From: Escherichia phage vB_EcoM_ACG-C40
Length of the DNA: 64,000 nucleotides
Sequence record: NC_019399.1
Direction: 5' to 3' (one strand)
Shown here: in pieces, positions 1-64,000 of the stretch
Layout: every line of letters starts with the position of its first letter
How positions within the stretch are numbered: the stretch's first letter is position 1
The notes under the pieces: model-generated
Seen by the model: the letters and a program-made list of their open reading frames with translations, nothing else
Databases searched by the model: none
What the model was told of the DNA's origin: nothing
Made by a program: the position numbers and the translations under genes

Positions 1-88
1 TATCAAAGGCGGGAAGAATACATTCATCGATAGTAGATGGACGATATTTCTGTTCAAGAATGTGTTCTTTTTCATTTACGGTAATCAT
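1..88 (-). CDS. 44: clamp loader subunit gp44, N-terminal fragment (continues beyond window)
   Basis: ATG at 88 with GAGGAAA SD; hand translation MITVNEKEHILEQKYRPSTIDECILPAFD matches T4 gp44 N-terminus as recalled. Confidence 0.7.
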   Translation of the reverse strand, partial: MITVNEKEHILEQKYRPSTIDECILPAFD

Positions 89-120
89 AATTTCCTCATT
101 CAAGTTTTAGTGTAAATTAT

Positions 121-138
121 AAAGGGCCGAAGCCCTTT
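121..138 (-). other. intercistronic hairpin GGGC-UUCG-GCCC between genes 45 and 44
   Basis: aaagggccgaagcccttt; on the minus transcript a C(UUCG)G tetraloop. Confidence 0.5.
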
Positions 139-139
139 A

Positions 140-826
140 TTAAAAATCGTGGGTAGAATCAGCTTCAAGAGCTACCACATAATTCGCGTGTTCACCTTCA
201 AATTTAGCAGCACCTTGTTTACCTTTTGCCCAGAGCAGAAGTTTATAATTTCCTGGTTGCATTTTCATATTTGCCATATTGATAATGAAATTAAATGTAT
301 TTTCACCATCATAATCACCAAGAGTCAAAGAATATTTAACACGGGTCAGAGCAGAATCTTCTACTTTATTAAAACCGTTAATTACGATTTTACCTTCTTT
401 TACCGTGATAGCAATTGTATCAATTTGCAGACCACGAGATACACGCAACAGTTGTTGAAGGTCTTCAGCTTTAATTTCAGTAACAACAGATGCTACCGGG
501 AATGGAATTGGTTTATTAGGAGCAACTACTGTACTCGGATCGGCTGCTGGCCAAAAAATTGTTGAGCGGGCATCAGCAATTTTAATATTTCCATCTTCTG
601 ACTGGGAAATTTCTGCATCATCATTAACTAGAGACAGAATACCGAGAAAACCGTTCAAATCGTAAATTGCTACATCAAAATCAATAACGTCAGAAATATT
701 TGCTTCCGCATAAGTTGTACCATTAACTGCGCGAGTCATAATAAATTGACCGGATTTAAGCATAATGCCAGAGTTAATAGTAGCGAAATTTTTAAGCAGA
801 GCAGTAGTATCTTTAGACAGTTTCAT
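140..826 (-). CDS. 45: sliding clamp gp45
   Basis: 228 aa, same length and near-identical to T4 gp45 as recalled; ATG start. Confidence 0.95.
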   Translation of the reverse strand: MKLSKDTTALLKNFATINSGIMLKSGQFIMTRAVNGTTYAEANISDVIDFDVAIYDLNGFLGILSLVNDDAEISQSEDGNIKIADARSTIFWPAADPSTVVAPNKPIPFPVASVVTEIKAEDLQQLLRVSRGLQIDTIAITVKEGKIVINGFNKVEDSALTRVKYSLTLGDYDGENTFNFIINMANMKMQPGNYKLLLWAKGKQGAAKFEGEHANYVVALEADSTHDF

Positions 827-881
827 GTAATTTCCTTCAATTCAAATGAGATTTAATTTTATAACTAATTAAATAAAGCAA

Positions 882-1271
882 TTAACGATTAAAATCAGCT
901 GCGATTGTTTCGGCAACAATTTGAGCAGCAACAATCAGACGTTCATCTGCATTGCCGCAATATTCATCTTCAAGGCGTTCACCACATGAAGTCATAATAA
1001 ATTTAGCACCGGCGTTTAGAGATTCTGTAGTATGTTTGCGCATTAGTTCAATCCATTTATTACTTACTTCACGATCGATAGCTTCATAATACGCATGACG
1101 AGCAGGTGCAGATTTAATTTTGTTCTGAATAACTTCCATTGCGTTATCAGAAAGAGACAAAACCCATGCTCGACGAATTTTATTTTGGTTTTGTGGATTT
1201 GATTCAGAACGCACGTGTTTTGGCTGAATATCTTTTACATCAACAGTATAATTCACAGTAATTTTAGTCAT
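882..1271 (-). CDS. rpbA: RNA polymerase-binding protein RpbA
   Basis: 129 aa immediately upstream of gene 45, as in T4. Confidence 0.8.
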
Positions 1272-1280
1272 AATACACCT

Positions 1281-1469
1281 TTAGTCATAATAATCAGTAA
1301 CAGTCCAAGCTTCATTTCTATTGGACATTATTTTTGTATATTCTGATTTAAATGCATTCCTAAGCATAGATTCAGTAACTATATGCTCTTCATTAGAAAA
1401 ATTATTTCTCAGAATATATCGTTTTATTTCAGGAATAGTTAATAGATGCTGTCCAGTTGAATATTCCAT
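1281..1469 (-). CDS. hypothetical protein 45.2-like
   Basis: 62 aa ORF between rpbA and 46, T4 synteny. Confidence 0.6.
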   Translation of the reverse strand: MEYSTGQHLLTIPEIKRYILRNNFSNEEHIVTESMLRNAFKSEYTKIMSNRNEAWTVTDYYD

Positions 1470-1524
1470 GTTTTTCCTCCATAGAGATTATACTCTAATA
1501 AATTAAAGCATAATCTCTTATAAA

Positions 1525-3207
1525 TTAAACCATTACAGTAAATCGACCAACTTTCTTCATTTGAAGATGCTGACCATATTCTTGCGGGTCATGGTCTTTA
1601 TGCGAAATTATAAAAACATTAGTGTTTTTCATTGAATTTATAATATTAGCTACACCTTTAATACCTTCGGCATCAAATGACCCATCAAACACTTCATCAA
1701 GAATTAATGTACTAATACTAACACCAGATACGATAGAAGCAATATCACGCCAAGTAAATAAAAGAGCAATATCAATTCGTGCCTTTTCACCTTCACTAAA
1801 TGAAGCATAACTAAAATCTTCACGACCACGGGATTTAATTGTCTCATTAAATTCTTCATCTAATGTAAACACATAATCCGCTTCCATTATTTTAAGATAA
1901 TGGTTAATCTGCTTATTAAATAATGGAATGTACTTTTTAATAATAGCACCTTTAATACCAGAATCTTTGAGCATATCAGTCAAAATTCCTCGGTGGTATT
2001 TTTCCATTACTAAATTAGTTTTTGTCTTAACAATTTTATCAAGTTCTTCTTGAAGCAGTGCTATTTCATCAGCATGGTCAATAAACTCAGAAGATGCTTT
2101 TTCTATAGCCGCTTTAACCTTTTTAGCTTTATCTACTGCTGCGATCAGAGATTGCTTTTTATTGCGAATATCATTTGCCAACGACTGTTGGGTTTTAATA
2201 TTATCTCGGTATTCATCAACAAGAACTTTTAAATTATCACGGTGTGTTGAAAGCTGTTCAAACGAATGCGTACATTCAGAAACTTTATCTTTAATTTTAG
2301 AAACAACTTTATCACCGGAACTCAATTGTGACAAACAGGTTGGACATAATCCACCTTCGTGATACATATTAATGACTTTATTATACGAGTCAATTTTTGA
2401 TTTAATTAAAACTGCTTCTTGACCGATTTTATTAAATGCATCAGTCGGGTCTTCATCTAAAACAATATTAACTAATCTTTCATTAGCTTTTTCTATTTCC
2501 GATTTTAGCGTTCTAGCTTCTTTTGCCAAATCATCATACATATTTTGCAGACGAGTAAGATTGTCACCCGTTAATTTTTTCTGGCGTTCAACGTTATCAT
2601 TATATATTTTAATTTGTTGGATAATACTATCTTTTTTAACTTCAAGCACTTGGTTTTGTGAATTTAATTCACGTATTAGTGCTTTATTAAGCTTATCCAT
2701 TTCAGCTAATGTTCCTACCTCAAGCAGGTCTTCCACAAGCTTTCTTCGCGCAGGGGTCGACAAACCCATGAAAGGGGTATACCCTGCTGTACCAAGGACA
2801 ACAATCTGCTTGAAACTGGCATATGACATTCCGATAAGCTGTTCAAATTCTGCTTGGAAATCTTTACTGCTGGCAGATTCATTAAGACGTGTACCGTTAA
2901 CGGTGATTTCGAAAACGTTTGGTTTTTGTCCTCTTTTGATATAGTACTTTTTCTCATCATATTCCATCCACAGTTCAACTAAAAGTTCTTTCTTATTTGT
3001 GCTGTTTATTAATTGACCTTTCTTTACATCACGAAATGGCTTGCCAAAAAGCCCAAATGTGATGGCTTCTAGCATAGTAGACTTACCACCGCCATTTCGT
3101 CCAGTAATAAGAGTTTTTTGAACCTTATCTAATTGAATGTCAATCCCATTTTGACCAACTGACATTATATTTTTATATTTTACTCTATTAAGTTTAAAAT
3201 TCTTCAC
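1525..3207 (-). CDS. 46: recombination endonuclease subunit gp46 (SbcC/Rad50-like ATPase)
   Basis: 560 aa; Walker A GRNGGGKST; long coiled coil; GTG start with AAGGA SD. Confidence 0.92.
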   Translation of the reverse strand: MKNFKLNRVKYKNIMSVGQNGIDIQLDKVQKTLITGRNGGGKSTMLEAITFGLFGKPFRDVKKGQLINSTNKKELLVELWMEYDEKKYYIKRGQKPNVFEITVNGTRLNESASSKDFQAEFEQLIGMSYASFKQIVVLGTAGYTPFMGLSTPARRKLVEDLLEVGTLAEMDKLNKALIRELNSQNQVLEVKKDSIIQQIKIYNDNVERQKKLTGDNLTRLQNMYDDLAKEARTLKSEIEKANERLVNIVLDEDPTDAFNKIGQEAVLIKSKIDSYNKVINMYHEGGLCPTCLSQLSSGDKVVSKIKDKVSECTHSFEQLSTHRDNLKVLVDEYRDNIKTQQSLANDIRNKKQSLIAAVDKAKKVKAAIEKASSEFIDHADEIALLQEELDKIVKTKTNLVMEKYHRGILTDMLKDSGIKGAIIKKYIPLFNKQINHYLKIMEADYVFTLDEEFNETIKSRGREDFSYASFSEGEKARIDIALLFTWRDIASIVSGVSISTLILDEVFDGSFDAEGIKGVANIINSMKNTNVFIISHKDHDPQEYGQHLQMKKVGRFTVMV

Positions 3208-3467
3208 AAAAGATTCCTTTTAATGTATCTTTTAGACCATTCTATCATATCATCATAATCTAAAAAGTATTCATCAAATTCAGCCATGCAAACAACACCT
3301 TGTGCTGTTTTTGATGTAATATAAATTATTCCAACATATCTAGAATCTTCTTCGGTATAATCAATGTTTGCTATGAATTCATCGTTAATGTCAAATGTCG
3401 AAAACTTCACAGTATGCATCCTTAATACAAGATACAGCCATATCTCGTAATGATTTAGGTGTGTCAT
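3204..3467 (-). CDS. hypothetical protein (46.1-like); start uncertain
   Basis: ORF between 47 and 46; overlaps the next ORF in another frame, alternative ATG at 3419. Confidence 0.45.
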   Translation of the reverse strand: MTHLNHYEIWLYLVLRMHTVKFSTFDINDEFIANIDYTEEDSRYVGIIYITSKTAQGVVCMAEFDEYFLDYDDMIEWSKRYIKRNLL

Positions 3468-3654
3468 TATCTAAAATGTTGAAGTTAAAAGATACAGCCC
3501 AGTCAGTGCAGACCGTGACCTTTTTAATACAATTATCTTCAACTTCTAGTGGTTCAAACCAATATTCAATAATTTCTTTATGCCCAATATCATCTTTTAC
3601 TTCGCATTCAAAATGCTGACTCATCATAACATTTTTAAATTCATCAAAAGTCAT
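3391..3654 (-). CDS. hypothetical protein (46.2-like)
   Basis: 87 aa ORF directly downstream of gene 47. Confidence 0.45.
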   Translation of the reverse strand: MTFDEFKNVMMSQHFECEVKDDIGHKEIIEYWFEPLEVEDNCIKKVTVCTDWAVSFNFNILDNDTPKSLRDMAVSCIKDAYCEVFDI

Positions 3655-4670
3655 TGTGTTGCCTCTACATATAACTGATTTGCATATTGAATAAGTGCTT
3701 CACGGTCAGAATCGGTGATGTCTGGAATTGCATTAATGTATTCTTCCATCAATGTCTGAAGCGATTGAACTTCAACTTCTTCACTGTCATCTGACTCGAC
3801 AGAGTTATCAATCTTTGACACAACTCGTAATGAATGCACAACTTTTTCTAGTTCAGATTCGAACTTCGTCAGATTTTTGTCTACTTCAGTTACTATAACA
3901 CGTACTGATAGATTTGTAAAATCTTTATAGTCAATTTTTCCTTTAAATGGATAATGAATTCTACGATGCCAGGTAGTATTGTTTGGAATAAATTCCATTC
4001 GTTCTGTTTCTGTATCAAACATCCAGAACCCACGAGGGTCATTCTCGTCACCTGCTGTTAGTGTCCATGGTGTCCCAATATATCTGACGTTAGCAGCCTC
4101 AGAAATAGTATGGAAGTGACCAGACCACACTTCTTTATAAGTCTTAAGGAAATCAGGTTCAAGACCATGAGATTTCATTCCTTTATAAAAATAAAATCCA
4201 TTCAGTTCCCAGTGACCAACACAAAAAGAAGCAGATGAAGTTTTGATATGCTCAAGAATTTCACCAGTATTTTCTTCGCACATCCAAGGAATCAAATCAA
4301 TCAAACATCCGTCAAAATCTACTGTAGTAGGCTTATCATATACTTTAACATTAGGATATTTAGCCAAAAGCTCAGTAGAGGCATTTGGATGCATTACATT
4401 TTTGTAGTGAAGATCGTGATTTCCTACAATAGTATGTAATGTGATTCCAGCACCATCAAGCATTTGAACTATTTCACGGGCAAACTCCATAGTTTTATGC
4501 GTGATTGCTTTTCGCACATCAAAAATATCACCGTATTGAATCCAGGTAGTAATTCCATTTTTCTTAGAATATTCTATTGCTTGTTTAATTCCATCAATTT
4601 GAATACCGCGAATCCACTCATCATCAGCTTTAACGCCTAAATGCCAATCACCTAAATTTAAAATTTTCAT
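3651..4670 (-). CDS. 47: recombination endonuclease subunit gp47 (SbcD/Mre11-like phosphoesterase)
   Basis: 339 aa; metallophosphatase motifs DWHLG, GDIFD, GNHD. Confidence 0.93.
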   Translation of the reverse strand: MKILNLGDWHLGVKADDEWIRGIQIDGIKQAIEYSKKNGITTWIQYGDIFDVRKAITHKTMEFAREIVQMLDGAGITLHTIVGNHDLHYKNVMHPNASTELLAKYPNVKVYDKPTTVDFDGCLIDLIPWMCEENTGEILEHIKTSSASFCVGHWELNGFYFYKGMKSHGLEPDFLKTYKEVWSGHFHTISEAANVRYIGTPWTLTAGDENDPRGFWMFDTETERMEFIPNNTTWHRRIHYPFKGKIDYKDFTNLSVRVIVTEVDKNLTKFESELEKVVHSLRVVSKIDNSVESDDSEEVEVQSLQTLMEEYINAIPDITDSDREALIQYANQLYVEATQ

Positions 4671-4807
4671 ATATCAAGAACCGTCATTGAAATGCAAAAT
4701 AAAATTATTGAAATAAATCCATCTGGAGTGCTAAAGAACCCAATCCAACATGCTCTAGTGAATAGATAAAATGCAAGAAAAAGTATCACATATCCAAGAA
4801 ATATCAT
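4667..4807 (-). CDS. small hydrophobic ORF (47.1-like), 46 aa
   Basis: hand translation MIFLGYVILFLAFYLF...; stop overlaps the gene 47 ATG; not in ORF track. Confidence 0.4.
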   Translation of the reverse strand: MIFLGYVILFLAFYLFTRACWIGFFSTPDGFISIILFCISMTVLDI

Positions 4808-4830
4808 TATATCAAACTCCGTATAAAGCT

Positions 4831-4848
4831 AAAGGGCCGAAGCCCTTT
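4831..4848 (-). other. UUCG-tetraloop hairpin downstream of a-gt
   Basis: aaagggccgaagcccttt. Confidence 0.5.
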
Positions 4849-6049
4849 ATTTTGTAATAATGTCAAACTGTTCTTTAAAGCAGAAGCTTGAATCTTGATG
4901 CTGATACAAAAATTCATATGCTTTTTCTCGCTCACGGTCATAAAGAGCTCGGTCAGATGACAGTTCTTTAATACGTTCAAATGTTGATTCCATGTCATTT
5001 TCATCAAACCAAATGATACCGCTATCATGCGAGGTCAAAGGAGTATTATCAACACGGAATTTTAAATTTTCGCCAGTAGATTTCCAGAAAACAGGAATTG
5101 TACCGCAAGCACCTAATTCAAGATGAGTATATTCTAAAGAACGTTGTAGATATTTTTTATCCAACTTACTCAACTGATAACCAAAACCGGATTTACTCAT
5201 ACGTTCAAGCATTTCGCTATTTACATAACGGTCAAGAATTTGCGTTGGCAAATTAGGAGCAATTTTAATTTGGTCTACTTGATGAAGACGATAATACTCG
5301 TATGGAATTCCTTTTTCTTTAATAAGAATGAACGCTGGAGAACGTTCCAGACCTTCCATAATAGTACTTAGTCCTGCAGGTTTAAGATGTTTTTCATGAA
5401 AATCAAACATCTGATAAAAACCTTTCCATGTAGTCGTACGACCAATCCAACGGTTGATATTCATGTTAATTTCAGAAACATCTTTCCAGTAGGTTGACCG
5501 AACCTTCGCAATATCCATAGGAGGCTGAAAGTTATATACTGTCGGTGCTTCTTCAATATCATCAAACAGAGAAACAGTTTCTGGATACCATTCTTTCATC
5601 AGAACTTTATTAAAATCACCATTATCAGAATGACTAAAAATAACATCAGCTCGACGAACAGTTTCTTCTAATCCCAAATTTCGACGCAAAGAAAGAGAAG
5701 AATGGTCATGTTGATAAACTACAACACGAATAGAAGGTTTAATATTATCTAAAAGTTTTTTATAGTTATTAATCGTGGCTTCTTGAACGGAAGTAGCAGG
5801 AACAGAATTAATAATTAGAATATCACAATCATTAATCAGTTTAAGTGCTTTATCGTATTCTTTAGCTAAAATAACTGGAATTGAAAATGATTTGTGGTCA
5901 TGAGAACTTGTACGAGTAAATGATTTATCTTTAGCATAAACCAAAGTTACTTCATGACCATTTTTAATAAACCAATCACGTTGCTCGAGTGAGAATTTTG
6001 TTACACCACAACCTTCAAGACCCCGAGCCAGAAAAATGCATACTTTCAT
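4847..6049 (-). CDS. a-gt: DNA alpha-glucosyltransferase
   Basis: 400 aa, near-identical to T4 alpha-GT as recalled. Confidence 0.93.
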   Translation of the reverse strand: MKVCIFLARGLEGCGVTKFSLEQRDWFIKNGHEVTLVYAKDKSFTRTSSHDHKSFSIPVILAKEYDKALKLINDCDILIINSVPATSVQEATINNYKKLLDNIKPSIRVVVYQHDHSSLSLRRNLGLEETVRRADVIFSHSDNGDFNKVLMKEWYPETVSLFDDIEEAPTVYNFQPPMDIAKVRSTYWKDVSEINMNINRWIGRTTTWKGFYQMFDFHEKHLKPAGLSTIMEGLERSPAFILIKEKGIPYEYYRLHQVDQIKIAPNLPTQILDRYVNSEMLERMSKSGFGYQLSKLDKKYLQRSLEYTHLELGACGTIPVFWKSTGENLKFRVDNTPLTSHDSGIIWFDENDMESTFERIKELSSDRALYDREREKAYEFLYQHQDSSFCFKEQFDIITK

Positions 6050-6099
6050 TTAATATCCTCTTTGTTTTGGTTTATTTTACCAAAAATTTATAAAGCAAT

Positions 6100-6119
6100 A
6101 TAGGAGCCGAAGCTCCTAT
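6100..6119 (-). other. UUCG-tetraloop hairpin
   Basis: ataggagccgaagctcctat. Confidence 0.45.
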
Positions 6120-6292
6120 CCACATAATACGCCATACAAAGGCTCATTAGAGCTTCTAAATTTTCTGCGCCTATATGTTATAGTTCCTTCTGCTTTAGCT
6201 TTATCGTAAGACTCTTTAAAGCGTCTCATCATTTCTACTTTAGAGGAACGAATTTTATTATAATCTATTTCAGAAGTCTGGGTGTTCATCTT

Positions 6293-6496
6293 TCATAACT
6301 GCCACCATTTTTTGACTTGATAAGAATCAACCCACACTTTCATATTAGGGTCTGCTCTTACAATAGGAGGATTAACTTCTTTAATTGAACTATCATGGTA
6401 TTCTTTTTCAGAAATTTTCACACAAAGATGACCATTCAAAGATTCAGTAAATCCTGCATTAATTTTAAGACGCTTGAATTTTACGTGTGTAAGCAT
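6293..6496 (-). CDS. hypothetical protein
   Basis: track ORF starts at TTG; first ATG at 6496 has a GAGGA SD. Confidence 0.45.
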   Translation of the reverse strand: MLTHVKFKRLKINAGFTESLNGHLCVKISEKEYHDSSIKEVNPPIVRADPNMKVWVDSYQVKKWWQL

Positions 6497-6782
6497 CAAT
6501 CATATCCTCAATTTGCGATCTAGTAGTCTTCCAAAGAATACTGATGAGTTCATCGTTATATGGCTGTTTTAGAATATCCCGACTTTTCTTGATAGCATAT
6601 TCGTATTGAGCAAAATTATTGTTTTCAGCTGCAATCTGAGCGTGCTTATAAAGACGATTCAGTTCGCGTTTGTTTTTAGACAATAACTTATTTGCTTTTC
6701 TTTCTGCTTCAAGACGGTTCTTTTCTTCAATAGAAGAAATAAGCTTTTCCACTTCATCATTAATTTCGGGTTTATCAGTCAT
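6465..6782 (-). CDS. hypothetical coiled-coil protein
   Basis: 105 aa ORF in the a-gt to 55 interval. Confidence 0.5.
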   Translation of the reverse strand: MTDKPEINDEVEKLISSIEEKNRLEAERKANKLLSKNKRELNRLYKHAQIAAENNNFAQYEYAIKKSRDILKQPYNDELISILWKTTRSQIEDMIDAYTRKIQAS

Positions 6783-6783
6783 A

Positions 6784-7002
6784 TTATTTCTCTAATATAA
6801 AATAAAAATCATCATCTGTTAAATGATACCGATAGTTTAATTCTACACCATTAGATTTAAAAGCGGTATCATACGGATTTTCTGGGTCAATATCAATGTC
6901 AAGAGCTAAAACTTCCCTGAGATACATTTTAAGTAAATAGGGAATAGCTTCAACTTCAGGTATTTCTTCCAAGAATCCGGAGAGGTTAATCGTTAGCCTC
7001 AT
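6784..7002 (-). CDS. hypothetical protein
   Basis: 72 aa ORF; start overlaps the gene 55 stop. Confidence 0.5.
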
Positions 7003-7543
7003 ATAAAAAATCCAAACTAGGAGAATCGTCTACAACACTTTTCTTTTCAGCCCCCGGTGTTCTATAGGTTGATTCTTCGTAATGCGTCATTTTATCGTAG
7101 ATGTCTTGAATAAAAGTTTCATCTACTAACGCAACCATATCGTCGTCACGACTGTCATAGACATTGTGAACGAAGTAACTATATTTCTTTGCAACTTCCT
7201 TACGTTCTTTTTTAATACGTTGGACGAATGCATTAAAACAAGCTTGAGTTATATATGCATGTGGGTTTTTATATTTCGTTTCATCAAAATTATGAAGCCC
7301 CTTAATAGAAGCTTCTATACCATCTGCAATCATTTCTTGTTTCCAAGACTGGGTGTATCCTGAAAAGTTGAAACGTTTAGATAAGCCTTCTGCAATAAGC
7401 ATAATGGCTAATCCGATAGTATCATTCTGACGAACTACTTTATTTGGGTCTTTATTATTTGCTAATTCTGTTTTCCAATCAATAATAGCTTGTAAAAGCT
7501 CTTTATTGTTTACGTAATTATATTTAGGCTTAGTTTCTGACAT
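6986..7543 (-). CDS. 55: late-transcription sigma factor gp55
   Basis: [10 protein letters not shown]... 185 aa from ATG 7543 with GAGGTG SD; track ORF extends to an upstream GTG. Confidence 0.92.
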
Positions 7544-7621
7544 TTTCACCTCTTAGCTCAATTCATAGATCTATTATATCATAATATTTGAAGATCTATC
7601 TTAAAGCATAGAGGATATCAG

Positions 7622-7891
7622 TTATCTAAGTAAGCAGTATGCTTGGAACACTTTCTCCATCATCTTTTTAAATTCATGAATATCTATGTAATGATCAGTA
7701 ATATCAGCGCGACGTAAAAAGTCTAAAAACTTTTTATGGGTGTTAGAATATGCGCTTTCATTTAATTCAGAAACATGACTTTCCCAATATCCAACACCAG
7801 TCTTATTTGGGAAAAATGAAATTCTCATGTATTGGTTAACATAGAAAATACCAAAATTTTCAATAGCAATAGAAATATCAATTAATTTCAT
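7622..7891 (-). CDS. hypothetical protein (55.x)
   Basis: 89 aa ORF. Confidence 0.45.
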   Translation of the reverse strand: MKLIDISIAIENFGIFYVNQYMRISFFPNKTGVGYWESHVSELNESAYSNTHKKFLDFLRRADITDHYIDIHEFKKMMEKVFQAYCLLR

Positions 7892-8103
7892 ACATTCATC
7901 AACTTAGCCGCTTCAAGAGCTGCATCTAGTGAATCAAATTGGTCAACATATTCAATCAATTCGCCATAATTGGCATATAACCACCATTGGCTAAATTCAT
8001 ACTCAAGGATGAATCCGTTTCCTTCAATTTGAGTTAAACCAATGCCATTTGTATTTACTTCATACCCAGCAAGACGTAAATCGTTAATAAGAGCTTCGTT
8101 CAT
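7888..8103 (-). CDS. hypothetical protein (55.x)
   Basis: 71 aa ORF, start/stop overlap with neighbours. Confidence 0.45.
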   Translation of the reverse strand: MNEALINDLRLAGYEVNTNGIGLTQIEGNGFILEYEFSQWWLYANYGELIEYVDQFDSLDAALEAAKLMNV

Positions 8104-8105
8104 AA

Positions 8106-8432
8106 TTATACCTTAGTAATTTTCAGGTCTGCAAATTTTTTCTTGCGTTGATTTTTCATACGACGAATAGTTTTATCGGAAATTTCATGCTTTTGATAAG
8201 CTTTAGATTCTACACCAAAAGCTTTAACATCAAATTCTGACAAGATATATTGAACCAACAATTCACGGACAGTATTGCGTCCAATCTTCTGATCATTCTG
8301 TTTCATCATTTGATGAAGATCTTTTTCCCATTTATCCAAAATTTGAGGAGTTACAATATCGCCTTTTTCTAGCAAAGAAACTACTTTATCATATGCGTAA
8401 GAATTAATGACGTTTTTAATTTGAATAGTCAT
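8106..8432 (-). CDS. hypothetical protein (55.x)
   Basis: 108 aa ORF. Confidence 0.45.
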   Translation of the reverse strand: MTIQIKNVINSYAYDKVVSLLEKGDIVTPQILDKWEKDLHQMMKQNDQKIGRNTVRELLVQYILSEFDVKAFGVESKAYQKHEISDKTIRRMKNQRKKKFADLKITKV

Positions 8433-8470
8433 ACATTATCCTCAATTACGTTAAAATTTTATTATCCAAA

Positions 8471-8486
8471 AAGGGCCGAAGCCCTT
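8471..8486 (-). terminator. UUCG hairpin followed by a U-run on the minus transcript
   Basis: aagggccgaagccctt; minus strand reads GGGCUUCGGCCC then UUUUUGG. Confidence 0.5.
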
Positions 8487-8685
8487 AGCTAAACTTTTTG
8501 GCACCCTTCCAGCCTTCGTACATCATTGCGGCTGATATTAATATTGCTCCTGAGCAACTTGAATATTTGTGATTCCAAAACCAGTTTAGAAAAACTTCGT
8601 CATCAATACCTTGTGCTATCATATTTTCAAAGAACTGACGACGAGCTTCAGCAATTCGCTGCGATAATTTAGATTCAGGATTCAT
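8485..8685 (-). CDS. hypothetical protein
   Basis: 66 aa ORF. Confidence 0.4.
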   Translation of the reverse strand: MNPESKLSQRIAEARRQFFENMIAQGIDDEVFLNWFWNHKYSSCSGAILISAAMMYEGWKGAKKFS

Positions 8686-8817
8686 TTAAATTTCCCAATT
8701 GCCATTTTCATCAATGAATTTAATCCAGTCATTTACTGACCACTTAGTTGTATCGCCTTTTGGAGTAACATTTAAAGTATATAGCCCTTGCTTAAAAAGC
8801 ATTCGTTTGATATTCAT
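8686..8817 (-). CDS. small hypothetical protein (start trimmed to ATG 8817)
   Basis: GAGGAAA SD before ATG 8817; the track extension overlaps the upstream ORF. Confidence 0.35.
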   Translation of the reverse strand: MNIKRMLFKQGLYTLNVTPKGDTTKWSVNDWIKFIDENGNWEI

Positions 8818-8824
8818 ATTTTCC

Positions 8825-9118
8825 TCAGCTGTAACGATAACACTCATTTGATTTACGTTTAGCAACTCGTTGAGAAGTATTATAATCAAAATCATCGTCA
8901 ATGTAAACAGATTTTTTCAACTTTCTTACTTCACCACGTAATTGACGATTTAGCTCATCTTTAACTTCTGAATCAATGCCTTTCATTCTACGCCATTTAT
9001 CTGAGCGAAAAATGTTTTCAACCATATCTTTATGACTTACCCCATCAGGAGCTTTACGCTTTCCGAAATAGTCATAATCACGCACTTTTAAGTCTTTACG
9101 ACGATACGTTTTACCCAT
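8825..9118 (-). CDS. hypothetical basic protein (start trimmed to ATG 9118)
   Basis: AAGGAAA SD before ATG 9118. Confidence 0.4.
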   Translation of the reverse strand: MGKTYRRKDLKVRDYDYFGKRKAPDGVSHKDMVENIFRSDKWRRMKGIDSEVKDELNRQLRGEVRKLKKSVYIDDDFDYNTSQRVAKRKSNECYRYS

Positions 9119-9293
9119 GGAGTTTAATTTCCTTAGCAATTGAACTAAATGCAGCACGATCGCAAATCATGCGTTTATGTAACTTGAGTATAATATAGCA
9201 AACTTCAAAACTATTTACATGAGTAACACGAACAGCATTACCATTCACGAGATAATACTGTCCCTTTTTAATTTCTTTATCAACCACAACCAT
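9111..9293 (-). CDS. hypothetical protein
   Basis: 60 aa; GAGGAA SD; early promoter directly upstream. Confidence 0.45.
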   Translation of the reverse strand: MVVVDKEIKKGQYYLVNGNAVRVTHVNSFEVCYIILKLHKRMICDRAAFSSIAKEIKLHG

Positions 9294-9323
9294 ATCAATT
9301 CCTCAAAGGTAATTCATGTGTTA

Positions 9324-9353
9324 ATAATACCACAGTTTGAGCTCGTTGTAAAC
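9324..9353 (-). promoter_or_regulatory. early promoter (GTTTAC, 18-bp spacer, TATTAT)
   Basis: minus-strand GTTTAC from 9348..9353, -10 from 9324..9329. Confidence 0.6.
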
Positions 9354-9451
9354 AACTTTGTGAAAATTATTTTAGGGAATGATAAGAAGGGAACGATAGC
9401 TTAAAATGATAATATACAGAATGTAAGAAAGAAAGGCCCAGAGGGCCCGTC

Positions 9452-9760
9452 TTAGTCTTCTATGATATCCCTATCATATCCAAGTGAAATGAGAGTTTCT
9501 TTGAAGTGTTTAATGTTCTTTTGTCTAGAATCATTAATGAAAATGACTGGATAACGAATGTTAAGAGATGTGAATCCAGCGCGTTTAGCAAGAGATACAA
9601 TCAGTGGACGATCATACTCAATCTTACCATTATTTGTAAGAACCTTATAGAAAGTAAAAGGAGCATTGAGCTCCTTTAGAAGTTTTGTAACTGATTGACA
9701 TCCAGGACAACGACCAACTTCATCTGGAATTCCATAGACTTCAATCTTATTTTGTTTCAC
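9452..9760 (-). CDS. nrdH: glutaredoxin-like protein NrdH
   Basis: 102 aa with CPGCQ redox motif; GTG start. Confidence 0.8.
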   Translation of the reverse strand: MKQNKIEVYGIPDEVGRCPGCQSVTKLLKELNAPFTFYKVLTNNGKIEYDRPLIVSLAKRAGFTSLNIRYPVIFINDSRQKNIKHFKETLISLGYDRDIIED

Positions 9761-9762
9761 AA

Positions 9763-9975
9763 CTATTCCTTACTAAGAGCAGCATTCAGTTTGTTAGTAA
9801 TTTTATCCAGACGCTCATTGAACTCACTAGAAGATAAGCCCTTTTCTGGAGAAATTAAACTAATCACGAAAAATATAGCAATAAAAGGAATAAGGAAAAT
9901 AGCTCCAACTGCCATAAACAGAAAGAATGTTACAGTTGTAAGAAAATCAGCTAAACCTTTACGAAATTTATACAT
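9763..9975 (-). CDS. small membrane protein
   Basis: 70 aa with a hydrophobic core (FFLFMAVGAIFLIPFIAIFFVISLI). Confidence 0.5.
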   Translation of the reverse strand: MYKFRKGLADFLTTVTFFLFMAVGAIFLIPFIAIFFVISLISPEKGLSSSEFNERLDKITNKLNAALSKE

Positions 9976-10090
9976 ATTTTACCCTTAATTGATTAACCAA
10001 GCATTGATAAGCACTAAACTATACTGCGAATAAAATTCTGGACCAAAATGAAAAATCATATCATTTATAGTATCCATAATGTAATTCAAT

Positions 10091-10561
10091 TTAATCATGT
10101 TTCCACACCCCATCGGTATTTGACCAAAGCCGCTGATTATCTGATCCTCGCCACAGCTTTTTGGTCGGAAGATTTTTCTCATACTTCCCATCAATAATAA
10201 CATCAACATATTTAAGCATTTCTAGTTGTTTAATATCTTCAAACTTATATCCTGTCCACAACCAAATGCTTTTATTGGGATAAAGATTTTTTACTGTTTG
10301 AACAATGCAATGAATAACATCTCGGTTATCAGGATAGAGAGGGTCTCCTCCAGTTATAGTTAATCCTTCTATATAATCATTATTCAAACATTCAATCAAT
10401 TGTTCTAGTGTTTCACCAGTGAATGGAATACCATTTCTAGCATTCCATGTTGATTTATTATAACACCCTTCACATTTATGCAAACAACCTGTAACGAAAA
10501 GAACTGTCCTGCATCCAGGACCATTAACAAAGCAGCACGGGTATATTCTGTCATAATTCAT
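10091..10561 (-). CDS. nrdG: anaerobic ribonucleotide reductase activating protein NrdG (radical SAM)
   Basis: 156 aa from ATG 10561; Cys cluster CLHKCEGCYN; ATGA overlap with the upstream stop. Confidence 0.88.
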   Translation of the reverse strand: MNYDRIYPCCFVNGPGCRTVLFVTGCLHKCEGCYNKSTWNARNGIPFTGETLEQLIECLNNDYIEGLTITGGDPLYPDNRDVIHCIVQTVKNLYPNKSIWLWTGYKFEDIKQLEMLKYVDVIIDGKYEKNLPTKKLWRGSDNQRLWSNTDGVWKHD

Positions 10562-11388
10562 AATAATATCCAATTTTTCCAAGCTTCATCAGTAGAATTA
10601 CAGCGTTTTAGTATAAGATGTCTAGAAACTTTTATGGCATTTGAGCACTTTTTAATTGAATCATATTTAATACCGTCAACTGAAACGGTTTTGCTAGTTG
10701 GAGAAATTTTTCCATACATTGGATTTTTTGAACCAACTTGAAGTCCTTTTAAAGCTTTTGAAAGCTTTTGTCTAGATTCCAATGACATGGGAGAATTCTT
10801 TTTACCTTCAATAATTCGCTTGCGATGAAGTTCGCGTTCTTCTTCACTCAAAGAATTGTAATATTTTTTAACACCGTTTGATATAGATAATTTATCTTTC
10901 TCAGACCGCTCTCCAGCTAATTTACTTCTAACATCTTTTCGCTTCATAGCTATGCTTACGGCTTTATTTAAATTTGCTTGATGCTCTGGCGTACGTTTAT
11001 ATTTCTTTAAAGCACGTGAAATAGCTATTTTAGTTTCTTCTGTTCTCTTTTTACCTTTATTTGCTAAACTATTTTTGCGGCGATGTTCAAGTGTCTGTTC
11101 ATAGGCAGTTCCACCTTTTCCACCAGGTTTAATATTATATGTATTTTCTTTTAGACAATACTCTTCGGTTACAAGTTCAGCTTCTTTATCATACATCTGT
11201 TTTTCATTATCAAAAACATGTAAAATTTCTTTATTAAAATTTTTTCTACCATATTTTAATAAAGCGGCACGAATCAATGTTCCTGACCCCATATAACCGT
11301 CATTTATGTTATCGGTGCTATGCGCACCGATATATTCCTTTGAATTAATTATATTTGTTATTTTATAAATTATATAATACCTATGCAT
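10558..11388 (-). mobile_element. freestanding GIY-YIG homing endonuclease (Seg-like) between nrdD and nrdG
   Basis: 276 aa; N-terminal YIIYKITN...KEYIGAHS motif; basic repeat-rich C-terminus. Confidence 0.7.
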
Positions 11389-13198
11389 GTTTTACTCGTT
11401 TTACCATTTCTTTCATTTTACCTAAATTCCATGGAACAACGCTAGGAGTTCCAAGATATCCGCATGTTCTTCTTATTGTATTCATCTTTTTAGGATCAGT
11501 TTCTCCACAAATAGAACAAATAAATCCGTTTTCAGTAGGAGTCATTTCATGGGTGCTTCCGCATGTAAAACATTTATCTACTGGCATATTAACACCAAAA
11601 TAATCTAAATGTTGTGCAGCATAATCCCATACGGCCTCAAGACCCTTTAAGTTATTTTTCATATCAGGAAGTTCAACATAAGAAATGTGACCACCTGTCG
11701 CAATGAAATGATATGGTGCTTCTCGAGAAATCTTTTCAAACGGAGTAATATTTTCTTCTACTGAAACATGGAAACTGTTAGTGTACCAGCCTTTATCAGT
11801 AACATCTTTTACACTTCCATATTTTTCAGTATCAAGTTTACAGAAGCGATAACAAAGGTTTTCAGCGGGAGTAGAATACAAGCTAAAAGCAAAACCGGTT
11901 CTTTCAGTCCACTGTTTAAGACGAGCATTCATTTTAGTTAAAATTTCCTGTCCAATATCACGACCGACAAGAATATTCAATTCGTGAATACCAATGTATC
12001 CTAGGGACACTGAACTTCTACCGTTTTTAAATAACTCAATTATATCGTCATCAGGTTTAAGACGAACCCCGAATGCACCTTCTTGGTAAAGAATAGGAGC
12101 AACAGTAGCTTTAACTCCTTTTAAGGAACTAATTCTACACATCAAAGCTTCAAAACACAAATCCATACGTTCATTGAATAATTCAACAAATTTCTGTTCG
12201 TTAAATTGTGTTCCAATATAAGAATCTAATGCAATACGAGGAAGATTCAGTGTTACAACACCAAGATTATTACGTCCATCAAGAATTTCATTACCAGTCG
12301 AATCTTTCCATACGCTCAAGAAACTACGGCAACCCATTGGAGAAACAGGAACAGATGAACCAGTGATAGCTTTATTGTTCTTAGCTGAAATAATATCAGG
12401 ATACATCCTTTTGCTTGCACACTCTAGAGCAAGCTGCTTAATATCATAGTTCGGATCGTCTTTGTAAAGATTAACACCTTCTTCAACGAACATAACAAGC
12501 TTAGGGAAAATAGGAGTTATCCCATCACGACCGAGACCTTTAATACGATTTTTCAGAATTGCTTTCTGAATCATTCGTTCAGTCCAGTCAGTTCCTGTAC
12601 CAAATGTAATTGTTACAAAAGGCGTTTGTCCGTTTGAACTAAAGAGAGTATTTACTTCATATTCATAAGCTTGGAATGCATCGTATACATCTTTTTCTGT
12701 TTTAGATTGAGCATAATTCAACGCATCAGCGATTTGCCATTTTTCTGCATCCTCAATATGTTTTGCATAGGTGCGTTTAACATAAGGAGAAAGTACTTTA
12801 TCTACATTCGCAAAAGTCGTTCCGCCGTATTGGTGGGAAGCAACTTGCGCAGTAATTTGTGCCATAATTGCAGTAGCAACACCGATTGATTTAGGAGTTT
12901 CAATCTGTGCATTACCGAGCTTAAATCCGTTCTCAAGCATTCCTTTTAAATCTACTAAACAACAATTAGTAAATGGAAGAGCAGGGGAATAATCAATATC
13001 GTGGAAATGGATAATTCCGCTTTCATGCGCTTTCATAATAAAAGACGGGACCATATTTTTGGCAATGTGTTTAGACACAATACCAGCCATAAGGTCCCGT
13101 TGAGTTGGAAAAACACGAGAATCTTTATTAGCATTCTCGTTTAAAAGGTCTTTATTAGTTTTATGAATCAATCCTTCAATTTCTTTTTCAATTGTCAT
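11381..13198 (-). CDS. nrdD: anaerobic ribonucleoside-triphosphate reductase NrdD (intronless)
   Basis: 605 aa continuous ORF; C-terminal glycyl-radical motif RRTCGYLG; C-x2-C...C-x2-C zinc site. Confidence 0.93.
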   Translation of the reverse strand: MTIEKEIEGLIHKTNKDLLNENANKDSRVFPTQRDLMAGIVSKHIAKNMVPSFIMKAHESGIIHFHDIDYSPALPFTNCCLVDLKGMLENGFKLGNAQIETPKSIGVATAIMAQITAQVASHQYGGTTFANVDKVLSPYVKRTYAKHIEDAEKWQIADALNYAQSKTEKDVYDAFQAYEYEVNTLFSSNGQTPFVTITFGTGTDWTERMIQKAILKNRIKGLGRDGITPIFPKLVMFVEEGVNLYKDDPNYDIKQLALECASKRMYPDIISAKNNKAITGSSVPVSPMGCRSFLSVWKDSTGNEILDGRNNLGVVTLNLPRIALDSYIGTQFNEQKFVELFNERMDLCFEALMCRISSLKGVKATVAPILYQEGAFGVRLKPDDDIIELFKNGRSSVSLGYIGIHELNILVGRDIGQEILTKMNARLKQWTERTGFAFSLYSTPAENLCYRFCKLDTEKYGSVKDVTDKGWYTNSFHVSVEENITPFEKISREAPYHFIATGGHISYVELPDMKNNLKGLEAVWDYAAQHLDYFGVNMPVDKCFTCGSTHEMTPTENGFICSICGETDPKKMNTIRRTCGYLGTPSVVPWNLGKMKEMVKRVKHA

Positions 13199-13668
13199 TT
13201 TAAACTCTTTCTAAGCTGCTTCTTAAATGAAGCTATTAATTGTGTTTTGGTGTCAGATTCATTATATTCAAATCCTCTTTGAAGCATCTCGGCCATCATT
13301 TCCTCTTTTCCTAAACGAGAAAATTCCTTTGATTTATCTCCAACGAAGTTAGGGTGAATATTATTTTGGGTGTAATCGGATTTTAAATAAGTAAGTAAAT
13401 TTTCTAACCATTCAAGATAATCAACACCTTGTCCCTTTAAGCCAGAACGATTAAATTTGTGCTTCATTTGACCTTCTGCGGCATTGCATAGATTACAAAG
13501 CAATCCACGTACCTTTCCTGCTTTTGGTCCATTTAATTCATGGTCATGATCGAGGTGATTAGCTTGAACATCAGGATTTAGTTCTCGTTGGCAAATTAAG
13601 CATTTACCATTTTGTGCATCATAAAATTTCTGTTTTTCTTCTTTATATAATTTGCCAGTCAATAACAT
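13195..13668 (-). CDS. 49: endonuclease VII (Holliday junction resolvase) gp49
   Basis: 157 aa; CxxC...HLDHDHE...CNLCN. Confidence 0.93.
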   Translation of the reverse strand: MLLTGKLYKEEKQKFYDAQNGKCLICQRELNPDVQANHLDHDHELNGPKAGKVRGLLCNLCNAAEGQMKHKFNRSGLKGQGVDYLEWLENLLTYLKSDYTQNNIHPNFVGDKSKEFSRLGKEEMMAEMLQRGFEYNESDTKTQLIASFKKQLRKSLK

Positions 13669-13709
13669 AATAAACCCTTACCTTAAATAGATAAGGGTAT
13701 TTATTATTT

Positions 13710-14195
13710 TCAAGTATTGTAAAACATTTGATTCAATCGCTTATATTGCCGAATCTTTTGGTCAGAAAAAGAAATTTGAGTTTCAAGCCATTCAATGTAC
13801 TCTGCGGCAGCTTGCATCAGGTTACCTTCATAGCCATCGTTATTTTCTTGTGCAGCTAATTTAGCTAATGCGTATGAAATACGTTCACCTTGAAAATCGG
13901 CTTTAGGTATTTGAACATCTTGACTAGTTCGCTCTACAACTTCTTCAATTTCGCCATTTTCGACTGATTCAGTATTCCACAAACACCAATACGTAATTGG
14001 CTTATCGTAGATGTTAATAATCTTTCCGTCGGAAAGTTCAATTTCAATAATTCCAGTATCAGGTTCTATATCATCTTCACATTCTTTTGCAAGTTCACGA
14101 ACTTTAAAGACAGTACCTGCACTAAGTTCCGGCCAGTAATTACACAGCCCTATATCAGCACGATTAATTCTAAACCACTTATCTACTGTAATCAT
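13710..14195 (-). CDS. pin: protease inhibitor Pin (by synteny and length)
   Basis: 161 aa from ATG 14195; track ORF extends to an upstream TTG. Confidence 0.55.
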   Translation of the reverse strand: MITVDKWFRINRADIGLCNYWPELSAGTVFKVRELAKECEDDIEPDTGIIEIELSDGKIINIYDKPITYWCLWNTESVENGEIEEVVERTSQDVQIPKADFQGERISYALAKLAAQENNDGYEGNLMQAAAEYIEWLETQISFSDQKIRQYKRLNQMFYNT

Positions 14196-14285
14196 GTCCC
14201 ATCTCCATATCAATTAAGTCATTTATTGTAGGTTCATTATATACTGTTTCTTCATCAGTGTAAACCGGTTCTTTCGGCTCTGGCT

Positions 14286-14528
14286 CTACAGTTTCCCATC
14301 TAACCGCCCACCAGGGTTTAACCCCCGAAGCTTATTAAGTTCTTCATAATCAATCCAGGATTCTAGTCCTGATGGCAAATCAGATTCAATTTCCCAAAGA
14401 AGTTCTTCAATTTTATGAAGACGATCTAATTCTTCAGCTGGAATAGTAACCATTGATGGAGTTCTTGATACACTAATATCGTAAATCATATTTACTCCAG
14501 TTTGACCATACAATCGCCGTATTTCCAC
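14286..14528 (-). CDS. hypothetical protein (49.x)
   Basis: 80 aa ORF. Confidence 0.4.
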   Translation of the reverse strand: MEIRRLYGQTGVNMIYDISVSRTPSMVTIPAEELDRLHKIEELLWEIESDLPSGLESWIDYEELNKLRGLNPGGRLDGKL

Positions 14529-14707
14529 TTAGAAATAGACTTTTCGCCATTAGAATAATAAACTTCAAGTTTAGCACGGTTATTTTTAATTTGAATAACC
14601 TTGGCTGTCATCAAAGTTCCATACCCATAGTAAACTGCAACTTCATCACCTACATATACCGCGCTTCCGCGGTAGTCATGGATATAATCAGTTCCTTCGA
14701 GCATCAT
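14492..14707 (-). CDS. hypothetical protein (49.x)
   Basis: 71 aa ORF. Confidence 0.4.
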   Translation of the reverse strand: MMLEGTDYIHDYRGSAVYVGDEVAVYYGYGTLMTAKVIQIKNNRAKLEVYYSNGEKSISKWKYGDCMVKLE

Positions 14708-14967
14708 TTGAAGTATTCCCGCAATTGGTCAAATCCACCAATATGACTTCTATCAGGAGCAAATACCTGAGGCATTGTCAAGCCGATTTGAGTATCACGA
14801 CCTAGTTTAGTCAGAAGCTCAGCAATTTTCTCATCATCAAAAACACCTTTTTCCGGCATAATGTTGATAAATTCAAATGGCTGTTTCTTCACGGTCAAAA
14901 GACGTTTTGCATTATCGCAATACACGCATTTATGGATGTTGCTATCATAACCATATACTTTAAACAT
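14704..14967 (-). CDS. nrdC: thioredoxin/glutaredoxin NrdC
   Basis: 87 aa with CVYC active site. Confidence 0.9.
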   Translation of the reverse strand: MFKVYGYDSNIHKCVYCDNAKRLLTVKKQPFEFINIMPEKGVFDDEKIAELLTKLGRDTQIGLTMPQVFAPDRSHIGGFDQLREYFK

Positions 14968-14968
14968 A

Positions 14969-15226
14969 TTATTCCTTAATTCCTAGTACTTGTTTAAAAG
15001 TCTCGTCGTAATCAAGACTTTGGCCCGTTTGTTCTTTATGTTTGTATATAATATCACTTACTTCTGATAGCATATTTTTATATGAACGAGTTAAAGCAGA
15101 TTTAAGCACGCTGTATCTATCAGGAAATTTACCATGTTCATTATAATAAGCTATTGCTAATTCACGGACTGCCTTTTCAGCAGTCTCCATATATTCTTTA
15201 CGCTTTGTCATTTTCTTCTCGGTCAA
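14969..15226 (-). CDS. hypothetical protein (nrdC.1-like)
   Basis: 85 aa ORF. Confidence 0.5.
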
Positions 15227-15512
15227 ATCGGTGTTTACAATGGCGACATTTATAACGAAGAATACTAGTCTGCCAATGAATCAATTGAACCTGTTCAGTT
15301 CCACATTCAGGGCAATTAGGAACGTTTTTAGAAGCCCTTTCACGACGTTCAACCATGACCATTACAGAATCCCAATTAACAGGAGGGCTATAATCATCAC
15401 AACCATAAATCTTTCCACGCATTTCCAAATTGTCTTCTTCACCAGCCATAATAATTTTAATTAGACTAGAATTACTTGAAGCTGCAATGTCTTCTAATAA
15501 ACGCTTTTTCAT
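15198..15512 (-). CDS. zinc-ribbon protein (nrdC.2-like)
   Basis: 104 aa; CPECGTE...CRHCKHRF. Confidence 0.5.
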
Positions 15513-15707
15513 TTCAATACCTCAATAGCATTACGTAAACCATTTGCTTTTGCATTAAGAGCTTTTAACAATTTGGTGTGTTCTGCAATTTGGGCTTCAA
15601 CTTCAATCAAACGGGCATTGAGATATTCACGTTCTTCACTCAGATTATCAACCTTTTCTACTTTAGGCTCTTTTACAACTGTCTTATATGTATTAGGGTT
15701 CTTCAGT

Positions 15708-15923
15708 TTAATTAGAATGCGTGAGCTGTTCGCGAGCAGTCATTTGCGTAATATATCCAGCTTTATCAAAATGTCGCAGCCATTCACTGCTATTCATATA
15801 CTTAAAGTGAATGGAACTATTAACTCTATCAGGGTCTAAATTATTTTCGCACAAAAATGTCATAGCATCACGAGTATAGCTGGCATTACGAACCATATCT
15901 TCAATTTGAGAACGAGTTTTCAT
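15708..15923 (-). CDS. hypothetical protein
   Basis: 71 aa ORF; followed by an open frame without ATG (see findings). Confidence 0.4.
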   Translation of the reverse strand: MKTRSQIEDMVRNASYTRDAMTFLCENNLDPDRVNSSIHFKYMNSSEWLRHFDKAGYITQMTAREQLTHSN

Positions 15924-15931
15924 GGTGTTCC

Positions 15932-16819
15932 TTAAGATTTAAGTAAATCAACAATTTTAATTAACTTTTCACGCTCAGATTTAGCTTTACTACTCAATCC
16001 AGATAGTCTAAAAATTTCATCATCATATTGTTGAATAGAAATATTCAGCTCTTCAATCTGTTTATTAAAATAATCAATTTGTTCAGAATGTTTTTCGTTA
16101 CTACGAACTGGTACAGGTTTTGTAGGCAATGTAGTTGAACTGGATTCATTCGGGCGATAAATTAAAATACAACTTGAACCAATAGGGCATTTTGCACCAG
16201 ATGAATATTCTAATGTTCCAGCTTCTTTTAAAACTTCAAAAGCTAAACAGAGATGATGCCCCATATTAACATAATCTGTAGAGTGAGCTCTGATGTAATA
16301 ATCATCGCCACGAATACTAAATTTAAAGCATTTAAGGTCTTCTGTATTATTGGTCTTAAAAATCATTTGTTTATCTAGACCTTTAGCTAATCGAGCACCT
16401 AATGCTAATAATCGTCGTTGATTTTCCCACAAATCTGCGATCATTTGGTCAAATGATAATTTCGGCATTAGTCGACCATAAAGGTCATATCCTTTATTAT
16501 AATTGCGAAGGATTTCACTCGCATTAATACGAGACAACGCTCCAATTTTATTAAGGGCTTTCATGATGCGATTAGATAAAAGCATTCCAGACCCGTTTGT
16601 TCGTTGTAAATGTTTTTCTAATCCAAATCCAATATCAACTTTAAACTTATCTAAAATTTCGGCGTGAACATCTCTGTCAATAACATTCAAATCCAAAGTT
16701 GGGTTAAATCTATGAAAAAATTTATCTGGCTCTCCACGACGAAGTACAGTCCATTCATTTAATTTTTTATTAACTAAAGATTTAATTACTGCATTGACAT
16801 TATTAATTACTACTGACAT
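15932..16819 (-). CDS. hypothetical protein, about 295 aa
   Basis: track ORF starts at TTG; ATG 16819 has an SD. Confidence 0.55.
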   Translation of the reverse strand: MSVVINNVNAVIKSLVNKKLNEWTVLRRGEPDKFFHRFNPTLDLNVIDRDVHAEILDKFKVDIGFGLEKHLQRTNGSGMLLSNRIMKALNKIGALSRINASEILRNYNKGYDLYGRLMPKLSFDQMIADLWENQRRLLALGARLAKGLDKQMIFKTNNTEDLKCFKFSIRGDDYYIRAHSTDYVNMGHHLCLAFEVLKEAGTLEYSSGAKCPIGSSCILIYRPNESSSTTLPTKPVPVRSNEKHSEQIDYFNKQIEELNISIQQYDDEIFRLSGLSSKAKSEREKLIKIVDLLKS

Positions 16820-16830
16820 ATTTTTCTCAC

Positions 16831-17235
16831 TCAATTTTCAATTTTACTAAATACACAGAATATGATGGAAAAGACTATATAAGCACCGCATACAGATTGA
16901 ACTAATACCATTCCAAAGAACCAAACAATATTATCAAACAATGTCTGTTTTACGTCGAAAGGACGTAAACTTACAGTAATATTATCGCCTTTTTCTATTG
17001 ATGAATACATCTCTGGTGAAATATATTCACTAAATCTATAACCGTCTTTGAGTTCATATACAGCAATAAATGATAAACTAGACCCCTTTCCTTGAGTTCC
17101 TGTAAGGGTATTAACTACAGTAACATCATAATCTTTATAATGCATATAATCATTAATTGCGTAATAACCATATGCAACTACTACACATAAACAACATATC
17201 AATAAATTCAATCTTTTAATTATCAACTGTTTCAT
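16831..17235 (-). CDS. membrane protein
   Basis: 134 aa; hydrophobic segments at both ends. Confidence 0.5.
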   Translation of the reverse strand: MKQLIIKRLNLLICCLCVVVAYGYYAINDYMHYKDYDVTVVNTLTGTQGKGSSLSFIAVYELKDGYRFSEYISPEMYSSIEKGDNITVSLRPFDVKQTLFDNIVWFFGMVLVQSVCGAYIVFSIIFCVFSKIEN

Positions 17236-17290
17236 AATAATCTCAGTTAAAAGGGCTTAGAACCATTATACCATCCTTGGTATAAAGCGG

Positions 17291-17818
17291 TTATGCGAGT
17301 ACCGTCTTTAACCGTTCTTCAAACTTCCGAAGAGTATTTTGGCGTTCAGCTCTTTGCTTTTTGTAAGTTTCAATACGCTCTGAAATGAGAGCGTATCGTT
17401 CATTTACTGATTCTTTCATAAAATCAGGAATTTCACGAGAAGCTTTAATCTCGTCAAATTTATCAATAACAGCTTGCTCTTCAGCAATTAAGTTATCATA
17501 CATCAAAATATCTTTCTTGATGAACTCAATATCTTCTTGAGTTACACGAGATAATTTAGATGCTTTATCCTTTTTGTACTGTTCGTTAGTATCACGAGAC
17601 CAGTGTAATGTACGATTTTTATTCGTATTCTTGTAAATTTCTACAATACCAATCTCATCGATAATAACGATCCAATTCCAACGGGATTTGTAAATTTGTC
17701 CTCCATCAACAGTGATTTCACCTCCGATTGAGATGTCATTAAAGAACTTGCTTTGTGCTTCAGATTTAAATTTACCATCGTTGTAATTTACCAAGTTGAA
17801 AATATCTTTAGCGTTCAT
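17291..17818 (-). CDS. hypothetical protein
   Basis: 175 aa; early promoter upstream. Confidence 0.5.
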   Translation of the reverse strand: MNAKDIFNLVNYNDGKFKSEAQSKFFNDISIGGEITVDGGQIYKSRWNWIVIIDEIGIVEIYKNTNKNRTLHWSRDTNEQYKKDKASKLSRVTQEDIEFIKKDILMYDNLIAEEQAVIDKFDEIKASREIPDFMKESVNERYALISERIETYKKQRAERQNTLRKFEERLKTVLA

Positions 17819-17845
17819 TTTTGTTCCTCCGTAGTTGATAGTTGT

Positions 17846-17875
17846 ATAGTACCACAGAGGAACGGTCTTGTAAAC
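17846..17875 (-). promoter_or_regulatory. early promoter (GTTTAC, 18 bp, TACTAT)
   Basis: gtaaac at 17870..17875 and atagta at 17846..17851 on the plus strand. Confidence 0.6.
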
Positions 17876-17877
17876 AA

Positions 17878-18183
17878 CTAAAAGAAACTTCTTTCACAAT
17901 TTTTTCCACTGAACCAAGCGCTCACTGCTTTCTTAGTCTCAGGAGCAGTGTTATCCATAAACCATTCAAAGGCAGCCTTTTTATGATTCTGGAGGGCTTC
18001 TCGGGCTTTAATCTGCTCACGGTCTATTAACACTAACATATGAGCCTTTCTTGTCACCATGGGCTTCTTATGATTTTTTGAATATTCCCAATCATTTGTC
18101 CATCGCATCGTTGTTGCGAATTGAAGTACAGCTTCTTTAATCTTAGTTTCGTAAATTTCACGAGCCTTTGAGTATAACATCAT
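17878..18183 (-). CDS. hypothetical protein
   Basis: GGAGGT SD before the ATG at 18183/18180; track start at 18192 lacks an SD. Confidence 0.45.
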   Translation of the reverse strand: MMLYSKAREIYETKIKEAVLQFATTMRWTNDWEYSKNHKKPMVTRKAHMLVLIDREQIKAREALQNHKKAAFEWFMDNTAPETKKAVSAWFSGKNCERSFF

Positions 18184-18282
18184 TACCTCCATTTACCAGT
18201 TTAATTCTAGTCATCTTTTTGATGGCAGTCCATATAATCTATTTCTGAACTGCCTTTTTGTCTTAGAAGTCCTCTTATGAAT

Positions 18283-19251
18283 TTATTTCAGAAGAGTAAC
18301 CTCAGCAATTTCTTCCCAACCGTTTTTGTCGGTCATAATAAAGTCAGCAAGATAAAGAGCAGTACGCAGTGAAACATTACGTAAACGGTTAACATTGACT
18401 TTCATCCATGATAATGCTTTATAAGTTTCTTCATCAGAAAGACCGCGCTTTTGCATCATGTCGGTTGAAAGAATAACATCTTCAACCCTGACCATAATTT
18501 CTTCATTAGTGTGAACACCCAAATCTAAATAAACTGAGCGGGACACTAATGCTTGTAAATGTGGAGCAAGTTTAGTACCACGGTCTAATTCGCGGTCAAT
18601 GTCAACGTTTGTGATAAAAACAATCGTTCCTTTAAATTCAAACTCACGCTCAATGCCTTTTTCTTCTAAGTAAGAAGATGCAGTGCTCCAGCAGACTTTA
18701 CGGGTCTCTCCAGTGTCCAGAGCAGCTTTCAGAAGATTAAGAATGTCCATATCAGAGAAAACATCCACATCATCAATCAAAAGGACAGAATTCTCTTCAC
18801 GATTATTCCAAAGCTGCTCATAAAGACCAATACCAGAGATTTTACCATTAATGCTTTTATATTCAATGTATCCATTATCATTTGCTTTATTTAAAGCTTT
18901 ATCTAAAGAATACGTTTTACCAATACCCGCCGCACCAGAGATAATTAATGAACGAATGTTTCCGTTAATAATACCATTCGTCATCATTCCCATAACATTA
19001 AATCTTTTATTAATGCGGGTTTTCATATCTTCATATGATTCTTTAACTTCTTCAACTTTTACACCATCATATGAAATGTCTGATTTGTAAACCCAAACAC
19101 CGCGACGCTTACCGTCAATTTCAACAAAAACTTTACCATCTCCTTGTGCATCTACCGGAGCATTATCTGGGAACCATTCGCCTAAGAGCTCAAAAGTTCC
19201 AGAGATTTCTTTACCAAAGTAGATACCCTTATTGATAGTTACAGTTTTCAT
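18283..19251 (-). CDS. P-loop ATPase with N-terminal extra domain
   Basis: Walker A SGAAGIGKT and Walker B LLIDDVD; ATG 19251 has a GGAG SD (track start is GTG). Confidence 0.6.
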   Translation of the reverse strand: MKTVTINKGIYFGKEISGTFELLGEWFPDNAPVDAQGDGKVFVEIDGKRRGVWVYKSDISYDGVKVEEVKESYEDMKTRINKRFNVMGMMTNGIINGNIRSLIISGAAGIGKTYSLDKALNKANDNGYIEYKSINGKISGIGLYEQLWNNREENSVLLIDDVDVFSDMDILNLLKAALDTGETRKVCWSTASSYLEEKGIEREFEFKGTIVFITNVDIDRELDRGTKLAPHLQALVSRSVYLDLGVHTNEEIMVRVEDVILSTDMMQKRGLSDEETYKALSWMKVNVNRLRNVSLRTALYLADFIMTDKNGWEEIAEVTLLK

Positions 19252-19320
19252 TTTATTCTCCAATTTCACATTTGTTTTGATAGGGTAATAGTATCACACT
19301 ACTACCCTGCTGTAAACAAT

Positions 19321-19584
19321 TTATTTTAATGTTTGCCAAATTTTTACTGCTTCGCGACGAGATACTTCTACAGCTCCAAGTTCTACAGCTTTTTGGCGTC
19401 GCCGAGCGTGTAAGTCATAATGTTTAATGCGTTTATCTTGAAACCAAGAACGTTTCATTCCTATTGCTTCTGCCATTTCGTGAAGCTCTTCAATATCTCC
19501 ATCAGTGAACATATGACAATTTTTAGTTGGATGACCGCGAAGTTTCCATCCATGATTCATTAAAACATCTACGTAAACTGTCAT
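19321..19584 (-). CDS. hypothetical protein (MTVYVD...GW...CHM motif)
   Basis: 87 aa; ATGA-coupled to the upstream small ORF. Confidence 0.45.
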   Translation of the reverse strand: MTVYVDVLMNHGWKLRGHPTKNCHMFTDGDIEELHEMAEAIGMKRSWFQDKRIKHYDLHARRRQKAVELGAVEVSRREAVKIWQTLK

Positions 19585-19730
19585 TGATTCTTCTCCAAAT
19601 AAGTTTCGATAATTTTCTGGGCGAGATAAACCGCGTTATCTTCAGTTGCGTCTTCTAAGAAACTTTCAAAACACTCTGAAATTTCTTCTGTATCAATCAA
19701 CTTTTTTACTTCAATTGGTGTAATTTTCAT
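19581..19730 (-). CDS. small acidic ORF, 49 aa
   Basis: hand translation MKITPIEVKKLIDTEE...; stop overlaps the next ATG; not in ORF track. Confidence 0.35.
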   Translation of the reverse strand: MKITPIEVKKLIDTEEISECFESFLEDATEDNAVYLAQKIIETYLEKNQ

Positions 19731-19758
19731 TTTGTTTTCCGTTTAAGTGTTTGTTTTG

Positions 19759-19788
19759 ATAGTTGTATAGTACCATAAAGCTTTATGC
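19759..19788 (-). promoter_or_regulatory. early promoter (GTTTAC, 18 bp, TACTAT)
   Basis: gtaaac 19783..19788; atagta 19759..19764. Confidence 0.6.
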
Positions 19789-19826
19789 TTGTAAACAATT
19801 TTGTGAAAAATTTTTGAAATAAAAAA

Positions 19827-19845
19827 GGGGACCTCTAGGGCCCCC
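19827..19845 (-). terminator. intrinsic terminator (hairpin plus U6)
   Basis: ggggacctctagggcccc then a T-run on the minus strand. Confidence 0.55.
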
Positions 19846-19854
19846 TTTATGCTT

Positions 19855-20340
19855 TTATTCCATTTCTATTATATGCATGCTCTTTTTGCTATCAAAATAT
19901 ATGTTTTTAACTGTTAACTCCGAATTAATTGGCAATAAAAACTCTCTTTCATAATCCACCATAGAAAGATTATCATAAAGCTTATTAAGCTTATCATCAT
20001 CAATCTGGCCAGATTCTTCAATTGCGATTAAATTTTCTAAAATTTCAATCATAGCAGTTGAATAGTCAAAAACGTTTGCATTTTTTAACACTATTAAAAC
20101 ATTAGTCATATAGCGTTCTGCTGCAAATGTTTCAGCTATATGAGATTCACTACTAAAGGAAGTTATTCTTTTAAATTTGATTCTCCTATTAACTTCAAAC
20201 TTATGAGATAGTACTTCCTCTATTGCAAGTCCTCTAAAAAGCATGTCTTTAATCTCAAGTTTGTCTTTAATGTAATCATTAACACGCTTATGATTAAAAT
20301 CATTAATTTTGTTGCCAAGGCATTTCATTAAAATATGCAT
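19855..20340 (-). CDS. hypothetical protein, about 161 aa
   Basis: ATG 20340 with SD; track start is TTG; own promoter and terminator. Confidence 0.5.
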   Translation of the reverse strand: MHILMKCLGNKINDFNHKRVNDYIKDKLEIKDMLFRGLAIEEVLSHKFEVNRRIKFKRITSFSSESHIAETFAAERYMTNVLIVLKNANVFDYSTAMIEILENLIAIEESGQIDDDKLNKLYDNLSMVDYEREFLLPINSELTVKNIYFDSKKSMHIIEME

Positions 20341-20387
20341 TGTGTTTCTCTTCAATTTTTAAAGAACGATTAATTAACTACAAATAT

Positions 20388-20417
20388 ATTATAATATGCT
20401 TTATGATAGAAGTAAAC
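20388..20417 (-). promoter_or_regulatory. early promoter (GTTTAC, 18 bp, TATAAT)
   Basis: gtaaac 20412..20417; attata 20388..20393. Confidence 0.6.
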
Positions 20418-20448
20418 AATTTTGTGAAAAATTTTTGAAATAAAAAAG

Positions 20449-20463
20449 AGAGCCCGAAGGCTC
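20449..20463 (-). terminator. intrinsic terminator (GAGCC-UUCG-GGCUC plus U-run)
   Basis: gagcccgaaggctc followed by TTTTTTATTT on the minus strand. Confidence 0.6.
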
Positions 20464-20467
20464 CCTA

Positions 20468-21481
20468 TCATTTATAATAACTTCGGTGGTTTTCAAGATA
20501 AACCCTCTCAAGGAAGTCATCCCAAAAACCCATGTCTACTTTTTGCTGCATACCGTTCTTAGAAGCTTCAGTAGATGCTGCTTCTACTTGATCGACCACA
20601 TCTTCCAAAAACTCTTGAACCGTTTTAAATGGATGTTTACCCAACTTCACGTCGAGAATAAATGGAGCATCTTGGAGTGGATAAACCAAGTCACCAGTTT
20701 TGTAAATTTCCAATAGTTGGAGTCCACCACGGCAAGCATGACTCAGAGCTTTCCAGTCAATACCTTCATTGGCTTCGGCCTTACGAGCACGTTCACCGTA
20801 TTCAGCATCTAATTTGTTCAGTGACTGCTTAAGCTCAATAAGAGAAAGCGTTGTCTGATATTTACGACCCAACACTGTGTAGAACGTCTGTGGGCCTGTT
20901 TTCTCATGATTATGGAACACCCATTCACAGAATTCGTTTTCTGGAAGACGATGCTTAATATCTTCAACTTTAGTACGACGCTGCTTAATAGAACCATCTT
21001 CTTGGTAATCAACCCATTGCTCAGGGATTTGATTAACTACTTTCAATACATCACGTAATGCAGCCAAACGAGAACCCTTAACGCCGTATTTAGAAGCTTG
21101 CTTACGGACATATCCTAAATAGGATTTCATGTTAGTCGTATAAAAACGAGAACGGTTGTCTTGAATAAACTTCCACACATCAGGCAAATCAGATTTAACC
21201 ACTAGTTCAGGTGGAGTGTGAAGCATATCCAATGCTACAGTTTCACCATCTGCTGCTAATTTAAAGAAATACTTAAGACTATACAATTCGTGGTCAATAT
21301 CATCTTTAGTGTTTTTAGATGATGTGTTGTTAGTGTTTTTACTCATGTGCTCTTTAACATTTCCGATAAGAATATCACGAGCAGGAGGAACAAAGATTTC
21401 TTTAAAATCTACATCAGATTCTGGGGTAGAAGTTCCATAAAGATGACTACCAAAATAGCTTTTCATTACTGTTTTCATCAT
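20468..21481 (-). CDS. Pol-beta-superfamily nucleotidyltransferase-like protein
   Basis: 337 aa; N-terminal FGSHLYGTSTPESDVDF (GS...DxD) plus a downstream Asp (ALDMLH). Confidence 0.6.
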   Translation of the reverse strand: MMKTVMKSYFGSHLYGTSTPESDVDFKEIFVPPARDILIGNVKEHMSKNTNNTSSKNTKDDIDHELYSLKYFFKLAADGETVALDMLHTPPELVVKSDLPDVWKFIQDNRSRFYTTNMKSYLGYVRKQASKYGVKGSRLAALRDVLKVVNQIPEQWVDYQEDGSIKQRRTKVEDIKHRLPENEFCEWVFHNHEKTGPQTFYTVLGRKYQTTLSLIELKQSLNKLDAEYGERARKAEANEGIDWKALSHACRGGLQLLEIYKTGDLVYPLQDAPFILDVKLGKHPFKTVQEFLEDVVDQVEAASTEASKNGMQQKVDMGFWDDFLERVYLENHRSYYK

Positions 21482-21939
21482 TCAGCCTTATATTCAATAA
21501 CAGGACATACTTTAGCTTTACGAGCTTTTAAAAATTCAACGATAATCGATTTCTTGGGTTGAATAGGAGGTAAACCTTTATACGCCCTATCAATATTTTC
21601 TACGTGTAAAGCATAATCCTTTTTCCATTTATAATCTTTATATTTTTCACGCAGTTGTGCAGGAATAACAAATGAACCGATAATAAGTAAAACAAGCAAA
21701 ATGGCAAGTATAAATGCTGATGGAATAAGAGTCCATAAACTACCAAAAATAAGCCATTTCTGTATGATTTCTGCGCAGATGATAGTTAGACCTACGAGTA
21801 TAGTACATCCGAAAAAAGAAACGAAAAATGTAGGGATAACAATAGACCAAAAGTATGCGCACAGCGTCTTAGGTCGTTGCCATTCATCGTTAAACAATTT
21901 GAATAATTTATAGTGCCAAGAGTTTTCATTAATAATCAT
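21478..21939 (-). CDS. polytopic membrane protein
   Basis: 153 aa; several hydrophobic helices; ATGA-coupled to the NTase gene. Confidence 0.5.
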   Translation of the reverse strand: MIINENSWHYKLFKLFNDEWQRPKTLCAYFWSIVIPTFFVSFFGCTILVGLTIICAEIIQKWLIFGSLWTLIPSAFILAILLVLLIIGSFVIPAQLREKYKDYKWKKDYALHVENIDRAYKGLPPIQPKKSIIVEFLKARKAKVCPVIEYKAE

Positions 21940-21941
21940 AA

Positions 21942-22463
21942 TTATCCTTTCATTGAAGGCGTAACGGTTGTTAAATACTTAATCATAGCTTCAGCTTCTG
22001 ATTTTGACAATGAAATTTCTCCATTGTTTTGACGAATAGAAATAAAATCCGGATGACGGTCACCACCAGCTTTTAAAACACACATATAAGTATCAACTTC
22101 GCCTTCAATATTTGAAATGATTGAAGCAGTTCCACATGAATGTGGTTTTTGATAAATCAATACAGCTTTTCTTCCACCGTTTGACTGTTCATAAACTTTT
22201 AATACATCAAACAAATCACTTCTTTTATCAATAGCTAAAATGTTATTTTCATCTTCAATGTTAAATCCTTCGGATACTTCATAAAGTGTCACCCATAAAT
22301 CGCCAATATCAATAACAGCGTTCACTTTTCCATGACTTTCAAGAGCATGACAAATTTTCTTGATTTCGTCATAACTCATTTTAATAATATCATCTCCTTG
22401 AATAAGGAAGATGTCATTTTTAAATTCAACACGAATTAAACCACTTCCACTTGAAATAAACAT
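21942..22463 (-). CDS. hypothetical protein, paralog A
   Basis: 173 aa; C-terminus SKSEAEAMIKYLTTVTPSM resembles the next ORF. Confidence 0.5.
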   Translation of the reverse strand: MFISSGSGLIRVEFKNDIFLIQGDDIIKMSYDEIKKICHALESHGKVNAVIDIGDLWVTLYEVSEGFNIEDENNILAIDKRSDLFDVLKVYEQSNGGRKAVLIYQKPHSCGTASIISNIEGEVDTYMCVLKAGGDRHPDFISIRQNNGEISLSKSEAEAMIKYLTTVTPSMKG

Positions 22464-22469
22464 ATTTCC

Positions 22470-23003
22470 TCACTTTGAAATCATAGTTGGAATGACAGAA
22501 TCGAGATAAGTCTTTAGCGCAATAGCTTCGTCTTTGGTAAATGTGACAATATACGATCGAAAATCATCAATTTGACGAATAGTTAAGACATCACCATCTT
22601 CATAGCATTTTGATACGTTTAAAACAGTTTCATCATTCTGATTGCAAGCGTTAGTAATAATAGCATTGCAATTTTTGAGCCATTTTAAACTATGTTTTCT
22701 TTCATTAGAATAATAAAAATATTTAATCTTATCTATAAAACTATCCCAATGGATAACTGATAAACACATTGACTCACTTTTAATATTAAATCCTGGGCAT
22801 GAAGAATAAAAATGAATTTTGTGCTCATCATTGATGCTTACTATTTTATCAGTATAAGGATATTCAATTTGGGTTAAATGAATGATTTCACTAGGCGTAA
22901 AATATAGCATATCGTCTTCTTGCGTCAAACGATACATGTTATTTACTTTTTCTATAGCCAATTCACCAAAAAGCGGACTAACTTCTAATACTAATCGTTT
23001 CAT
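22470..23003 (-). CDS. hypothetical protein, paralog B
   Basis: ATG 23003 with AAAGGA SD; C-terminus TKDEAIALKTYLDSVIPTM. Confidence 0.5.
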   Translation of the reverse strand: MKRLVLEVSPLFGELAIEKVNNMYRLTQEDDMLYFTPSEIIHLTQIEYPYTDKIVSINDEHKIHFYSSCPGFNIKSESMCLSVIHWDSFIDKIKYFYYSNERKHSLKWLKNCNAIITNACNQNDETVLNVSKCYEDGDVLTIRQIDDFRSYIVTFTKDEAIALKTYLDSVIPTMISK

Positions 23004-23004
23004 A

Positions 23005-23271
23005 TTAATCCTTTTTATTGGCACGAATTTGTTCTAAAATTTTAGAATATTCCTTTGTATCAGATTTACGTACAATTGATACACTATAAGGCATACTATC
23101 GGTGTCTTTTATAAAGCGTTCCAAATGACACTCTAACAAAATTTCTGGATTATAAATCGTGTACATCAAATTACCTGTTGCTCCACGATATTGGCAGATT
23201 TCTACTGATTGAACACCATTCCATAATTTTGTTAAAACTAAATCACCTACTTCTAATTTAGGAAAGCCCAT
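23005..23271 (-). CDS. hypothetical protein
   Basis: track ORF starts at TTG; first ATG at 23271. Confidence 0.4.
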   Translation of the reverse strand: MGFPKLEVGDLVLTKLWNGVQSVEICQYRGATGNLMYTIYNPEILLECHLERFIKDTDSMPYSVSIVRKSDTKEYSKILEQIRANKKD

Positions 23272-23272
23272 G

Positions 23273-23458
23273 TTATTCACCAATTAAAGTTTCAATATAA
23301 GAATCAAGATTTACTTTAGCTTCTTCCATAAGAGTTTTGTATTTAATCTTGTTAGCATGTCCGGAGAAAGCTGATTCATCAATAATTGTTGATGTATGAA
23401 CAGCTTTACTATACGTCTCAATTAATTCTCTTAATTTAAAAGCCTGCTCACTTGTCAT
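23273..23458 (-). CDS. hypothetical protein
   Basis: 61 aa ORF downstream of a promoter. Confidence 0.4.
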   Translation of the reverse strand: MTSEQAFKLRELIETYSKAVHTSTIIDESAFSGHANKIKYKTLMEEAKVNLDSYIETLIGE

Positions 23459-23590
23459 TACATACTCCTTTGAATAATATCAATAATGTTGTTCACCAGA
23501 TTATAAGTAAACATTGGGTAATTATATTGAATCATCACATACACAACAAACAAAACTTTCATTCTCTTCTCCTTGGCAGTCGACAAGATT

Positions 23591-23620
23591 ACTATACCAT
23601 AACCTTGCCAACTTGTAAAC
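23591..23620 (-). promoter_or_regulatory. early promoter (GTTTAC, 18 bp, TATAGT)
   Basis: gtaaac 23615..23620; actata 23591..23596. Confidence 0.5.
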
Positions 23621-23623
23621 CAT

Positions 23624-23796
23624 TAAATGACGTTTTCGATAAAATTCTGAAGCTTTGTATGAGCATCAACCATGATTTTCATTTCTTCCTTTGCGAAAGC
23701 TGTACCTCTTTCCCGAGCAGAATACTCATAGTCAGAAACTGCATTAGCATATTCTTCAATTAGCTTCATTAAAAACATCTGCTTTTCAGTTTTCAT
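23624..23796 (-). CDS. small ORF, 57 aa
   Basis: hand translation MKTEKQMFLMKLIEEYANAV...; AGGTGG SD; not in ORF track. Confidence 0.35.
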
Positions 23797-23980
23797 TATT
23801 CCACCTAATCATTTCAAGATATTGAACTAACTTAGCTTTGGATTTATCCAAATCCTTTTTAGCTGCTTCTATACCGTCGTATGAATATCCTTCACAATGC
23901 TCAACTGCTAATTGGTATGAATCTATTTCAATATCACGTGCTAATTTAATAATTTTTTCAAACTGTTCACGTGTTAGCAT
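23786..23980 (-). CDS. hypothetical protein
   Basis: 64 aa ORF. Confidence 0.4.
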   Translation of the reverse strand: MLTREQFEKIIKLARDIEIDSYQLAVEHCEGYSYDGIEAAKKDLDKSKAKLVQYLEMIRWNNEN

Positions 23981-23982
23981 AA

Positions 23983-24222
23983 TTAAACTCTCGTATTATG
24001 ATCGATAATTTCATCAAGAAACATATCTAACGCTTCTAAAGCATTATCAACTTTAGCTTCAAATTTTTCAATACCTTTATTTGCAATGCCTGCCGAAAAC
24101 CAAGCAAAGTCACTAAGTTCCTCATCTGCTTTGCGAATTAAAGCTACCAATTCTTTAATTTTATCTGCTTGTTCAATTCTAGTCATTATTCCACCACATA
24201 TGAAAGAGAGAATATTGCACAC
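23983..24222 (-). CDS. hypothetical protein
   Basis: 79 aa ORF. Confidence 0.4.
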
Positions 24223-24374
24223 GCCATATGAGTTGCAGCTTCATCACACATATCATAACGTTTCTTAAGAAGTTCTACAAGTTCTTCACTAGTAACTTCA
24301 TCCATGTCGACGAAAAAATCACCATTAATGATGACGTAGATATTTCCTTCTTGATTAAGTGCTTCAATTTTCAT
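24186..24374 (-). CDS. hypothetical acidic protein
   Basis: ATG 24374 with AAAGAGGAG SD; the track's TTG start lies inside the promoter. Confidence 0.45.
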
Positions 24375-24402
24375 GATGTTCTCCTCTTTATCCGATAGTT
24401 GT

Positions 24403-24432
24403 ATAGTATCACAGCTCAAATGGAAAGTAAAC
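24403..24432 (-). promoter_or_regulatory. early promoter (GTTTAC, 18 bp, TACTAT)
   Basis: gtaaac 24427..24432; atagta 24403..24408. Confidence 0.6.
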
Positions 24433-24447
24433 CGGTAAAATGAAAAA

Positions 24448-24465
24448 AGTCTCCCGAAGGAGACT
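24448..24465 (-). terminator. intrinsic terminator (UCUCC-UUCG-GGAGA plus U-run)
   Basis: agtctcccgaaggagact then TTTTTTC on the minus strand. Confidence 0.6.
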
Positions 24466-24469
24466 AATG

Positions 24470-24856
24470 TTATTCGAGGGAAAGAAGATACTTACTCTGG
24501 TAAAACATTCCAGTAATATCATCTATCGTGCTTTGAATAGCTGGAGGCATTTCTTTGTAAATTCTGTTAGATTGGTCTAGTATGCGATCAATCATTTTAA
24601 TTGTGTCGGTAGGAAGTTTACTGGCATCTGGAATTGAAGGTGTGTATTTTCTACCAGAATACCCCAAATATTGCTCACCAAATTTATCAATCAAATCTGG
24701 CAACTCGGAGAAAATAAAATCGTATGCTTTGTGTCTAGCATAACTTTTAGTTTCAAAATGTGCAGAATGAAAATAAGCTTGTGCAGCCATTAATAAACCC
24801 AAGTATTCATCTGCCTTTGAAGGTTTTCCACTTTGTGAAAAGTCGCTGAATTTCAT
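24470..24856 (-). CDS. hypothetical protein (rI.-1 position)
   Basis: 128 aa ORF downstream of rI. Confidence 0.5.
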
Positions 24857-25146
24857 TCAGTCTCCAATTTAATGTTCATAATTCTAGCGTATGATTGTGC
24901 CATCTCCGCGCCTCGTTCTATACATTCAAAATCAGAAGAGCACGGGTCATTTTTATAGGTCGTTCTCATAAAACTATAGAATTGTTCAGACGATTCTACG
25001 CTTTTATTTTCAAAAAGCATATAAACGCGCCTAATACCAGATTCCATAAATTTATCAAAATGAGGATCGACATTCGCTTCAATCGATGGAGATAAAACAA
25101 ATGACAATCCTAGCATGGCAAATAGTGCCGTTGCTTTTAAGGCCAT
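24853..25146 (-). CDS. rI: lysis-inhibition regulator rI
   Basis: 97 aa; N-terminal signal/anchor MALKATALFAMLGLSFVLSPS; matches T4 rI as recalled. Confidence 0.85.
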   Translation of the reverse strand: MALKATALFAMLGLSFVLSPSIEANVDPHFDKFMESGIRRVYMLFENKSVESSEQFYSFMRTTYKNDPCSSDFECIERGAEMAQSYARIMNIKLETE

Positions 25147-25158
25147 AAAGGCCTCCTA

Positions 25159-25371
25159 TCATTTTTGCCCTGTATTTACTTTATGCCGATGCACGGCCTT
25201 AACTTTATCAAGGTATTTTTCAAAATTTCGCAATCTAGTATAGTCTGCCGGAGATTGGTTGAGTGATACTTCTCGACGCAAAGCTGAAATGATATTTCCA
25301 ACTTCCCTACGAATTTCATCTAATTGAAGAACAGTAAGATTGCGAAGTTGCTTTTCAGTTAATTGTAGCAT
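25159..25371 (-). CDS. hypothetical protein (rI.1-like)
   Basis: 70 aa ORF. Confidence 0.45.
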
Positions 25372-25413
25372 ATATACCCCTTTAGTTAGATAAACCTATT
25401 TATAACTTTTGCA

Positions 25414-25995
25414 CTAACCAAGCTTTTTAGTTAATTCATTCCAATGTTTTCTACACAAAGAAACATAAATTTCATCACCAATACAGATTTGATTACCTTC
25501 TTTAACTGGTGTTCCATCTTCCATTAATCGAGCTGTCATAATCGCTTTTTTACCACAATGACAAACTGCCTTTAGTTCAATAAGTTTATCTGCAATCGCT
25601 AAAAGTTCTTTAGAACCTTCAAACAATTTTCCGGCGAAATCAGTCCTTAATCCATAAGCCATAACAGGAACATTATATGTATCAACAATTCGACTCAATT
25701 GATGCACTTGTTCAGTTTTTAAAAACTGAGCTTCATCTACAAATACGCAATGAATATCTTTTTGTGCTTCAGCCCATTTATAGAACTCGAAAATATCCAT
25801 ATCATCTGTAATAATATTCGCTTCCTGTTTAATTCCAATGCGAGAAACGACTTCGCAGACAGAATCGCGAGTATCAATAGCAGGCTTAAGAACTAATACA
25901 CTCATTCCACGTTCTTTATAATTATGTGCAGCAGTCAAAAGAGAAGCAGATTTTCCAGCATTCATTGCTGCATAAGTAAAAATTAAACTCGCCAT
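25414..25995 (-). CDS. tk: thymidine kinase
   Basis: 193 aa; P-loop AMNAGKS; C-terminal Cys pairs. Confidence 0.93.
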   Translation of the reverse strand: MASLIFTYAAMNAGKSASLLTAAHNYKERGMSVLVLKPAIDTRDSVCEVVSRIGIKQEANIITDDMDIFEFYKWAEAQKDIHCVFVDEAQFLKTEQVHQLSRIVDTYNVPVMAYGLRTDFAGKLFEGSKELLAIADKLIELKAVCHCGKKAIMTARLMEDGTPVKEGNQICIGDEIYVSLCRKHWNELTKKLG

Positions 25996-26004
25996 ATCAC
26001 CTTC

Positions 26005-26190
26005 TTAAAGCGTATTCACATAAGCTATTAATTCATTTTCTTTCTTATCAAACCGATCAGCAAATTCTTCCTGCTGTTCGGGAGATAACGGGCCGTATTC
26101 ATCATAAAAGGTGTTTGCTTCTGTATGCTCATCTAGAAGTTCATGGATAAGCTCAAATAATTTATCTTTTTGTTCTTTACTCAGACTCAT
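26005..26190 (-). CDS. hypothetical acidic protein (tk.1-like)
   Basis: 61 aa ORF. Confidence 0.45.
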   Translation of the reverse strand: MSLSKEQKDKLFELIHELLDEHTEANTFYDEYGPLSPEQQEEFADRFDKKENELIAYVNTL

Positions 26191-26360
26191 ATATTAATTT
26201 CCAAAAGTTTTAAAATAATTCGCTTTTGCTTAAATATTTCCACAGTTAAATGATCAGTATCTTTTTGACCAATTCCAATGGCAAAACCTTTATTAACAGC
26301 GAGTTCAATTAAATTATCAAGCTCACGTAACACTTCATACTGTAACTCAAAACTATTCAT
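26187..26360 (-). CDS. small ORF, 57 aa
   Basis: hand translation MNSFELQYEVLRELDNLIELAVNKG...; ATGA-coupled at both ends; not in ORF track. Confidence 0.35.
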   Translation of the reverse strand: MNSFELQYEVLRELDNLIELAVNKGFAIGIGQKDTDHLTVEIFKQKRIILKLLEINI

Positions 26361-26569
26361 TTCGGTTTACCTTCTTTAACGAAATCTGGATAAGGATAAA
26401 ATCCCGAATAAAATCCTTCACCTTTATGATTGATGCATCCTTTATTAGAACAATAGCACCAATAATCGAAATCACAAGCCATTTCATCGTTGCATAAAGC
26501 AAAAACAACTGGCCATTTACACTTTTCACAATGGGCATTTTTAAGAATACTAGTTTGGCTCATAACCAT
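26357..26569 (-). CDS. Cys-rich small protein (putative zinc binding)
   Basis: 70 aa; CEKCK...CNDEMACDFDYWCYCSNKGC. Confidence 0.5.
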   Translation of the reverse strand: MVMSQTSILKNAHCEKCKWPVVFALCNDEMACDFDYWCYCSNKGCINHKGEGFYSGFYPYPDFVKEGKPK

Positions 26570-26787
26570 GTAACCTTTAAGCAGTATTCTTCTACATGCT
26601 GTTTACGACCTTTCTTATCAATAAAGGTATATTCAACGAATGTTCCAATGTAGTCTTTATCTACATCATGTAGGCTATTAATTGGGCATTTAGTACGGCA
26701 AATGCGTTCCCATTGACGAATAATTACTGCCTTATTCTTTGGGTCATATGGATGTGGATAATGTATATTCATAATAACGGTTCCCAA
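26560..26787 (-). CDS. hypothetical protein
   Basis: 75 aa ORF. Confidence 0.45.
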   Translation of the reverse strand: MGTVIMNIHYPHPYDPKNKAVIIRQWERICRTKCPINSLHDVDKDYIGTFVEYTFIDKKGRKQHVEEYCLKVTWL

Positions 26788-27236
26788 TCAACAATCACAA
26801 TTTCTAATTTAGAGGAATATGTATCTAAAATCCCCTCAATAATATCCCAGTTCCCTTTACCTATGCCTGCACCAATCCTAGGCATATAGATTGTAGGTTT
26901 AATCAGTTTATTTTCACCAAACTCATTTAATTCTAACATACAATTCATTAAAGCGGAATACTCAAAATTTGGCCCTGGTTGAAATTGAGTATAAAGGTTG
27001 AAGCAATACGCTTTATGAGTCCTAAAGTATTTTTCATAGACTGAGTAAGAACCGAGTTTAGTTACATCACCCCATTCAGTCTGTAATTTATCAGCTTCCA
27101 AAATTTTAGGGAAAGCTTTGGTTAATTGACCCGCTACGCCTGAACCCATAGTATGAAAACAATTGCATCCATGCGCAATATTTTTACCTTCAGCGAAAAG
27201 GGCGACAATATCGCCCTTGATATATTTTACAATCAT
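26769..27236 (-). CDS. macro-domain-like protein (putative ADP-ribose binding/hydrolase)
   Basis: 155 aa; GDI...IAHGCNC...MGSGVAGQL, ...FQPGP..., ...RIGAGIGKGNW pattern resembles macro-domain motifs. Confidence 0.5.
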   Translation of the reverse strand: MIVKYIKGDIVALFAEGKNIAHGCNCFHTMGSGVAGQLTKAFPKILEADKLQTEWGDVTKLGSYSVYEKYFRTHKAYCFNLYTQFQPGPNFEYSALMNCMLELNEFGENKLIKPTIYMPRIGAGIGKGNWDIIEGILDTYSSKLEIVIVDWEPLL

Positions 27237-27574
27237 CTAGTACTCAATCCTCGATTATAAGAATCTACCAAACGGTCAACCATTGAATGACAAGCGGCTT
27301 TATCTTTCTCCTCCGCAACTGAACATTCTAAGGTATTCCACTTTTTAGCATATCGTTTTAATAATGTATCGTTTTTGTATCTGCTTGATTTATCTCTTTC
27401 TCCGTCTTTATATGCATATATTAATTTCTGTGCAAATTCAGCTTGGCATGCTTTATTTTTCCCACAATAATCTGCCGCAGTGCGGTTTACATATTCTCTA
27501 ATTTCAGTATATGATGTATCTGCTAACGCAGAAAATGAAATTAATCCTATACATAAAACCAAAATTTTAGTCAT
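27233..27574 (-). CDS. secreted Cys-containing protein (possibly vs by position)
   Basis: 113 aa; N-terminal signal peptide MTKILVLCIGLISFSALA. Confidence 0.45.
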   Translation of the reverse strand: MTKILVLCIGLISFSALADTSYTEIREYVNRTAADYCGKNKACQAEFAQKLIYAYKDGERDKSSRYKNDTLLKRYAKKWNTLECSVAEEKDKAACHSMVDRLVDSYNRGLSTR

Positions 27575-27577
27575 TTA

Positions 27578-28111
27578 CTATTCCAAAAGTTTATTATTTT
27601 TAAGGTAATTAGCCTTTTCTAGGACTTCAGAAGCATATTTAGAACCTGCTTTAACATTCCATCCCGAATTATAAGAGGATATTGCTTTTCTTATATCGCC
27701 CTTATGTATATTTAACCAATAAGAAAGTTCAATGTACGCCCAGGAAGCTGAATTGGATCGTTTATTCAACATTCTTTTTATTTCAGCATCGGTCATATTA
27801 TAACCAAGTTCCTTAACTCTTGCTCGCATAGTAGGCAAATAATTTTGGAACATTCCATAAGCGTGATGCTTTGGTTTAGATTTTAAATTAACTCCGCCAG
27901 AGCTTTCTTGCCATAAAATAGCAGCCATTATATGACCTAATCCGCTCTTGTGGATATTTTTGTGTGTTTTATATTTTCCATCCTTAGAAAATTGTTCCCC
28001 GAATTGATACGCGTAACGCATGTTATCGAGTTGGACATTACTGAAAGTATGCTCGGAGCTATGTGCCATCATTGAAATGGCCAATAGACCAGCGAGTAGT
28101 GCTTTTCTCAT
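27578..28111 (-). CDS. periplasmic lytic-transglycosylase-like protein (SLT domain)
   Basis: 177 aa; signal peptide; WQESSG, YGMFQ and YNSG motifs. Confidence 0.55.
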   Translation of the reverse strand: MRKALLAGLLAISMMAHSSEHTFSNVQLDNMRYAYQFGEQFSKDGKYKTHKNIHKSGLGHIMAAILWQESSGGVNLKSKPKHHAYGMFQNYLPTMRARVKELGYNMTDAEIKRMLNKRSNSASWAYIELSYWLNIHKGDIRKAISSYNSGWNVKAGSKYASEVLEKANYLKNNKLLE

Positions 28112-28118
28112 GCTTACC

Positions 28119-28580
28119 TCATTGAGTTTTAATTACTGCTTTAGAAGCCTTTCCTGGTAAACGACGACTGTTGATAATTGCCATCCTGCATTGAAGTGAC
28201 GGGTTTTTGAACTTCTCATTAGGCTTACAAACCGTAAATCCAAGCCAAAGATTTCCATCTGTGATTTCTAAACGTCCAGGACGATATTCAACCCCATCAA
28301 TAAAATCCTCGTCAATGTCAGGACGCGGAGGCATACTCAGGAATTCATTAACTTCTAAAACATGGTCTTTTATTTTATGGAATAATTCAAAAACATATGT
28401 CTCATCAATCTCCCGTTGAATTGCACGATCAAGAAGATGCTGAGAATATTTTAGATGAAACGATGAGACCCCTGCTGCTTTTGATGCCTCACGAATCTCA
28501 TTGTTAATTTGACGAAACTCCGACTCAAAGTGACGACGAAGCTTATTTCTACGGATAAAAACTTCTGTATTGATAGTCAT
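28119..28580 (-). CDS. regB: site-specific RNA endonuclease RegB
   Basis: 153 aa; matches T4 RegB length and sequence as recalled. Confidence 0.8.
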   Translation of the reverse strand: MTINTEVFIRRNKLRRHFESEFRQINNEIREASKAAGVSSFHLKYSQHLLDRAIQREIDETYVFELFHKIKDHVLEVNEFLSMPPRPDIDEDFIDGVEYRPGRLEITDGNLWLGFTVCKPNEKFKNPSLQCRMAIINSRRLPGKASKAVIKTQ

Positions 28581-28639
28581 GTTATTCTCCTCTTAACTGA
28601 TAGAAAAATTATACCACAGTCAAGAGGAAAAGTAAACAG

Positions 28640-28918
28640 TTATTCTTTAAATCTAATCAATTTATTCATAGACTTTGTAACTTCTGCACGAACCTCATGT
28701 AAGTTTTTAAGCTGTTCAAGACGTTGCTCATAGTAAGCAATTTCATCTTCTTCGAGGCAGTCCTGTGAATCTTCTTTAAGATAACGTGCATAGTCCTGGA
28801 AAGCTTTACGGACTACTTCCTGGAAGTCATCAAGACTTTGAATTTTCTTAGGAGCAACAGATACACGACGAGGGGCAGTATAATACTCATAACCAAACCC
28901 TGCGCTTAATTGAGCCAT
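28640..28918 (-). CDS. hypothetical protein
   Basis: ATG 28918 overlaps the upstream stop (TAATG); track start is GTG. Confidence 0.45.
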
Positions 28919-29184
28919 TAGTATTTTTCCTCTGGTTGGAACACTGCGCGACAAGCCCACATACTGGCTTCTTTGAGTTTCATTTTAGCAATAGTTAACT
29001 GATCGAGGCTTTCGGCGTAATTCTTCGCGAGTTCATCATCTTCACAGCTATCAAATGCTTCCCAGAATTCATCATATAAAGCATCAAAGATAAGCCCTAA
29101 ACGAACTTCAGCATCTTTGATAGCATTCACTTTACTGATTTTATCGTCAGTATGTGGTTTATAACCTTTAATGTCTTCAATCAT
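28918..29184 (-). CDS. hypothetical acidic protein
   Basis: 88 aa ORF. Confidence 0.45.
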
Positions 29185-29398
29185 ATTTTACTTCCTCACC
29201 TGTTCCCAAATCATATTCAACTAAACGAATAGGTTCATGAATGCCATATCCTTGAACAGAAATTTCTGTCGTAGGATAAATTCCATTAATATCACCCATG
29301 TTCCATGCTTCGTTAAATTGCTGTTCGCCTGAATTACTAAACCACTCGGCGAAAGCATTTAGCACATCTTCAGAACCTTCAATAATTATCTTTGCCAT
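29177..29398 (-). CDS. hypothetical acidic protein
   Basis: 73 aa ORF, TAATG-coupled to the GrcA-like gene. Confidence 0.45.
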   Translation of the reverse strand: MAKIIIEGSEDVLNAFAEWFSNSGEQQFNEAWNMGDINGIYPTTEISVQGYGIHEPIRLVEYDLGTGEEVKYD

Positions 29399-29760
29399 TA
29401 CAAACTCTCGGTGAAGGTACGAGCGATAACGTCGCGCTGCTGTTCCGGAGTCAGAGAGTTAAAGCGAACTGCATAACCGGATACACGGATGGTCAGCTGC
29501 GGATATTTTTCCGGATGCTTAACTGCATCTTCCAGAGTTTCACGACGCAGAACGTTAACGTTCAGGTGTTGACCACCTTCAATTTTAACTGTAGGCTGTT
29601 GCTCAATTTCAATTTCACGGGCATGCAAACCATAGAAAATTTCTGGGTCTACAAAAGAGTCCTCTTTAAAGGTTTTAGAGACAATAATTCGTGCTTGAAT
29701 ACCATCTTCAAAATAAATAGTACCTTTATGTGTGCCTTCAAGAATTTGATATGCTTTCAT
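29398..29760 (-). CDS. autonomous glycyl-radical cofactor (GrcA/YfiD-like; T4 Y06I-like)
   Basis: 120 aa; C-terminal half matches E. coli GrcA as recalled, including [13 protein letters not shown]. Confidence 0.85.
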
Positions 29761-29766
29761 ATAACC

Positions 29767-30096
29767 TCAATTAGAAAATAAATTTATCCAAGATTGTTCT
29801 TTAATTAAAAATGGCTCAGAATCATATGCCATTAAACTCTGTGTGATTAGTCCTTTAAAAGGCCCATCAATAAATTCCATGGTAAAATATGGAATTTTAT
29901 TCATTAGCCGTGCATTAGGAGCCGTGCACAAAACTCTGCATCCTTTGAATACGCCTTTTTGTAATTTGTATTGCTTGGGATAAAATTCGCTCAAAATGTT
30001 ATTATTTGCTAAAATTTCAAAATGATTCACCAATTTATTTTTAATAGTTTTTGGTGAAAAATAAAGATATTCGAAAAGCTGAGTGTCTGTCATCAT
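29767..30096 (-). CDS. hypothetical protein, 109 aa
   Basis: ATG 30096 overlaps the ATPase stop (ATGA); track ORF extends upstream. Confidence 0.5.
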   Translation of the reverse strand: MMTDTQLFEYLYFSPKTIKNKLVNHFEILANNNILSEFYPKQYKLQKGVFKGCRVLCTAPNARLMNKIPYFTMEFIDGPFKGLITQSLMAYDSEPFLIKEQSWINLFSN

Positions 30097-30683
30097 TGCA
30101 TTCCAATCACAAAAAATTGAGGACGAGTAATACCACCAATACAGCATTTACTATTGCAGCAATATTGCACAGTTTCAATATGGACACTATAAATCTTATC
30201 CATATCAGGAGATTTAACAGGCTCATCGATTATATACAAAATTCGAGAAAGCGATAAACCTCTGAACTTGCTACCTCTATTACCAACAAAACTACGGACA
30301 GAATCAGTAAATAAACGGAATCGAATATCATCGCTAGAATAACGAGAAAATTCTTTTTTAATGCGGCCCACAGAAATTTTAGCGTAAGCTGAAGTATTAG
30401 AAAGAACAATAACTGTTCCACCATCATACAACCAATTAGCGGCAAAATTAGTTACTGCAGTTGATTTACCGGATTGTCTGCCACCATCTAAACGAAGTGT
30501 ACAATATTCTTTAAATAAATACGACGAATCAGGTACATAAAATCCACTATTACAAATTTCTTCTACTCTAGCGTCAGAATGGTGTGTAAAAGCATTCATC
30601 AGGGATAGATAAGGACCAGTTAAAAATGTTCTCATTTTATTCTCTCTAAATTTGGGCCATTCCATGGCGCATGAATTGTCCAT
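30093..30683 (-). CDS. small P-loop NTPase (RecA/KaiC-like Walker A and B); start uncertain (M1 or M17)
   Basis: Walker A LDGGRQSGKST and Walker B ILYIIDEP. Confidence 0.55.
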   Translation of the reverse strand: MDNSCAMEWPKFRENKMRTFLTGPYLSLMNAFTHHSDARVEEICNSGFYVPDSSYLFKEYCTLRLDGGRQSGKSTAVTNFAANWLYDGGTVIVLSNTSAYAKISVGRIKKEFSRYSSDDIRFRLFTDSVRSFVGNRGSKFRGLSLSRILYIIDEPVKSPDMDKIYSVHIETVQYCCNSKCCIGGITRPQFFVIGMQ

Positions 30684-30776
30684 TTCTGTATTTACCCATT
30701 ACCGCACTTGGGCTCGACCTTATTACAGGTTGGCGGGAATCCCTCACAGAATCATGAGGTCCAGCTTGTTCCCATA

Positions 30777-31250
30777 TTATTTGAACGATTTAACGTACTG
30801 AATAGAACCTTTACTATTTACAAAGGCAATTTTACCATTTTTATTATACATGGTAGCAGTACGCTGATAGCCATAAGTTTGCTTACCAGATTGATAACCA
30901 ACTAATGCAAAATTATCTTCACCCATTTTATTCTGTTTAGCGCGAATGCGTTCATGACCATGTGCCATAAGAACCTTAGCATCACCAGTTACAATGGATC
31001 GACGAGTTTTTTCATCTTCAACTGTATTAACAAAGTCGTCAAATGAATCAAATTTAGCATGAGATTTATTATACAGTTTTCCATCTACTGCATAATTATA
31101 TCCCTGTACATCCATCTCAACTTCTGTACCATCATCCAATACAGCAGTAATTTTCTGTCCTTTTTTAAATTTCAAAAGATCAGTAAAAGATTCAGCAATA
31201 ATTTGAGAATTAATAGCTGCTTCAGTGATAAATTCTTGATATGTTTTCAT
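30777..31250 (-). CDS. internal protein (IPIII/IPII-like) with capsid-targeting leader
   Basis: 157 aa; N-terminus MKTYQEFITE matches the T4 internal-protein leader; own early promoter. Confidence 0.7.
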   Translation of the reverse strand: MKTYQEFITEAAINSQIIAESFTDLLKFKKGQKITAVLDDGTEVEMDVQGYNYAVDGKLYNKSHAKFDSFDDFVNTVEDEKTRRSIVTGDAKVLMAHGHERIRAKQNKMGEDNFALVGYQSGKQTYGYQRTATMYNKNGKIAFVNSKGSIQYVKSFK

Positions 31251-31304
31251 ATGTTTCCTTTAAATATTTTAATTAGTAATTTGTCTCTTCAAGCAACTGT
31301 GAAT

Positions 31305-31334
31305 ATACTATCACAATTCTAGGAGAAAGTAAAC
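31305..31334 (-). promoter_or_regulatory. early promoter (GTTTAC, 18 bp, TAGTAT)
   Basis: gtaaac 31329..31334; atacta 31305..31310. Confidence 0.55.
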
Positions 31335-31338
31335 AACT

Positions 31339-32307
<969 letters not shown>

Positions 32308-32326
<19 letters not shown>

Positions 32327-32796
32327 TCAGTGATAAAGTTATTTAAATTTTGAGTATATTTCTTTTCATCAAAAATCTTTTGTTGTCTGCGTAGCCGCCA
32401 TGGCATTTCAATGAACGTGTACCATATCCCAGATAATATTGATGCTGTAAAAATATTAACAAGTATGGTTAAAAGAATCCAATCTCCCGTTCTGTCTACT
32501 GGACTTTCTCCAAAGAAGCAAAATACAAATGATGTCACAGGAAAACTAATAATATACCACAGAATCATAATCTTATCTGTGAACCAATCAGTGTTCGTTA
32601 ACTTAGCACGACCATTTTGAATACACACGAATTTATCATCTGTTACAGTAGATGGCTTAACTGCTTGATATCCCATTCTAAACTCCCTAATCAGCAAATT
32701 TTTCATATCTTCGGAACAGCCATTCCAGTCAACTCTATCAACTGAAATGCCATCATCCCCATCATCTAAATCATACCAGCGAGTTTTTAAAATCAT
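32308..32796 (-). CDS. membrane protein, paralog family member 3
   Basis: 162 aa; TM helices; C-terminal motif ...FITECRKLK. Confidence 0.5.
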
Positions 32797-33167
32797 TTGA
32801 TTTTCCTACAATCATTCACGAATTCTTTCATTGATTCATTTTCAATATAAGACATGTAGTTATTATATTCTTTTAATTGTATTTTGTAATCCTTTTTTCT
32901 TTGCCAATTTATTTTAAAATTATCATAATGAAAATATAAAATAATACCAAAGAATGAAAATAATGAAATCGCTATAGTATAATGAAGTTCACTCCAAACT
33001 TCTATTATATCTACTATACCGCTGACATTACTGCGGATGTTTAAAATAATACAGTCAATCATTAATCCAATAAGACTACCCGCAAGAGCTGCAGCCAACG
33101 CCACAGCAAAAATTAAAAATGACTCAGAAAACGAATATTTGACTTTATTTAGTTTTGGCTTTTGCAT
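32793..33167 (-). CDS. membrane protein, paralog family member 2
   Basis: 124 aa; TM helices; C-terminal ...FVNDCRKIK. Confidence 0.5.
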   Translation of the reverse strand: MQKPKLNKVKYSFSESFLIFAVALAAALAGSLIGLMIDCIILNIRSNVSGIVDIIEVWSELHYTIAISLFSFFGIILYFHYDNFKINWQRKKDYKIQLKEYNNYMSYIENESMKEFVNDCRKIK

Positions 33168-33562
33168 CGTGATTCCTTAACAAATTTCATAATTTCATCA
33201 AATTCATACGCGGCAAGTTTAAGCTGATGTTCCTTTTTAATCTTTTTACACTGTGCTTTCCAATCACGTACACGTTTACGATAATGTCTTCCTTGATACC
33301 AATATCCTATCCAATTTACAGGTACTAATAAAAGTGGAACTATTAATGGAAGAATTAGCATTAACACAAGTATTTCGCCAGAATCAATATCAGTCATAAC
33401 ATCTAAAACACCTCCAATAATCAATAGAATTACAAATGATATGAGTATAACAGGACCTATTAACACATCAGTAGAAATTATCTGACGCTTTGGTTCATAC
33501 TTCACAGGTTTACTTGGAAGGTATAGTGATGGTTTTGACATATTCTCTACATTCCTTAACAA
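33149..33562 (-). CDS. membrane protein, paralog family member 1
   Basis: 137 aa; TM helices; C-terminal ...FVKESRCK. Confidence 0.5.
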   Translation of the reverse strand: MLRNVENMSKPSLYLPSKPVKYEPKRQIISTDVLIGPVILISFVILLIIGGVLDVMTDIDSGEILVLMLILPLIVPLLLVPVNWIGYWYQGRHYRKRVRDWKAQCKKIKKEHQLKLAAYEFDEIMKFVKESRCKSQN

Positions 33563-34124
33563 ATTTTTCTAGTAATAAATCGCTTTCAAAACTAGGATTT
33601 TCCACGAATTTATCAAAAAGATCATCAACAATAGTTAAGATATTCTTTTTACTAAGAATACGTTTATTTTCATGCTTCGTTTCAGAATCAACTATAAGAG
33701 TAAAGAAATATTTCTTTCCCTGAAATTTTACTGTAGTATCAATATAGAATAAATTTGACTTTTGTAAGTTACGTTTAAACCATGCGTCACTTAAACTATA
33801 AACACCGAGATAATCAAAATCGTCGTTTAAATAACATACTGTCCATTCAGGAGAAATGAAATCAGTAAATTCAACATCAAAATCACACGTCAATGAATGA
33901 ATTGATTCAATACTGTTAATAAGTATTCCAGGACGTATTAAAGACTTTTTACCTCTGGAAAATCTTCCAGAAAGACTTTCATTAGTTTCATATGAAGAAC
34001 CCCAATAATAATTACGCCCTTCTGCCATACGTTTAAGAGCATTTAATAATTGGTCTGGAACATCAACTTGTCTTTGGAATTCTTCAAACATTGAATTGAA
34101 ATCACTTTGCATTTTCATTTTCAT
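33510..34124 (-). CDS. hypothetical protein sharing the paralog C-terminal motif
   Basis: 204 aa; C-terminal ...EKFVKECREYVK; GGAG SD. Confidence 0.5.
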   Translation of the reverse strand: MKMKMQSDFNSMFEEFQRQVDVPDQLLNALKRMAEGRNYYWGSSYETNESLSGRFSRGKKSLIRPGILINSIESIHSLTCDFDVEFTDFISPEWTVCYLNDDFDYLGVYSLSDAWFKRNLQKSNLFYIDTTVKFQGKKYFFTLIVDSETKHENKRILSKKNILTIVDDLFDKFVENPSFESDLLLEKFVKECREYVKTITIPSK

Positions 34125-34141
34125 TCCTATTTACTCCAAGT

Positions 34142-34163
34142 ATAAGGGGCCGAAGCCCCTTAT
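34142..34163 (-). other. UUCG-tetraloop hairpin
   Basis: ataaggggccgaagccccttat. Confidence 0.45.
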
Positions 34164-34165
34164 CA

Positions 34166-34759
34166 TTATTTCAGAGAATTAATGTATTCCTGAACATCGG
34201 CAGAGGTAGTTTCAACCCCAGAAATATTACCGTTAAAGGTTTCAACTCGAGCAAGGGTATCTTCAATATCAACCTTAGTCAGTGCTGCAATTTCAACTAC
34301 ATCATCAGCAGTACTAATTCCAAGGGCATTTGCTGCACGAGTTTCACGGATATATTCCAATTTAACCGCAAGTTCTTGACGAGCATCATCTAACTCAACT
34401 ACTTTCTTGGCGATTTCAATTCGCATTTCAGCATAACCGTCAGCCTTAGTAGTCAACTGCTCAGCTGTTCGACGATATAGCAAACCGAGTTTAGCATGCA
34501 TTGTTACATCTTGGCCTTCGGAAAGAAGTTTACGAATTTCACGCTCTTTTGATTCGGCCTGTCGATTCTTTTCGATAACAAGTTCACGAATACGTTTTTC
34601 TTCGTTAATAGATTTAACAGAAGCAGTTTTTAGATCTTTAATTTTATCAAGTAGTTTTGCTGCTGCGGCAGTATACTGTTCTTCGACAGATAGATTTTTA
34701 GCCATAGCAGAACCAAGTTTAGTGCGAATAAACTCAACAATTTTCTTCAGTGTGTTCAT
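34166..34759 (-). CDS. coiled-coil protein, possibly PspA/IM30-like
   Basis: 197 aa; N-terminal amphipathic segment then long heptad-like charged helices. Confidence 0.4.
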
Positions 34760-34863
34760 AGTATTTCCTTAGGTTGATTAAGATTTAAAATCCGTAAAAG
34801 TAGTATTATACTCTATCATCAAGTTACAGGCTCATAATATCTCAATCATGAGCCTGTGTAAAC

Positions 34864-35127
34864 TTATTTCATATTATTGAAATATTCTTCAGCAATTTCA
34901 TCATTATCATGATAAACTTTAGAAGACAGTTTAACATAACTTTCAGCAGTGAACATGTTAATCACAACCTTTACAGTATACCACTGACCGTCTTCATTAC
35001 CCATTACTGCATAAGTTTCAAACATCGGATGGTCAGGACCGATAACTTTAATATCATTCACTGTACGACCGAAATCTTCTGAAACACATTTCATAAAGAA
35101 GTTGAACAGCTCACCGTAATTATCCAT
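34864..35127 (-). CDS. hypothetical protein, 87 aa
   Basis: ATG 35127 with GGAG SD; the track's TTG start lies inside the promoter. Confidence 0.45.
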   Translation of the reverse strand: MDNYGELFNFFMKCVSEDFGRTVNDIKVIGPDHPMFETYAVMGNEDGQWYTVKVVINMFTAESYVKLSSKVYHDNDEIAEEYFNNMK

Positions 35128-35170
35128 TTCATTCTCCAAGTTGTTTTCTGTATCAGTAGTTGATAGTTGT

Positions 35171-35200
35171 ATAGTACCATGGAAGGACAAGGATGTAAAC
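35171..35200 (-). promoter_or_regulatory. early promoter (GTTTAC, 18 bp, TACTAT)
   Basis: gtaaac 35195..35200; atagta 35171..35176. Confidence 0.6.
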
Positions 35201-35340
35201 CGTTTTGTGAAAAAATTTTTAAAAAGTTTTGGGGAATTCTAGGGCAGGGAGGGGAAATCAAAGGATAGGATAATATATTATAAAGGGTAGAAACTAAATG
35301 ATGTCTAGAGAGGCCTGGAAAGGCCTAGATACCAAAAAGC

Positions 35341-35360
35341 CCCAACCTTTCGGTTGGGGC
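35341..35360 (-). terminator. intrinsic terminator closing the tRNA/small-RNA transcription unit
   Basis: minus strand CCCCAACC-GAAA-GGTTGGGG followed by CUUUUUGG. Confidence 0.6.
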
Positions 35361-35362
35361 TA

Positions 35363-35662
35363 AGCCTTGCGGCAACCTTGTCGGGGTTCCACCTGCTAAG
35401 GCAAGTGTTTGTACGAAACGCCGGGATTCGAACCCGGTTATTAAGCAGTTGACGCTACTCAATATTTTTTAAAAGGCCATATCTCGACCATATCCGAACG
35501 TTCCGTCAAAAACGCTACTCGGCTTACGGCAAAGATATTTCCTCGAATCGATAATTCGGTGCGCCGTTTCTGCTGTGATGTAAGGGGACATTAACAAAAC
35601 ATAAAGATTTATTAATGCCAGTCCTTAAACAGGGAACATCAGTCCGACGACTTACCGGTAGC
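35363..35662 (-). ncRNA. candidate stable small RNA(s), possibly T4 species 1/2 (rnaC/rnaD) equivalents
   Basis: about 300 nt non-coding; tRNA-like T-arm CCGGGTTCGAATCCCGG on the minus strand; GAGTAGCGT repeated twice. Confidence 0.35.
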
Positions 35663-35673
35663 GACCCGGTTTC

Positions 35674-36024
35674 TTAATATTCTTTTAAAGCATCAATCTG
35701 TTCACGGCGTTTACGCCATAAATCAATTGCTTCATACGCAGATTCAGCATTTCGAATTAGCCGGCATTTATGTAAAGACTTATGATTTTGATATTGTGTA
35801 GATAATGGAATTGTATCTAAAAGGTCTTTACGATCAAAGTATTCGTAACCATCTAAACCAAATGAACGATTTTTGAGAAATTGCCAATGGCCAAATTCAT
35901 TTTCAACATAAACATAATCTGCATGCTGATAAAGTAAATTAATTACACGTTCAGAAATAGCAGTATCATTATGATTAAAATAGAATGTTAAATCATGAAC
36001 TACTAAATAAACATTACCTTTCAT
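35674..36024 (-). CDS. hypothetical protein co-transcribed with the tRNAs
   Basis: 116 aa; ATG 18 nt downstream of the tRNA-Arg 3' end with GAGGAAAA SD. Confidence 0.5.
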   Translation of the reverse strand: MKGNVYLVVHDLTFYFNHNDTAISERVINLLYQHADYVYVENEFGHWQFLKNRSFGLDGYEYFDRKDLLDTIPLSTQYQNHKSLHKCRLIRNAESAYEAIDLWRKRREQIDALKEY

Positions 36025-36042
36025 ATTTTCCTCACTTATAAT

Positions 36043-36118
36043 TGGTCGAGGCAGTAGGGATCGAACCTACGACCCAGGACTTAGAAGGTCCTTGCTCTTC
36101 CTTCTGAGCTATGCCCCG
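36043..36118 (-). tRNA. tRNA-Arg (anticodon UCU)
   Basis: hand-folded cloverleaf; 7-bp acceptor, GCTC/GAGC D-stem, loop CTTCTAA, T-loop TTCGATC, CCA encoded. Confidence 0.8.
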
Positions 36119-36122
36119 TAAT

Positions 36123-36198
36123 TGGGGTGACCGATGGGAGTCGAACCCATGACTACGAGAATCACAATCTCGAGTTCTACCAACTGAACTACGGCCAC
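36123..36198 (-). tRNA. tRNA-His (anticodon GUG)
   Basis: cloverleaf with loop TTGTGAT, discriminator C, CCA encoded; no encoded G-1. Confidence 0.65.
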
Positions 36199-36312
36199 AT
36201 TAATACCTACTCCAACAATCATGATGTCTTCACACGAAATTAAGAGAAGAGTGATCAGTTCAACCCCTATAATCGCGTCAAGTAGATATTAATGTGACAG
36301 TTGTCACAAATT

Positions 36313-36387
36313 TGGCGGACGTGATAGGATTCGAACCTATAACCAATCGCTTAACAGGCGATCGCTCTGCCATTGAGCTACACATCC
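36313..36387 (-). tRNA. tRNA-Asn (anticodon GUU)
   Basis: perfect anticodon stem ATCGC/GCGAT, loop CTGTTAA, T-loop TTCGAAT, CCA encoded. Confidence 0.7.
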
Positions 36388-36391
36388 AAAT

Positions 36392-36478
36392 TGGTGGGGA
36401 GTGATGGAGTCGAACCACCCGAGTCGCAATGACAATGAATTTACAGTCCACACCGCTACCTCTACGGGATAACTCCCC
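36392..36478 (-). tRNA. tRNA-Tyr (anticodon GUA), class II
   Basis: 87 nt; acceptor GGGGAGT/ACTCCCC; loop CTGTAAA; long variable arm; T-loop TTCGACT. Confidence 0.65.
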
Positions 36479-36490
36479 TAATTCATAATT

Positions 36491-36565
36491 TGGTGGCCCT
36501 GGGTGGAATTGAACCACCATCTGGCGATTATGAGTCGCTTGCTTGAACCTTCCAGCTACAGGGCC
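36491..36565 (-). tRNA. tRNA with CAU anticodon (Ile2 by T4 position, or Met)
   Basis: acceptor GGCCCTG/CAGGGCC; loop CTCATAA; CCA encoded. Confidence 0.7.
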
Positions 36566-36566
36566 T

Positions 36567-36642
36567 TGGTGCTGATTGACGGAATCGAACCGCCGACCTT
36601 CTCATTACAAGTGAGTTGCTCTACCTACTGAGCTAAATCAGC
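36567..36642 (-). tRNA. tRNA-Thr (anticodon UGU)
   Basis: 76 nt cloverleaf; loop CTTGTAA; T-loop TTCGATT. Confidence 0.8.
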
Positions 36643-36647
36643 AAAAC

Positions 36648-36737
36648 TGGCGGAGGCGATAGGATTTGAACCTATGAGTCGCCGGAGCGACTGCCGGTTT
36701 TCAAGACCGGTGCATTAAACCACTCTGCCACACCTCC
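36648..36737 (-). tRNA. tRNA-Ser (anticodon UGA), class II
   Basis: 90 nt; loop CTTGAAA; long variable arm; 2 nt from the tRNA-Pro 3' end. Confidence 0.8.
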
Positions 36738-36739
36738 AG

Positions 36740-36813
36740 TCTCCATACAAGGATTTGAACCTTGGACCTCCTGATCCCAAATCAGGCGCTCTACCAAACT
36801 GAGCTACACGGAG
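36740..36813 (-). tRNA. tRNA-Pro (anticodon UGG); CCA not encoded
   Basis: loop TTTGGGA; T-loop TTCAAAT; 3' end followed by CT then tRNA-Ser, a dimeric precursor arrangement. Confidence 0.8.
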
Positions 36814-36823
36814 TAAATTGAAT

Positions 36824-36897
<74 letters not shown>

Positions 36898-36902
36898 AAA
36901 TT

Positions 36903-36989
36903 TGGTGCGAGAAGTGGGACTCGAACCCACAAGGAAATCATTCCGCAGCATTTTAAGTGCTGTGCCTTTACCAATTTGACCATTCTCGC
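36903..36989 (-). tRNA. tRNA-Leu (anticodon UAA), class II
   Basis: 87 nt; GCGAGAATGGTCAAATTGG...; loop CTTAAAA; long variable arm. Confidence 0.85.
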
Positions 36990-36995
36990 GTTATA

Positions 36996-37604
36996 TTATT
37001 TATTACGTGAAAAAGACTGTTCTATCAATTCTGGACACTTTCGTTCTATCCATTTTCTAGCTTTTTGTGGGCTTATACCTATTATTTTAGCAGCTTTACT
37101 AACCCATCCAAATTTAGAATAATCGATTTTAACTAATTCTTCGTAAATTTCATCAGTTAAAATCTTTTCATTAATATTTACCAGTAAATGATATAATTTG
37201 TTATCATTAGCAATTTTAATGAATCTTTTATAGTTTCCGCCTTTACTTAAACCTAATGAAGTAATTGCAGATGATATAGTAGCCGAATTTAATAATGCGT
37301 TTAAAATTTCTTCATCACTAACATTATAACGCTTTTTATTATTTTTAATATTTTTACCAGCAAAAGTATCAGTTTGCGAATGACAGTTTGGACATAATAA
37401 TCTTAAATTTGATTTAAGATGATTTTTGTTATTTCCATCAATATGGTCTAATTGTAGAACAATATGCTTATTTTGCCATTTTGAAATTTTACAAATTGCA
37501 CACTCATATGGAAAAATATTTTCTTTTATTATTTTGTCTTTTAGCTTTCCTGTACTAAAATTTGGATGTTTTCCTTCAAAAATTTCAGCTAATTTAGTAT
37601 CCAT
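36996..37604 (-). mobile_element. freestanding HNH homing endonuclease (Mob-like) next to the tRNA cluster; start uncertain
   Basis: HNH motif LQLDHIDGNNKNHLKSNLRLLCPNCH; C-terminal helix-turn-helix-like GISPQKARKWI; track start is TTG. Confidence 0.65.
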
Positions 37605-37714
37605 AATATGATTCCCAATTATTAACAAAGGCTCTCAAGCAAGAACCCTTGATGATAGAGGGTATTAATCAGTGCGGTATGAGTTAATAATAACAAATAA
37701 TTCTTAAAGCATAT

Positions 37715-38002
37715 TTACCATTTATGATGATACATACTTACGATGCATTCAAGACCCAAAGGATTCTTGAAAATATCATATTCAAGAGGACCTTTTTCTG
37801 TTTCAATAAAGAAATCAAAATTTACTGTATTAAATTTACGGTCTTCCTTTACTAATTTAACTTGAGAAGATGAACGGTCAATGTAAACCTTTTCAACTTC
37901 AAAACATGTTAAAATGCCATAATCATCAATCAAGGCTTTAGCTGCATCTTGATCATATTTATATCCATTTTCAATGGATGATACTTTAGCATAAAGAATC
38001 AT
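37715..38002 (-). CDS. hypothetical protein
   Basis: 95 aa ORF. Confidence 0.45.
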   Translation of the reverse strand: MILYAKVSSIENGYKYDQDAAKALIDDYGILTCFEVEKVYIDRSSSQVKLVKEDRKFNTVNFDFFIETEKGPLEYDIFKNPLGLECIVSMYHHKW

Positions 38003-38004
38003 TA

Positions 38005-38403
38005 TCAGCCTTCATCAACAATAGTGTGAGTATTAGCATTTACGATTTGCCACCAATCAAAGCGATTAGAATCCATCGGTTTGTTTTCATTTTCTTTGAT
38101 AATGTCACGGAGTTCATCTTCAGAGAATGCTTTAGCAATTAAATCGGTATACCCACCACGGGGATAATAATTATCACCTGCAAACAAAAGGAAATTTACC
38201 TTCCCGGAAGCAACATATGCTTCCTTAGGATACTTGTTTCCTGCGTGGTCAACCACTTCAATATAACGGTAAGGAATATCGGTTCTTTCAACCCATTGCC
38301 ATGCCGCCGCAGGGGAATCGAAAGCATCTACACCTAAACGATTATCTTCATCTTTAGACGGATTATTTTCGTAATCCGCATATACATAATATTCAACGTT
38401 CAT
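38005..38403 (-). CDS. hypothetical acidic protein
   Basis: 132 aa ORF. Confidence 0.45.
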   Translation of the reverse strand: MNVEYYVYADYENNPSKDEDNRLGVDAFDSPAAAWQWVERTDIPYRYIEVVDHAGNKYPKEAYVASGKVNFLLFAGDNYYPRGGYTDLIAKAFSEDELRDIIKENENKPMDSNRFDWWQIVNANTHTIVDEG

Positions 38404-38588
38404 TATTCACCTTTAGAAATTTTATCCATAACAATAGCAATTAAACCAATTAAAAATGCTACTACAAGTGAAAACACATTTTCTGCTGTAGTCAATAATC
38501 CACATATAAATCCAACAAACATTGAAAAACTAAAAGCGGAAGCAGAAATTGCAATAGCAACATTTCGAATTAATTCACAACGTTTCAT
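38403..38588 (-). CDS. small membrane protein
   Basis: 61 aa, two hydrophobic helices; own early promoter. Confidence 0.45.
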   Translation of the reverse strand: MKRCELIRNVAIAISASAFSFSMFVGFICGLLTTAENVFSLVVAFLIGLIAIVMDKISKGE

Positions 38589-38616
38589 TTTATTCTCCTC
38601 AGTAGTAGATAGGGTA

Positions 38617-38646
38617 ATAGTATCACTACCCTATCTAAAAGTAAAC
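38617..38646 (-). promoter_or_regulatory. early promoter (GTTTAC, 18 bp, TACTAT) with a palindrome around -10
   Basis: gtaaac 38641..38646; atagta 38617..38622 inside gatagggta...taccctatc. Confidence 0.6.
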
Positions 38647-38880
38647 TTATTTTTTACGAAAAATTGATTTATTTTCTGCTGCCCATTTTTCAATAACTGC
38701 AGCAGGACCAGTAACAACAATTTTATCACCGTAATCTTCTGCGGCGAGTTGACCGAAATTATCTAATGCATCACGAAGAACTCCATGAGGCATTTCACCC
38801 ATTTTATCTTTCTTGCCAGTGTAAATAAACTCAACTTTTACATCAGCAGTTTCAGCAATAAATTCTTGGTAAGTTTTCAT
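38647..38880 (-). CDS. internal protein I-like (capsid-targeted), 77 aa
   Basis: N-terminus MKTYQEFIAE from ATG 38880 with GGAAA SD; ipI position upstream of 57B. Confidence 0.7.
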   Translation of the reverse strand: MKTYQEFIAETADVKVEFIYTGKKDKMGEMPHGVLRDALDNFGQLAAEDYGDKIVVTGPAAVIEKWAAENKSIFRKK

Positions 38881-38914
38881 TTTGATTTCCATTTGGTTTT
38901 GTTTTGATAGGGTA

Positions 38915-38944
38915 ATAGTATCACAACTAAAACCCTATGTAAAC
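38915..38944 (-). promoter_or_regulatory. early promoter (GTTTAC, 18 bp, TACTAT)
   Basis: gtaaac 38939..38944; atagta 38915..38920; part of a repeat with the next promoter. Confidence 0.6.
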
Positions 38945-38956
38945 AACTTTGTGAAA

Positions 38957-39214
38957 TTATTTTAAATCTTCTAATCGTTTCTTCATCTTAGAACCATTTT
39001 TAGCAATTTCTCCTGCATCGGAGCATAATGCTAAAAGTGCTTTAACTTTAGTTTGGTCTCCTTTAAAAGATGAAGGATCGACCGCAGCAGCAAGTTCTTT
39101 AATACGAGAGAAAAGACGCTCAGCTTCAGCTAAAGCCATTCCAAGCTTTACTTCCATACCGTGGGAAGATTCAGTGATAGTAGTTTTTGTAGCAAACTCT
39201 TTGAAAGTTTTCAT
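38957..39214 (-). CDS. internal-protein-like ORF with variant targeting leader
   Basis: 85 aa; N-terminus MKTFKEFATKTTITE; own promoter. Confidence 0.55.
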   Translation of the reverse strand: MKTFKEFATKTTITESSHGMEVKLGMALAEAERLFSRIKELAAAVDPSSFKGDQTKVKALLALCSDAGEIAKNGSKMKKRLEDLK

Positions 39215-39244
39215 TTTTATTTTCCTAATTAATTTGATGAGGTA

Positions 39245-39274
39245 ATAGTATCACTACCTCATCAGTATGTAAAC
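39245..39274 (-). promoter_or_regulatory. early promoter (GTTTAC, 18 bp, TACTAT) with a palindrome around -10
   Basis: gtaaac 39269..39274; atagta 39245..39250 inside gatgaggta...tacctcatc. Confidence 0.6.
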
Positions 39275-39286
39275 AACTTTGTGAAA

Positions 39287-39983
<697 letters not shown>

Positions 39984-39984
<1 letters not shown>

Positions 39985-40709
39985 TATAGTACCTTTAGTG
40001 TATTTTTAATTTTAGAAAAAAGTTCTTCAAGAGAACCATCGTTTGTAATTACTAAATCGCCATCACGAATTGGCAATCCAGCTTCTGTAATATGTGTATC
40101 ATTGGATTTTTGACCAGGACGAACTACATGAATTACTGTAGCACCCATCGCCCTAGCCGCATCCATTTCATGATCTTGACGAGTATCAGGAACGATATAA
40201 TAATCATAACCTGAGTTAAATTTATCAAGATAATCTAAAGCAAATAATTTTACCCAGTACATGCGGTCGAAGTTATTAACAATCAAATCCGTACCTAGGG
40301 CTTGCATCAGACGACGGACTGACCATTGATCTTCAATATTATTTATAACGTCAATAATCTTGTTAAATGCTACGGAATTAACTGATTCTTGTCCTTCGTC
40401 ATCAAAAACAAACACACCCTTAATTGGGCTTTTACCATTAAGATAGCAAAATGCTTGTTCCATAATCGTGATTACTTCTAATTTAGTCAGATTTAAATTA
40501 GTTTCACGATCATAGTCAATTCCTTCAAACTCTTTACGAGTTAAGCAAGGATAGTCAGTGTTTGCTGCAAATACGCCCCATGCATAAGCCAATGCATCCT
40601 TAATAGGACCTGCAAGTTGGTATTTAACTGCAGAATAATTGCTCATGATAAAATCAGCAGTAGTATCTTTTCCACTACGCTTTACACCGCTTAAAAAGAT
40701 TAGTTTCAT
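39984..40709 (-). CDS. 1: dNMP kinase gp1
   Basis: 241 aa from ATG 40709 (MKLIFLSGVKRSGKDT P-loop) with AGGAGA SD; track ORF is extended upstream. Confidence 0.9.
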
Positions 40710-40758
40710 GTGTTTCTCCTCAAATTTAATTAAGATTATAACACACAAAACTGAAGCA

Positions 40759-41289
40759 TTAAACTTCCGCTATAATTTTTCCATCTTTTTCTACTTGAAA
40801 ATACGTATAAGGAATCGTTGCAGTACATACTAAAGCCGGGTCTGAATCTTCTGTGTAGCTAAATTCTACTTCAGACAGGTCAGAAACCCAAGGCTTATAA
40901 AAATTTATTGACATCACGATTTCAGTTTTGCTATTATCTAAGATGTAAAGCGTAATGTACTCAGGACCTGTTTTTTGGGCAGTATTTTCACCTGTAAGAT
41001 AGTTGCTAGTTCCTAGCATCCATTCATACATTCCTATCCATGACTTAAGTTCTTCATCAACTATAAATCTCACGATGAGTGGATCGTACTCAAATGTAGC
41101 ACCTGGACGTTGTGCTCGGCCCAGTCCAAACGGCCCAGTCACGGTATCAGTAACAGGTATTCTAATTCCTGGAATAGGAACTGACTGAGCATTTAAAGTA
41201 AAAGCAGATGTAGTATTACTATGTGGTATTGATACTACAAAGTTAGTTGTATTTGCTTGGTTAAAAATTTGTTGCAGTGCTTGCGACAT
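40759..41289 (-). CDS. 3: tail completion/sheath stabiliser gp3
   Basis: 176 aa from ATG 41289 (MSQALQQIFNQ...); track ORF is extended upstream. Confidence 0.85.
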   Translation of the reverse strand: MSQALQQIFNQANTTNFVVSIPHSNTTSAFTLNAQSVPIPGIRIPVTDTVTGPFGLGRAQRPGATFEYDPLIVRFIVDEELKSWIGMYEWMLGTSNYLTGENTAQKTGPEYITLYILDNSKTEIVMSINFYKPWVSDLSEVEFSYTEDSDPALVCTATIPYTYFQVEKDGKIIAEV

Positions 41290-41395
41290 ATATTCCTCAT
41301 AATGCTTTATAACTGTTGGTGGTATAATGGGTCTAAGTCCCTTCCATTCAATTCCATTTAGAACAAACAACAGAAAAGAATGGAAGATAATAGAA

Positions 41396-42220
41396 TTAGA
41401 TATTTGACCAGACTTTGTTTGCAGAGAAACGTTTTCCTTTTGAAACGAACTGCTGAAGTGGCATTAACACAACGTTCGCCCAGTCTTTCGGGGCGATTTC
41501 AACAAGGCTACCCATAATATTACCAGGTATATATGCCTTAATCATTTGGTCTGCACCCCTAAATCCTTTCACTTGACTCCAATCAATTTTTAATTTCGTT
41601 TTATTAGTAATAGTAGGTGTATTTGCATATTGCTTTAAAAGCTCTTCTAGAAACTGTTGACGAGCTTTAGGTGGAATATAGTGCAAGTTTAATCCGTACA
41701 TTAAATTGTGCTTACCTAAACCAAGGTAAATTATCAAAGGAAATTTATCCCAGTAAGGAAGAGTTTCCTTGTGTTTAGCATCATAAGCAAAAGCATATAT
41801 TCGTCCCGGCTGCGGGCGAACAACTTTATGTCCTTTTACTTGCTTAATAGTTTCAGCAAACCATTTTCTAGTTTTATTATTAATTGCTGCGCCTTCATTA
41901 CGAATTTTATCACGCAATGTTTGTCTGAATGAATTTATCATAAGCAGTTGTCTTTCTTGCTTATTGAGTTTATTCATTGGTTTTGATTCAAGCTTTTGAA
42001 TCTTTTCAGCTGTTTTAATTCCTGAAGCATATTTTGACATTGCTGAAGTAAACGTAGAGTATTTAATTCCTCTTTCTTCAGCAAATTGCTTTCCTGTCAT
42101 TCCTTTTGCTTTGGCCTTTTTATATTCAAGACCTATCTGAATCCATTTCTTTTCGTTTAATGATTGCTTAACCTTTGGAACTTGGGGAGTGCTTTCATTA
42201 ATTATTTGAAAAATAGCCAT
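41396..42220 (-). CDS. 2: DNA-end protector protein gp2
   Basis: 274 aa; T4 synteny (57A-1-3-2-4). Confidence 0.85.
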
Positions 42221-42672
42221 TATGCCCCCTTAAAGCCAAGAGCTCGTAATCCATCTTCTGTTAGAATTCTAAATTTTATTCCACGCTTTTCAGCTAAAGA
42301 TTGTGCTGCTTTCCATTTATCAGTGTTCACAGACCAGGTATAAATTTCATTCATAAATCTTTTCTTCGCTGCGGTCGTTAGATGTGCTGGTTTAACTGGT
42401 GGTTGTGTTTCTTTTTTAGGTTTTATTTCAATAAAAAATTCTTGTCCAGAAGAATCTTTCATCCAAATATCCATGAAGTATCTACGTTTTTTCCCTTCTG
42501 CATTACAAAAATAAGGAATTACTGCTGTTTCACTACCCCATGCAATAATTTCTGGATTTTTATCTAACCATTCAAAAAAGAATTTTTCCCAATTTGATCT
42601 ATACGTAATTTTTTTAGGGTCACCTCTATACTTTGATATATTTTTAGGAACCCATTTTCCAGAATATGCCAT
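42220..42672 (-). CDS. 4: head completion protein gp4
   Basis: 150 aa; start/stop overlap with gene 2. Confidence 0.85.
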
Positions 42673-42683
42673 TGGATTCTCCT

Positions 42684-42691
42684 TATAAATA
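42684..42691 (+). promoter_or_regulatory. late promoter TATAAATA for gene 53
   Basis: tataaata about 29 nt upstream of the ATG at 42720. Confidence 0.55.
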
Positions 42692-42698
42692 GATAATA

Positions 42699-42706
42699 TA
42701 TTTATA
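42699..42706 (-). promoter_or_regulatory. late promoter TATAAATA for genes 4/2
   Basis: plus-strand tatttata, 27 nt upstream of the gene 4 ATG. Confidence 0.5.
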
Positions 42707-42719
42707 AACAGGAGGGCCC

Positions 42720-43310
42720 ATGCTCTTTACATTTTTTGATCCGATTGAATATGCGGCCAAAACGGTGAATAAAAACGCGCCGACTATTCCTATGACAGAT
42801 ATTTTTAGAAACTATAAAGACTATTTTAAGCGTGCTCTTGCGGGATATCGCTTACGTACTTATTACATTAAAGGTTCACCACGCCCGGAAGAATTAGCAA
42901 ATGCTATATATGGAAATCCACAGCTGTATTGGGTTTTATTGATGTGTAATGATAATTATGACCCGTATTATGGATGGATTACTTCACAAGAAGCTGCTTA
43001 TCAAGCATCTATACAAAAATACAAAAACGTAGGTGGAGACCAGATAGTATATCATGTGAATGAGAACGGTGAAAAATTTTATAATTTAATATCATACGAT
43101 GATAATCCATATGTTTGGTATGATAAAGGCGATAAAGCTAGAAAATATCCTCAATATGAAGGAGCACTTGCTGCGGTCGATACGTATGAAGCGGCTGTTC
43201 TTGAAAATGAAAAACTTCGTCAAATAAAAATAATAGCAAAATCAGACATCAATTCATTTATGAACGACCTTATACGTATAATGGAGAAATCTTATGGAAA
43301 TGATAAGTAA
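42720..43310 (+). CDS. 53: baseplate wedge protein gp53
   Basis: 196 aa; T4 synteny. Confidence 0.88.
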   Translation: MLFTFFDPIEYAAKTVNKNAPTIPMTDIFRNYKDYFKRALAGYRLRTYYIKGSPRPEELANAIYGNPQLYWVLLMCNDNYDPYYGWITSQEAAYQASIQKYKNVGGDQIVYHVNENGEKFYNLISYDDNPYVWYDKGDKARKYPQYEGALAAVDTYEAAVLENEKLRQIKIIAKSDINSFMNDLIRIMEKSYGNDK

Positions 43311-45024
43311 TAACCTCAACTGGTTTGTTGGTGTTGTTGAAGATAGAATGGACCCATTAAAATTAGGTCGTGTTCGTGTTCGTGTGGTTGGTTTGCATCC
43401 ACCTCAAAGAGCACAAGGTGATGTAATGGGTATTCCAACTGAAAAATTACCATGGATGTCAGTTATTCAACCTATAACTTCTGCAGCAATGTCTGGAATT
43501 GGAGGTTCTGTTACTGGACCGGTAGAAGGAACTAGAGTTTATGGTCATTTTTTAGACAAATGGAAAACTAACGGAATTGTCCTTGGCACGTATGGTGGAA
43601 TAGTTCGCGAAAAACCGAATAGACTTGAAGGATTTTCTGACCCAACTGGGCAATATCCTAGACGTTTAGGAAATGACACGAACGTACTAAACCAAGGCGG
43701 AGAAGTAGGATATGATTCGTCTTCTAACATTATCCAAGATAGTAACTTAGACACCGCAATAAATCCCGATGATAGACCACTATCAGAGATTCCAACCGAT
43801 GATAATCCAAATATGTCAATGGCTGAAATGCTTCGCCGTGATGAAGGATTAAGACTAAAAGTTTATTGGGATACAGAAGGATATCCGACAATTGGTATTG
43901 GTCATCTTATCATGAAGCAGCCAGTTCGTGATATGAACCAAATTAATAAAGTTTTATCAAAACAAGTTGGTCGTGAAATTACCGGAAATCCAGGTTCTAT
44001 TACAATGGAAGAAGCGGTAACTTTATTTGAACGCGATTTGGCTGATATGCAACGTGACATTAAATCACATTCTAAAGTAGGACCAGTCTGGCAAGCTGTC
44101 AACCGTTCTCGTCAAATGGCATTAGAAAATATGGCATTTCAGATGGGTGTTGGTGGTGTAGCTAAATTTAACACAATGTTAACTGCTATGTTAGCCGGAG
44201 ATTGGGAAAAAGCATATAAAGCTGGTCGTGATTCATTGTGGTATCAACAAACAAAAGGCCGTGCATCCCGTGTTACCATGATTATTCTTACCGGAAATTT
44301 GGAATCATATGGTGTTGAAGTGAAAACTCCGGCTAGGTCTTTATCGGCAATGGCTGCGACTGCAGCTAAATCTTCTGACCCTGCTGACCCTCCTATTCCA
44401 AATGACTCGAGAATTTTATTCAAAGAACCAGTTTCTTCATATAAAGGCGAATATCCTTATGTGCATACAATGGAAACTGAAAGCGGACATATTCAGGAAT
44501 TTGATGATACTCCTGGGCAAGAACGATACAGATTAGTTCATCCGACTGGAACTTATGAAGAAGTATCACCGTCAGGAAGAAGAACAAGAAAAACTGTCGA
44601 TAATTTGTATGATATAACCAACGCTGATGGTAATTTTTTGGTAGCCGGTGATAAAAAGACTAACGTCGGTGGATCAGAAATTTATTACAACATGGATAAT
44701 CGTCTTCACCAAATAGATGGAAGCAATACAATATTTGTACGTGGAGACGAAACGAAAACTGTTGAAGGTAATGGAACTATCCTAGTCAAAGGTAATGTTA
44801 CTATTGTAGTTGAAGGTAATGCTGACATTACAGTTAAAGGAGATGCTACCACTTTAGTTGAAGGAAATCAAACTAACACAGTAAATGGAAATCTTTCTTG
44901 GAAAGTTGCTGGGACAGTTGATTGGGACGTTGGTGGTGATTGGACAGAAAAAATGGCATCTATGAGTTCTATTTCATCTGGTCAATACACAATTGATGGT
45001 AGCCGTATAGACGTAGGTTTATAA
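43294..45024 (+). CDS. 5: baseplate hub / tail-associated lysozyme gp5
   Basis: 576 aa; central lysozyme domain (EMLRRDEGLRLKVYWDTEGYPTIGIGHL); C-terminal VEGN beta-helix repeats. Confidence 0.95.
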   Translation: MEMISNNLNWFVGVVEDRMDPLKLGRVRVRVVGLHPPQRAQGDVMGIPTEKLPWMSVIQPITSAAMSGIGGSVTGPVEGTRVYGHFLDKWKTNGIVLGTYGGIVREKPNRLEGFSDPTGQYPRRLGNDTNVLNQGGEVGYDSSSNIIQDSNLDTAINPDDRPLSEIPTDDNPNMSMAEMLRRDEGLRLKVYWDTEGYPTIGIGHLIMKQPVRDMNQINKVLSKQVGREITGNPGSITMEEAVTLFERDLADMQRDIKSHSKVGPVWQAVNRSRQMALENMAFQMGVGGVAKFNTMLTAMLAGDWEKAYKAGRDSLWYQQTKGRASRVTMIILTGNLESYGVEVKTPARSLSAMAATAAKSSDPADPPIPNDSRILFKEPVSSYKGEYPYVHTMETESGHIQEFDDTPGQERYRLVHPTGTYEEVSPSGRRTRKTVDNLYDITNADGNFLVAGDKKTNVGGSEIYYNMDNRLHQIDGSNTIFVRGDETKTVEGNGTILVKGNVTIVVEGNADITVKGDATTLVEGNQTNTVNGNLSWKVAGTVDWDVGGDWTEKMASMSSISSGQYTIDGSRIDVGL

Positions 45025-45027
45025 ATA
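45020..45027 (+). promoter_or_regulatory. late promoter TATAAATA overlapping the gp5 stop codon
   Basis: tataaata at 45020..45027, then GAGGTGA SD and ATG 45044. Confidence 0.5.
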
Positions 45028-45043
45028 ATTCCAGAGGTGAATT

Positions 45044-45910
45044 ATGAAAAAATCTAACACAGTTCAATTTAGATACATATATAAAACAACCGTTACTAAT
45101 CCGAAAGGATTAGTACGGGTTTATATTGGTAAACATGAATCTAGATATTTTGATTTAGAAAATGATAAGTATAGAGGTTCCGGTGATTATATTAAAAAGA
45201 TACGTAATAAACCTGGTTATAAAATAGATTTTGAAATAATTGAATTTGTTTCTACTTATGAAATTCTCAATTCAAGAGAAAGATATTGGATTTCGAAATA
45301 TAAATCATCTGATATTCTATGTACCAATATAAAATCCGGCGGTGATGGTTTTTCATCCGAAGATTTGAAGAGAATGTGGTCTAATCCTGAATATAGGAAA
45401 GCTCAATTGAAGGCATTAGCTAAATCAACGTCAACTAAAGAATTTTCAGAGAAAATATCTAAAATAAACAAAGAAAGATGCGCATCGCCAGAATATCGAA
45501 AGAAAATGAGTAATGCGATGAAAACTGCTTTTGAAAATGATCCAACATTAAAAATTCGTATTTCTAATACCGTTAAATCTTTATGGAAATCCGATGAATA
45601 TAGAAACAAATTAATCAATCATCCAGGAAAAATAGAAGGAACGAAACAATCATGGAATGATCCTTTGATAAGAAAATCGAGATTAGATGCTAGAAATAAA
45701 AAACTAAGATCAGTTGAACCTTGGATTAGTATAGAAAAAGTCAAAAAACTTTGGGAGGATTTGGGAAAACCACATCCACAGAAATACAAATGGTTTAGAG
45801 AAAAAGCAATTGAACACGACCTCCCGGATGTAAGTTATAACGCAATTTTAAAAGCGTTGAAAAAATGTGATTATAAATTTACATCATTAGAGAATTCAAC
45901 AATTGGCTAA
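45044..45910 (+). mobile_element. GIY-YIG homing endonuclease (Seg-like) inserted after gene 5
   Basis: 288 aa; N-terminal YIYKTT...VYIGKHES; three repeats of the SNPEYRK type. Confidence 0.7.
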
Positions 45911-45920
45911 TATACTTCCA

Positions 45921-46439
45921 ATGAGCGCTGATTTAGGAGAATCCATGGAAGGTTCTTCTATCGACGTCACCTTTACCGCTCAATTAGAAACAGGTGAAAC
46001 GTTAGTATCTATAAATATAACTAGTTACGAAGAAACTCCTGGGGTTTTAGTAGAAGAAAATCGCTTATACGGAACATATGAATCTGTGTTTGGATTTGGA
46101 AATGACGCGTTGAAATATCGTTTAGGCGATGAATTTAAAACTGCTGCTTCATGGGAAGAACTTCCTACTGATTCTGATACTCAGTTGTATTTATGGAAAG
46201 CTCCTCAAAACCTCCAGAAGACATTCACTTACGAAGTAACATTAATATATGACTACCAAGAACAAAGTGAATCTGGAGGTTCTGGCAGTAATTCTAGGTC
46301 ATCTTCTGATACTACTGAACCGACAGATCCTCCTGCTCCAGTAAGAAAAACTCTCGTTAAAAATTATACTAAAACTATAGTTGGAAATTGGAGTCGTTGG
46401 GCTAATAAATTAAGAAGCTATGTGTATGAGAGGTCATAG
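45921..46439 (+). CDS. hypothetical baseplate-region protein (5.1-like)
   Basis: track start is TTG inside the endonuclease gene; first ATG at 45921. Confidence 0.55.
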   Translation: MSADLGESMEGSSIDVTFTAQLETGETLVSINITSYEETPGVLVEENRLYGTYESVFGFGNDALKYRLGDEFKTAASWEELPTDSDTQLYLWKAPQNLQKTFTYEVTLIYDYQEQSESGGSGSNSRSSSDTTEPTDPPAPVRKTLVKNYTKTIVGNWSRWANKLRSYVYERS

Positions 46440-46733
46440 ATGTCAGGATTAAGTTATGATAAATGTGTTACTGCTGGTCATGAAGCATGGCCTCCAACAG
46501 TTGTGAATGCTACACAAAGTAAAGTATTCACTGGAGGAATTGCTGTTCTCGTAGCAGGTGATCTAATTACAGAACATACAGAAATTAAAAAGCCATATGA
46601 AACACATGGCGGAGTGACACAACCCAGAACTTCTAAGGTATATGTCACTGGAAAGAAAGCTGTTCAAATGGCTGATCCAATATCATGCGGTGATACTGTG
46701 GCTCAGGCATCATCTAAAGTATTCATTAAATAG
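46440..46733 (+). CDS. 5.4: PAAR-repeat spike tip protein gp5.4
   Basis: 97 aa directly upstream of gene 6. Confidence 0.8.
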
Positions 46734-46741
46734 GATTTAAA

Positions 46742-48724
46742 ATGGCAAATACCCCTGTAAATTATCAATTAACAAGAACAGCAAATGCTATTCCCGAGAT
46801 ATTCGTCGGGGGTACGTTTGCTGAAATAAAACAAAACCTCATTGAATGGCTTAATGGCCAAAATGAATTTTTGGATTATGATTTTGAAGGCTCAAGATTA
46901 AACGTTCTGTGTGACCTTTTAGCTTATAATACATTGTACATTCAACAGTTTGGTAATGCTGCTGTGTATGAAAGCTTTATGCGTACTGCTAACTTACGAA
47001 GTTCAGTTGTTCAAGCTGCACAAGATAACGGATATTTACCTACTTCAAAATCCGCTGCGCAGACCGAAATTATGTTAACATGCACCGACGCATTGAATAG
47101 GAATTACATTACTATTCCTCGCGGAACTCGCTTTTTAGCATATGCAAAAGATACTTCTGTTAATCCATATAACTTCGTTTCTACCGAAGACGTTATTGCT
47201 ATTCGTGATAAAAATAACCAATATTTTCCGCGTTTAAAATTGGCCCAGGGACGTATAGTAAGAACTGAAATCATTTATGATAAATTAACACCTATTATCA
47301 TTTATGATAAAAATATTGATAGAAACCAGGTTAAATTATACGTTGATGGAGCAGAATGGATTAACTGGACAAGAAAGTCAATGGTTCATGCTGGTTCTAC
47401 ATCGACAATTTACTACATGCGTGAAACTATTGATGGAAATACTGAATTCTATTTTGGTGAAGGTGAAATTTCTGTTAATGCTTCTGAAGGAGCTTTGACC
47501 GCTAATTATATCGGAGGTCTTAAACCTACTCAGAACTCTACGATTGTTATTGAGTACATCAGTACTAATGGTGCTGACGCGAACGGAGCAGTCGGATTTT
47601 CATACGCAGATACATTAACAAATATAACTGTCATCAATATTAATGAAAATCCAAACGATGACCCAGATTTTGTTGGGGCAGATGGCGGCGGTGATCCAGA
47701 AGATATTGAGCGTATCCGCGAATTGGGTACTATTAAACGCGAAACCCAGCAACGCTGCGTAACTGCGACTGACTATGATACATTCGTTTCAGAGAGATTT
47801 GGTTCTATTATTCAAGCAGTTCAGACTTTCACTGATTCTACTAAACCTGGTTATGCATTTATTGCTGCTAAACCTAAATCAGGTCTGTATTTAACTACTG
47901 TACAGCGTGAAGATATTAAAAATTATCTCAAAGACTATAATTTAGCTCCTATTACGCCATCAATTATTTCTCCTAATTATCTTTTTATTAAGACTAATTT
48001 AAAAGTCACATATGCTTTAAATAAGCTGCAAGAATCCGAACAGTGGCTCGAAGGTCAAATAATTGATAAAATTGATCGTTATTATACCGAAGACGTAGAA
48101 ATTTTTAATTCATCTTTCGCTAAATCTAAGATGTTGACATATGTAGATGATGCAGATCATTCTATCATTGGCTCATCCGCGACAATTCAAATTGTTCGTG
48201 AAGTACAAAACTTCTATAAAACGCCTGAAGCAGGTATTAAATACAATAATCAAATAAAAGATCGTTCTATGGAATCTAATACGTTTTCATTTAATTCTGG
48301 ACGAAAGGTTGTAAATCCTGATACTGGTTTAGAAGAAGATGTATTATATGACGTTCGCATAGTATCAACAGACCGAGATTCTAAAGGAATTGGTAAAGTT
48401 ATTATTGGTCCATTTGCTTCTGGCGATGTTACAGAAAATGAAAACATTCAGCCATATACAGGCAACGATTTTAACAAATTAGCAAATTCTGATGGACGCG
48501 ACAAATACTATGTTATCGGTGAAATAAATTATCCAGCTGATGTGATTTATTGGAATATCGCTAAAATTAATTTAACATCTGAAAAATTTGAAGTTCAGAC
48601 CATCGAATTATATTCTGACCCAACCGATGATGTTATCTTTACTCGCGACGGTTCACTGATTGTATTTGAAAATGACTTACGTCCACAATACTTAACTATC
48701 GATTTGGAGCCTATATCACAATGA
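46742..48724 (+). CDS. 6: baseplate wedge protein gp6
   Basis: 660 aa; T4 synteny and length. Confidence 0.92.
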   Translation: MANTPVNYQLTRTANAIPEIFVGGTFAEIKQNLIEWLNGQNEFLDYDFEGSRLNVLCDLLAYNTLYIQQFGNAAVYESFMRTANLRSSVVQAAQDNGYLPTSKSAAQTEIMLTCTDALNRNYITIPRGTRFLAYAKDTSVNPYNFVSTEDVIAIRDKNNQYFPRLKLAQGRIVRTEIIYDKLTPIIIYDKNIDRNQVKLYVDGAEWINWTRKSMVHAGSTSTIYYMRETIDGNTEFYFGEGEISVNASEGALTANYIGGLKPTQNSTIVIEYISTNGADANGAVGFSYADTLTNITVININENPNDDPDFVGADGGGDPEDIERIRELGTIKRETQQRCVTATDYDTFVSERFGSIIQAVQTFTDSTKPGYAFIAAKPKSGLYLTTVQREDIKNYLKDYNLAPITPSIISPNYLFIKTNLKVTYALNKLQESEQWLEGQIIDKIDRYYTEDVEIFNSSFAKSKMLTYVDDADHSIIGSSATIQIVREVQNFYKTPEAGIKYNNQIKDRSMESNTFSFNSGRKVVNPDTGLEEDVLYDVRIVSTDRDSKGIGKVIIGPFASGDVTENENIQPYTGNDFNKLANSDGRDKYYVIGEINYPADVIYWNIAKINLTSEKFEVQTIELYSDPTDDVIFTRDGSLIVFENDLRPQYLTIDLEPISQ

Positions 48725-51700
48725 CAGTAAAAGCACCTTCAGTCACTAGTCTCAGAATTTCCAAGTTATCCGCAAATCAGGTGCAAGTACGCTGGGATGA
48801 CGTTGGTGCTAATTTCTACTATTTTGTAGAAATCGCTGAGACAAAAACGAACTCGGGGGAAAATCTCCCGAGTAATCAATACAGATGGATTAACTTAGGA
48901 TATACTGCAAATAACAGCTTCTTTTTTGACGATGCTGACCCATTGACATCATACATTATTAGAGTAGCTACAGCTGCACAAGATTTTGAGCAGTCTGATT
49001 GGATTTATACCGAAGAGTTTGAAACTTTTGCTACAAATGCTTATACATTTCAAAACATGATTGAAATGCAATTAGCTAATAAATTCATTCAGGAAAAATT
49101 TACTCTTAATAATTCTGACTATGTTAATTTTAATAATGACACTATAATGGCTGCATTGATGAATGAATCATTCCAATTCAGCCCATCATATGCTGATGTT
49201 TCATCAATAAGTAATTTTATTATTGGTGAAAATGAGTATCATGAAATACAAGGTTCTATTCAGCAAGTATGTAAGGATATTAATCGAGTTTATTTGATGG
49301 AATCAGAAGGGATTCTATATCTTTTTGAGCGTTATCAACCTGTAGTTAAAGTATCCAATGATAAAGGTCAAACCTGGAAAGCTGTAAAGCTCTTCAATGA
49401 CCGTGTAGGATATCCTTTATCTAAGACTGTATATTACCAATCTGCGAGCACAACATATGTTCTAGGATACGACAAGATTTTCTATGGCCGCAAATCGACT
49501 GACGTTAGATGGTCAGCAGATGATGTCAGATTCAGTTCGCAGGATATAACATTTGCTAAACTTGGCGACCAGTTACATTTAGGATTTGATGTAGAAATCT
49601 TTGGTACTTATGCGACTTTACCAGCGAATGTATATCGTATAGCTGAAGCCATTACTTGTACGGATGATTATATCTATGTTGTTGCCAGAGATAAAGTTAG
49701 ATATATAAAAACGAGCAATGCACCTATAGATTCTGATCCATTATCTCCAACATATTCGGAAAGGCTATTTGAATCTGATACAATGACTATAACTGGAAAT
49801 CCTAAAGCAGTATGCTATAAAATGGATTCTATTGGTGATAAAGTTTTTGCTCTTATTATCGGTGAAGTTGAAACATTAAATGCTAATCCTAGAACGTCAA
49901 AAATAATTGATTCTACTGATAAAGGAATATATGTTTTAAATCATGACACAAAAACGTGGAAAAGAGTTTTTGGCAACACTGAAGAAGAAAGAAGACGTAT
50001 TCAACCTGGGTATGCGAATATGTCAACTGATGGTAAATTAGTTTCTCTATCTTCGAGTAATTTTAAATTTTTAAATGATAACGTTGTTAATGACCCTGAA
50101 ACTGTAGCAAAATATCAGTTAATCGGTGCCGTTAAATATGAATTTCCTCGTGAATGGTTAGCTGATAAGCATTATCATATGATGGCATTTATAGCAGATG
50201 AAAAGTCTGATTGGGAAACTTTTACGCCTCAGCCAATGAAATACTACGCAGAACCGTTCTTTAATTGGTCTAAAAAATCTAACACACGCTGTTGGATAAA
50301 CAACTCTAATAGAGCTGTAGTAGTTTATGCTGATTTAAAATACACTAAAGTTATAGAAAATATTCCGGAAACATCACCAGATAGATTAGTTCATGAATAC
50401 TGGGATGATGGTGATTGTACGATAGTAATGCCAAATGTTAAATTCACGGGATTTAAAAAATATGCGTCTGGGATGCTTTTTTATAAATCTTCTGGTGAAA
50501 TAATTTCTTATTATGATTTTAACTATCGTGTGAGAGATACAGTAGAAATTATTTGGAAGCCGACTGGAGTATTTTTAAAAGCATTTTTACAAAACCAAGA
50601 GCATGAGACTCCTTGGTCGCCAGAAGAAGAGCATGGATTAGCTGACCCTGATTTAAGACCATTAATTGGCACAATGATGCCTGATTCTTATTTGTTGCAG
50701 GATTCGAATTTTGAGGCATTTTGTGAAGCATATATTCAATATCTTTCTGACGGATACGGAACTCAGTATAATAATTTACGAAATTTAATTCGTAATCAGT
50801 ATCCACGAGAAGAGCATGCGTGGGAATATTTGTGGTCAGAGATATATAAAAGAAACATTTATTTAAATGCTGACAAACGTGATGCTGTTGCAAGATTTTT
50901 TGAATCACGTAGTTATGATTTTTATTCTACTAAAGGAATTGAAGCATCATACAAATTTCTTTTTAAAGTTCTTTATAATGAAGAAGTTGAAATTGAAATT
51001 GAATCTGGAGCTGGTACTGAATATGATATAATCGTTCAATCTGATTCTTTGACTGAGGATTTAGTAGGACAAACGATTTATACAGCTACAGGAAGATGTA
51101 ATGTTACTTATATAGAAAGAAGTTATTCTAATGGTAAATTGCAATGGACCGTGACTATACATAATCTTTTGGGGCGTTTAATAGCAGGGCAAGAAGTTAA
51201 AGCAGAAAGACTTCCTAGTTTTGAAGGCGAAATTATTCGTGGGGTTAAAGGAAAGGATTTGCTTCAAAATAATATAGACTATATTAATAGAAGTCGATCA
51301 TATTATGTAATGAAAATTAAATCCAATTTACCTTCTTCTCGTTGGAAATCTGACGTTATTCGTTTTGTTCATCCAGTAGGATTTGGATTTATAGCAATCA
51401 CGCTTTTAACTATGTTTATTAATGTCGGTTTAACTCTTAAACACACAGAGACAATAATTAATAAATATAAAAACTACAAATGGGATTCTGGATTGCCTAC
51501 TGAATATGCTGATAGAGTAGCTAAATTAACTCCAACTGGCGAAATTGAACATGATTCAGTAACAGGAGAAGCAATTTATGAACCTGGCCCAATGGCTGGT
51601 GTAAAATATCCTCTTCCTGATGACTATAATGCTGAAAATAATAATTCAATATTTCAAGGTCAATTGCCTTCTGAACGACGCAAGTTAATGAGTCCTCTAT

Positions 51701-51819
51701 TTGACGCATCTGGAACAACATTTGCACAATTTAGGGATTTAGTTAATAAACGTCTAAAAGATAATATAGGAAATCCAAGAGACCCTGAAAATCCAACACA
51801 GGTTAAAATAGATGAATGA
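48721..51819 (+). CDS. 7: baseplate wedge protein gp7
   Basis: 1032 aa. Confidence 0.92.
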   Translation: MTVKAPSVTSLRISKLSANQVQVRWDDVGANFYYFVEIAETKTNSGENLPSNQYRWINLGYTANNSFFFDDADPLTSYIIRVATAAQDFEQSDWIYTEEFETFATNAYTFQNMIEMQLANKFIQEKFTLNNSDYVNFNNDTIMAALMNESFQFSPSYADVSSISNFIIGENEYHEIQGSIQQVCKDINRVYLMESEGILYLFERYQPVVKVSNDKGQTWKAVKLFNDRVGYPLSKTVYYQSASTTYVLGYDKIFYGRKSTDVRWSADDVRFSSQDITFAKLGDQLHLGFDVEIFGTYATLPANVYRIAEAITCTDDYIYVVARDKVRYIKTSNAPIDSDPLSPTYSERLFESDTMTITGNPKAVCYKMDSIGDKVFALIIGEVETLNANPRTSKIIDSTDKGIYVLNHDTKTWKRVFGNTEEERRRIQPGYANMSTDGKLVSLSSSNFKFLNDNVVNDPETVAKYQLIGAVKYEFPREWLADKHYHMMAFIADEKSDWETFTPQPMKYYAEPFFNWSKKSNTRCWINNSNRAVVVYADLKYTKVIENIPETSPDRLVHEYWDDGDCTIVMPNVKFTGFKKYASGMLFYKSSGEIISYYDFNYRVRDTVEIIWKPTGVFLKAFLQNQEHETPWSPEEEHGLADPDLRPLIGTMMPDSYLLQDSNFEAFCEAYIQYLSDGYGTQYNNLRNLIRNQYPREEHAWEYLWSEIYKRNIYLNADKRDAVARFFESRSYDFYSTKGIEASYKFLFKVLYNEEVEIEIESGAGTEYDIIVQSDSLTEDLVGQTIYTATGRCNVTYIERSYSNGKLQWTVTIHNLLGRLIAGQEVKAERLPSFEGEIIRGVKGKDLLQNNIDYINRSRSYYVMKIKSNLPSSRWKSDVIRFVHPVGFGFIAITLLTMFINVGLTLKHTETIINKYKNYKWDSGLPTEYADRVAKLTPTGEIEHDSVTGEAIYEPGPMAGVKYPLPDDYNAENNNSIFQGQLPSERRKLMSPLFDASGTTFAQFRDLVNKRLKDNIGNPRDPENPTQVKIDE

Positions 51820-52816
51820 TTCAAGTGTTATCTATCGTGCGATAGTTACTTCAAAATTTAGAACAGAAAAAATGTTGAATTTTTATAATTCAATTGGGAG
51901 TGGTCCGGATAAAAACACTATCTTTATCACATTTGGAAGATCAGAACCGTGGTCATCAAATGAAAATGAGGTGGGCTTTGCCCCACCTTATCCAACCGAT
52001 TCTGTATTAGGCGTAACTGACATGTGGACGCATATGATGGGAACAGTAAAAGTTCTTCCATCAATGCTTGACGCTGTTATTCCTCGCAGAGATTGGGGAG
52101 ATACTAGATATCCGGATCCATACACATTTAGAATTAACGATATTGTAGTGTGTAACTCAGCTCCTTACAACGCTACTGAATCAGGCGCAGGCTGGTTAGT
52201 ATATCGTTGTTTAGATGTTCCTGATACCGGAATGTGTTCAATAGCATCTTTAACTAATAAGGATGAATGCCTCAAATTAGGCGGAAAATGGACTCCTTCT
52301 GTTAGGTCAATGACTCCTCCTGAAGGTCGAGGAGATGCGGAAGGAACAATCGAACCTGGAGACGGATATGTTTGGGAATATCTTTTTGAGATTCCGCCCG
52401 ATGTATCTATAAATAGATGCACAAATGAATATATCGTAGTTCCTTGGCCTGAGGAATTAAAAGAAGATCCAACTAGATGGGGGTATGAAGATAATCTCAC
52501 TTGGCAACAAGATGATTTTGGATTAATTTACCGGGTTAAGGCAAATACTATCCGTTTTAAAGCATATTTAGATTCAGTTTACTTTCCTGATGCTGCATTG
52601 CCAGGAAATAAAGGATTTAGACAAATATCAATAATCACAAATCCTCTTGAAGCTAAAGCTCATCCAAATGACCCAAATGTTAAAGCTGAAAAGGATTATT
52701 ATGATCCAGAAGATTTAATGAGGCATTCGGGCGAAATGATTTATATGGAAAATAGGCCACCTATTATCATGGCAATGGATCAGACAGAAGAAATCAATAT
52801 TCTGTTTACATTTTAA
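51812..52816 (+). CDS. 8: baseplate wedge protein gp8
   Basis: 334 aa. Confidence 0.92.
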   Translation: MNDSSVIYRAIVTSKFRTEKMLNFYNSIGSGPDKNTIFITFGRSEPWSSNENEVGFAPPYPTDSVLGVTDMWTHMMGTVKVLPSMLDAVIPRRDWGDTRYPDPYTFRINDIVVCNSAPYNATESGAGWLVYRCLDVPDTGMCSIASLTNKDECLKLGGKWTPSVRSMTPPEGRGDAEGTIEPGDGYVWEYLFEIPPDVSINRCTNEYIVVPWPEELKEDPTRWGYEDNLTWQQDDFGLIYRVKANTIRFKAYLDSVYFPDAALPGNKGFRQISIITNPLEAKAHPNDPNVKAEKDYYDPEDLMRHSGEMIYMENRPPIIMAMDQTEEINILFTF

Positions 52817-52820
52817 ATTA

Positions 52821-52845
52821 AGGGAGCCCATGGGCTCCCTTTTTC
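52821..52845 (+). terminator. intrinsic terminator after gene 8
   Basis: gggagcccatgggctccc followed by tttttc. Confidence 0.6.
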
Positions 52846-52847
52846 TT

Positions 52848-52855
52848 TATAAATA
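52848..52855 (+). promoter_or_regulatory. late promoter TATAAATA for gene 9
   Basis: tataaata 25 nt upstream of the ATG at 52880. Confidence 0.55.
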
Positions 52856-52879
52856 CTATAAACTCATAAGGAAACCGCT

Positions 52880-53746
52880 ATGTTCATTCAAGAACCAAAG
52901 AAATTGATTGATACCGGCGAAATTGGTAACGCTTCTACTGGTGATATCTTATTCGACGGTGGTAATAAAATTAATAGTGATTTTAACGCAATTTATAATG
53001 CGTTTGGCGATCAGCGTAAAATGGCAGTAGCAAATGGCACTGGAGCAGATGGTCAAATTATCCATGCTACTGGATATTATCAAAAGCACTCTATCGCGGA
53101 GTACGCAACTCCAGTGAAAGTTGGCACTAGACATGATATTGATACCTCTACTGTAGGTGTTAAAGTTATTATTGAAAGAGGAGAACTTGGCGATTGTGTT
53201 GAATTCATTAACTCTAATGGATCAATATCAGTTACTAATCCTTTAACGATTCAGGCTATTGATTCAATTAAAGGCGTTTCAGGTAATTTAGTAGTAACTA
53301 GTCCATATAGTAAAGTTACTTTACGTTGTATTTCATCTGATAATTCTACGTCGGTTTGGAATTATTCTATTGAAAGTATGTTTGGTCAAAAGGAATCACC
53401 TGCTGAAGGTACATGGAATATTTCTACATCTGGGTCAGTTGACATTCCACTATTTCATCGTACTGAATATAACATGGCTAAATTGTTAGTTACATGCCAA
53501 TCAGTAGATGGAAGAAAAATTAAAACGGCAGAAATAAATATTCTTGTAGATACTGTTAATTCAGCGGTCATTTCTTCTGAATATGCTGTCATGCGGGTTG
53601 GAAATGAAACAGAAGAAGACGAAATCGCTAATATTGCATTTAGTATTAAAACAAATTATGTAACAGCGACTATAAGTTCTTCAACTGTCGGTATGAGAGC
53701 AGCAGTTAAAGTTATCGCTACGCAGAAAATCGGGGTGGCTCAATAA
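52880..53746 (+). CDS. 9: baseplate wedge, long tail fibre socket gp9
   Basis: 288 aa. Confidence 0.92.
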   Translation: MFIQEPKKLIDTGEIGNASTGDILFDGGNKINSDFNAIYNAFGDQRKMAVANGTGADGQIIHATGYYQKHSIAEYATPVKVGTRHDIDTSTVGVKVIIERGELGDCVEFINSNGSISVTNPLTIQAIDSIKGVSGNLVVTSPYSKVTLRCISSDNSTSVWNYSIESMFGQKESPAEGTWNISTSGSVDIPLFHRTEYNMAKLLVTCQSVDGRKIKTAEINILVDTVNSAVISSEYAVMRVGNETEEDEIANIAFSIKTNYVTATISSSTVGMRAAVKVIATQKIGVAQ

Positions 53747-55551
53747 TGAAACAAAATATTAATATCGGTAATGTTGTTGATGATGGTACCGGTGACTACC
53801 TGCGTAAAGGTGGTATAAAAATAAATGAAAACTTTGATGAACTTTATTATGAACTTGGCGATGGAGATGTTCCATATTCAGCCGGTGCCTGGAAAACTTA
53901 TAATGCTTCATCCGGTCAAACATTAAAAGCTAAGTGGGGAAAATCATACGCTATTAATACCTCTTCTGGAAGAGTAACTTTACAACTTCCTAAAGGAACT
54001 GTTAATGATTATAATAAAGTAATTAGAGCTAGGGATGTATTTGCAACATGGAACATTAATCCAGTTACTTTAGTAGCTGCTTCTGGGGATACAATTAAAG
54101 GGTCGTCATCGTCAGTTGAAATTAATATTCAATTTAGTGATTTAGAGCTCGTTTATTGTGCTCCAGGACGTTGGGAATATGTCAAAAACAAACAAATTGA
54201 CAAAATTATTAGTTCAGATATTAGTAATGTAGCACGTAAAGAATTTTTAGTCGAAGTTCAAGGACAAACAGACTTTTTAGATGTTTTCCGCGGAACTAGC
54301 TATAATGTTAATAACATCCGAGTAAAACACCGTGGTAATGAATTATATTACGGCGATGTATTTAGTGAAAACAGTGACTTTGGCTCTCCTGGGGAAAATG
54401 AAGGAGAATTGATTCCTCTTGATGGATTTAATATTAGGTTAAGACAGCCTTGTAATATTGGTGACACTGTTCAAATTGAAACATTTATGGATGGTATATC
54501 ACAATGGAGAAGTTCATATACAAGACGCCAAATAAAAGTATTAGATTCAAAATTAACGTCAAAAACTTCTTTAGAAGGAAGTATTTACGTTACTGATTTA
54601 TCAACAATGAAATCAATTCCATTCTCTGCATTTGGATTAATTCCTGGAGAACCTATTAATCCTAATTCTCTTGAAGTTCGTTTTAATGGAATTTTACAAC
54701 AACAGGCTGGAACAGCAGGATATCCTCTGTTTTTGTGTGAAGGTGCTAACTCAGATACGCAAGCAGGATGTATATCTCTTGGTGGTGAATGGAAAGAATC
54801 TAACACAGATTATTCTATAGAATATGAAGATGGAAAACCTGTCAGTCTTTTATTTGATAGAAAATTTGAATCAGGTGATATAATCGTTATAACATGGTTT
54901 AATAATGATTTAGGAACTCTTTTAGAAAAAGATGACATTATTGAATTAACTGATGACCGTTATGTTAGTAAAGGATCATCTACTGAAGTTACTGGGGATG
55001 TAGCCTTAACAGATTTTGATAAAATCGGTTGGCCAAATGTTGAAAAAGTTGATTCTTATACTAGAACGTATAATTCAATATCATCTATTTTCGATAGCAT
55101 TTATCCCGTAGGTTCAATTTATGAAAATGCTATAAACCCAAATAATCCGGTGACTTATATGGGGTTTGGTTCGTGGAAATTATTTGGTAAAGGACAAGTT
55201 TTAGTAGGATGGAATGATGATGTTACAGATCCAAACTTTGCATTAAACAATAATGATTTAGATTCTAGCGGAAATCCTTCACACACTGCCGGTGGAACAG
55301 TTGGAACAACGTCAGTAACGCTTGAAAATGCAAATCTTCCTGCGACTAAAACTGACGAAAGAGTTTTAATTGAAGATGAAAATGGATCAGTTATTATTGG
55401 AGGTTGTCAATATGACCCAGATGAAACTGGTCCTATATATACAAAATATCGTGAAGACTATGCAACAACAAACTCTTCACATACTCCTCCTACTAATATT
55501 AGTAATATTCAACCGTCTATTACTGTATACCGTTGGATAAGGATTGCATAA
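53746..55551 (+). CDS. 10: baseplate wedge / short tail fibre attachment gp10
   Basis: 601 aa. Confidence 0.92.
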
Positions 55552-56210
55552 TGAGTTTACTTAATAATAAAGCGGGAGTTATTTCCCGCTTAGCGGATTT
55601 TCTTGGTTTTAGAACTAAGAAAAATGATATTTCGATTATGAATAATCAGCCAGTAGGCGCTGTAACAATTTCACAAATATCAAAAGGTTTTTATGATTCA
55701 AATGTAGAATCTGCTATCAATGACGTTAGAAATATGGCAGAGCAACCGGTTGGAGCTGTATTAGTTAATATAAGCGGCGTATCTCCTACTGGCGTGCAAC
55801 AAACCGACTATTGGTCATTTGAAGGAACTGTTACTGATACTTCAGTCAAATCAGGTGACCCAGTTATTGTTAACATGTTTGGTATTCCAGTTAAAGCTAC
55901 TAATGGAATGACTTCAATTGAATTTACTAGTGCCGTTAGAATAGCTCTACAGGAAATGGTTGTAAAATTTATTGCAATTGATTCATTTGAAGACCATCCT
56001 ACCATAGGAAATAAAATACAAGTTAAGTATTTAGATAACCAAGAACATATCTTAGAACAATACTCTGATAAAGGAATTACTTTCAAACAGGAAATAATTT
56101 CTCCTTCTAAACCTGGGTATGGAACTTGGCAATTATTAGGTGCGCAAACTGTTACGCTAGATAGTCACACACAACCTACAGTATTTTATTATTTTGAGAG
56201 AGTAGCATGA
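55551..56210 (+). CDS. 11: baseplate wedge / tail pin gp11
   Basis: 219 aa from ATG 55551 ([10 protein letters not shown]...), TAATG overlap with gp10; track start is upstream. Confidence 0.9.
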
Positions 56211-57757
56211 GTAACAATACATATCAGCACGTATCAAATGAATCAAAATATGTTAAATTCGATCCTACTGGATCGAATTTTCCTGGCACTGTTACGACAG
56301 TACAGTCTGCATTATCAAAAATAAGTAATATCGGCGTAAATGGTATTCCTGATGCAACTATGGAAGTTAAAGGAATAGCAATGATTGCGTCAGAGCAAGA
56401 GGTTTTAGATGGAACTAATAATTCTAAAATCGTTACACCAGCTACATTAGCAACAAGATTATTGTATCCAAATGCTACTGAAACTAAATATGGTTTAACG
56501 CGTTATTCAACAAATGAAGAAACATTAAAAGGCTCAGATAATAATTCATCAATAACACCACAAAAACTGAAATACCACACTGACGATGTGTTCAAAAATA
56601 GATATTCGTCTGAGTCATCAAACGGGGTTATTAAAATATCATCTACACCTGCAGCTTTGGCTGGAGTTGATGATACTACTGCGATGACTCCGCTAAAAAC
56701 CCAAAAACTTGCAATGAAATTAATTTCGCAAATAGCTCCTTCAGAAGACACTGCAACAGAATCGGTGAGAGGAGTAGTTCAATTATCTACTGTTGCACAA
56801 ATTCGTCAAGGAACTCTCCGCGAAGGATATGCAATTTCCCCGTATACCTTTATGAATTCTGTTGCAACACATGAATATAGGGGTGTTATACGCCTAGGAA
56901 CGCAGACTGAAATTAATAATAATTTGGGTGGTGTTGCAGTAACAGGTGAAACACTAAATGGTCGAGGAGCTACCGGTTCTATGCGTGGAGTAGTTAAATT
57001 AACGACACAAGCCGGTATTGCCCCTGAAGGTGATAGCTCTGGAGCATTAGCATGGAACGCAGATGTAATTAATACTCGTGGTGGACAAACTATTAATGGT
57101 TCTTTAAATTTAGACCATCTTACAGCAAATGGAATTTGGTCACGCGGTGGAATGTGGAAAAATGGCGATCAACCTGTTGCCACTGAAAGATATGCGTCCG
57201 AACGAGTTCCGGTTGGAACTATTATGATGTTTGCGGGTGATTCAGCACCTCCAGGTTGGATTATGTGTCATGGTGGAACCGTGTCAGGTGACCAATTTCC
57301 TGATTATAGAAACGTAGTTGGAACAAGATTTGGTGGCGATTGGAATAATCCTGGCGTTCCTGATATGCGGGGTCTTTTCGTCAGAGGAGCCGGCACAGGC
57401 GGTCATATTTTAAATCAACGTGGACAAGATGGCTATGGAAAGGATAGACTGGGCGTAGGATGTGACGGAATGCATGTTGGTGGTGTTCAGGCACAACAAA
57501 TGTCATACCATAAACATGCTGGTGGTTGGGGTGAATATAACAGAAGTGAAGGCCCATTTGGCGCGTCAGTTTATCAAGGATATCTTGGAACTAGAAAATA
57601 TTCCGACTGGGATAATTCTTCATACTTCACTAATGATGGATTTGAATTAGGTGGACCGAGAGATGCTCATGGTACACTTAATCGTGAAGGATTAATTGGT
57701 TATGAAACTAGACCATGGAATATATCATTAAACTATATTATTAAAGTTCATTACTAA
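56207..57757 (+). CDS. 12: short tail fibre gp12
   Basis: 516 aa. Confidence 0.9.
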
Positions 57758-57766
57758 GGATTACAA

Positions 57767-59224
57767 ATGATTGAATTAAAAGAGTTACCTTTTGTTGATA
57801 GCGTTCCTGACGAAGGTCAGGAACGTATTTCATGGATTAAAAATGGTGAAGAAATATTAGGAGCTAGTACTAAGTATGGAAATGATGGATCAATGAATAG
57901 ACCAATTGTTTCCGTGTTTAAAAACGTCGAAGTTCTTGATGAAAATGTGGGAATTCTTAAAACTGCCATTGAAACATCACAGAAAGATATTAAAACAATT
58001 CAAGGAGTTTTAGATGTATCAGGAGATATAGAAGCACTATCGCAGATCAGTGTTAATAAAAATGACATATCGAATTTAAAGACACTTACCAGTGAACACA
58101 CTGATATATTAACTGGAACTAATAATACAGTTGACAAAATTATTGCTGATATAGGTCCATTTAATGATGAAGAAAACTCTGTTTATAGAACAATTAGAAA
58201 TGATTTATTGTGGATTAAACAGGAATTAGGACAATATTCTGGCCAAGACATTAACGGTCTTCCTGTTGTTGGTAATGCTAGCACAGGAATGAAACACAGA
58301 ATAATAACAAATAGTACATTATTATCTTCACAGGGCATTCGTTTAAGCGAATTAGAAAATAAATTTACTGAATCTGACGTAGGATCATTAACTGTTGAAG
58401 TTGGTAAATTACGTGATGAACTTGGTAATAAACCAGTAGATTTTGGGCCAAATATTTATAATAGATTAAACACCATAGATGATAAACAAACTTTAATAAT
58501 TTCTGATATAGCAGAAATTAAATCTTCTATTGGATACCCAGAAAATGTTTCTATAATAACAGAAATTAATAATAACAAAAGTAGCATTGAAGCTATTAAT
58601 AATGAATTAAATCAGAGTGAAGGTGTTAAACAGCGCTTAACGGCTATTGAAACTTCTATAGGTTCAGATGATATTCCTTCTAGTATTAAAGGAAAAATTA
58701 AAAATCACACAACTTCTATTGAGTCTTTAAACGGAATTGTTGGTGAAAACACTTCGTCTGGTTTAAGAGCGAATGTTTCGTGGTTAAATCAAATTGTTGG
58801 AACTGACTCCAGCGGAGGACAACCGTCTCCTTCTGGATCTCTATTAAATAAAGTTTCAGTGCTTGAAGGAGAAGTTTCAGTTTTAAACAATAATGTTCAA
58901 AATATACAAGTTGAAATAGGAAATAATAGAACAGGAATTAAAGGTCAAGTTATTGAACTTACTTCACTTATAAATGGAAATAATCCTGACGGATCAACTG
59001 TTGAAGAACGAGGATTAACTAATTCTATAAAAACGAATGAAACCAACATTGCGGCAGTCACACATGAAGTAAATACAGCTAAAGACAATATATCCTCTTT
59101 ACAGAGCAGCGTTCAAGCTCTACAAGAAGCAGGTTATATTCCTGAAGCTCCAAAAGATGGCCAAGCTTACGTTCGTAAAGACGGCGAATGGGTACTACTT
59201 TCTACCTTTTTATCACCAGCATAA
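57767..59224 (+). CDS. wac: fibritin (whisker) wac
   Basis: 485 aa coiled coil ending in the foldon [27 protein letters not shown]. Confidence 0.95.
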
Positions 59225-59226
59225 CA

Positions 59227-59242
59227 TGGGGCCGCAAGGCCC
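59227..59242 (+). other. hairpin with GCAA loop between wac and gene 13
   Basis: ggggccgcaaggcccc; no U-run, so more likely an RNA stability or processing element than a terminator. Confidence 0.4.
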
Positions 59243-59255
59243 CAAAGGATTTTAA

Positions 59256-60957
<1,702 letters not shown>

Positions 60958-60998
60958 TAAATATTATAAACTAATTAAAGCCCAGATTAGGAGAAATC

Positions 60999-64000
<3,002 letters not shown>

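Follow-up and report, generated by a model that had tools for sequence, protein, structure and literature searches.

The free-standing GIY-YIG homing endonuclease gene segH at the nrdD/nrdG junction of Escherichia phage vB_EcoM_ACG-C40

The 276-aa open reading frame (ORF) between nrdD and nrdG of Escherichia phage vB_EcoM_ACG-C40 is very likely (probability about 0.9) segH, a free-standing Seg-type (GIY-YIG) homing endonuclease gene that lies precisely at the nrdD/nrdG junction of a T-even (Tequatrovirus) phage and spreads by intronless homing with co-conversion. The gene, its position, and its homing behavior are already known and were published in 2005, and segH is annotated in the public genomes of T6 and PP01. 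The locus was analyzed within a 64-kb stretch of the ACG-C40 genome (64,000 nt of NC_019399.1; “the window”) and consists of three genes:

13198..11381, minus strand: nrdD, anaerobic ribonucleotide reductase large subunit, 605 aa, uninterrupted
11388..10558, minus strand: segH, free-standing GIY-YIG homing endonuclease gene, 276 aa, between nrdD and nrdG
10561..10091, minus strand: nrdG, radical-SAM activase of NrdD, 156 aa

NrdD has the same length as its counterparts in T2, T6, and HP3 and is matched over the full length of the Pfam NRDD model (1–562 of 562, E = 1e-171) as well as by Gly_radical, while NrdG matches Fer4_12 (5e-48) and Radical_SAM and aligns with NrdG of T2, T4, and T6. The segH start codon (ATG, 11388–11386) falls within nrdD, so that the two genes overlap by 8 nt; nrdD terminates with TAG at 11383–11381, and the segH stop codon (TGA, 10560–10558) shares an ATGA with the nrdG start codon (ATG, 10561–10559); these coordinates confirm the ORF and both overlaps as given in the initial annotation. 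ORF calling places the nrdG start further upstream, at a TTG (10582), whereas the ATG at 10561 yields the MNYDRIYP start that is common to NrdG of T2, T4, and T6. A chance ORF was rejected for segH on the basis of 602 homologues at E ≤ 1e-3; by our own estimate from base composition, an open frame of 276 codons in DNA of 31% G+C would arise by chance with a probability of ~1e-9.

The encoded protein is 100% identical over 276 aa (tblastn) to SegH of phage RB3 (ABI48949.1), from a record that is worded “nrdD partial, segH complete, nrdG partial” (AY262138.2). In T6 and PP01, segH is annotated at the same nrdD/nrdG position, overlapping its neighbors by 8 and 4 nt as in ACG-C40, and the segH loci of RB3, T6, and LZ2 (GenBank AY262138, AY262137, and AY262139) share with ACG-C40 the position, the 8-nt overlap with nrdD, the ATGA overlap with nrdG, and a variant nrdD tail. 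Apart from a longer divergent patch at the head of nrdG (to nt 57) and the mosaic Tequatrovirus background, nothing of substance distinguishes ACG-C40 from RB3 at this locus. The ACG-C40 genome is another Tequatrovirus mosaic, the best database match being 96.7% over 25 kb. For SegH, the 2005 work reportedly described site-specific cutting of the allele that lacks the gene and, in mixed infections, super-Mendelian inheritance. By its title, that paper named segH as a homing endonuclease gene replacing mobC (Sandegren, Nord, and Sjöberg, Nucleic Acids Res 33:6203, cited in PMC2988022), and a 2010 review (PMC2988022, Table 1) and a preprint (bioRxiv 10.1101/2022.08.31.505936) place T4 mobC at nrdG/nrdD with segH taking its place in relatives. 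Elsewhere in the literature searched, SegH is mentioned almost only in reference lists.

SegH is built from a catalytic domain (residues 1–95), a helical linker with a NUMOD3 motif (~100–230), and an I-TevI-type DNA-binding domain (~226–276). The AlphaFold2 model has a mean pLDDT of 87, rising to 94–98 for residues 1–90, and the only Foldseek matches at probability 1.00 are structures of I-TevI (1MK0, 1LN0, and 1I3J). The best of these is the I-TevI catalytic domain 1MK0 (TM 0.67 on the target, probability 1.00), and 1I3J matches the C-terminal DNA-binding module at the same probability, so that the modeled fold has counterparts for the catalytic (GIY-YIG) as well as the DNA-binding half of I-TevI. 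Similarly, a profile of 36 homologues searched against the PDB matched only the I-TevI catalytic domain, aligning Y8, Y19, E69, and N85 of SegH with Y6, Y17, E75, and N90 of I-TevI. Within the 36-sequence alignment, Y8 (in “IIY”), Y19-I20-G21, E69, and N85 are invariant or nearly so, with the catalytic Glu (E69) and structural Asn (N85) invariant throughout. The family assignment in the initial annotation is thus upheld: the ORF has a GIY-YIG core and an I-TevI-like fold, and it lies outside any intron in the arrangement typical of intronless homing. SegH reached I-TevI only via profile and fold searches (sequence identity 22–25%); a single-sequence search of the PDB gave nothing meaningful, the best hit being an unrelated protein at E = 0.14. 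Both enzymes have the same build, an N-terminal GIY-YIG domain followed by a long linker and a C-terminal DNA-binding domain, but SegH is free-standing, whereas I-TevI is encoded in the T4 td intron, and the SegH linker is longer, helical, and carries NUMOD3. Among Pfam models, NUMOD3 is recovered clearly (33.8 bits against a cutoff of 20.4, E 3e-8) and I-TevI_DNA-bd falls below its cutoff (21.1 against 27 bits). SegH belongs to PHROG 314, “homing endonuclease” (2e-60).

Some features of the protein could be read as those of a decaying or domesticated remnant, which would have lost nuclease activity and be kept by linkage or as a DNA-binding regulator in the manner of the autorepressing I-TevI. 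The GIY-YIG Pfam models score below their gathering thresholds (SegE_GIY-YIG, 18.6 bits against a cutoff of 25; PF01541, no match), a score that is diagnostic rather than a defining biochemical feature, and many homologues at E < 1e-27 have PF01541 or PF19835. Moreover, the segment of I-TevI with the catalytic R27 is an insertion relative to the Seg profile, so that the Seg-type domain has no aligned helix there and no residue of SegH stands out as the catalytic arginine; the closest basic residues are R40 (K or R in 26 of 36 sequences) and K45 (33 of 36). I-TevI itself doubles as an autorepressor (PMC2988022). However, segH is a full-length ORF, the four catalytic positions (two Tyr, one Glu, and one Asn) are invariant, the catalytic domain is modeled with high confidence, and 46 phage records encode SegH at ≥ 99% identity. 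The RB3 enzyme is also said to be active. The identical RB3 protein is a reported homing endonuclease, at least by the title of the paper (Sandegren et al., 2005). Loss of function is very unlikely, and the gene is intact.

An intron-borne origin was also considered, in which segH would belong to a self-splicing element, such as a group I intron, at the 3′ end of nrdD, comparable to I-TevII in T4 nrdD. The nearest solved relatives of SegH are indeed domains of an intron-encoded enzyme, and some database records label SegH homologues “group I intron endonuclease.” On the other hand, since segH overlaps both the nrdD stop codon and the nrdG start codon, there is no room for intron RNA. Around both segH junctions, the RNA is no more stably folded than shuffled sequence (z = 0.75 and 0.29), and an Rfam search of the whole window found no group I intron at the gathering score. 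An intron-encoded ORF of the I-TevII type is refuted by this gene geometry, the window having neither the 1033-nt intron of T4 nrdD nor any other, and the intron reading can be practically dismissed in favor of a free-standing gene. The uninterrupted state of nrdD, as originally annotated, follows from the full-length NRDD match, from the absence of an Rfam intron, and from direct comparison at the following site:

12660..12661, minus strand: empty insertion site of the I-TevII-encoding group I intron of T4 nrdD, located by comparison with T4 nrdD

In T4, the insert follows nt 538 of nrdD, whereas ACG-C40 nrdD is continuous there (12661/12660), and the surrounding 80 nt differ from T2 by a single upstream mismatch, the 40 nt downstream being identical. 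The missing intron is unrelated to segH because at least five segH carriers (EC128, SP21535, FL23, FL44, and GRNsp7) show an excess of about intron size. Their match to the 3,701-nt query is split in two and spans ~4.73–4.75 kb, an excess of ~1,030–1,050 nt that fits the T4 nrdD intron, and four of the five annotate both nrdD and “homing endonuclease” twice.

A synthetic empty-site query was covered over at least 80% of its length by 690 records, and a 60-row sample spread across the ranking contained 40 contiguous empty sites, seven with segH, and two with mobC. Other queries matched the following numbers of records: 71 encode SegH at ≥ 90% identity, 79 phage records, and only those, matched the segH-linked nrdD tail (72-nt query), and 32 encode mobC at ≥ 95% identity. 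Thus, segH is sporadic, present in about 70–80 of ~690 close relatives (roughly one in ten) and always at the nrdD/nrdG junction, in phages of Escherichia, Shigella, Salmonella, and Yersinia. Database-wide, the slot is occupied by segH in ~10% and by mobC in ~5% of cases and is empty in the rest. In most relatives nrdD directly abuts nrdG, as in T2, where the nrdD stop codon overlaps the nrdG start codon, and T4-type phages have the HNH gene mobC in the slot. The ORF is therefore not conserved at this position among T4-like phages, T2 and most relatives being empty and T4 lacking segH. The contrast with T4 drawn in the initial annotation stands for the nrdD intron, which is present in T4 and absent here, but had missed mobC, so the T4 slot is not simply vacant. 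Like segH, mobC is free-standing, has no promoter of its own, overlaps its neighbors, is sporadic, and is linked to a divergent nrdG patch, although the catalytic families (HNH and GIY-YIG) are unrelated. The first 17 nt of mobC duplicate the nrdG start, and a Slopekvirus relative of mobC in phage Miro lies next to nrdG, not nrdD. The 2010 review (PMC2988022) gives the activity of MobC as not determined.

On both sides of segH, the coding sequence of the conserved neighbors is divergent:

11449..11381, minus strand: segH-linked variant nrdD tail, 69 nt up to the end of the gene, of which the final 60 are 62% identical to T2
10550..10505, minus strand: segH-linked variant nrdG head, nt 12–57 of nrdG, delimited by mismatches to T2 in a multi-phage comparison

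The remainder of nrdD is ~97% identical to T2. The variant tail begins directly after the RRTCGYLG codons, which we take to be the glycyl-radical motif, and encodes ...TPSVVPWNLGKMKEMVKRVKHA, in place of ...NPNERGFNLGKNKEIMHRVKHQ in the T2/T4 type. In nrdG, 14 mismatches to T2 fall within nt 12–57 and only seven in the remaining 414 nt, and the changes include D10C, together with V19T in ACG-C40 and T6. The right edge of the patch varies between carriers; it reaches nt 57 in ACG-C40 and T6, and nt 12–30 alone are divergent from T2/T4 in each of the four segH carriers compared. An 80-nt nrdG-head query matched 91 records at ≥ 90% identity and 711 at 80–90%. The segH DNA differs from that of RB3 at 2 of 831 nt and from that of T6 at 9 of 831 nt; in the adjacent body of nrdD, 48 of ~1,412 nt are different from RB3. 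The linkage of a divergent nrdD tail and nrdG head to segH fits homing with co-conversion of flanking markers, as far as can be judged from sequence comparison, and common ancestry of the carriers could account for part of the linkage without recent homing. A Slopekvirus-type donor of the variant nrdD tail was rejected, as the tails of KLB3 and Miro resemble the T2 type and not the segH type.

The expression of segH is probably tied to that of nrdD. The T4 late-promoter consensus TATAAATA occurs 11 times in the window, as expected by chance, with none between 10 and 14 kb, and sigma-70-like sites in the segH region are fewer than in shuffled sequences. No hairpin masking the ribosome binding site, of the kind known for I-TevI and segB, was detected at the segH or nrdG start. 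The lack of a nearby late promoter and of such a hairpin makes it probable that segH shares the nrdD transcript and is only weakly translated, through coupling to the nrdD end. During co-infection with a relative lacking segH, the C-terminal module is predicted to bind DNA and the GIY-YIG domain to cut the other genome near the nrdD/nrdG junction; the recombination-dependent break repair of the phage would then copy segH and adjacent donor sequence into the cut genome, resulting in intronless homing with co-conversion. The same lifestyle is described for SegF and SegG (PMC2988022). The target probably lies in or beside the 3′ end of nrdD, because distant SegH relatives stay attached there even where nrdG is 2.7 kb away. 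SegH-like genes that are 47% identical to SegH and near-identical to each other occur directly after nrdD in phages KLB3 and PF-CE2, which are assigned in their records to Slopekvirus and Pseudotevenvirus, respectively, and their nrdD genes are 95–100% identical in the last 120 nt and 58–95% further upstream.

Alternatively, segH may mainly serve the phage by cutting the DNA of competitors, with marker exclusion favoring the nrdD-nrdG alleles of the carrier and the spread of the gene a by-product. Localized marker exclusion and co-conversion are reported for free-standing T4 endonucleases (PMC2988022), and the coding sequence of both neighbors carries variants in tight linkage with segH, including amino-acid changes in the NrdD tail and NrdG D10C. 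Sequence data do not separate this competitive role from selfish homing, but the presence of segH in only ~10% of relatives suggests no strong general advantage, and a role chiefly in competition is regarded as unlikely, if worth weighing, beside selfish homing.

It is rather doubtful, yet conceivable, that the mobile unit is a ~0.9-kb cassette of segH together with an alternative 22-residue NrdD C-terminus and an alternative NrdG N-terminus with D10C, a position otherwise occupied by Asp. A cassette of such extent fits phage FL18, in which nrdD homology starts at about the beginning of the variant tail and only a 77-nt nrdD tail remains beside segH. The co-transferred changes could be a determinant of target-site immunity, or NrdD and NrdG could form a co-adapted pair of enzyme and activase that penalizes separating recombinants; such a pair, if real, would help keep segH in place. 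SegH reportedly also cuts DNA that carries segH, in which case the divergent flanks would do more than simply confer immunity, or would not confer it.

Compared with the other T4 Seg endonucleases, the N-terminal domain of SegH is 30–50% identical to the products of genes annotated as segC, segD, and segE, whereas its C-terminal half is confined to the SegH lineage; the insertion site differs from those of SegA–SegG and the target presumably differs as well. The free-standing homing endonuclease was recognizable from raw sequence, and the delimited segH-linked flanks may be useful for T-even phage engineering or for using the locus as a recombination marker. Public annotation of the gene is inconsistent, the same gene being named segD in RB3, RB5, RB6, RB7, RB9, and RB10. 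In Yersinia phage PST, a gene labeled “mobC” adjoins a segH-type nrdG head and may be segH.

The 276-aa ORF between nrdD and nrdG is an already known and named gene, segH. Megablast with window positions 10000-13700 found 65 phage records covering at least 80% of this region, the top matches being PP01 (98.0% identity) and T6 and RB3 (97.8% each), and the PP01 and T6 records annotate the ORF as segH. A tblastn search showed 100% protein identity between the ORF and SegH (ABI48949.1) of GenBank AY262138.2, an RB3 fragment of 2.7 kb whose description reads "nrdD partial, segH complete, nrdG partial"; fragments of this kind also represent T6 (AY262137) and LZ2 (AY262139). The reading of the ORF as a free-standing GIY-YIG homing endonuclease gene in the initial annotation is supported, for a feature known already. 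Among segH loci of the T6/RB3 type it is unremarkable, and the window comes from a T-even mosaic (best phage-collection match 96.7% over 25 kb). The segH gene is labeled "segD" in the RB3-group genomes KM606994-KM606999 (RB3, RB5, RB6, RB7, RB9, and RB10). In Yersinia phage PST (KF208315), a gene labeled "mobC" may be a mislabeled segH, because the adjoining nrdG head is 100% identical to the segH-type head of the window.

All genes of the region are encoded on the minus strand; from gene 49 they run through nrdD, segH, nrdG, and small ORFs to nrdH:

13668..13195, minus strand: gene 49, endonuclease VII
13198..11381, minus strand: nrdD, a single open frame of 605 aa (Pfam NRDD, 1-562 of 562, E = 1e-171)
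11388..10558, minus strand: segH, 276 aa, with its ATG 8 nt inside the nrdD end and its TGA overlapping the nrdG ATG as ATGA
10561..10091, minus strand: nrdG, with its ATG at 10561

Every element of the earlier description was correct, including an uninterrupted 605-aa nrdD, which matches the Pfam model end to end, and the placement of the ORF with its 8-nt and ATGA overlaps. ORF calling extends nrdG upstream to a TTG at 10582; judged by the N-terminus MNYDRIYP common to the NrdG of T2, T4, and T6, the true start is the ATG at 10561. No T4 late-promoter consensus occurs between 10 and 14 kb of the window, no RNA structure around the segH and nrdG junctions was better than shuffled sequence, and the segH ATG is preceded by no more than a weak GAG. 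These observations fit a cassette without a promoter of its own, transcribed by read-through from nrdD, an arrangement described for several T4 free-standing endonucleases (PMC2988022).

Since the ORF overlaps both of its neighbors, segH is not intron-encoded, and Rfam identified no group I intron in the whole 64 kb. The nrdD gene of T4 is interrupted after nt 538 by a 1033-nt intron that carries I-TevII. The absence of this intron here, as initially proposed, was confirmed by the window being continuous at the T4 intron site (12661/12660). In the 80 nt shown at this site, the window differs from T2 at one upstream position, and the 40 nt downstream are identical. Presence of segH does not preclude the nrdD intron: matches in EC128, SP21535, FL23, FL44, and GRNsp7 fall in two pieces whose spans exceed the megablast query by ~1,030-1,050 nt, in line with the 1,033-nt intron.

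On the single SegH sequence, NUMOD3 was the sole Pfam model above threshold, while the I-TevI DNA-binding and SegE GIY-YIG models gave sub-threshold scores; PHROGs returned "homing endonuclease" (2e-60). SegH homologs in a large protein collection often contain PF01541 or PF19835. Searched against the PDB, a profile built from an alignment of 36 of these homologs matched the I-TevI catalytic domain and nothing else. The residues invariant in that alignment, Y8, Y19, G21, E69, and N85, correspond to I-TevI Y6, Y17, G19, E75, and N90; the sole canonical residue not placed in SegH by the profile and the alignment is the counterpart of arginine R27. An AlphaFold2 model (mean pLDDT 87; 94-98 over residues 1-90) had confident Foldseek matches only to the catalytic (1MK0, 1LN0) and DNA-binding (1I3J) domains of I-TevI. 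A second Seg-type GIY-YIG ORF at 45065-45682 (plus strand), 27% identical to SegH over ~200 aa, is probably a segC-like gene by position and similarity.

Close to segH, the flanking genes diverge from those of T2. The nrdD gene is ~97% identical throughout except for the last 60 nt (62%), and nrdG identity is 79% over nt 1-47 and reaches 96-100% from about nt 95 on. Mismatches are concentrated at the nrdD end (34 in the last 85 nt) and in nrdG nt 12-57 (14), altering the NrdD C-terminus from ...NPNERGFNLGKNKEIMHRVKHQ (T2) to ...TPSVVPWNLGKMKEMVKRVKHA (window) and NrdG at D10 (to C) and V19 (to T). Only 79 records contain the variant nrdD tail; each is a phage of Escherichia, Shigella, Salmonella, or Yersinia, and the adjoining gene, where annotated, is segH or "homing endonuclease"; the variant nrdG head occurs at ≥90% identity in 91 records, versus 711 at 80-90%. 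Comparison of four carriers (the window, T6, RB3, and FL18) with three non-carriers (T2, T4, and HP3) showed that strict linkage to segH is confined to the final 69 nt of nrdD and to nrdG nt 12-30. The right-hand boundary varies among carriers, as nt 36-57 of nrdG are T2-like in RB3 and FL18 and not in the window and T6. Between the window and RB3, segH differs at 2 of 831 nt and the adjoining nrdD body at 48 of ~1,412 nt. Taken together, the divergent flanks, their linkage, the varying boundary, and the conservation of segH fit a horizontally spread cassette with variable co-conversion tracts.

Other features were observed around these flanks. In Escherichia phage FL18 (PP400780; FL18 segment 2409-3077, equivalent to window 11381-11457), nrdD is gone, and the interval between gene 49 and segH holds another Seg-like ORF of 222 aa (MNVVYKLSF...YYYIGSK), distinct from segH and joined in frame to an nrdD remnant of no more than the final ~77 nt of the segH-type tail; nrdD homology begins almost exactly at the start of the segH-linked patch. 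The 10-mer CATGCATAGG (window 11379-11388) spans the segH start codon and recurs ~20 nt before the T2 nrdD end in another frame; this recurrence may be coincidental or a relic of the junction formed when the gene first inserted. At 10506-10521 (minus strand; nrdG codons 14-19), a 6-bp hairpin (GTCCTG GATG CAGGAC) precedes a T-run; T2, T4, RB3, and FL18 have GCCCTG ... CAGGGT here, so that a single pair is altered on both sides, from T-A to C-G. Linkage alone could explain these paired changes, as only two haplotypes were seen.

The nrdD/nrdG junction is not always occupied by segH. In T2 it is empty, the nrdD stop overlapping the nrdG start, and in T4 it holds mobC, a free-standing endonuclease gene of the HNH family whose insertion site is given as nrdG/nrdD (PMC2988022). 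The initial comparison with T4 held for the nrdD intron and I-TevII and omitted mobC. For a synthetic empty-site query (the last 500 nt of nrdD plus nrdG), 690 records gave ≥80% coverage; among 60 rows drawn from across the ranking, 40 were contiguous and empty, 7 contained segH, and 2 contained mobC. SegH at ≥90% identity was found in 71 records and MobC at ≥95% in 32. HP3 has mobC and lacks the nrdD intron.

SegH relatives lie directly after nrdD in Klebsiella phage KLB3 (Slopekvirus) and Enterobacter phage PF-CE2 (Pseudotevenvirus per its record), 47% identical to SegH and one residue apart from each other, behind an identical 53-nt spacer. Identity between the two nrdD genes is 95-100% over the final 120 nt and 58-95% in the sequence before that, and the PF-CE2 nrdG is 2.7 kb beyond the SegH relative. 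A MobC relative in Klebsiella phage Miro overlaps the nrdG start. An alternation of SegH-like (KLB3, PF-CE2) and MobC-like (Miro) endonuclease genes around nrdD/nrdG also occurs in other Straboviridae genera. From these positions and that in T4, the SegH lineage tracks the nrdD 3' end and the MobC lineage the nrdG 5' end, and on this positional pattern the SegH target probably lies within or adjacent to the 3' end of nrdD, which in the empty site is contiguous with the nrdG head. SegH reportedly also cuts segH-carrying DNA, so the divergent patch may not confer immunity.

The nrdG genes of the mobC carriers T4 and HP3 are 43-68% identical to T2 and the window at nt ~95-280 (window 10467-10282), 79-89% in the first ~94 nt, and 85-100% at nt ~283-470; the divergent block has the appearance of a mobC-linked counterpart to the segH-linked patch. 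The opening 17 nt of T4 mobC (T4 segment 3539..3523; compare window 10561..10545), ATGAATTATGACAGAAT, repeat the start of nrdG and encode MNYDRI, and mobC appears to have borrowed this start and the ATGA coupling to nrdD. Elsewhere in the window, nine tRNA genes are clustered at 36046-36989 (minus strand); as T4 has eight, the set may differ slightly from that of T4.

Follow-up and report, generated by a model that had tools for sequence, protein, structure and literature searches.

The locus at positions 20468 to 21481 raises the question of which reaction a Pol-beta-type nucleotidyltransferase (NTase) performs for a T-even phage, and on which substrate. It was analysed within a window of 64,000 nucleotides, i.e. 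the whole stretch of DNA from Escherichia phage vB_EcoM_ACG-C40 (NC_019399.1), which is a T-even (Tequatrovirus) genome segment; bases 19800–22000 share 96.5–97.5% identity with phage T2 and vB_EcoM_FT. The 337-aa open reading frame named in the initial annotation, which had been made from the sequence alone, was found there on the minus strand and corresponds to nrdC.11:

20468..21481, minus strand: nrdC.11 coding sequence, 337 aa (open reading frame list and tblastn; RefSeq label 'nucleotidyltransferase')

By tblastn, NrdC.11 of the window shows 98.5% identity with its T4 counterpart, 99.4% with that of T2 and 100% with that of ECML-134; in the T2 and T4 records the second ATG is used as start, giving 336 aa. 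The T4 (NP_049709) and T2 (YP_010073746) proteins are full-length orthologues in the same genomic slot, flanked by the tk/rI region and nrdC.10. Downstream of nrdC.11, the window and T2 both carry a Mod-like ADP-ribosyltransferase cassette. PHROG 388 'nucleotidyltransferase' was matched at E = 8e-137. Homologues amounted to 2899 clusters at 90% identity; at 50% identity there were 3421 representatives, and E was below 1e-30 for 827 of these. The protein is strongly conserved across the Straboviridae. A nucleotidyltransferase domain in nrdC.11 was pointed out in 2006 (PMC1524935), and neither the annotated gene nor its placement in the family is new.

NrdC.11 is almost certainly a Pol-beta NTase of the RlaP family, whose name was given by Burroughs and Aravind (2016), as cited in later papers. 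The Pfam profile PF10127 (RlaP, 'RNA repair pathway DNA polymerase beta family') was matched with 44.3 bits against a cut-off of 23 bits (E = 2.4e-11), the match spanning aa 7–135 and profile positions 23–142 and hence the N-terminal ~130 residues only; the same profile was matched by 138 of 139 clade members. Together with the PHROG 388 match and the 2899 clusters, this places the homology signal far above chance. Comparison of the clade profile with eleven canonical RlaPs in hhalign returned a probability of 95% (E = 2.6e-8) over the NTase domain, and a canonical RlaP query recovered nrdC.11 of the window directly (tblastn, E = 6e-7). Significant alignment to canonical RlaP was limited to the N-terminal 87–130 residues of NrdC.11; the C-terminal halves were collinear over 103 columns, which at E = 0.07 (hhalign) is not significant alone. 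All Pol-beta motifs of RlaP were present, namely hG[GS], [DE]x[DE] and a third carboxylate on a neighbouring strand. Judged from its sequence, the N-terminal domain is a member of this family with intact catalytic motifs. The earlier assignment to the Pol-beta superfamily was thereby borne out, and the placement by profiles that had been proposed as a check led to PF10127 with its catalytic residues kept, not to a family lacking catalysis.

Residue conservation was assessed in an alignment of 139 diverse representatives with 35–55% identity, from which two short motif regions were located:

21407..21451, minus strand: codons from the GS motif (aa 11-12) to the DxD motif (aa 23-25), based on conservation in 139 homologues
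21293..21301, minus strand: codons of D61-I62-D63, likely the third catalytic carboxylate (predicted from conservation, the strand in the AF2 model and alignment)

The peptide FGSHLYGTSTPESDVDF was found in the open reading frame, and the GS motif followed by DxD that had been noticed in it, G11-S12 and D23-x-D25, proved nearly invariant. G11 and S12, along with Y132, H248, R251 and P268, were invariant in the 139 homologues; D23 and D25 were present in 138 of them, and K131 as well as D242-W243-K244 were near-invariant (K244 in 138/139). The third Asp, which had been placed about 50 residues later, has to be relocated: conserved aspartates do exist, at D61 (132/139), D63 (135/139; 95–97% for the two) and D85 (96%), but D78, 53 residues past D25, is unconserved among the homologues. 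In the AF2 model, D61 and D63 belong to the β-strand 62–68, 36–38 residues past D25. This strand pairs in the profile alignment with the strand of the invariant D88 in canonical RlaP, which makes D63 or D61 the better candidate for the third carboxylate and a probable metal ligand. D85, positioned in helix 81–87 of the model, was considered as third catalytic Asp and rejected in favour of D61/D63 on strand position and alignment.

The AF2 model of NrdC.11, calculated from the 139-sequence alignment (pLDDT 94.7, pTM 0.84), was two-lobed and comprised the NTase core (aa 1–113), helices (aa 119–150), a β-rich subdomain (aa 155–209) and a helical part (aa 214–336). The protein was divided as follows:

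21143..21481, minus strand: Pol-beta NTase core, aa 1-113, with G11-S12, D23-x-D25, D61/D63 and D85 (PF10127, AF2, conservation, hhalign)
20759..21085, minus strand: clade-specific insertion, aa ~133-241 (AF2; missing from the Krischvirus orthologue and from canonical RlaP)
20471..20758, minus strand: C-terminal helical domain, aa 242-337, with the motif D-W-K-A-x-S-H-A-x-R, in which H248 and R251 are invariant

The insertion is built in the order helix, five- to six-stranded β subdomain (aa 155–209) and helix, and carries the conserved motifs KYG(I/V)KGSR and YGxRA. The Krischvirus orthologue of 232 aa does without aa ~133–241, and the canonical RlaP proteins, at 250–277 aa, have no insertion either; from these shorter lengths NrdC.11 was recognised as a long-form RlaP with an insertion of ~105 aa. 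Several features are common to NrdC.11 and canonical RlaP: both belong to the same Pfam family, both keep GS, DxD and the third-carboxylate strand, both consist of an N-terminal NTase and a C-terminal helical domain, and both are associated with RNA ligase or repair operons. The K-x3-Y-A-L-R region of canonical RlaP and the C-terminal domain of NrdC.11 are collinear, again at the non-significant E = 0.07, and have a similar motif, K-x3-(H/Y)-A-x-R. NrdC.11 differs in being ~80 aa longer, owing to the insertion at aa 133–241, and in belonging to sequence cluster 5, whereas the characterised Pseudomonas RlaPs, which are short and canonical, belong to cluster 1a. It is a modestly new observation that the members of the NrdC.11 clade, with their 105-aa insertion, form a long-form paralogue distinct from canonical RlaP.

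Sequence searches of the PDB with NrdC.11, with the clade profile and with the canonical RlaP profile returned no related solved structure, and searches of NCBIfam and PADLOC with NrdC.11 gave no matches. The Foldseek matches, to 3c18 and kanamycin nucleotidyltransferase, were weak (E ~4e-3, TM-scores 0.25–0.31).

Gene neighbourhoods of the clade were then compared. One genome per prokaryotic species was scanned, yielding 156 loci with full-length relatives (32–54% identity), the best 80 of which were analysed; neighbours within 6 kb were detected by ORF clustering, Pfam checks and tblastn counts. RNA repair neighbours were present within 6 kb in 33 of these 80 bacterial and archaeal loci (the best 80 of 156). 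Canonical RlaP was encoded directly downstream of the NrdC.11-like gene in ~22 of the 80, RtcB was a neighbour in 9, a Pnkp kinase-phosphatase-ligase in 8, Hen1 in 7, Ro60/TROVE in 4 and RtcA in 2, and 17 of the 80 had RtcB, Pnkp, Hen1, RtcA or Ro60 within 6 kb. A Nitrosospira locus (L046) shows the order Ro60, RtcB, RtcA, NrdC.11-like, RlaP, Hen1, Pnkp, and three Asticcacaulis loci (L063, L083, L089) the order Hen1, Pnkp, NrdC.11-like, RlaP. Elsewhere the NrdC.11-like gene is followed on one strand by an NT5C-like protein, a T4-type Pnkp and an Rnl1-type ligase (L015), or a kinase-phosphoesterase-Rnl1 fusion lies 3 nt upstream of it (L059). Among viruses, the homologue of phage phiM12 is flanked by two RNA ligase genes, and Rnl1, RtcB or Pnkp occurred within 8 kb in five distant viral contigs (80 viral loci).

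The recurrence of end-healing and sealing enzymes, including the types used by T4, connects RNA repair with the long-form clade in its own right. In bacteria the NrdC.11-like protein is a separate paralogue, often directly upstream of canonical RlaP; that the long form is frequently encoded in tandem with it is likewise modestly new. The phage has the long form only. Neither pseT and rnlA nor another RNA repair partner gene was found in the window, and none lies nearby in T4, on whose map pseT and rnlA lie near 134–137 kb and nrdC.11 near 55 kb, ~80 kb apart. NrdC.11, Rnl1 and Pnkp had nearly identical genus counts across T4-like phages. This agrees with a joint role but counts for little, since each of the three is conserved in the Straboviridae and common descent may account for the match.

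The first RNA repair pathway came from T4, whose Pnkp and Rnl1 reverse the cleavage of tRNA-Lys by PrrC; RloC-type nucleases have been proposed to beat this repair by also excising the wobble nucleotide. Two RlaPs of Pseudomonas (P. fluorescens PfRlaP and P. aeruginosa PaRlaP), encoded between rtcB and rtcA, were characterised by Carruthers, Fatma and Huang (bioRxiv 10.64898/2025.12.29.696909, December 2025). According to this preprint, both add 1–2 NMPs onto an RNA 3'-OH from any NTP and from dATP as well, and prefer Mn2+; DNA and protein are not substrates, E. coli proteins remaining unlabelled. The preferred substrate was the 5' half of a cleaved tRNA mimic, though full-length tRNA and rRNA-sized species were labelled as well, and when a tRNA without one anticodon-loop nucleotide was treated with RlaP before ligation, aminoacylation was partly restored. 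The same authors proposed RlaP as an antidote to RloC-like nucleases, where a nucleotide is excised after the cut, and named T4 NrdC.11 as a family member (cluster 5) 'of unknown function' (bioRxiv 10.64898/2025.12.29.696909). For jumbo phages, the distribution of RlaP was found to mirror that of RNA ligases, and restoration of the RloC-excised nucleotide was predicted (Iyer et al. 2021, PMC7824862). No phenotype of T4 nrdC.11 was reported in the literature searched; a T4 deletion from nrdC.11 to mobD.3 is viable on the laboratory host (PMC9825161), which fits an accessory, host-dependent function.

By analogy with the Pseudomonas enzymes, NrdC.11 probably adds nucleotides to RNA 3' ends, and modification of RNA is the favoured one among the options of the initial annotation, given the RlaP family and the recurrent RNA repair neighbours. 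That NrdC.11 helps Pnkp and Rnl1 against nucleotide-excising anticodon nucleases is plausible, at somewhat below even chances. The explanation as a whole, a long-form member of the RlaP branch that acts as an RNA 3'-end NTase aiding Pnkp/Rnl1 repair, is slightly better than evenly balanced. Extrapolated from the two Pseudomonas RlaPs, D23, D25 and D61/D63 would bind two metal ions, probably Mn2+, and the enzyme would extend the 3'-OH of a broken RNA by one or two NMPs, taken from NTPs and added independently of a template. NrdC.11 would act early in infection alongside the phage Pnkp and Rnl1: where a RloC-type host anticodon nuclease has cut a tRNA and excised a nucleotide, NrdC.11 would return the nucleotide to the 5' tRNA half, and sealing would then regenerate a full-length, partly functional tRNA. 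On hosts without such nucleases nrdC.11 would be dispensable.

If NrdC.11 does re-add the excised nucleotide, it is a third, unrecognised component of the T-even RNA repair pathway, and a further step in the arms race between phage and host would find its explanation; the idea of nucleotide restoration has already been advanced by others for the RlaP family (bioRxiv 10.64898/2025.12.29.696909; PMC7824862).

Some observations count against this explanation. The characterised RlaPs are short, canonical and from another sequence cluster; the clade has the ~105-aa insertion, and its C-terminal homology to canonical RlaP stands at E = 0.07; template-independent addition gives the right base only part of the time; and in T4 as in the window nrdC.11 is not accompanied by RNA repair genes. 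The frequent pairing of the long form with canonical RlaP in bacteria also means that the two may differ in function.

In the initial annotation nrdC.11 had been described as part of an operon with a membrane protein:

21478..21939, minus strand: upstream 153-aa membrane ORF, PHROG 944 (ATGA overlap with the nrdC.11 start; translationally coupled)
20440..20466, minus strand: intrinsic terminator, UUCG tetraloop hairpin and U tract (terminator scan, RNA fold)

The ATGA coupling was as described, the ATG of nrdC.11 overlapping the TGA of the 153-aa ORF. The strong UUCG terminator was recovered too: directly after the nrdC.11 stop, at 20447–20466, lies the hairpin GGGAGCC-UUCG-GGCUCUC followed by U6, with a folding energy of -14.7 kcal/mol and z = -3.65 against shuffles. 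The unit has early-type promoters, ends at this terminator and is an early unit of host-takeover genes. In the 153-aa ORF two long hydrophobic stretches (aa ~25–66 and 62–98) were recognised; its AF2 model showed two long helices at low confidence (pLDDT 63, pTM 0.27), and a PDB sequence search with it gave no match. In 33 of 80 viral loci a homologue of it occurs upstream of nrdC.11; the two genes are immediate neighbours in 11 of these, and one to three small genes stand between them in the others. Many T-even copies are truncated. No homologue is present in T4, where mobD, an HNH homing endonuclease, occupies the slot upstream of nrdC.11, nor in any of 80 cellular loci. A narrow distribution of the membrane ORF, suggested by 23 clusters in a word-indexed search, was dropped when tblastn on the viral loci found more homologues, with 23–32% identity in other Tevenvirinae. 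The AAA+ gene nrdC.10 lies downstream of nrdC.11 in 36 of 80 viral and 0 of 80 cellular loci. The adjacency of both genes was read as inherited gene order in T4-like phages, i.e. as synteny within the Tevenvirinae, which leaves room for a phage-specific functional link of nrdC.11 with the membrane ORF or nrdC.10. Of the membrane-protein operon, the coupling to a hydrophobic ORF thus stood, but not its functional weight: a pairing with a membrane partner is unsupported because T4 has mobD there and the cellular homologues of NrdC.11 all lack one, the truncated copies pointing the same way.

Other RNA ends were considered as substrates, with NrdC.11 acting on the trimmed 3'-CCA of host or phage tRNAs, or tagging host RNA. 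Canonical RlaPs can use any of the four NTPs and do label full-length tRNA as well as species of rRNA size, the T-even nrdC.11 is not beside Pnkp/Rnl1, and the gene is part of an early unit of host-takeover genes; T4 tRNA maturation, however, depends on the host CCA enzyme, which counts against the CCA end. No match to PF01743 (CCA-adding enzyme/poly(A) polymerase) was obtained in Pfam at E <= 0.01, and the neighbours of the clade are RtcB, Pnkp, Hen1 and Rnl1, not CCA-adding enzymes or exoribonucleases. These healing and sealing neighbours favour repair of internal breaks over CCA ends or tagging, so that action on another RNA end was judged unlikely, if worth keeping in view. The same neighbours, all RNA repair genes, speak against nucleotidylylation of a protein or small molecule in the manner of an AMPylator, an aminoglycoside nucleotidyltransferase or an MNT antitoxin. 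The Foldseek hits on which such a reading could draw cover the shared Pol-beta core only (TM-scores 0.25–0.31), neither HEPN nor another toxin partner was seen nearby, and E. coli proteins are not labelled by canonical RlaP; this activity is very improbable.

Synthesis of a signalling oligonucleotide fared no better. The initial annotation had favoured a cyclic-oligonucleotide synthase-like enzyme, and as a CD-NTase/cGAS-like synthase of a cyclic or linear signal NrdC.11 could point to its CD-NTase-like size and to the generic GS...DxD...D signature, which is superfamily-wide and the only feature common with CD-NTase, cGAS and OAS. No CD-NTase, SMODS or Mab-21 profile was matched in Pfam, NCBIfam or PADLOC, the fold matches listed contained no cGAS, OAS or CD-NTase chain, and neither a conserved effector-type neighbour nor a CBASS-like effector was seen in 80 cellular and 80 viral loci. 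With no profile or fold link to CD-NTase/cGAS, this reading retains next to no probability; the initial annotation was correct as to the superfamily, but the direction it favoured was wrong. On a reading modelled on the Hailong system, NrdC.11 would polymerise deoxyadenylate, other DNA or an oligonucleotide signal like HalB, either in a HalA/HalB-type pair with the membrane ORF or as counter-defence that keeps host HalA channels closed. HalB, a maker of oligo-dA in host defence (Tan et al. 2025, as cited in later papers), is a protein of 217 aa (PDB 9dbh/9dbj) without the NrdC.11 insertion. It shares 16% identity with NrdC.11 and was matched by neither the NrdC.11 nor the canonical RlaP profile. 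A counterpart of the HalB priming tyrosine is missing, because the C-terminal tyrosines of NrdC.11 are unconserved, as is the tail: Y335 and Y336 fall into gaps in most homologues, and a Tyr within the last six residues occurs in 44%. Moreover, the membrane ORF encodes a small protein of 153 aa for which the PDB gave no sequence match, and it is absent from T4 and from the 80 cellular loci, and DNA is not extended by canonical RlaP. HalB-like activity is accordingly held to be highly unlikely.

Compared with these readings, the repair of RNA 3' ends alongside Pnkp and Rnl1 is retained as the preferred explanation. A further reading, regarded as improbable, starts from the long form itself: rather than a phage copy of RlaP, the NrdC.11 clade would be a functionally distinct paralogue whose insertion sets acceptor or nucleotide specificity, and in bacteria an obligate partner of the downstream canonical RlaP. 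Of this pair the T-even phages would have kept only the specialised half, as counter-counter-defence against anticodon nucleases that excise a nucleotide. The production of a HalB-like oligonucleotide by NrdC.11 would be a more remote variant of it. An example of the specificity set by the insertion would be an enzyme that restores the wobble nucleotide in a single tRNA only.

The region around nrdC.11 on the minus strand of the window was resolved into the following features:

18283-19269, minus strand, nrdC.10, 328 aa, predicted AAA+/STAND-like ATPase
19321-19584, minus strand, 87-aa ORF with DUF4031, between nrdC.11 and nrdC.10
19581-19730, minus strand, 49-aa ORF, also between nrdC.11 and nrdC.10
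19791-19844 and 20412-20465, 54-nt direct repeat, copies 85% identical, either side of the 166-aa ORF
19855-20355, minus strand, 166-aa Mod-like ORF, matching PHROG 832 'RNA polymerase ADP-ribosylase'
21942-22463 and 22470-23024, minus strand, tandem pair of T4 mobD.1/y05I paralogues (Pfam T4_y05I_N + T4_y05I_C)

The 166-aa ORF downstream of nrdC.11 shares 27-30% identity with genes annotated as ModA/ModB, contains the FRG, SFS and ExE motifs, and is equipped with its own early-type promoter (GTTTAC-17-TATAAT) and its own terminator. This ORF and its flanking repeats look like an inserted cassette, which was found in T2 and approximately 42 phage records (at least 90% identity) and is missing from the T4 and ECML-134 genomes. 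Since the 87-aa and 49-aa ORFs are present in ECML-134 and absent from T2 and T4, the window unites insertions that occur separately in its relatives. The mobD.1/y05I pair, whose Pfam domains are described as 'putative transcription factor', lies directly upstream of the 153-aa membrane ORF and is represented in T4 by one copy, compared with two here.

In 36 of 80 viral loci, nrdC.10 follows nrdC.11 on the downstream side at a distance of 0.4-3 kb, and its conservation across genera (61-100%) exceeds that of nrdC.11 (50-100%). It was never found alongside NrdC.11 homologues in the 80 cellular loci. RB49-type phages encode a 232-aa nrdC.11 orthologue (e.g. Krischvirus vB_Eco_TB34, locus L008, 5004-5702) devoid of the helix/beta-subdomain/helix insertion at aa ~133-241, and this protein is a natural minimal nrdC.11.

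In approximately 22 of 80 bacterial loci (the best 80 of 156), a canonical RlaP of 250-277 aa is encoded immediately downstream of the NrdC.11-like long form, the two genes often overlapping by 4 nt (L016, L029, L041, L046, L061, L063, L065, L070, L081, L082 and others). This arrangement points to a module of two paralogues that are not redundant in their roles. For canonical RlaP, the helical C-terminal portion aligned weakly (E = 0.016) with the retron Ec86 effector (PDB 7v9x/8qbl), annotated as 'ribosyltransferase/DNA-binding protein', a match that may be due to chance.

Two loci contain compact cassettes:

L015, 62-3803, NrdC.11-like, NT5C-like, T4-type Pnkp, 143-aa ORF and Rnl1-type ligase
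L059, 3760-6984, kinase-phosphoesterase-Rnl1 fusion, followed by NrdC.11-like

Both are MAG contigs, binned to Bathyarchaeota (L015) and Rickettsiales (L059), and may be of viral origin.

In many GenBank and UniRef entries, nrdC.11 orthologues are named 'thioredoxin', and one is named 'putative HNH homing endonuclease'. As the source of these names appears to be either 'nrdC' in the locus name or the adjacent gene mobD, they were regarded as annotation errors.

Follow-up and report, generated by a model that had tools for sequence, protein, structure and literature searches.

Tk.4 (AdfM) of Escherichia phage vB_EcoM_ACG-C40, a phage-borne macrodomain protein with a predicted glutamine-type active site and a published role against DarTG2

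Described counterparts of Tk.4

Human TARG1 (OARD1; PDB 4J5R/4J5S) is a macrodomain protein whose catalytic residues are K84 and D125. TARG1 cleaves ADP-ribosyl-thymidine (ADPr-thymidine) (PMC12879935). In the macrodomain of DarG (DarG2; PDB 5M31/5M3E, 5M3I), the antitoxin of DarTG2, K80 is essential and the K80A protein is inactive (PMC5179494). SCO6735 of Streptomyces coelicolor (PDB 5E3B) and BT1257 (PDB 2FG1/2AFC), which is 54% identical to SCO6735 and also bears the glutamine, are ALC1-like macrodomains of the Gln type. SCO6735 lacks both catalytic residues of TARG1 and has Gln85 instead, and it cleaves DarT-made ADPr-thymidine on ssDNA in vitro and protects cells from DarT (PMC9411070). 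Activity of SCO6735 is abolished in the Q85A and Q85E variants, almost abolished in N27S and impaired in G128E; the authors propose that the glutamine orients the distal ribose and that cleavage is started by an activated water (PMC9411070). A mobile loop that is five residues longer than in DarG and TARG1 and carries Lys89 is characteristic of the SCO6735 subclass, and this loop together with the cationic residues K34 and K89 has been linked to the activity of the protein on DNA (PMC9411070).

The name AdfM has been given to two phage proteins. One of these is PhiKZ gp104 (anti-darT factor macro; Cell Rep 2026), which strips DarT2-made ADP-ribose from an oligonucleotide in vitro and whose activity is reduced by the N23A substitution (PMC13309987). 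PhiKZ gp104 thereby provides evidence that phages use orphan macrodomains as erasers of ADPr-DNA. The other is Tk.4 of phage T4. A T4 mutant without adfA and adfN is still resistant to DarTG2 (PMC11825919), and a further anti-DarTG2 factor was therefore predicted. In a HIDEN-SEQ preprint in which a T4 transposon library was passed over DarTG2-expressing E. coli, tk.4 was the sole significant gene, and a clean knockout of tk.4 sensitised T4 to DarTG2 (bioRxiv 10.1101/2025.11.20.689424). The authors of that study named the gene adfM, for anti-DarT factor Macrodomain, noted the structural similarity of its product to Mtb DarG, and, for ADP-ribose on DNA, wrote that its enzymatic removal 'seems likely' (bioRxiv 10.1101/2025.11.20.689424). 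The genetics of tk.4 come from this one preprint, in which DarTG2 was expressed from a plasmid, and no biochemical assay of Tk.4 was found in the literature. AdfN (T4 30.3, a NADAR protein) is likewise an antitoxin-like orphan eraser carried by T4 and represents the same strategy as Tk.4 (PMC11825919), but its specificity is for ADPr attached to guanosine (DarTG1), and it gives no protection from DarTG2 (PMC11825919; bioRxiv 10.1101/2025.11.20.689424). The folds of AdfN and AdfA are unrelated to that of Tk.4.

The tk.4 locus of vB_EcoM_ACG-C40

The window analysed here is a stretch of 64,000 nucleotides from Escherichia phage vB_EcoM_ACG-C40 (NC_019399.1). According to the ORF list of the window, it contains an ATG-to-TGA reading frame (Table 1) encoding 155 amino acids, all of which (155/155, 100%) are identical to those of T4 Tk.4. 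X04567 lists the T4 protein as ORF 60.5, and in NC_000866 it is entry NP_049723 with the annotation 'phosphatase; Tk.4; contains A1pp phosphatase motif'. The location of the gene between vs and tk.3 also matches NC_000866, which makes it an ortholog of T4 tk.4 by both sequence and position. The role of tk.4 against DarTG2 is thus already known from published genetics on an identical protein, and no protein-level difference separates the present protein from T4 AdfM, although the carrier phage is a relative of T4 and not the reference strain. What is added here is modest and consists of the Gln-type active site, the placement of Tk.4 in a short-loop, phage-borne subfamily of its own, and the distinction between Tk.4 and its PhiKZ namesake.

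A 3.2-kb stretch around tk.4 is 98.9% identical to many Tequatrovirus genomes, and the flanks of the gene are 96.5-97.2% identical to those in T4. The segment from tk to tk.3 is not collinear with reference T4 and holds a different cassette of small genes; this alternative cassette is common, occurring in 344 phage records. A preliminary description of the locus had placed the macrodomain gene next to the thymidine kinase gene. The two are indeed close to one another, but they are not adjacent, as four small ORFs (774 bp) separate tk (25414..25995) from tk.4.

The immediate neighbours of tk.4 are vs upstream and tk.3 downstream, in a tightly packed string of co-directional genes. The tk.3 gene is a 70-aa ORF that matches PHROG 2008 and is collinear with T4 tk.3. 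Since vs ends and tk.4 begins within a shared ATGA, translation of tk.4 is likely coupled to that of vs within the string. In the T4 record X04567, a ribosome_binding_site is annotated under the match to the tk.4 region. A scan of positions 25300-30300 for promoters and terminators was uninformative, with 21 promoter-like sites against 20.1 expected; the best promoter-like site on the minus strand in this interval lies upstream of regB and is a lead only.

Table 1. Coordinates of tk.4 and of associated features in the window
Feature	Position	Strand	Basis or conservation
ATGA overlap, tk.4 stop codon / tk.3 start codon	26769..26772	-	sequence GAACCGTTATTATGAATATA
tk.4 / adfM CDS, single-domain macrodomain	26769..27236	-	ORF; T4 Tk.4 identity; Pfam Macro; AlphaFold2 model
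P119-W130 codons (PRIGAGIGKGNW), phosphate-binding loop	26847..26882	-	P119, I121, G122 and G124 invariant
Gln84 codon CAA, position of the catalytic Lys	26985..26987	-	invariant, 76/76
G31-S32-G33-V34 codons, GxG loop after second strand (ADP-ribose cleft)	27135..27146	-	G33 invariant
H22-G23-C24-N25 codons, near-invariant HGCNC motif	27162..27173	-	H 71/76, N 75/76
ATGA overlap, vs stop codon / tk.4 start codon	27233..27236	-	ORF coordinates and sequence
Putative Shine-Dalgarno GAGGA, 11 nt upstream of tk.4 ATG	27248..27252	-	read from sequence; proposed function

Fold, class and active site

The preliminary description had recognised a macro domain from motifs in the 155-aa ORF, all of which are present (KGDIV, IAHGCNC, MGSGVAGQL, FQPGP and PRIGAGIGKGNW), and that call is borne out by profile, fold and conserved ligand-binding loops. 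The profile search that it proposed as a check gave a match to Pfam PF01661 (Macro) above the gathering score (27.7 bits against 22; E 2.9e-6; profile positions 2-113 of 118), and macrodomains were also matched by a family profile and by hhalign. The match of Tk.4 to PHROG 335 has an E value of 1.3e-65. When compared as a single sequence with solved macrodomains, Tk.4 is closest to BT1257 (1.3e-9), followed by Poa1p, DarG and TARG1. A profile of 76 homologues matches the PDB macrodomains BT1257, TARG1, SCO6735, DarG and Poa1p at E values of 2e-18 to 6e-12, with BT1257 as the best PDB sequence match (E 1.9e-18), and hhalign gives a probability of 98.8% for the match of the Tk.4 family to DarG. 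Coronavirus Mac1, in contrast, reaches only about 2e-3 with the family profile, and alphavirus macrodomains are also far weaker.

An AlphaFold2 model of Tk.4 built on the alignment of the 76 homologues has a pLDDT of 95.6 and a pTM of 0.91. In a Foldseek search of the PDB with this model the top matches are all macrodomains, TARG1 being the best (1.6e-9), followed by Poa1p, BT1257 and the DarG macrodomains. The TM-scores are 0.75-0.80 for the DarG macrodomains of T. aquaticus and M. tuberculosis, and 0.79-0.80 for Taq DarG with ADPr. The three-layer alpha/beta macro fold, the GxG loop and the phosphate-binding glycine loop are all found in Tk.4, and G33, G122 and G124 are invariant. Judged by the profiles and the model, Tk.4 is a true macrodomain. 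It appears to belong to the ALC1-like class (TARG1/DarG/SCO6735) and not to the MacroD, PARG or viral Mac1 types, an assignment which follows its nearest profile and Foldseek neighbours and for which both gave the same ranking.

Conservation in the Tk.4 family was counted over 76 relatives with identities down to 35%. In the alignments, N25 of Tk.4 corresponds to DarG N22, PhiKZ gp104 N23 and SCO6735 N27, and H22 corresponds to SCO6735 H24; mutagenesis of residues equivalent to N25 and H22 has been reported (PMC5179494, PMC13309987, PMC9411070). The GxG motif has been described as part of the ADPr-binding cleft (PMC9503650). Q84 aligns with TARG1 K84, DarG K80, PhiKZ gp104 K78 and SCO6735 Q85. 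Three methods agree on this column, namely hmmsearch of the family profile against TARG1, MAFFT (with alignments that took in deposited DarG sequences) and hhalign against DarG, and the motif around it is NLYTQF in the Tk.4 family as opposed to FPTKKHW in DarG and LITKKR in TARG1. The position of TARG1 D125 is occupied by G126 in Tk.4 and by Ala or Gly throughout the family. G122 and G124, each of which is conserved in 76/76 relatives, align with SCO6735 G126 and G128, and activity is lost in DarG G119E, which is altered at the equivalent loop glycine (PMC5179494). D49 and Y82 are invariant residues specific to the Tk.4 family. With respect to yeast Poa1p, H22 is the equivalent of His23, and the equivalent of Ser30 is Thr29, which is present in 49/76 relatives.

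Because H22, N25, Q84, G122 and G124 correspond to H24, N27, Q85, G126 and G128 of the deposited SCO6735 sequence, the numbering of which was checked against the residues named in PMC9411070, Tk.4 appears to carry the known and active Gln-type (SCO6735-like) catalytic arrangement and not the Lys-type arrangement of DarG and TARG1. As Tk.4 lacks the catalytic lysine, Q84 and N25 are the residues to mutate.

Tk.4 and SCO6735 share the glutamine at the catalytic position, the supporting asparagine, the histidine and the loop glycines. The two proteins differ in several other respects. Tk.4 is only 20% identical to SCO6735 (29% to BT1257) and is encoded by a phage, whereas SCO6735 is the product of a chromosomal bacterial gene. 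Tk.4 lacks the longer mobile loop of the SCO6735 subclass, the difference amounting to 5-6 alignment columns, and its loop has the length found in TARG1 and DarG. The cationic K34 and K89 of SCO6735 are replaced by S32 and G88, and Tk.4 is mildly acidic (pI 5.9) while SCO6735 has a pI of 9.7. On these alignments, Tk.4 does not fall neatly within the SCO6735 subclass. Net charge or pI was considered as a proxy for DNA binding and was discarded for want of discrimination, as PhiKZ gp104 has a pI of 5.05 yet acts on DNA.

With DarG, Tk.4 has in common the macro fold and class, the conserved asparagine, the glycine loops and an opposition to DarT2, but K80 of DarG is replaced by glutamine and the identity is 19-22%. 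Membership of Tk.4 in DarG is ruled out by its score of 30.3 bits with NCBIfam NF048014 (the DarG equivalog, with a cutoff of 250), where the alignment covers no more of the 338-position model than its macro part, as well as by the missing lysine, the missing C-terminal domain and the absence of a darT gene beside tk.4, where the neighbours are vs and tk.3. In TARG1 and Tk.4 the loop that follows the catalytic position is equally long, but the K84/D125 dyad of TARG1 is Q84/G126 in Tk.4. PhiKZ gp104 resembles Tk.4 in being a phage-encoded orphan macrodomain directed against DarTG2 and in having the conserved asparagine. Its sequence, taken as the translation of the published construct, is 35% identical to that of Mtb DarG (E 3e-31) and keeps the lysine (K78, in FPTKDNW), whereas a BLASTP comparison with Tk.4 gives 21 bits over 23 residues only. 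PhiKZ gp104 thus represents a different, DarG2-like subfamily to which Tk.4 does not belong, and its biochemistry is therefore not simply transferable to Tk.4. The name AdfM covers two proteins that are unrelated at the family level and that appear, from their sequences, to be separate recruitments from different branches of the same macrodomain class.

Proposed mechanism, alternatives and distribution

It is likely that Tk.4 is an orphan phage macrodomain enzyme that hydrolyses DarT2-made ADPr-thymidine in DNA by Gln-type chemistry. Upon infection of a DarTG2 host, the freed DarT2 toxin places ADP-ribose on N3 of thymidine within TNTC motifs of single-stranded DNA, and replication of the phage DNA is blocked. 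The ADP-ribosyl-thymidine adduct would most likely be bound in the macrodomain cleft of Tk.4, where hydrolysis of the bond between ribose and base would most likely restore replicable DNA. The chemistry is probably not lysine-based as it is in DarG and TARG1, and would instead use the invariant Q84, held by N25, as in SCO6735. The parts of this scheme that we infer are the catalytic activity of Tk.4, ADPr-thymidine in DNA as its substrate, and a mechanism of the Gln type. The preliminary description had suggested that a phage macro domain could reverse host ADP-ribosylation of the DarT type, a suggestion supported by the published tk.4 genetics on DarTG2, and the plating on DarTG hosts that it recommended had already been carried out in the preprint with a positive outcome (bioRxiv 10.1101/2025.11.20.689424). 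Counterpoints to hydrolysis are that Tk.4 has neither the catalytic lysine of DarG and TARG1 nor the aspartate of TARG1, and that it is only 16-29% identical to any enzyme with proven ADPr-thymidine activity and so is no close copy of one. A reading of Tk.4 as an inactive binder, drawn from the missing lysine, was dropped given that SCO6735, in which the pattern of residues is the same, is a Gln-type hydrolase with activity on ADPr-thymidine.

Tk.4 could alternatively neutralise DarT2 mainly by non-catalytic means, as a stoichiometric antitoxin mimic that binds the toxin or occupies the modified or target DNA. The absence of the canonical catalytic lysine fits such a role, as does the observation that the dead Q85A variant of SCO6735 still inhibits DarT in vitro, and does so more strongly than DarG K80A or TARG1 K84A (PMC9411070); in addition, the phage anti-DarT factors AdfA and AdfB are thought to work by direct interaction (PMC11481870). 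However, the 155 residues of Tk.4 make up the macro fold only, with no DarG-type C-terminal domain for binding DarT, and a macrodomain-only K80A construct of TaqDarG did not inhibit DarT (PMC5179494). Moreover, relatives as distant as 35% identity strictly retain Q84, N25 and the loop glycines, as would be expected of an active site. As the principal mode of action, non-catalytic neutralisation seems improbable, but inhibition of DarT2 of this kind could realistically contribute to the mechanism. It is very unlikely that Tk.4 is instead an enzyme for a small molecule, such as ADP-ribose-1''-phosphate, O-acetyl-ADP-ribose or an NAD-derived immune signal, with the DarTG2 phenotype arising indirectly. 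The T4 and PHROG annotations (phosphatase, A1pp motif) point in that direction, and Poa1p ranks high among the matches by both sequence and fold, its mutated His23 aligning with H22. The 'phosphatase' label, however, derives from the old A1pp domain name and not from an assay, and in the catalytic column, where Poa1p has Ser, Tk.4 agrees with SCO6735, for which hydrolysis of ADPr-thymidine is proven. Furthermore, the only Tk.4 phenotype found is specific to DarTG2, the product of which is a DNA adduct. To our knowledge, T4 encodes no KptA/Tpt1-type enzyme to generate Appr>p, which also counts against a small-molecule substrate.

T4 encodes three ADP-ribosyltransferases, Alt, ModA and ModB, and the preliminary description had raised the possibility that the macro domain tunes the phage's own modifications. 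Under this proposal Tk.4 would reverse or adjust the modifications that Alt, ModA and ModB make on host proteins or RNA. Arginine is the residue modified by Alt and ModA, and we know of no TARG1-class macrodomain that cleaves the arginine-ADPr linkage, which counts against the proposal. Alt and ModA are mentioned in the HIDEN-SEQ preprint (bioRxiv 10.1101/2025.11.20.689424), and enzymes of the TARG1 class can strip protein-linked ADPr, with SCO6735 acting on the automodification of PARP1 (PMC9411070). The read counts of tk.4, however, fell specifically when DarTG2 was present (bioRxiv 10.1101/2025.11.20.689424), and there is no ADP-ribosyltransferase gene near tk.4 in positions 24000-30000. 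With a phenotype specific to DarTG2, a function in tuning the phage's own enzymes is unsupported and we regard it as extremely unlikely. A role for Tk.4 as a general eraser of ADPr from nucleic acids was also considered and appears unlikely, given that the mRNA ADP-ribosyltransferase CmdTAC remains a strong defence against wild-type T4.

There is a small chance that the TARG1/DarG class has in Tk.4 a third catalytic flavour, specific to phages, in which substrate range or mechanism could differ from those of the characterised enzymes. This suggestion is based on the pairing of an SCO6735-type glutamine site with a loop as short as that of DarG and TARG1, and on the invariant D49 and Y82. Such an enzyme might, for example, act on ADPr-thymidine located beside glucosyl-hydroxymethyl-cytosine in T4 DNA or on ADPr-uracil in RNA, or might combine hydrolysis with direct inhibition of DarT2.

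Relatives of Tk.4 were found by tblastn in 2,749 of 50,697 phage records, and a new specificity, if true, would affect the many phages in which the family is matched. The carriers include T4-like phages of many hosts as well as Felixounavirus-type, Vequintavirus-type, Pseudomonas, Campylobacter and Bacillus phages. Two homologues that are labelled as proteins of bacterial MAGs sit in T4-like phage contigs, with neighbours encoding Rnl1, PNKP, a Dda-type helicase, a spanin and dCMP deaminase, and no DarT gene lies beside the Tk.4 homologue in these two loci. The idea of bacterial Tk.4 members paired with DarT was accordingly rejected, both candidates examined being phage contigs. On this sample of two loci, the Tk.4 family looks like a phage-borne orphan without a DarT partner. 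For so widespread a phage family, the labels 'phosphatase' and 'hypothetical protein' are outdated.

The case of tk.4 is one in which a phage counters an enzymatic defence, the ADP-ribosylation of DNA by DarT2, with what is probably an eraser enzyme carried as an orphan. With it, the known layered anti-DarT set of T4 is complete and comprises AdfA, AdfN against DarTG1, and Tk.4/AdfM against DarTG2.

The segment between tk and tk.3

Collinearity with reference T4 is lost between tk, the thymidine kinase gene, and tk.3 (positions 25996-26558). This segment carries tk.1 and tk.2 in reference T4, whereas here it is occupied by three small ORFs, and similarity between the two versions is confined to a 181-nt stretch with 69% identity. 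The three-ORF cassette was found in 344 Tequatrovirus records (coverage of at least 80%) and is therefore a common alternative module. One of its members, a cysteine-rich ORF, has no counterpart at the same position in reference T4, and the spacing of its cysteines suggests that the product is a small zinc-binding protein.

Features of the region from tk to regB
Feature	Position	Strand	Description
Small ORF	26005..26190	-	PHROG 653, no known function
Small ORF	26187..26360	-	PHROG 3452, no known function
Small cysteine-rich ORF	26357..26569	-	70 aa; CxxC...C...C...CxC...C; PHROG 2306, no known function
tk.4 Y82 codon	26991..26993	-	invariant, 76/76 family members
tk.4 D49 codon	27090..27092	-	invariant, 76/76 family members
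Inverted repeat within tk.4	27198-27218		perfect, 8 bp, 5 G-C pairs; AAGGGCGA-caata-TCGCCCTT
vs	27233..27574	-	hydrophobic, signal-peptide-like N-terminus
vs.1	27578..28111	-	hydrophobic, signal-peptide-like N-terminus
Promoter-like site	28608-28636	-	TTTACT-17-TATAAT, extended -10 TG; regional scan

The genes and signals from regB to tk.4

The promoter-like site directly upstream of regB (28119..28580) is the best of those on the coding strand in this region, and transcription of the regB-vs.1-vs-tk.4 string may start from it. Taken over the whole region, the scan returned no excess of promoter-like sites over chance (21 sites versus 20.1 expected). The N-termini of the vs and vs.1 proteins are MTKILVLCIGLISFSALA and MRKALLAGLLAISMMAHS, respectively, and their resemblance to signal peptides is not what one would expect of a 'valyl-tRNA synthetase modifier'. 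The vs.1 protein weakly matches families of lytic transglycosylases and of endolysins. According to the HIDEN-SEQ preprint (bioRxiv 10.1101/2025.11.20.689424), vs showed the strongest depletion among T4 genes in minimal medium.

The inverted repeat in tk.4 begins 18 nt past the start codon and spans codons 7-13. The terminator scan called it on the plus strand, antisense to tk.4, with a T-rich tail after the repeat. The tk.4 mRNA could fold into a hairpin here, or the repeat could serve as an antisense terminator. Alternatively, the repeat may have arisen by chance.

Tk.4 homologues and family-specific residues

Two Tk.4 homologues lie on contigs labelled as bacterial metagenome-assembled genomes, L002 (Bacilli bacterium, GCA_051648945.1, 44 kb) and L003 (Culicoidibacterales, GCA_051660865.1, 41 kb). 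The homologue is surrounded in both by genes for T4-type Rnl1, PNKP, a Dda-like helicase, a T4 spanin and dCMP deaminase, and the contigs look like T4-like phage sequences mis-binned as bacteria.

The name AdfM is ambiguous, as T4 Tk.4 and PhiKZ gp104 each received it independently. The two proteins are alignable by BLASTP over just 23 residues. T4 Tk.4 is of the Gln type and its support is genetic only, whereas PhiKZ gp104 is DarG-like and of the Lys type, with its biochemistry shown. SCO6735, BT1257, TARG1, DarG and PhiKZ gp104 have Tyr or Leu at the position of Tk.4 D49 and Ile or Pro at that of Y82. D49 and Y82 are positions specific to the Tk.4 family, close to the active-site strand.

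Follow-up and report, generated by a model that had tools for sequence, protein, structure and literature searches.

A terminase-related ATPase domain and its coupled partner, encoded behind an apparent structured RNA leader in the early vs operon of T4-like phages

Upstream of regB, the minus strand of Escherichia phage vB_EcoM_ACG-C40 encodes a small P-loop ATPase and, immediately behind it, a 109-aa protein, which raises the question of whether this pair is foreign to the T4 layout and what it might do for the phage. To address this we analysed a stretch of 64,000 nucleotides from record NC_019399.1 (the window); all features described below lie on its minus strand. A first-pass annotation had described an ATPase ORF, a 109-aa ORF and a GrcA-like ORF, all of which we recovered (at 30093-30683 with 196 aa, 29767-30096 and 29398-29760, respectively), and had placed the pair where T4 carries denV and ipII, as proteins with no recognisable T4 counterpart. 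That placement did not hold. The window comes from a Tequatrovirus, with the gene order e - ip - [RNA leader] - vs.8 - vs.7 - vs.6 - vs.5 - vs.4/acb2 - vs.3/tadIV-1 - regB, and in T4 (AF158101) vs.8, vs.7 and vs.6 likewise follow one another between denV and regB. Judged by identity to T4 (88% over 180 aa for vs.8, 99% for vs.7 and 98% for vs.6) and by position, the ATPase and its partner are orthologous to T4 vs.8 and vs.7 and stand where synteny would have them, and vs.8-vs.7-vs.6 is a standard and already known T4 block. The same arrangement (denV/ip genes, vs.8, then vs.7 to regB) is kept in T4 and 35 viral loci. The annotation had named conserved T4 homologues of known housekeeping function at this position as grounds for dropping its reading; this holds by half, as both proteins do have T4 homologues there, listed as 'conserved hypothetical' and not as housekeeping proteins.

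The impression of an altered layout is correct for the region upstream of the pair and wrong for the pair itself. A tblastn search with T4 DenV at E<=1e-3 found no denV in the 64-kb window, as the annotation had stated, and alignment to T4 shows that a single internal-protein gene of the DUF7412 or 'ipIV' type (30777-31250; Pfam DUF7412, 2.5e-95; phrog_3155, internal virion protein) stands in for denV, ipII and ipIII. This replacement is a polymorphism common to many close relatives, CAM-21 and KMB39 among them. Its place is 5' of the conserved RNA leader, and vs.8 and vs.7 are found in loci with denV and in loci without it, so that the polymorphism is independent of the pair. The missing denV and the internal-protein content unlike that of T4 are what would speak for a module foreign to T4 that took the place of denV and ipII here; with both genes present at the same place in T4 itself, that reading is refuted.

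Downstream of the pair lies vs.6 (29398-29760), whose product carries a Pfam Gly_radical domain (2.5e-18) and the RVxG signature of GrcA, here RVSGY at residues 92-96, in agreement with the earlier call of a GrcA-like gene. Since its score against TIGR04365 (154.9 bits) falls below the cut-off of 170 and its N-terminal 20-60 residues are divergent, Vs.6 is best described as GrcA-like, short of the GrcA equivalog level. It is followed by three small acidic ORFs (pI 4.05, 4.54 and 5.49). The first of these, a 73-aa ORF of vs.5 type (29177-29398; pI 4.05; phrog_1986, 4.7e-43), can be aligned to the 58-aa T4 Vs.5 over 18 aa only. The second, vs.4 (28918-29184; 91% identical to T4 Vs.4), belongs to the Acb2 family of anti-CBASS cyclic-nucleotide sponges, with a match to Pfam Acb2_Tad1_hairpin of 3.3e-18 and 66.1 bits against a cut-off of 27. 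The third, vs.3 (28640-28918; 97% identical to T4 Vs.3), is the orthologue of TadIV-1, the N7-cADPR sponge through which T4 inhibits type IV Thoeris (PMC13243611); the active form of TadIV-1 is the long one of more than 80 aa (PMC13243611), and at 92 aa the window protein fits it. The three ORFs had been described as joined by TAATG overlaps, which is the case at two of the three junctions (vs.6/vs.5 and vs.4/vs.3); vs.5 and vs.4 instead share an 8-nt ATGATTGA overlap.

The downstream end of this gene series is marked by the T4-type early promoter of regB (28608-28636), an exact match to TTTACW-N16-18-TAYWAT; the window holds 14 such sites, where 1.08 would be expected. A search with this consensus found no T4-type early promoter between 28637 and 34833. 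Because none therefore separates the ip gene from regB, vs.8 to vs.3 can be treated as one transcription unit, an early accessory operon in which at least Acb2 and TadIV-1 serve anti-defence. These two lie 0.9-1.5 kb downstream of vs.8 and vs.7 in the same operon, as neighbours of Vs.8 and Vs.7 and not as their relatives.

In the case of the ATPase gene itself, the start codon had to be settled. The ORF as mechanically delimited begins at 30683, yet the start is most likely the ATG at 30635 (MRTFLT...), giving a 180-aa protein encoded by 30093-30635 with its stop codon at 30093-30095. The equivalent methionine is the start in 22 of 22 aligned homologues (MK/RTFLT), and Vs.8 is annotated as 180 aa in KMB39. 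The 16 codons further upstream (30636-30683), which overlap the RNA leader, are probably untranslated: they show no protein conservation with the 39-codon extension that brings Vs.8 to 219 aa in the T4 record (AAD42678), the T4 extension lies in a different frame, and the window has a stop in that frame. The T4 reference thus appears to stretch vs.8 by 39 codons over a non-coding RNA. From residue 3 to residue 180 the protein matches phrog_1488 (3.7e-77), which places it in the T4 Vs.8 family. The Walker motifs reported earlier, GGRQSGKS and (I)LYIIDE, are present. Walker A occupies residues 51-58 counted from this methionine (30462-30485), within a DGGRQSGK stretch that is invariant in 23 homologues; Walker B is LYIIDE at residues 133-138 (30222-30239), with the glutamate following the aspartate, and among the same 23 homologues L133, I135 and E138 are invariant and I136 and D137 nearly so.

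Vs.8 consists of one RecA-like domain that stands alone, carries no nuclease and is kin to the N-terminal ATPase subdomain of the T4 large terminase gp17 (PDB 2o0h; Pfam Terminase_6N). The two share the RecA-like fold of the ATPase core, and Vs.8 has in register an arginine-bearing P-loop (xRQxGK[ST]), a Walker B of the form hhhhDE and also an RG motif, GGRQSGKS aligning to gp17 LSRQLGKT with matching P-loop arginines, and LYIIDE to MIYIDE. The profile match to Terminase_6N, at 16.4 bits, is below the gathering cut-off of 22. The model of Vs.8 is a single five-stranded α/β domain which ends just past the strand following Walker B, so that roughly 25-30 residues of Vs.8 follow the one paired with gp17 position 271, where the alignment stops. 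No part of it aligns to ATPase subdomain II or to the C-terminal RNase-H-like nuclease domain, and unlike the 610-aa gp17, Vs.8 is without subdomain II, coupling motif and nuclease. Moreover, gp17 belongs to the late packaging operon, whereas vs.8 sits in the early vs cluster adjoining regB. An SF1/SF2 helicase was considered for Vs.8 and set aside, as there is one RecA-like domain only and the fold matches cover about 130 residues of RecA1. The terminase likeness of Vs.8 has already been reported in a 2026 preprint, together with an AF3 model with ATP (bioRxiv 10.64898/2026.04.30.721860). Other searches returned little: Vs.8 gave no significant match to the sequences of solved structures (best E 0.09) and none in NCBIfam, and PADLOC, run on Vs.8 and Vs.7, gave only a 13.6-bit AAA match.

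The partner, vs.7 (29767-30096), encodes a basic protein (pI 8.9) with two N-terminal helices and a putative SH3/KOW-like barrel in its C-terminal half. It is a member of the T4 Vs.7 family (phrog_2049, 3e-54; PF26834), with the same length and position as T4 Vs.7 (AAD42677) and no notable difference from it. The family is found in T4-like phages only, and in other genera shorter versions, 78-88 aa long, retain the barrel alone. No match was found for Vs.7 among the sequences of solved structures or in NCBIfam, and kinship with gp17 was discarded, as hhalign shows no relationship. The vs.7 ATG overlaps the vs.8 stop (ATGA), in T4 as in the window, as the first-pass annotation had noted, and its description of the two as a coupled pair is supported more broadly: in about 30 of 34 T4-like loci a vs.7-like ORF overlaps the vs.8 stop through ATGA or TAATG, and in none of the 34 does vs.7 occur apart from vs.8. 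In some genera (L020, L037 and L034) vs.8 is present without vs.7, and Vs.7 is therefore not obligatory.

Both genes are widely retained, vs.8 in about 1009 phage records and vs.7 in about 928. Against close relatives, pairwise dN/dS is 0.13-0.16 for vs.8 and 0.00-0.03 for vs.7, and by these ratios each is under purifying selection. The vs.8 allele of the window has a dS of about 0.5, against 0.05-0.15 for neighbouring genes; since its extra divergence is matched by a roughly 3-fold higher dS, this indicates a more diverged mosaic variant, and positive selection on vs.8 was rejected (pairwise dN/dS about 0.14). The family is small and consists of short proteins only (55 representatives among 1.8 billion clusters), with 29 columns, including all catalytic motifs, invariant among proteins 41-45% identical. 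That Vs.8 is a truncated terminase-like domain could suggest a decaying terminase duplicate without a function of its own, yet its low dN/dS, the invariant catalytic columns at such identity and its retention in about 1000 sequenced phages make this very unlikely. The pair belongs to the few conserved and strongly constrained early pairs of T-even phages that lack a known function.

The DNA upstream of vs.8 looks like a conserved structured RNA and not like Vs.8 coding sequence. It spans about 95 nt (30680-30773) in the gap that separates vs.8 from the ip stop codon, and is 77-96% conserved where Vs.8 identity is only about 40%. We built its structure by hand from covarying columns and afterwards tested it against shuffled and slid controls. 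Helix P0 pairs GGGAA (30769-30773) with UUCCC (30735-30739) and is crossed by P1, CUG (30762-30764) with CAG (30686-30688), to form a pseudoknot. The Pa hairpin occupies 30742-30759; P2 pairs CCA (30731-30733) with UGG (30696-30698) and encloses P3 (ACCU-GUAAUA-AGGU, 30717-30730) and the mini-hairpin P4 (within 30699-30716). A further conserved hairpin, GCCA-UGGAA-UGGC (30656-30668), lies 20 nt 5' of the vs.8 start codon in nearly all loci and appears in L013 as GGCA-UGGA-UGCC, with both sides changed. For the leader structure, 92-94% of cells were paired, against 77-79% in shuffles and 23-52% in slid controls, and 11-13 pairs were altered on both sides; the compensatory substitutions include the pseudoknot and a paired C-G deletion, and G-U pairs fix the folding strand. 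The single-sequence fold is unremarkable (z = 0.4), and when the raw MAFFT alignment was given to RNAalifold, P3 was the only helix to emerge. A covariance model (CM) finds the window leader at 73.6 bits (E 2.9e-16), as the only copy in the 64 kb. Its core, a three-way junction of the form N-ACCUGURANAAGGUC...CGGUAA-N', was found again in rV5-like phages, a 45-kb coliphage and gut, marine and soil viral contigs, where copies outside T4-like phages often adjoin tRNA gene arrays; a scan of bacterial genomes gave 0 matches. The leader shows strong covariation and may be the founding case of a new family of phage RNAs associated with tRNA clusters.

Could the leader DNA instead encode the N-terminus of a longer Vs.8, or represent merely a terminator/promoter cassette of the PeSL type? 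The T4 record, with its 219-aa Vs.8, annotates it as coding, and several features recall PeSLs (PMC4122927, PMC2839356): the element is intergenic and lies at module boundaries, in L018 and L025 it is partly duplicated on either side of an ip gene that has been inserted, and genera other than Tequatrovirus carry in its 3' part GTTTAC-N17-TAnnAT, which fits the PeSL early-promoter consensus. However, the frames of T4 and the window differ, with stops in the T4 frame, and compensatory changes reaching into the pseudoknot and the paired C-G deletion are at odds with both readings, as is the presence of the core in unrelated phage groups. PeSLs are dispersed, whereas the leader is single-copy in its genome region, is of much greater size and specificity (five helices, with a pseudoknot among them), shares its core with non-T4 phages and shows no promoter consensus in the window copy. 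We therefore regard these two readings, taken together, as improbable; for the window copy, a dispersed repeat or PeSL was rejected on its one CM match in 64 kb and the lack of any TTTACW-N17-TAYWAT match. Among known RNA kinds, the strand order of the leader (P0-5', P1-5', hairpin, P0-3', branched stem, P1-3') is that of the nested double pseudoknot of HDV-like ribozymes. The resemblance ends there: the equivalent of J4/2 (UAAAUA in the T4 type, GUAUA in the rV5 type) has no catalytic C, P1.1 is missing and P0 is only 4-5 bp long; an HDV-like ribozyme was rejected for want of the C and of P1.1. Rfam 15 gave no CM match at E<=1 or E<=5 for the window copy, seven T4-like loci and ten non-T4 loci, and a tRNA or tmRNA was dismissed because ARAGORN finds none there.

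Turning to function, the explanation that we consider best, with a probability of about one in two, places vs.8 and vs.7 at the interface between phage and host immunity, with Vs.8 as a mimic of the terminase ATPase and Vs.7 as its partner. The two proteins would be made early and in fixed proportion from a polycistronic transcript that also encodes the sponges Acb2 and TadIV-1. Vs.8 would bind ATP and, ahead of synthesis of the real terminase, display a surface resembling the terminase ATPase, its most likely role being to engage terminase-sensing receptors; Vs.7, as the gene coupling suggests, would be its bound partner or adaptor. The outcome could be a blunted sensor, and thus anti-defence, or Vs.8 could simply be an accessory ATPase to which some sensors have become attuned. 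Co-expression of T4 vs.8 with EcAvs2 is toxic, with the sensor activated and not inhibited (bioRxiv 10.64898/2026.04.30.721860), and engagement of such sensors by vs.8 is therefore possible; binding within the sensor pocket is also reported there for T4 vs.8. The window Vs.8 is 88% identical to this T4 protein and may likewise act as an Avs2 activator. The same preprint describes Ksap1 and Ksap2, small lineage-restricted phage proteins whose fold resembles the terminase ATPase and whose co-expression triggers Avs2, and it counts vs.8 as a possible third member of this set of non-terminase activators. These proteins differ from vs.8 in that their similarity is one of fold alone, whereas vs.8 has terminase sequence homology and conserved Walker motifs. 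The pair is encoded beside two proven immune-signal sponges, and one of its members engages an Avs sensor. A broader and more tentative proposal, which we hold somewhat less probable than the immunity role as such, combines the two-protein terminase mimic against terminase-sensing immunity with a leader that would be the T4-like case of a widespread but so far undescribed class of structured phage RNAs acting in cis on long early transcripts; its cis roles may include, for example, processive antitermination, the processing or stabilisation of transcripts, or the sensing of a ligand.

Several observations count against the immunity explanation, among them the activation, rather than inhibition, of EcAvs2 by vs.8, the outcome that of Vs.3 to Vs.8, each tried against type IV Thoeris, only Vs.3 inhibited it (PMC13243611), the lack of an arms-race sign in vs.8 (dN/dS about 0.14, raised dS) and the vs.8 genes that stand without vs.7 in L020, L037 and L034. 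The strict conservation of the Walker B glutamate is also easier to reconcile with an enzyme than with a passive decoy. Alternatively, Vs.8 and Vs.7 could form an ATP-driven enzyme acting on nucleic acids, or a regulator of phage metabolism likewise driven by ATP, its detection by Avs2 being incidental. Vs.8 would then be the motor or switch and Vs.7 an SH3/KOW-like subunit binding nucleic acid or protein, for example in a factor modulating gp17, packaging, recombination or early RNA handling. Nevertheless, Vs.8 has a single RecA-like domain, with neither a second domain nor an obvious arginine-finger partner, and going by the alignment and the layout of gp17, it lacks the terminase coupling motif, because it stops where the strand after Walker B stops. 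In addition, Pfam, PHROG and NCBIfam profiles revealed no nucleic-acid-binding motif, and vs.8 is confined to enterobacterial T4-like phages, in a variable accessory region. On balance we consider an enzyme of this kind rather unlikely, though a serious competitor to the immunity explanation. Public records label vs.8 and vs.7 variously, from 'endoribonuclease' to 'large terminase subunit'.

By Megablast, the window is Tequatrovirus, with 96-98% identity to CAM-21, KMB39 and G4507, and 482 records cover at least 80% of the query. On the minus strand, lysozyme e (31339-31833) is followed by an internal-protein gene (DUF7412/'ipIV', 30777-31250), a P-loop ORF called mechanically at 30093-30683, a 109-aa ORF (29767-30096) whose ATG overlaps the preceding stop as ATGA, a Gly-radical ORF (29398-29760), three small acidic ORFs (29177-29398, pI 4.05; 28918-29184, pI 4.54; 28640-28918, pI 5.49) and regB (28119-28580), which has its own consensus early promoter. 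The first-pass annotation had observed this largely correctly: Walker A GGRQSGKS and Walker B LYIIDE lie where it placed them, and two of the small-ORF junctions that it read as TAATG are so, while the third is an 8-nt ATGATTGA overlap. Its key interpretive claim was that T4 lacks recognisable counterparts of the ATPase and its partner; this is wrong, as the two are T4 vs.8 and vs.7. In the T4 record AF158101 the genes run e, ipIII, ipII, denV, vs.8, vs.7, vs.6, vs.5, vs.4, vs.3, regB, and identity to T4 is 88% over 180 aa for Vs.8, 99% for Vs.7, 98% for Vs.6, 91% for Vs.4, 97% for Vs.3 and 99% for RegB. The layout does differ from that of T4, as had been claimed, but only upstream, where a single internal-protein gene replaces ipIII-ipII-denV; from vs.8 onward it is the same. 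This replacement is common to many close relatives, and denV is kept in others. The reported absence of denV held up, as tblastn with T4 DenV gave no match in the 64-kb window. Natural T-even phages without v (denV) function, T2 among them, have long been known.

Profile searches matched Vs.8 to phrog_1488, a family of unknown function (3.7e-77), and to a terminase large-subunit PHROG (1.4e-7); the match to Pfam Terminase_6N (0.0076) fell below threshold, and NCBIfam gave none. When the Vs.8 profile was aligned to T4 gp17 using hhalign, residues 51-153 fell on gp17 160-271 (E 0.0017), in a register that aligns Walker A GGRQSGKS with the gp17 P-loop and sets RG on RG and ILYIIDEP on MIYIDEC. 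Across a 23-homologue alignment, with identity down to 41%, DGGRQSGK, R114, R125-G126 and E138 are invariant and I136-D137 nearly so. When 1.8 billion cluster representatives were searched exhaustively by HMM, only 55 relatives were recovered, most of them 150-185 aa and none exceeding about 260 aa. Among 50,697 phage records, tblastn found vs.8 in 1009, every one from a T4-like phage of enterobacteria. From the profile matches, the gp17 alignment, the few short relatives and this T4-like-only distribution, it follows that Vs.8 is a relative of the terminase ATPase core that stands alone, has no nuclease domain, is restricted to one lineage and has kept the catalytic residues. Neither the likeness of Vs.8 to terminase nor its link to Avs2 is new, both having been published: a May 2026 preprint (bioRxiv 10.64898/2026.04.30.721860) picked T4 vs.8 from an AlphaFold 3 screen, remarked on its Walker motifs and homology to the gp17 ATPase, found its co-expression with EcAvs2 toxic, and left its native role open, suggesting that it may be an anti-defence protein which Avs2 came to recognise.

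Vs.7 matches phrog_2049 and has homologues that carry PF26834; the protein itself had no match in the Pfam copy searched, NCBIfam, PADLOC or PDB sequences. It was found in 928 phage records. The gene-neighbourhood comparison bore out the proposed pairing, with a Vs.7-like ORF beginning at the vs.8 stop (ATGA or TAATG) in about 30 of the 35 viral loci recovered via Vs.8, and vs.8 immediately upstream in all loci recovered via Vs.7. Among the exceptions, a vs.5 homologue directly follows vs.8 in L020 and L037, a different small ORF does so in L034, no ORF was detected at the vs.7 position in L017, and a Vs.7-like ORF in L035 starts 117 nt downstream with no overlap; the L014 sequence ends at the vs.8 stop and could not be judged. 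A coupled two-gene module is therefore a reasonable description, as proposed, but from these overlapping starts we can only infer a physical Vs.8-Vs.7 interaction. Homologues of the pair are labelled 'endoribonuclease', 'Endoribonuclease RegB' or 'large terminase subunit' in several records (JK1, JK42, slur14, ESCO47, AKM_NP4, EO1), the RegB label looking like one propagated from the neighbouring gene.

Against T4-group relatives, pairwise dN/dS was 0.13-0.16 for vs.8 and 0.00-0.03 for vs.7. Positive selection on vs.8 was rejected, since its higher divergence is matched by a dS of about 0.5, ~3-fold above that of vs.7, vs.6 and regB (0.01-0.3), which indicates a mosaic allele. This dS difference between vs.8 (30093-30635) and its neighbours points to a putative recombinational mosaic boundary inside the operon. 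Synonymous divergence of vs.4 and vs.5 is likewise elevated.

As to the other genes of the operon, vs.6 is GrcA-like, with a Gly_radical domain and RVSGY motif and a score below the GrcA equivalog cut-off; vs.4 is Acb2; and vs.3 is orthologous to T4 TadIV-1, which blocks type IV Thoeris as a sponge for N7-cADPR. When Vs.3-Vs.8 were each expressed, this defence was inhibited only by Vs.3 (PMC13243611). Vs.5 (29177-29398) is a 73-aa acidic protein of phrog_1986 in its common form. Only 18 residues of the annotated T4 Vs.5 (58 aa; 4382-4558 in L001, the T4 locus) align with it, which suggests that the gene has been truncated or rearranged in T4.

The vs.8/vs.7 genes are a strongly constrained, translationally coupled early pair in the same operon as two anti-defence genes. 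In its native role, Vs.8 could be an ATP-bound mimic of the terminase ATPase that, with its small partner Vs.7, would act at the immunity interface. We prefer this reading at about even odds, on the basis of genomic context and one published co-expression result; an enzymatic, housekeeping-type role for Vs.8 and Vs.7 is evenly balanced against it.

The P-loop ORF is present as described, but its start codon was most likely placed too far upstream: the 16 codons at 30683-30636 are not conserved as protein, and the start Met of every aligned homologue (n=23) is equivalent to 30635, leaving a gap of 141 nt to the internal-protein gene. The 39-codon extension of vs.8 annotated in T4 lies in another frame, with a stop in the window; in the T4 reference annotation, Vs.8 owes its length of 219 aa to an N-terminus translated from the RNA element described next. 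Between the ip stop codon and vs.8 the DNA keeps 77-96% identity, even in loci where Vs.8 is only about 40% identical. The structured leader found here (30656-30783, minus strand) is the most novel thing at the locus, a by-product of the start-codon check that lies outside what had been claimed. Column-by-column reading of the alignment gave helix P0 (AAAGG/CCUUU, or GGGAA/UUCCC in the T4 group), beginning 0-3 nt past the upstream stop codon; P1 (CCG/CGG, CGC/GCG, CCA/UGG, CAC/GUG, CUG/CAG, CUCG/CGAG), which crosses P0 to form a pseudoknot; the hairpin Pa, in which a C and its G partner are lost together in four sequences; P2 (CCC/GGG or CUGG/CCAG; closing pair A-U, U-A, C-G, G-C or U-G), which encloses the invariant P3 hairpin ACCU-GURANA-AGGU; and the 2-bp mini-hairpin P4, whose second pair covaries. 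Another conserved hairpin, GCCA-NGGAA-UGGC (30656-30668), sits 20 nt upstream of the vs.8 ATG. G-U pairs identify the vs.8-sense strand as the folding strand. The window holds a single copy (covariance model match 30682-30783, 73.6 bits), and no Rfam 15 family matched it.

In the unfitted MAFFT alignment (A5), 92.2% of cells were paired against 78.3% after shuffling, with both-side changes at 11/19 pairs, a covariation score of 0.40 against 0.15 and 23-52% in slid controls. The corresponding values were 92.6% against 77.2%, 13/20, 0.43 against 0.16 and 26-52% in an alignment built with the covariance model, in which P0 is not included (A6), and 94.1% against 78.9%, 13/22, 0.18 against 0.05 and 26-42% in a metagenomic set that played no part in deriving the fold (A7), where the P2 closing pair is intact in 42/42 sequences with five pair types. 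None of 500 shuffles reached the observed pairing or covariation score in any alignment. The shuffle test takes no account of phylogeny, and the fold was derived from some of the tested sequences; the slid controls and independent set answer most of this concern.

In the 3' part of the element, several other genera carry GTTTAC-N17-TAnnAT, the T4/PST early-promoter consensus of the promoter-early/stem-loop (PeSL) papers (PMC4122927, PMC2839356); the window copy contains no such consensus. Across the window, TTTACW-N16-18-TAYWAT matched 14 times against 1.08 expected, and these sites (8879 to 39273, all minus strand) provide a ready map of its early transcription units. There is no strict match between 28637 and 34833, so the leader here is internal to a transcript, which probably starts at a near-consensus promoter, read by eye, ahead of the ip gene. 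In four of the viral loci compared (L018, L019, L021, L025; about 3415-4000), an extra internal-protein-like gene (MKTYKEFIT...) lies between the element and vs.8, flanked on both sides by the 3' hairpin GCCAAGGAnUGGC, a duplication consistent with a cassette having been inserted by recombination at this hairpin, as in PeSL-type shuffling. Two others (L015, 3706-3938; L022, 3713-3944) have two tandem, diverged copies ahead of vs.8, one of the CUGG/CCAG type and the other of the CCC/GGG type with the Pa arm deleted.

By blastn, the element is present in 1020 phage records; an exact-pattern scan of 185,579 bacterial and archaeal genomes found none. Nine of the blastn matches are 'Campylobacter' phage records, which may be core-only matches or mislabelled. 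Searching outside T4-like phages by blastn and degenerate pattern scan, then with the covariance model, which rejected about 21 of 64 pattern matches (probably chance), recovered the P2-P3-P4 core (N-ACCUGURANAAGGUC..CGGUAA-N') in rV5-like phages, including Vequintavirus phiWec189 (L149, about 2430-2560), in the 44.9-kb coliphage Ivi (L148, 2490-2540) and in about 20 gut, marine and soil viral contigs; L085, L087, L109, L113, L125, L141 and L147 are among the further loci that carry it. The complete topology recurs with wholly different helix sequences (P0 GGGG/CCCC, P1 CCAGC/GCUGG, Pa CACAU/AUGUG, P2 CCA/UGG) in phiWec189 and a group of ~137-kb contigs, called rV5-like on size and similarity only. 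The non-T4 core appears embedded within larger structured regions, and at least 15 of its 28 loci have same-strand tRNA genes about 30-1500 nt away. We rejected an HDV-like ribozyme, since two lineages lack a C in the J4/2-equivalent and P1.1 is missing. The window has its own minus-strand tRNA cluster at 35411-36989, with ten ARAGORN calls (Arg, His, Asn, Tyr, Met, Thr, Ser, Pro, Gly, Leu), which we take to be a different set from the eight tRNAs of T4; an odd 96-nt 'tRNA-???' call there (35411-35506) may be one of the T4 stable RNAs.

Follow-up and report, generated by a model that had tools for sequence, protein, structure and literature searches.

Gene content of the e.5-nudE region

The window, by which we mean the whole stretch of 64,000 nucleotides analysed here, comes from a T-even phage (Tequatrovirus) and carries four genes that are named e.5, e.4, e.3 and e.2 in the T4 reference annotation. 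All four lie on the minus strand upstream of nudE and the lysozyme gene e, in an order that matches T4-type genomes, with 92-97% DNA identity and synteny between e.6 and nudE. The e.5 gene (33510-34124, minus strand), identified from its open reading frame and translation together with the T4 annotation, encodes a soluble protein of 204 aa that ends ...FVKECREYVKTITIPSK, in which FVKECR is followed by 11 further residues that overlap the start of e.4. The products of e.4 (33149-33541, minus strand; 130 aa) and e.3 (32793-33167, minus strand; 124 aa) each have two transmembrane (TM) helices and end in FVKESRCKSQN and FVNDCRKIK, respectively, while e.2 (32308-32796, minus strand) encodes 162 aa laid out as an N-terminal domain of ~75 aa, two TM helices and the tail FITECRKLK. 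The final gene of the overlapping chain is nudE (31871-32311, minus strand), which encodes a Nudix hydrolase (Pfam NUDIX, E=3.8e-13) and is annotated as a 146-aa form in PEC04. The PHROG matches of the four upstream proteins were full-length, with E values from 3e-78 (e.2, phrog_2203) to 1e-108 (e.5, phrog_2607), and of 2.8e-70 for e.4 (phrog_2604) and 1e-61 for e.3 (phrog_2330). Homologs carry precomputed assignments to the Pfam families PF26896, PF26873 (Phage_T4_Y06O, on e.4 homologs) and PF26876, and searches of e.2-e.5 against the Pfam, NCBIfam and PADLOC libraries returned nothing above threshold.

The mechanical call for e.4 was a 137-aa ORF (33149-33562) that begins with a TTG at 33562. 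This start is unlikely, and the gene most likely begins at the ATG at 33541 (130 aa), because T4 is annotated in this way and the PHROG match begins at residue 8. The start of nudE is most likely its sixth codon, the ATG at 32311, because the upstream ATG (32326 here) is missing in T2; for annotation, this would move the start five codons downstream of the annotated one, and the T4 reference e.2 is a truncated copy. A stable hairpin of the C(UUCG)G type (34142-34163, minus strand; -20.5 kcal/mol, z=-2.6) lies between e.6 and e.5, at the upstream boundary of the overlapping chain. At the downstream boundary, just past the nudE stop and upstream of e, the sequence reads TATAAATA (31860-31867, minus strand), which we take, from established T4 knowledge, to be the T4 late-promoter consensus and thus a putative promoter here.

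Taken together, these features show that e.5-e.4-e.3-e.2(-nudE) are a chain of overlapping accessory genes, set in a variable region of a T-even phage genome. The dN/dS ratios of e.2, e.3 and e.4 were 0.31-0.40, compared with 0.02-0.11 for e, e.6, nudE and e.5. A HMMER search with e.4 found 6 matches among 1.84 billion representative proteins and yielded one distant homolog with its contig, a scan of viral contigs with the e.4 alignment found only 6 loci, and word-indexed protein searches with e.3, e.5 and e.2 returned only close relatives and no deep profiles. About half of the T4 genes are still without a function, and e.2-e.5 are among them. Literature searches on e.2-e.6 found no paper, and neither the HIDEN-SEQ nor the CRISPRi-ART genome-wide T4 screen names e.2-e.5 in its main text.

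Topology and structure of the e.2-e.5 proteins

Topology was taken from a hydropathy calculation rather than from a dedicated predictor. By this measure e.4, e.3 and e.2 each have two TM segments and e.5 has none, in agreement with the original prediction of three consecutive small membrane proteins; the three have one architecture in common. The same topology was found in ORF133c of the Mosigvirus RB69, the product of a fifth gene family that carries the tail motif described below: two TM helices with basic N- and C-terminal flanks, and a tail of 25-45 residues that ends in the motif. In the membrane proteins the two TM helices and a basic stretch thus precede the motif, and the positive-inside rule predicts an N-in/C-in orientation in which the tails would be cytoplasmic.

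In contrast to e.2-e.4, e.5 is a soluble protein with another fold. In its AF2 model (pLDDT 59.5, moderate), residues 183-198 form a C-terminal helix that contains the motif. The PDB matches of this model were consistently small alarmone synthetases, although weak (best E 1.3e-3, TM <=0.25), and searching the PDB sequences with an e.5 profile lent this likeness no support; an alarmone-synthetase-like fold suggested by the model is therefore only a lead. The AF2 model of e.2 (pLDDT 50.0, pTM 0.26) was too poor for a fold search.

A conserved C-terminal motif in five gene families

The original prediction had pointed out that the membrane proteins and the preceding 204-aa protein end in a related motif. 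This motif is real and highly non-random. The tails of e.5, e.4, e.3 and e.2 all fit the nine-residue, amphipathic pattern Φ-x-x-F-[IV]-x-[ED]-C-R, and when the six-frame segments of the window (44,327 aa) were searched for F[IVL]x[ED][CSI]R, four of the five matches were the four tails. A whole T4-sized genome (130,218 aa) still contained only 5 sites, the fifth of which lies inside NrdH. The motif is encoded on the minus strand by TTT GTT AAG GAA TGT AGA in e.5 (33546-33563), TTT GTT AAG GAA TCA CGA in e.4 (33167-33184), TTC GTG AAT GAT TGT AGG in e.3 (32805-32822) and TTT ATC ACT GAA TGC AGG in e.2 (32320-32337).

Across the five families and three lineages, two of which are close while the third is a single 2.2-kb metagenomic contig, F and [IV] were conserved in 13/13 cases, [ED] and R in 12/12, and a hydrophobic residue was found at position -3 in 13/13. 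The Cys was present in 9/12 and is not universal, as e.4 has S, I or V there. The hydrophobic positions -3, 0, +1 and +4 form one stripe of a helix. The motif was retained at overall between-genus identities of 25-53%; between the e.2 proteins of the two genera it was identical at 6/6 positions versus 25% for the whole protein, so that it ranks among the top 1% of six-column windows. When synonymous and non-synonymous change at the motif were compared, the codons at conserved positions were found to vary only synonymously (TTT/TTC for F, TGT/TGC for C, and AGA/AGG/CGA/CGT for R).

Ribosome-binding sites at the gene junctions

Because the genes are packed with stop codons over start codons, the Shine-Dalgarno (SD) sequence of each downstream gene must fall within the final codons of the gene before it. 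The e.5 and e.4 genes overlap by 32 nt, with AAGGAA (33552-33557) located 10 nt before the e.4 ATG at 33541, and e.4 and e.3 overlap by 19 nt (33149-33167), with AAGGAA (33173-33178) located 5 nt before the e.3 ATG at 33167. The e.3/e.2 junction is a 4-nt ATGA overlap (32793-32796), and AGGAAA (32802-32807), formed by the motif Arg codon and the following Lys codon, lies 5 nt before the e.2 ATG. A 4-nt ATGA overlap also joins e.2 to nudE, with AGGAAA (32317-32322) 5 nt before the nudE ATG at 32311. The claim that Lys-Glu or Arg-Lys codons spell the SD sequence, which had been made for the overlaps at 33149..33167 and 32793..32796, was thus confirmed at both and holds at e.5/e.4 and e.2/nudE as well. 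The overlay of the ribosome-binding site (RBS) is opportunistic and lineage-variable, drawing on AAGGAA (Lys-Glu) or AGGAAA (Arg-Lys) in this phage. ATGA stop/start overlaps with an SD sequence in the upstream gene are commonplace in T4 and in many operons; what is unusual here is that one conserved peptide supplies or abuts the SD sequence at four successive junctions.

The array had also been proposed to be held together by translational coupling. Overlaps with the SD sequence inside the upstream frame permit such coupling, but no masking mRNA structure accompanies them: 90-nt junction RNAs folded no better than their shuffles (z = -0.94, -0.34, 0.00 and +1.14). The junction mRNAs are thus unstructured, so the downstream initiation sites should be open, and a structure-enforced form of coupling was rejected by the folding of the four junctions.

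Junction repeats and the gain, loss or fusion of genes

The gene ends form two pairs of direct repeats, all on the minus strand. Repeat A, AAATTTGTTAAGGAAT, is an exact 16-nt repeat at the e.5/e.4 (33551-33566) and e.4/e.3 (33172-33187) junctions, and these are its only two copies in 64 kb, where 0.31 would be expected even with 2 mismatches allowed. Repeat B is 18 nt long and flanks e.2, as TGTAGGAAAATCAAATGA at the e.3/e.2 junction (32793-32810) and TGCAGGAAATTAAAATGA at the e.2/nudE junction (32308-32325).

The original prediction had suggested comparing copy number across related phages, and gene number does vary, with e.2 absent, truncated or fused in some of them. In T2-type genomes the match to the block begins only at query position 486, which means that exactly e.2 is absent; the gene is missing in T2 and RB32. 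In T2 and in L009, which also lacks e.2, the gap falls exactly between the two type-B repeats and leaves a hybrid gene, in which the e.3 body carries the e.2-type tail TGC AGG AAA TTA AAA TGA. Copy 1 of repeat B would thus be one partner in the recombination that removed e.2 in T2-type phages, although the presence/absence pattern could also reflect an insertion instead of a deletion. In UFV05/UFV11 we found an in-frame chimera in which residues 1-31 of e.4 run into residues ~88-162 of e.2; the join lies where TM1 begins and coincides with a microhomology of 8 nt, TCCTGTGA. Furthermore, e.2 is often truncated, with 102 aa in the T4 reference and forms of 122 aa and 102 aa in relatives.

T4 is known to amplify and delete segments at microhomologies of 6-10 bp (PMC9391042). 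The peptide tail, the SD sequence and the ATG jointly make up the 16-18-nt direct repeats at successive gene ends. We propose that T4-type recombination works through these junction repeats and through further microhomologies, so that genes are lost, gained or fused without leaving register. Natural products of such recombination were found, as described above, and we regard it as a side-effect of the conserved tail.

Alternative origins of the shared tail

The four genes had originally been described as an array of paralogs that arose by duplication. With the motif present, hhalign gave collinear alignments with probabilities of 55-76% for several pairs. With the motif removed, the e.3/e.4 pair scored 21.5 versus 4.3±3.4 for decoys (1/150 decoys reached this score), and 25.5 versus 8.9±5.1 with richer profiles (1/120 decoys); the decoys were topology-preserving column shuffles, as the membrane ORFs of the window were too few to serve. 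In addition, e.3 and e.4 have the N-terminus M-x-[KR]-P-x-L in common, and the e.3 protein weakly matches the e.4 PHROG (E=0.008). From these sequence and profile similarities, e.3 is probably a paralog of e.4. However, every pair that included e.2 or ORF133c fell to the decoy level without the motif (z = -1.4 to +1.7), a level at which unrelated T4 membrane proteins also score, and by these comparisons the bodies of e.2 and ORF133c have topology alone in common with e.3/e.4. The claim of an array of paralogs is therefore supported for e.3 and e.4, and the comparisons lend it no support for e.2, whose pairs are at noise, or for the soluble e.5 with its other fold. A wider tandem duplication, in which a single two-TM ancestor gave rise to e.2, e.3, e.4 and ORF133c with the tail as their slowest-evolving remnant, and in which e.5 gained or donated the tail secondarily, would account for the order that the membrane proteins have in common (basic N-tail, TM1, short acidic loop, TM2, basic/aromatic stretch, helix, motif) and for the natural e.4::e.2 chimera, whose breakpoint is the position aligned by hhalign ([G/F]-P-V ... 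S-F-V). Against the decoy-level scores and the different fold of e.5 we consider this history possible but on the doubtful side, since two-TM hairpins are too simple for a shared topology to prove descent.

If the motif were instead a mere by-product of the downstream RBS and start region, with a constraint on the RNA and no selection on the peptide, one would understand why a good SD sequence lies in or right after it at 4/4 junctions of the window, 5-10 nt from the next ATG, why this ATG tracks the motif and not the stop codon (e.5 and e.4 run 11 and 5 residues past the motif), and why two of the junctions have an identical stretch of 16 nt. However, the motif is kept where it has no SD content. 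The codons of Mosigvirus ORF133c read AAA GAA TGT CGA, and the SD sequence is supplied by the CGA GGA AAA that follows; the Mosigvirus e.5 tail is FIMECR, in which ATG-GAA has replaced AAGGAA; and the metagenomic e.5 tail, FIAECR, is encoded by TTT ATT GCT GAA TGT CGT, with the next ATG (e.4) lying 19 nt beyond the motif and preceded by its own AAAGGGG. Moreover, F, [IV] and C play no role in the SD sequence and yet are invariant or nearly so, the synonymous substitutions include a first-position change (AGA to CGA), and the variable x is K only where it contributes to AAGGAA. A pure RBS by-product is thus very unlikely. The original prediction had held that a lack of similarity beyond the tail would mean such a by-product; similarity beyond the tail is indeed largely lacking, but the conclusion is wrong because the peptide is conserved where it encodes no SD sequence. 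Since the motif is kept without RBS overlap and changes only synonymously at conserved positions, these codon comparisons show selection acting on the tail peptide, for the proteins' own sake. Some RNA-level constraint is possibly mixed with it, and the two cannot be separated where the next start lies within ~10 nt of the motif Arg codon, as most do.

It is extremely improbable that the tail works during translation, as a nascent peptide that modulates how ribosomes terminate and re-initiate where the next start overlaps, or that it works as RNA, as an operator of the translational repressor RegA. The motif is near the next start codon at most junctions, and the RegA SELEX consensus aaAAUUGUUAUGUAA loosely resembles AAAUUUGUUAAGGAAUGUA at two of them; the junction RNAs are also unstructured, as are natural RegA sites, which are A+U-rich and either coincide with the initiator AUG or lie immediately 5' of it (PMC3014915). 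However, the likeness to the consensus is partial and limited to 2/4 junctions, the AUG within it is not the initiator, and synonymous variation speaks against a fixed RNA operator, while the distance of 19 nt between the e.5 motif and the e.4 start in the third lineage speaks against this reading. To our knowledge, no arrest peptide resembles the tail motif. The RegA-operator idea was dropped on the grounds of the loose consensus match and the synonymous variation.

A possible function for the tail

The reading that we prefer, with a probability of roughly 60%, combines a tail selected as a peptide, an opportunistic RBS overlay, recombination as a side-effect, and a role for the tail as a cytoplasmic docking or assembly helix on accessory proteins. 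That the shared helix is a common docking or assembly element is the most likely interpretation of how the motif is conserved and of the helix and topology that are predicted for it, the structure models themselves being weak (pLDDT 59.5 and 50.0). Through such a helix, the soluble e.5 and the small hairpins of the inner membrane would meet at one partner or bind one another, with the docking site on the cytoplasmic face of the membrane, and the e.2-e.5 proteins would be dispensable, fast-evolving host-interaction factors. The peptide, conserved in five families that are unrelated or barely related, could be used as bait to find interaction partners. This case also shows a protein motif, an RBS and a recombination substrate sharing ~20 nt; which of these overlapping constraints came first can be read from a comparison of the lineages.

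A bolder and rather unlikely extension is that the tail serves as a modular address tag as well as a dual-coding recombination linker, so that effectors are recruited to one hub and the cassette becomes plug-and-play. This hub could belong to the host or to the phage itself; the neighbouring e.6, which is strongly conserved, would be one phage candidate, and the recruits may be a changing set of early effectors, comprising the soluble, enzyme-like e.5 and several membrane hairpins. On this view the nine-residue tag, the SD sequence and the start codon would make up a single cassette, which would allow new effector genes to be added, removed or fused in register while both the address and the expression of the next gene are kept.

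Comparison with known systems

The e.2-e.5 tail is not evidence of a biological system of a new type. The original prediction had named superinfection exclusion or envelope-targeted functions as candidates for such arrays. Imm and Sp, the superinfection-exclusion proteins of T4, are small, early and envelope-associated, as are e.2-e.4, but they lack the tail motif, and neither their sequences nor their profiles are similar to those of e.2-e.4 (hhalign probabilities of 0.1-1.5%). Homology to Ac, 55.8 and 47.1 was likewise rejected by hhalign. The proposed reading of the tail as a targeting or docking signal is modelled on the capsid targeting sequence (CTS) of the T4 internal proteins IPI/IPII/IPIII, which are encoded just downstream of e (PMC9391042). 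In both cases a terminal peptide of ~10 residues is the sole thing common to highly polymorphic and otherwise unrelated accessory proteins encoded side by side. However, the CTS lies at the N-terminus, is removed by cleavage and targets its protein for packaging into the head, whereas the e.2-e.5 motif is C-terminal, differs in sequence and is found on membrane or soluble early proteins.

With regard to recombination, laboratory deletions of accessory genes in T4 occur at arbitrary microhomologies of 6-10 bp (Srikant et al., 2022; PMC9391042), a mechanism that fits the e.4::e.2 chimera, with its 8-nt breakpoint, as well as the 18-nt repeat flanking e.2. Unlike those events, the junction repeats here would be maintained by selection on the protein motif, and therefore their products stay in frame and retain the downstream start. 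PeSL (promoter-early stem-loop) cassettes mediate modular shuffling in the hyperplastic regions of T4-type phages (Arbiol et al., 2010, PMC2839356; Comeau et al., 2014, PMC4122927). They resemble the e.5-nudE junctions in having short repeats at gene boundaries within a variable region of non-essential ORFans, where recombination inserts, removes or swaps whole genes with their expression signals intact, and recombination between repeat copies that gives gene indels was likewise found here, for e.2 in T2 and L009. In contrast, PeSLs are non-coding and place a sigma-70 promoter and a terminator stem-loop between genes, whereas the e.5-nudE repeats lie inside coding sequence, measure 16-18 nt and leave no intergenic space; no promoter or stem-loop was found at the internal e.5-nudE junctions, the only stable hairpin being the one between e.6 and e.5. 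If the address-tag reading were true, the tail would be a coding-sequence counterpart of both the PeSL cassettes and the CTS of the internal proteins. The junctions described here add a coding-sequence variant to the known routes of accessory-gene shuffling in T4-type phages.

Results

By sequence the window belongs to a T-even phage, with the T4 lysozyme ORF at 31339-31833 and 95-96% identity to many Tequatrovirus genomes across 31300-35300. The T4 reference annotation places four minus-strand genes here, e.5 (33510-34124), e.4 (33149-33541), e.3 (32793-33167) and e.2 (32308-32796); the block is 92.6% identical to that of T4, and the gene order is e.6, then e.5-e.4-e.3-e.2, then nudE and e. 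The most likely start of e.4 is ATG 33541 (130 aa) rather than TTG 33562. Each of the four proteins gave a full-length match to its own PHROG (E-values of 3e-78 to 1e-108), no Pfam-A, NCBIfam or PADLOC model matched any of them above threshold, and newer per-gene Pfam entries exist (PF26896, PF26873 'Phage_T4_Y06O' and PF26876). Literature searches on e.2-e.6 found no paper, and these genes go unnamed in the main texts of two genome-wide T4 screens.

The e.2 protein of the window and most relatives has 162 aa, two transmembrane (TM) helices and the tail motif. Because of this, the T4 copy (positions 2681-2989 of our T4 locus L001; NC_000866 67652-67960), annotated as 102 aa and followed by a ~160-nt unannotated gap before nudE, looks truncated or frameshifted; e.2 proteins of 102 aa and 122 aa recur in further phages. 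The T4-annotated nudE ATG (window 32326) has no Shine-Dalgarno (SD) sequence, and T2 has GAT TGC instead of GAA TGC. Within 32309-32326, the sixth nudE codon (ATG 32311) shares an ATGA with the e.2 stop and is preceded at 5 nt by AGGAAA. Since the upstream ATG is missing from T2, nudE probably starts at ATG 32311 and would encode 146 aa.

The window ORFs confirmed the translations and C-terminal tails of the original prediction, and hydropathy analysis predicted two TM helices each in e.4, e.3 and e.2 and none in e.5. At both junctions named in that prediction, Lys-Glu or Arg-Lys codons do spell the SD of the next gene. The e.5/e.4 genes overlap by 32 nt with AAGGAA 10 nt from the next ATG, e.4/e.3 overlap by 19 nt with AAGGAA at 5 nt, and e.3/e.2 and e.2/nudE both overlap as ATGA with AGGAAA at 5 nt. 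Translational coupling had been proposed to hold the array together. When 90-nt RNAs centred on the four junctions were compared with shuffles (z = -0.94, -0.34, 0.00 and +1.14), they were no more structured; the downstream sites are therefore open and have good SDs, and the proposal lacks support. The overlaps would permit termination-reinitiation; coupling is possible, though not needed.

The only significantly stable structure was a C(UUCG)G tetraloop hairpin between e.6 and e.5 (34142-34163, GGGGC-UUCG-GCCCC; -20.5 kcal/mol, z = -2.6). Because no T-run follows it on the coding strand, it is less likely a terminator and more likely an RNA-stability or processing element. The neighbouring e.6 (34166-34759) encodes a largely helical protein of 197 aa that is far more conserved than its neighbours and also adjoins e.5 in a distant metagenomic lineage; some GenBank records call it 'host specificity protein' on no evident basis. 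Upstream of the block lie a cluster of ten tRNA genes at 36043-36989 (Arg, His, Asn, Tyr, Met, Thr, Ser, Pro, Gly and Leu) and, at 35411-35506, the position of the small stable RNAs rnaC and rnaD in T4, a tRNA-like element with no anticodon assigned. The 157-aa ORF at 30777-31250 begins with MKTYQEFITEA, the capsid-targeting-sequence type of T4 internal proteins, and is therefore an internal-protein gene directly downstream of e, like T4 ipIII.

We scanned six-frame segments of the window (44,327 aa) with F[IVL]x[ED][CSI]R and found five sites, four of which were the e.2-e.5 tails. The count was still five over a T4-sized set of 130,218 aa (T4 1-50 kb, the window and T4 100-169 kb), the fifth site being internal to NrdH. 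We then compared 13 tails, which cover five families and three lineages. The F (position 0), [IV], [ED], R and a hydrophobic residue at -3 were invariant, C was present in 9/12 tails and the x position was free. Hydrophobic positions -3, 0, +1 and +4 line up as a single stripe with the invariant E/D and R on its flanks. The e.2 motif is identical at 6/6 positions between Tequatrovirus and Mosigvirus, while the whole protein is only 25% identical.

A motif that merely reflects the ribosome-binding site (RBS) would explain why the tail codons carry an SD, as they do at all four junctions of the window and in the FIKEVR tail of a third-lineage e.4 (AAG GAG GTT, a strong SD). Three other tails contradict this explanation. 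The RB69-like Shigella phage Shf125875 has seven extra ORFs between e.3 and e.2, including ORF133c (101 aa, two TM helices), which ends in FIKECRGK; its motif codons, AAA GAA TGT CGA, contain no AAGGA and use CGA for arginine, and the downstream SD is supplied by the next codons, CGA GGA AAA. Mosigvirus e.5 reads FIMECR (ATT ATG GAA) and has lost AAGGAA. An exhaustive protein search retrieved a remote homolog of e.4 (30% identity, E = 8.5e-6) on a metagenomic contig that represents the third lineage and keeps the order e.6-e.5-e.4-e.3. Its e.5 tail, FIAECREY, is encoded by TTT ATT GCT GAA TGT CGT, and the ATG after the motif lies 19 nt further on with its own AAAGGGG; its e.3 is cut by the contig end, the last residues read being ...DLETFIK. 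Nucleotide changes at conserved positions were all synonymous (TTT/TTC, TGT/TGC, AGA/AGG/CGA/CGT). That the motif is kept with other codons, with synonymous changes only at its conserved positions, shows selection on the peptide, and the SD is a lineage-specific overlay that shifts among the K-E codons, the R-K codons and sites outside the motif.

Shf125875 also carries three consecutive small soluble ORFs between e.3 and e.2 (L003 2367-3161; RB69 ORF136c, 137c and 138/139c). They end in another motif, G-W-V-[SA]-S-S-x-x-C then stop, with the SD of the next gene after the stop codon, and form a second tail-sharing neighbour set within the variable region.

The block had been described as a tandem array of paralogs. 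Pairwise BLAST among the proteins was weak. Profile-profile comparison with the motif included gave 76% for e.3/ORF133c, 68% for e.2/ORF133c, 58% for e.3/e.4 and 55% for e.2/e.3, compared to about 0% for the e.6 control against any family, and the alignments were collinear from TM1 or TM2 through to the end. We then deleted the motif and all residues after it before scoring, and used decoys whose columns were permuted inside each topological segment alone, which gives no credit for a common architecture. The e.3/e.4 pair scored 21.5 against 4.3±3.4 for decoys (reached by 1/150), and 25.5 against 8.9±5.1 (reached by 1/120) with profiles enriched from the third lineage. Every motif-deleted pair involving e.2 or ORF133c dropped to decoy level, the same as the unrelated T4 membrane proteins Imm, Sp and Ac. 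A resemblance of the proteins to known exclusion proteins was not supported. An N-terminal M-x-[KR]-P-x-L is common to e.3 and e.4. Since this pair alone exceeds decoys, e.3 and e.4 are probable paralogs, and what e.2 and ORF133c have in common with the rest appears limited to the two-TM hairpin plan and the tail; e.5 is soluble and has another fold. Paralogy is hence supported for e.3/e.4 and not for the array as a whole.

A moderate-quality AF2 model of e.5 (33510-34124) had PDB matches almost exclusively to small alarmone synthetases (RelQ/RelP), which were weak (best E 1.3e-3, highest TM 0.25) and had no sequence-profile support. Similar folds occur in further T4-like genera (EcS1, F48, KaAlpha and Cronus), and nudE, the Nudix hydrolase gene, follows two to three genes downstream of e.5.

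The tail, SD and ATG return at every gene end, which gives the block two pairs of direct repeats: type A, AAATTTGTTAAGGAAT, exact at e.5/e.4 and e.4/e.3, and type B, TGYAGGAAAWTMAAATGA, at e.3/e.2 and e.2/nudE. No further close copy of either type occurs in the 64 kb. Copy number varies across related phages, in e.2-less, e.3-less, chimeric and truncated forms, and roughly 60 of ~500 Tequatrovirus records lack the full four-gene block, as estimated from coverage and identity counts. For T2, RB32 and phages like them, the block matched from query position 486 only, so that exactly e.2 is missing. The e.3 gene of T2, and that of another e.2-less genome whose e.3 allele differs, ends GAT TGC AGG AAA TTA AAA TGA aaaca, an e.3 body with an e.2-type tail and the nudE start, as expected from type-B/type-B recombination by deletion or insertion. 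UFV05/UFV11 encode an in-frame chimera of 106 aa that joins e.4 residues 1-31 to e.2 residues ~88-162, without the remainder of e.4, the whole of e.3 and the e.2 N-domain; its breakpoint falls in an 8-nt microhomology, TCCTGTGA, where TM1 of both e.4 and e.2 begins with [G/F]-P-V. The phage phiC120 lacks e.3. The c120-type Mosigvirus phages (L006, phiC120, 4904-5374; L011) have no complete e.3; their e.4 is followed by about 100 nt beginning with ATGCAAAAGCCTGAACTGA, an e.3-like start soon met by a stop, and this stretch looks like what is left after deletion of e.3. Two further e.4-related proteins were retrieved: P0112 (metagenomic, 69 aa), an e.4 variant that has lost both TM helices (residues ~30-90) by an in-frame deletion and retains the N-tail and the motif-bearing cytoplasmic tail, and P0114 (97 aa), with e.4 residues 1-35 fused to unrelated sequence, which may be an assembly or cloning artefact. 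In the genome comparisons the junction repeats coincide with gene losses and fusions that arose naturally and kept the register.

Discussion

The flanks of the TM hairpins are basic at both ends and the inter-helix loops acidic, from which we infer by the positive-inside rule that the tails are cytoplasmic. In low-confidence AF2 models, the motif ends a long helix continuing from TM2 in e.2 and lies within the C-terminal helix in e.5. A conserved peptide tail of cytoplasmic type on five families would serve as a common docking or assembly helix. Within Tequatrovirus, dN/dS was 0.40 for e.2, 0.32 for e.3 and 0.31 for e.4, compared to 0.09 for e.5, 0.11 for nudE and 0.02 for both e and e.6; intergenus identity was 25-53% for e.2-e.5 and 88% for e.6, and e.4 had six matches among 1.84 billion representative proteins. 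The proteins are narrow-range, dispensable and fast-evolving, yet under selection, a profile that suggests accessory host-interaction factors.

The neighbouring ipII and ipIII similarly are accessory genes with only a short peptide in common, there a capsid-targeting one, and at least one is a host-range factor (PMC9391042). T4 amplifies and deletes segments at 6-10 bp microhomologies (PMC9391042), and the natural rearrangements of the block fit that ability. They also resemble PeSL shuffling in T4-type hyperplastic regions (PMC2839356), although the PeSL repeat is a promoter and stem-loop whereas the junction repeat is coding sequence. The feature is real and neatly dissectable in well-known yet uncharacterised T4 genes, and it is not a new kind of system but a variation on two themes already known, address peptides at protein termini and modular shuffling mediated by repeats.
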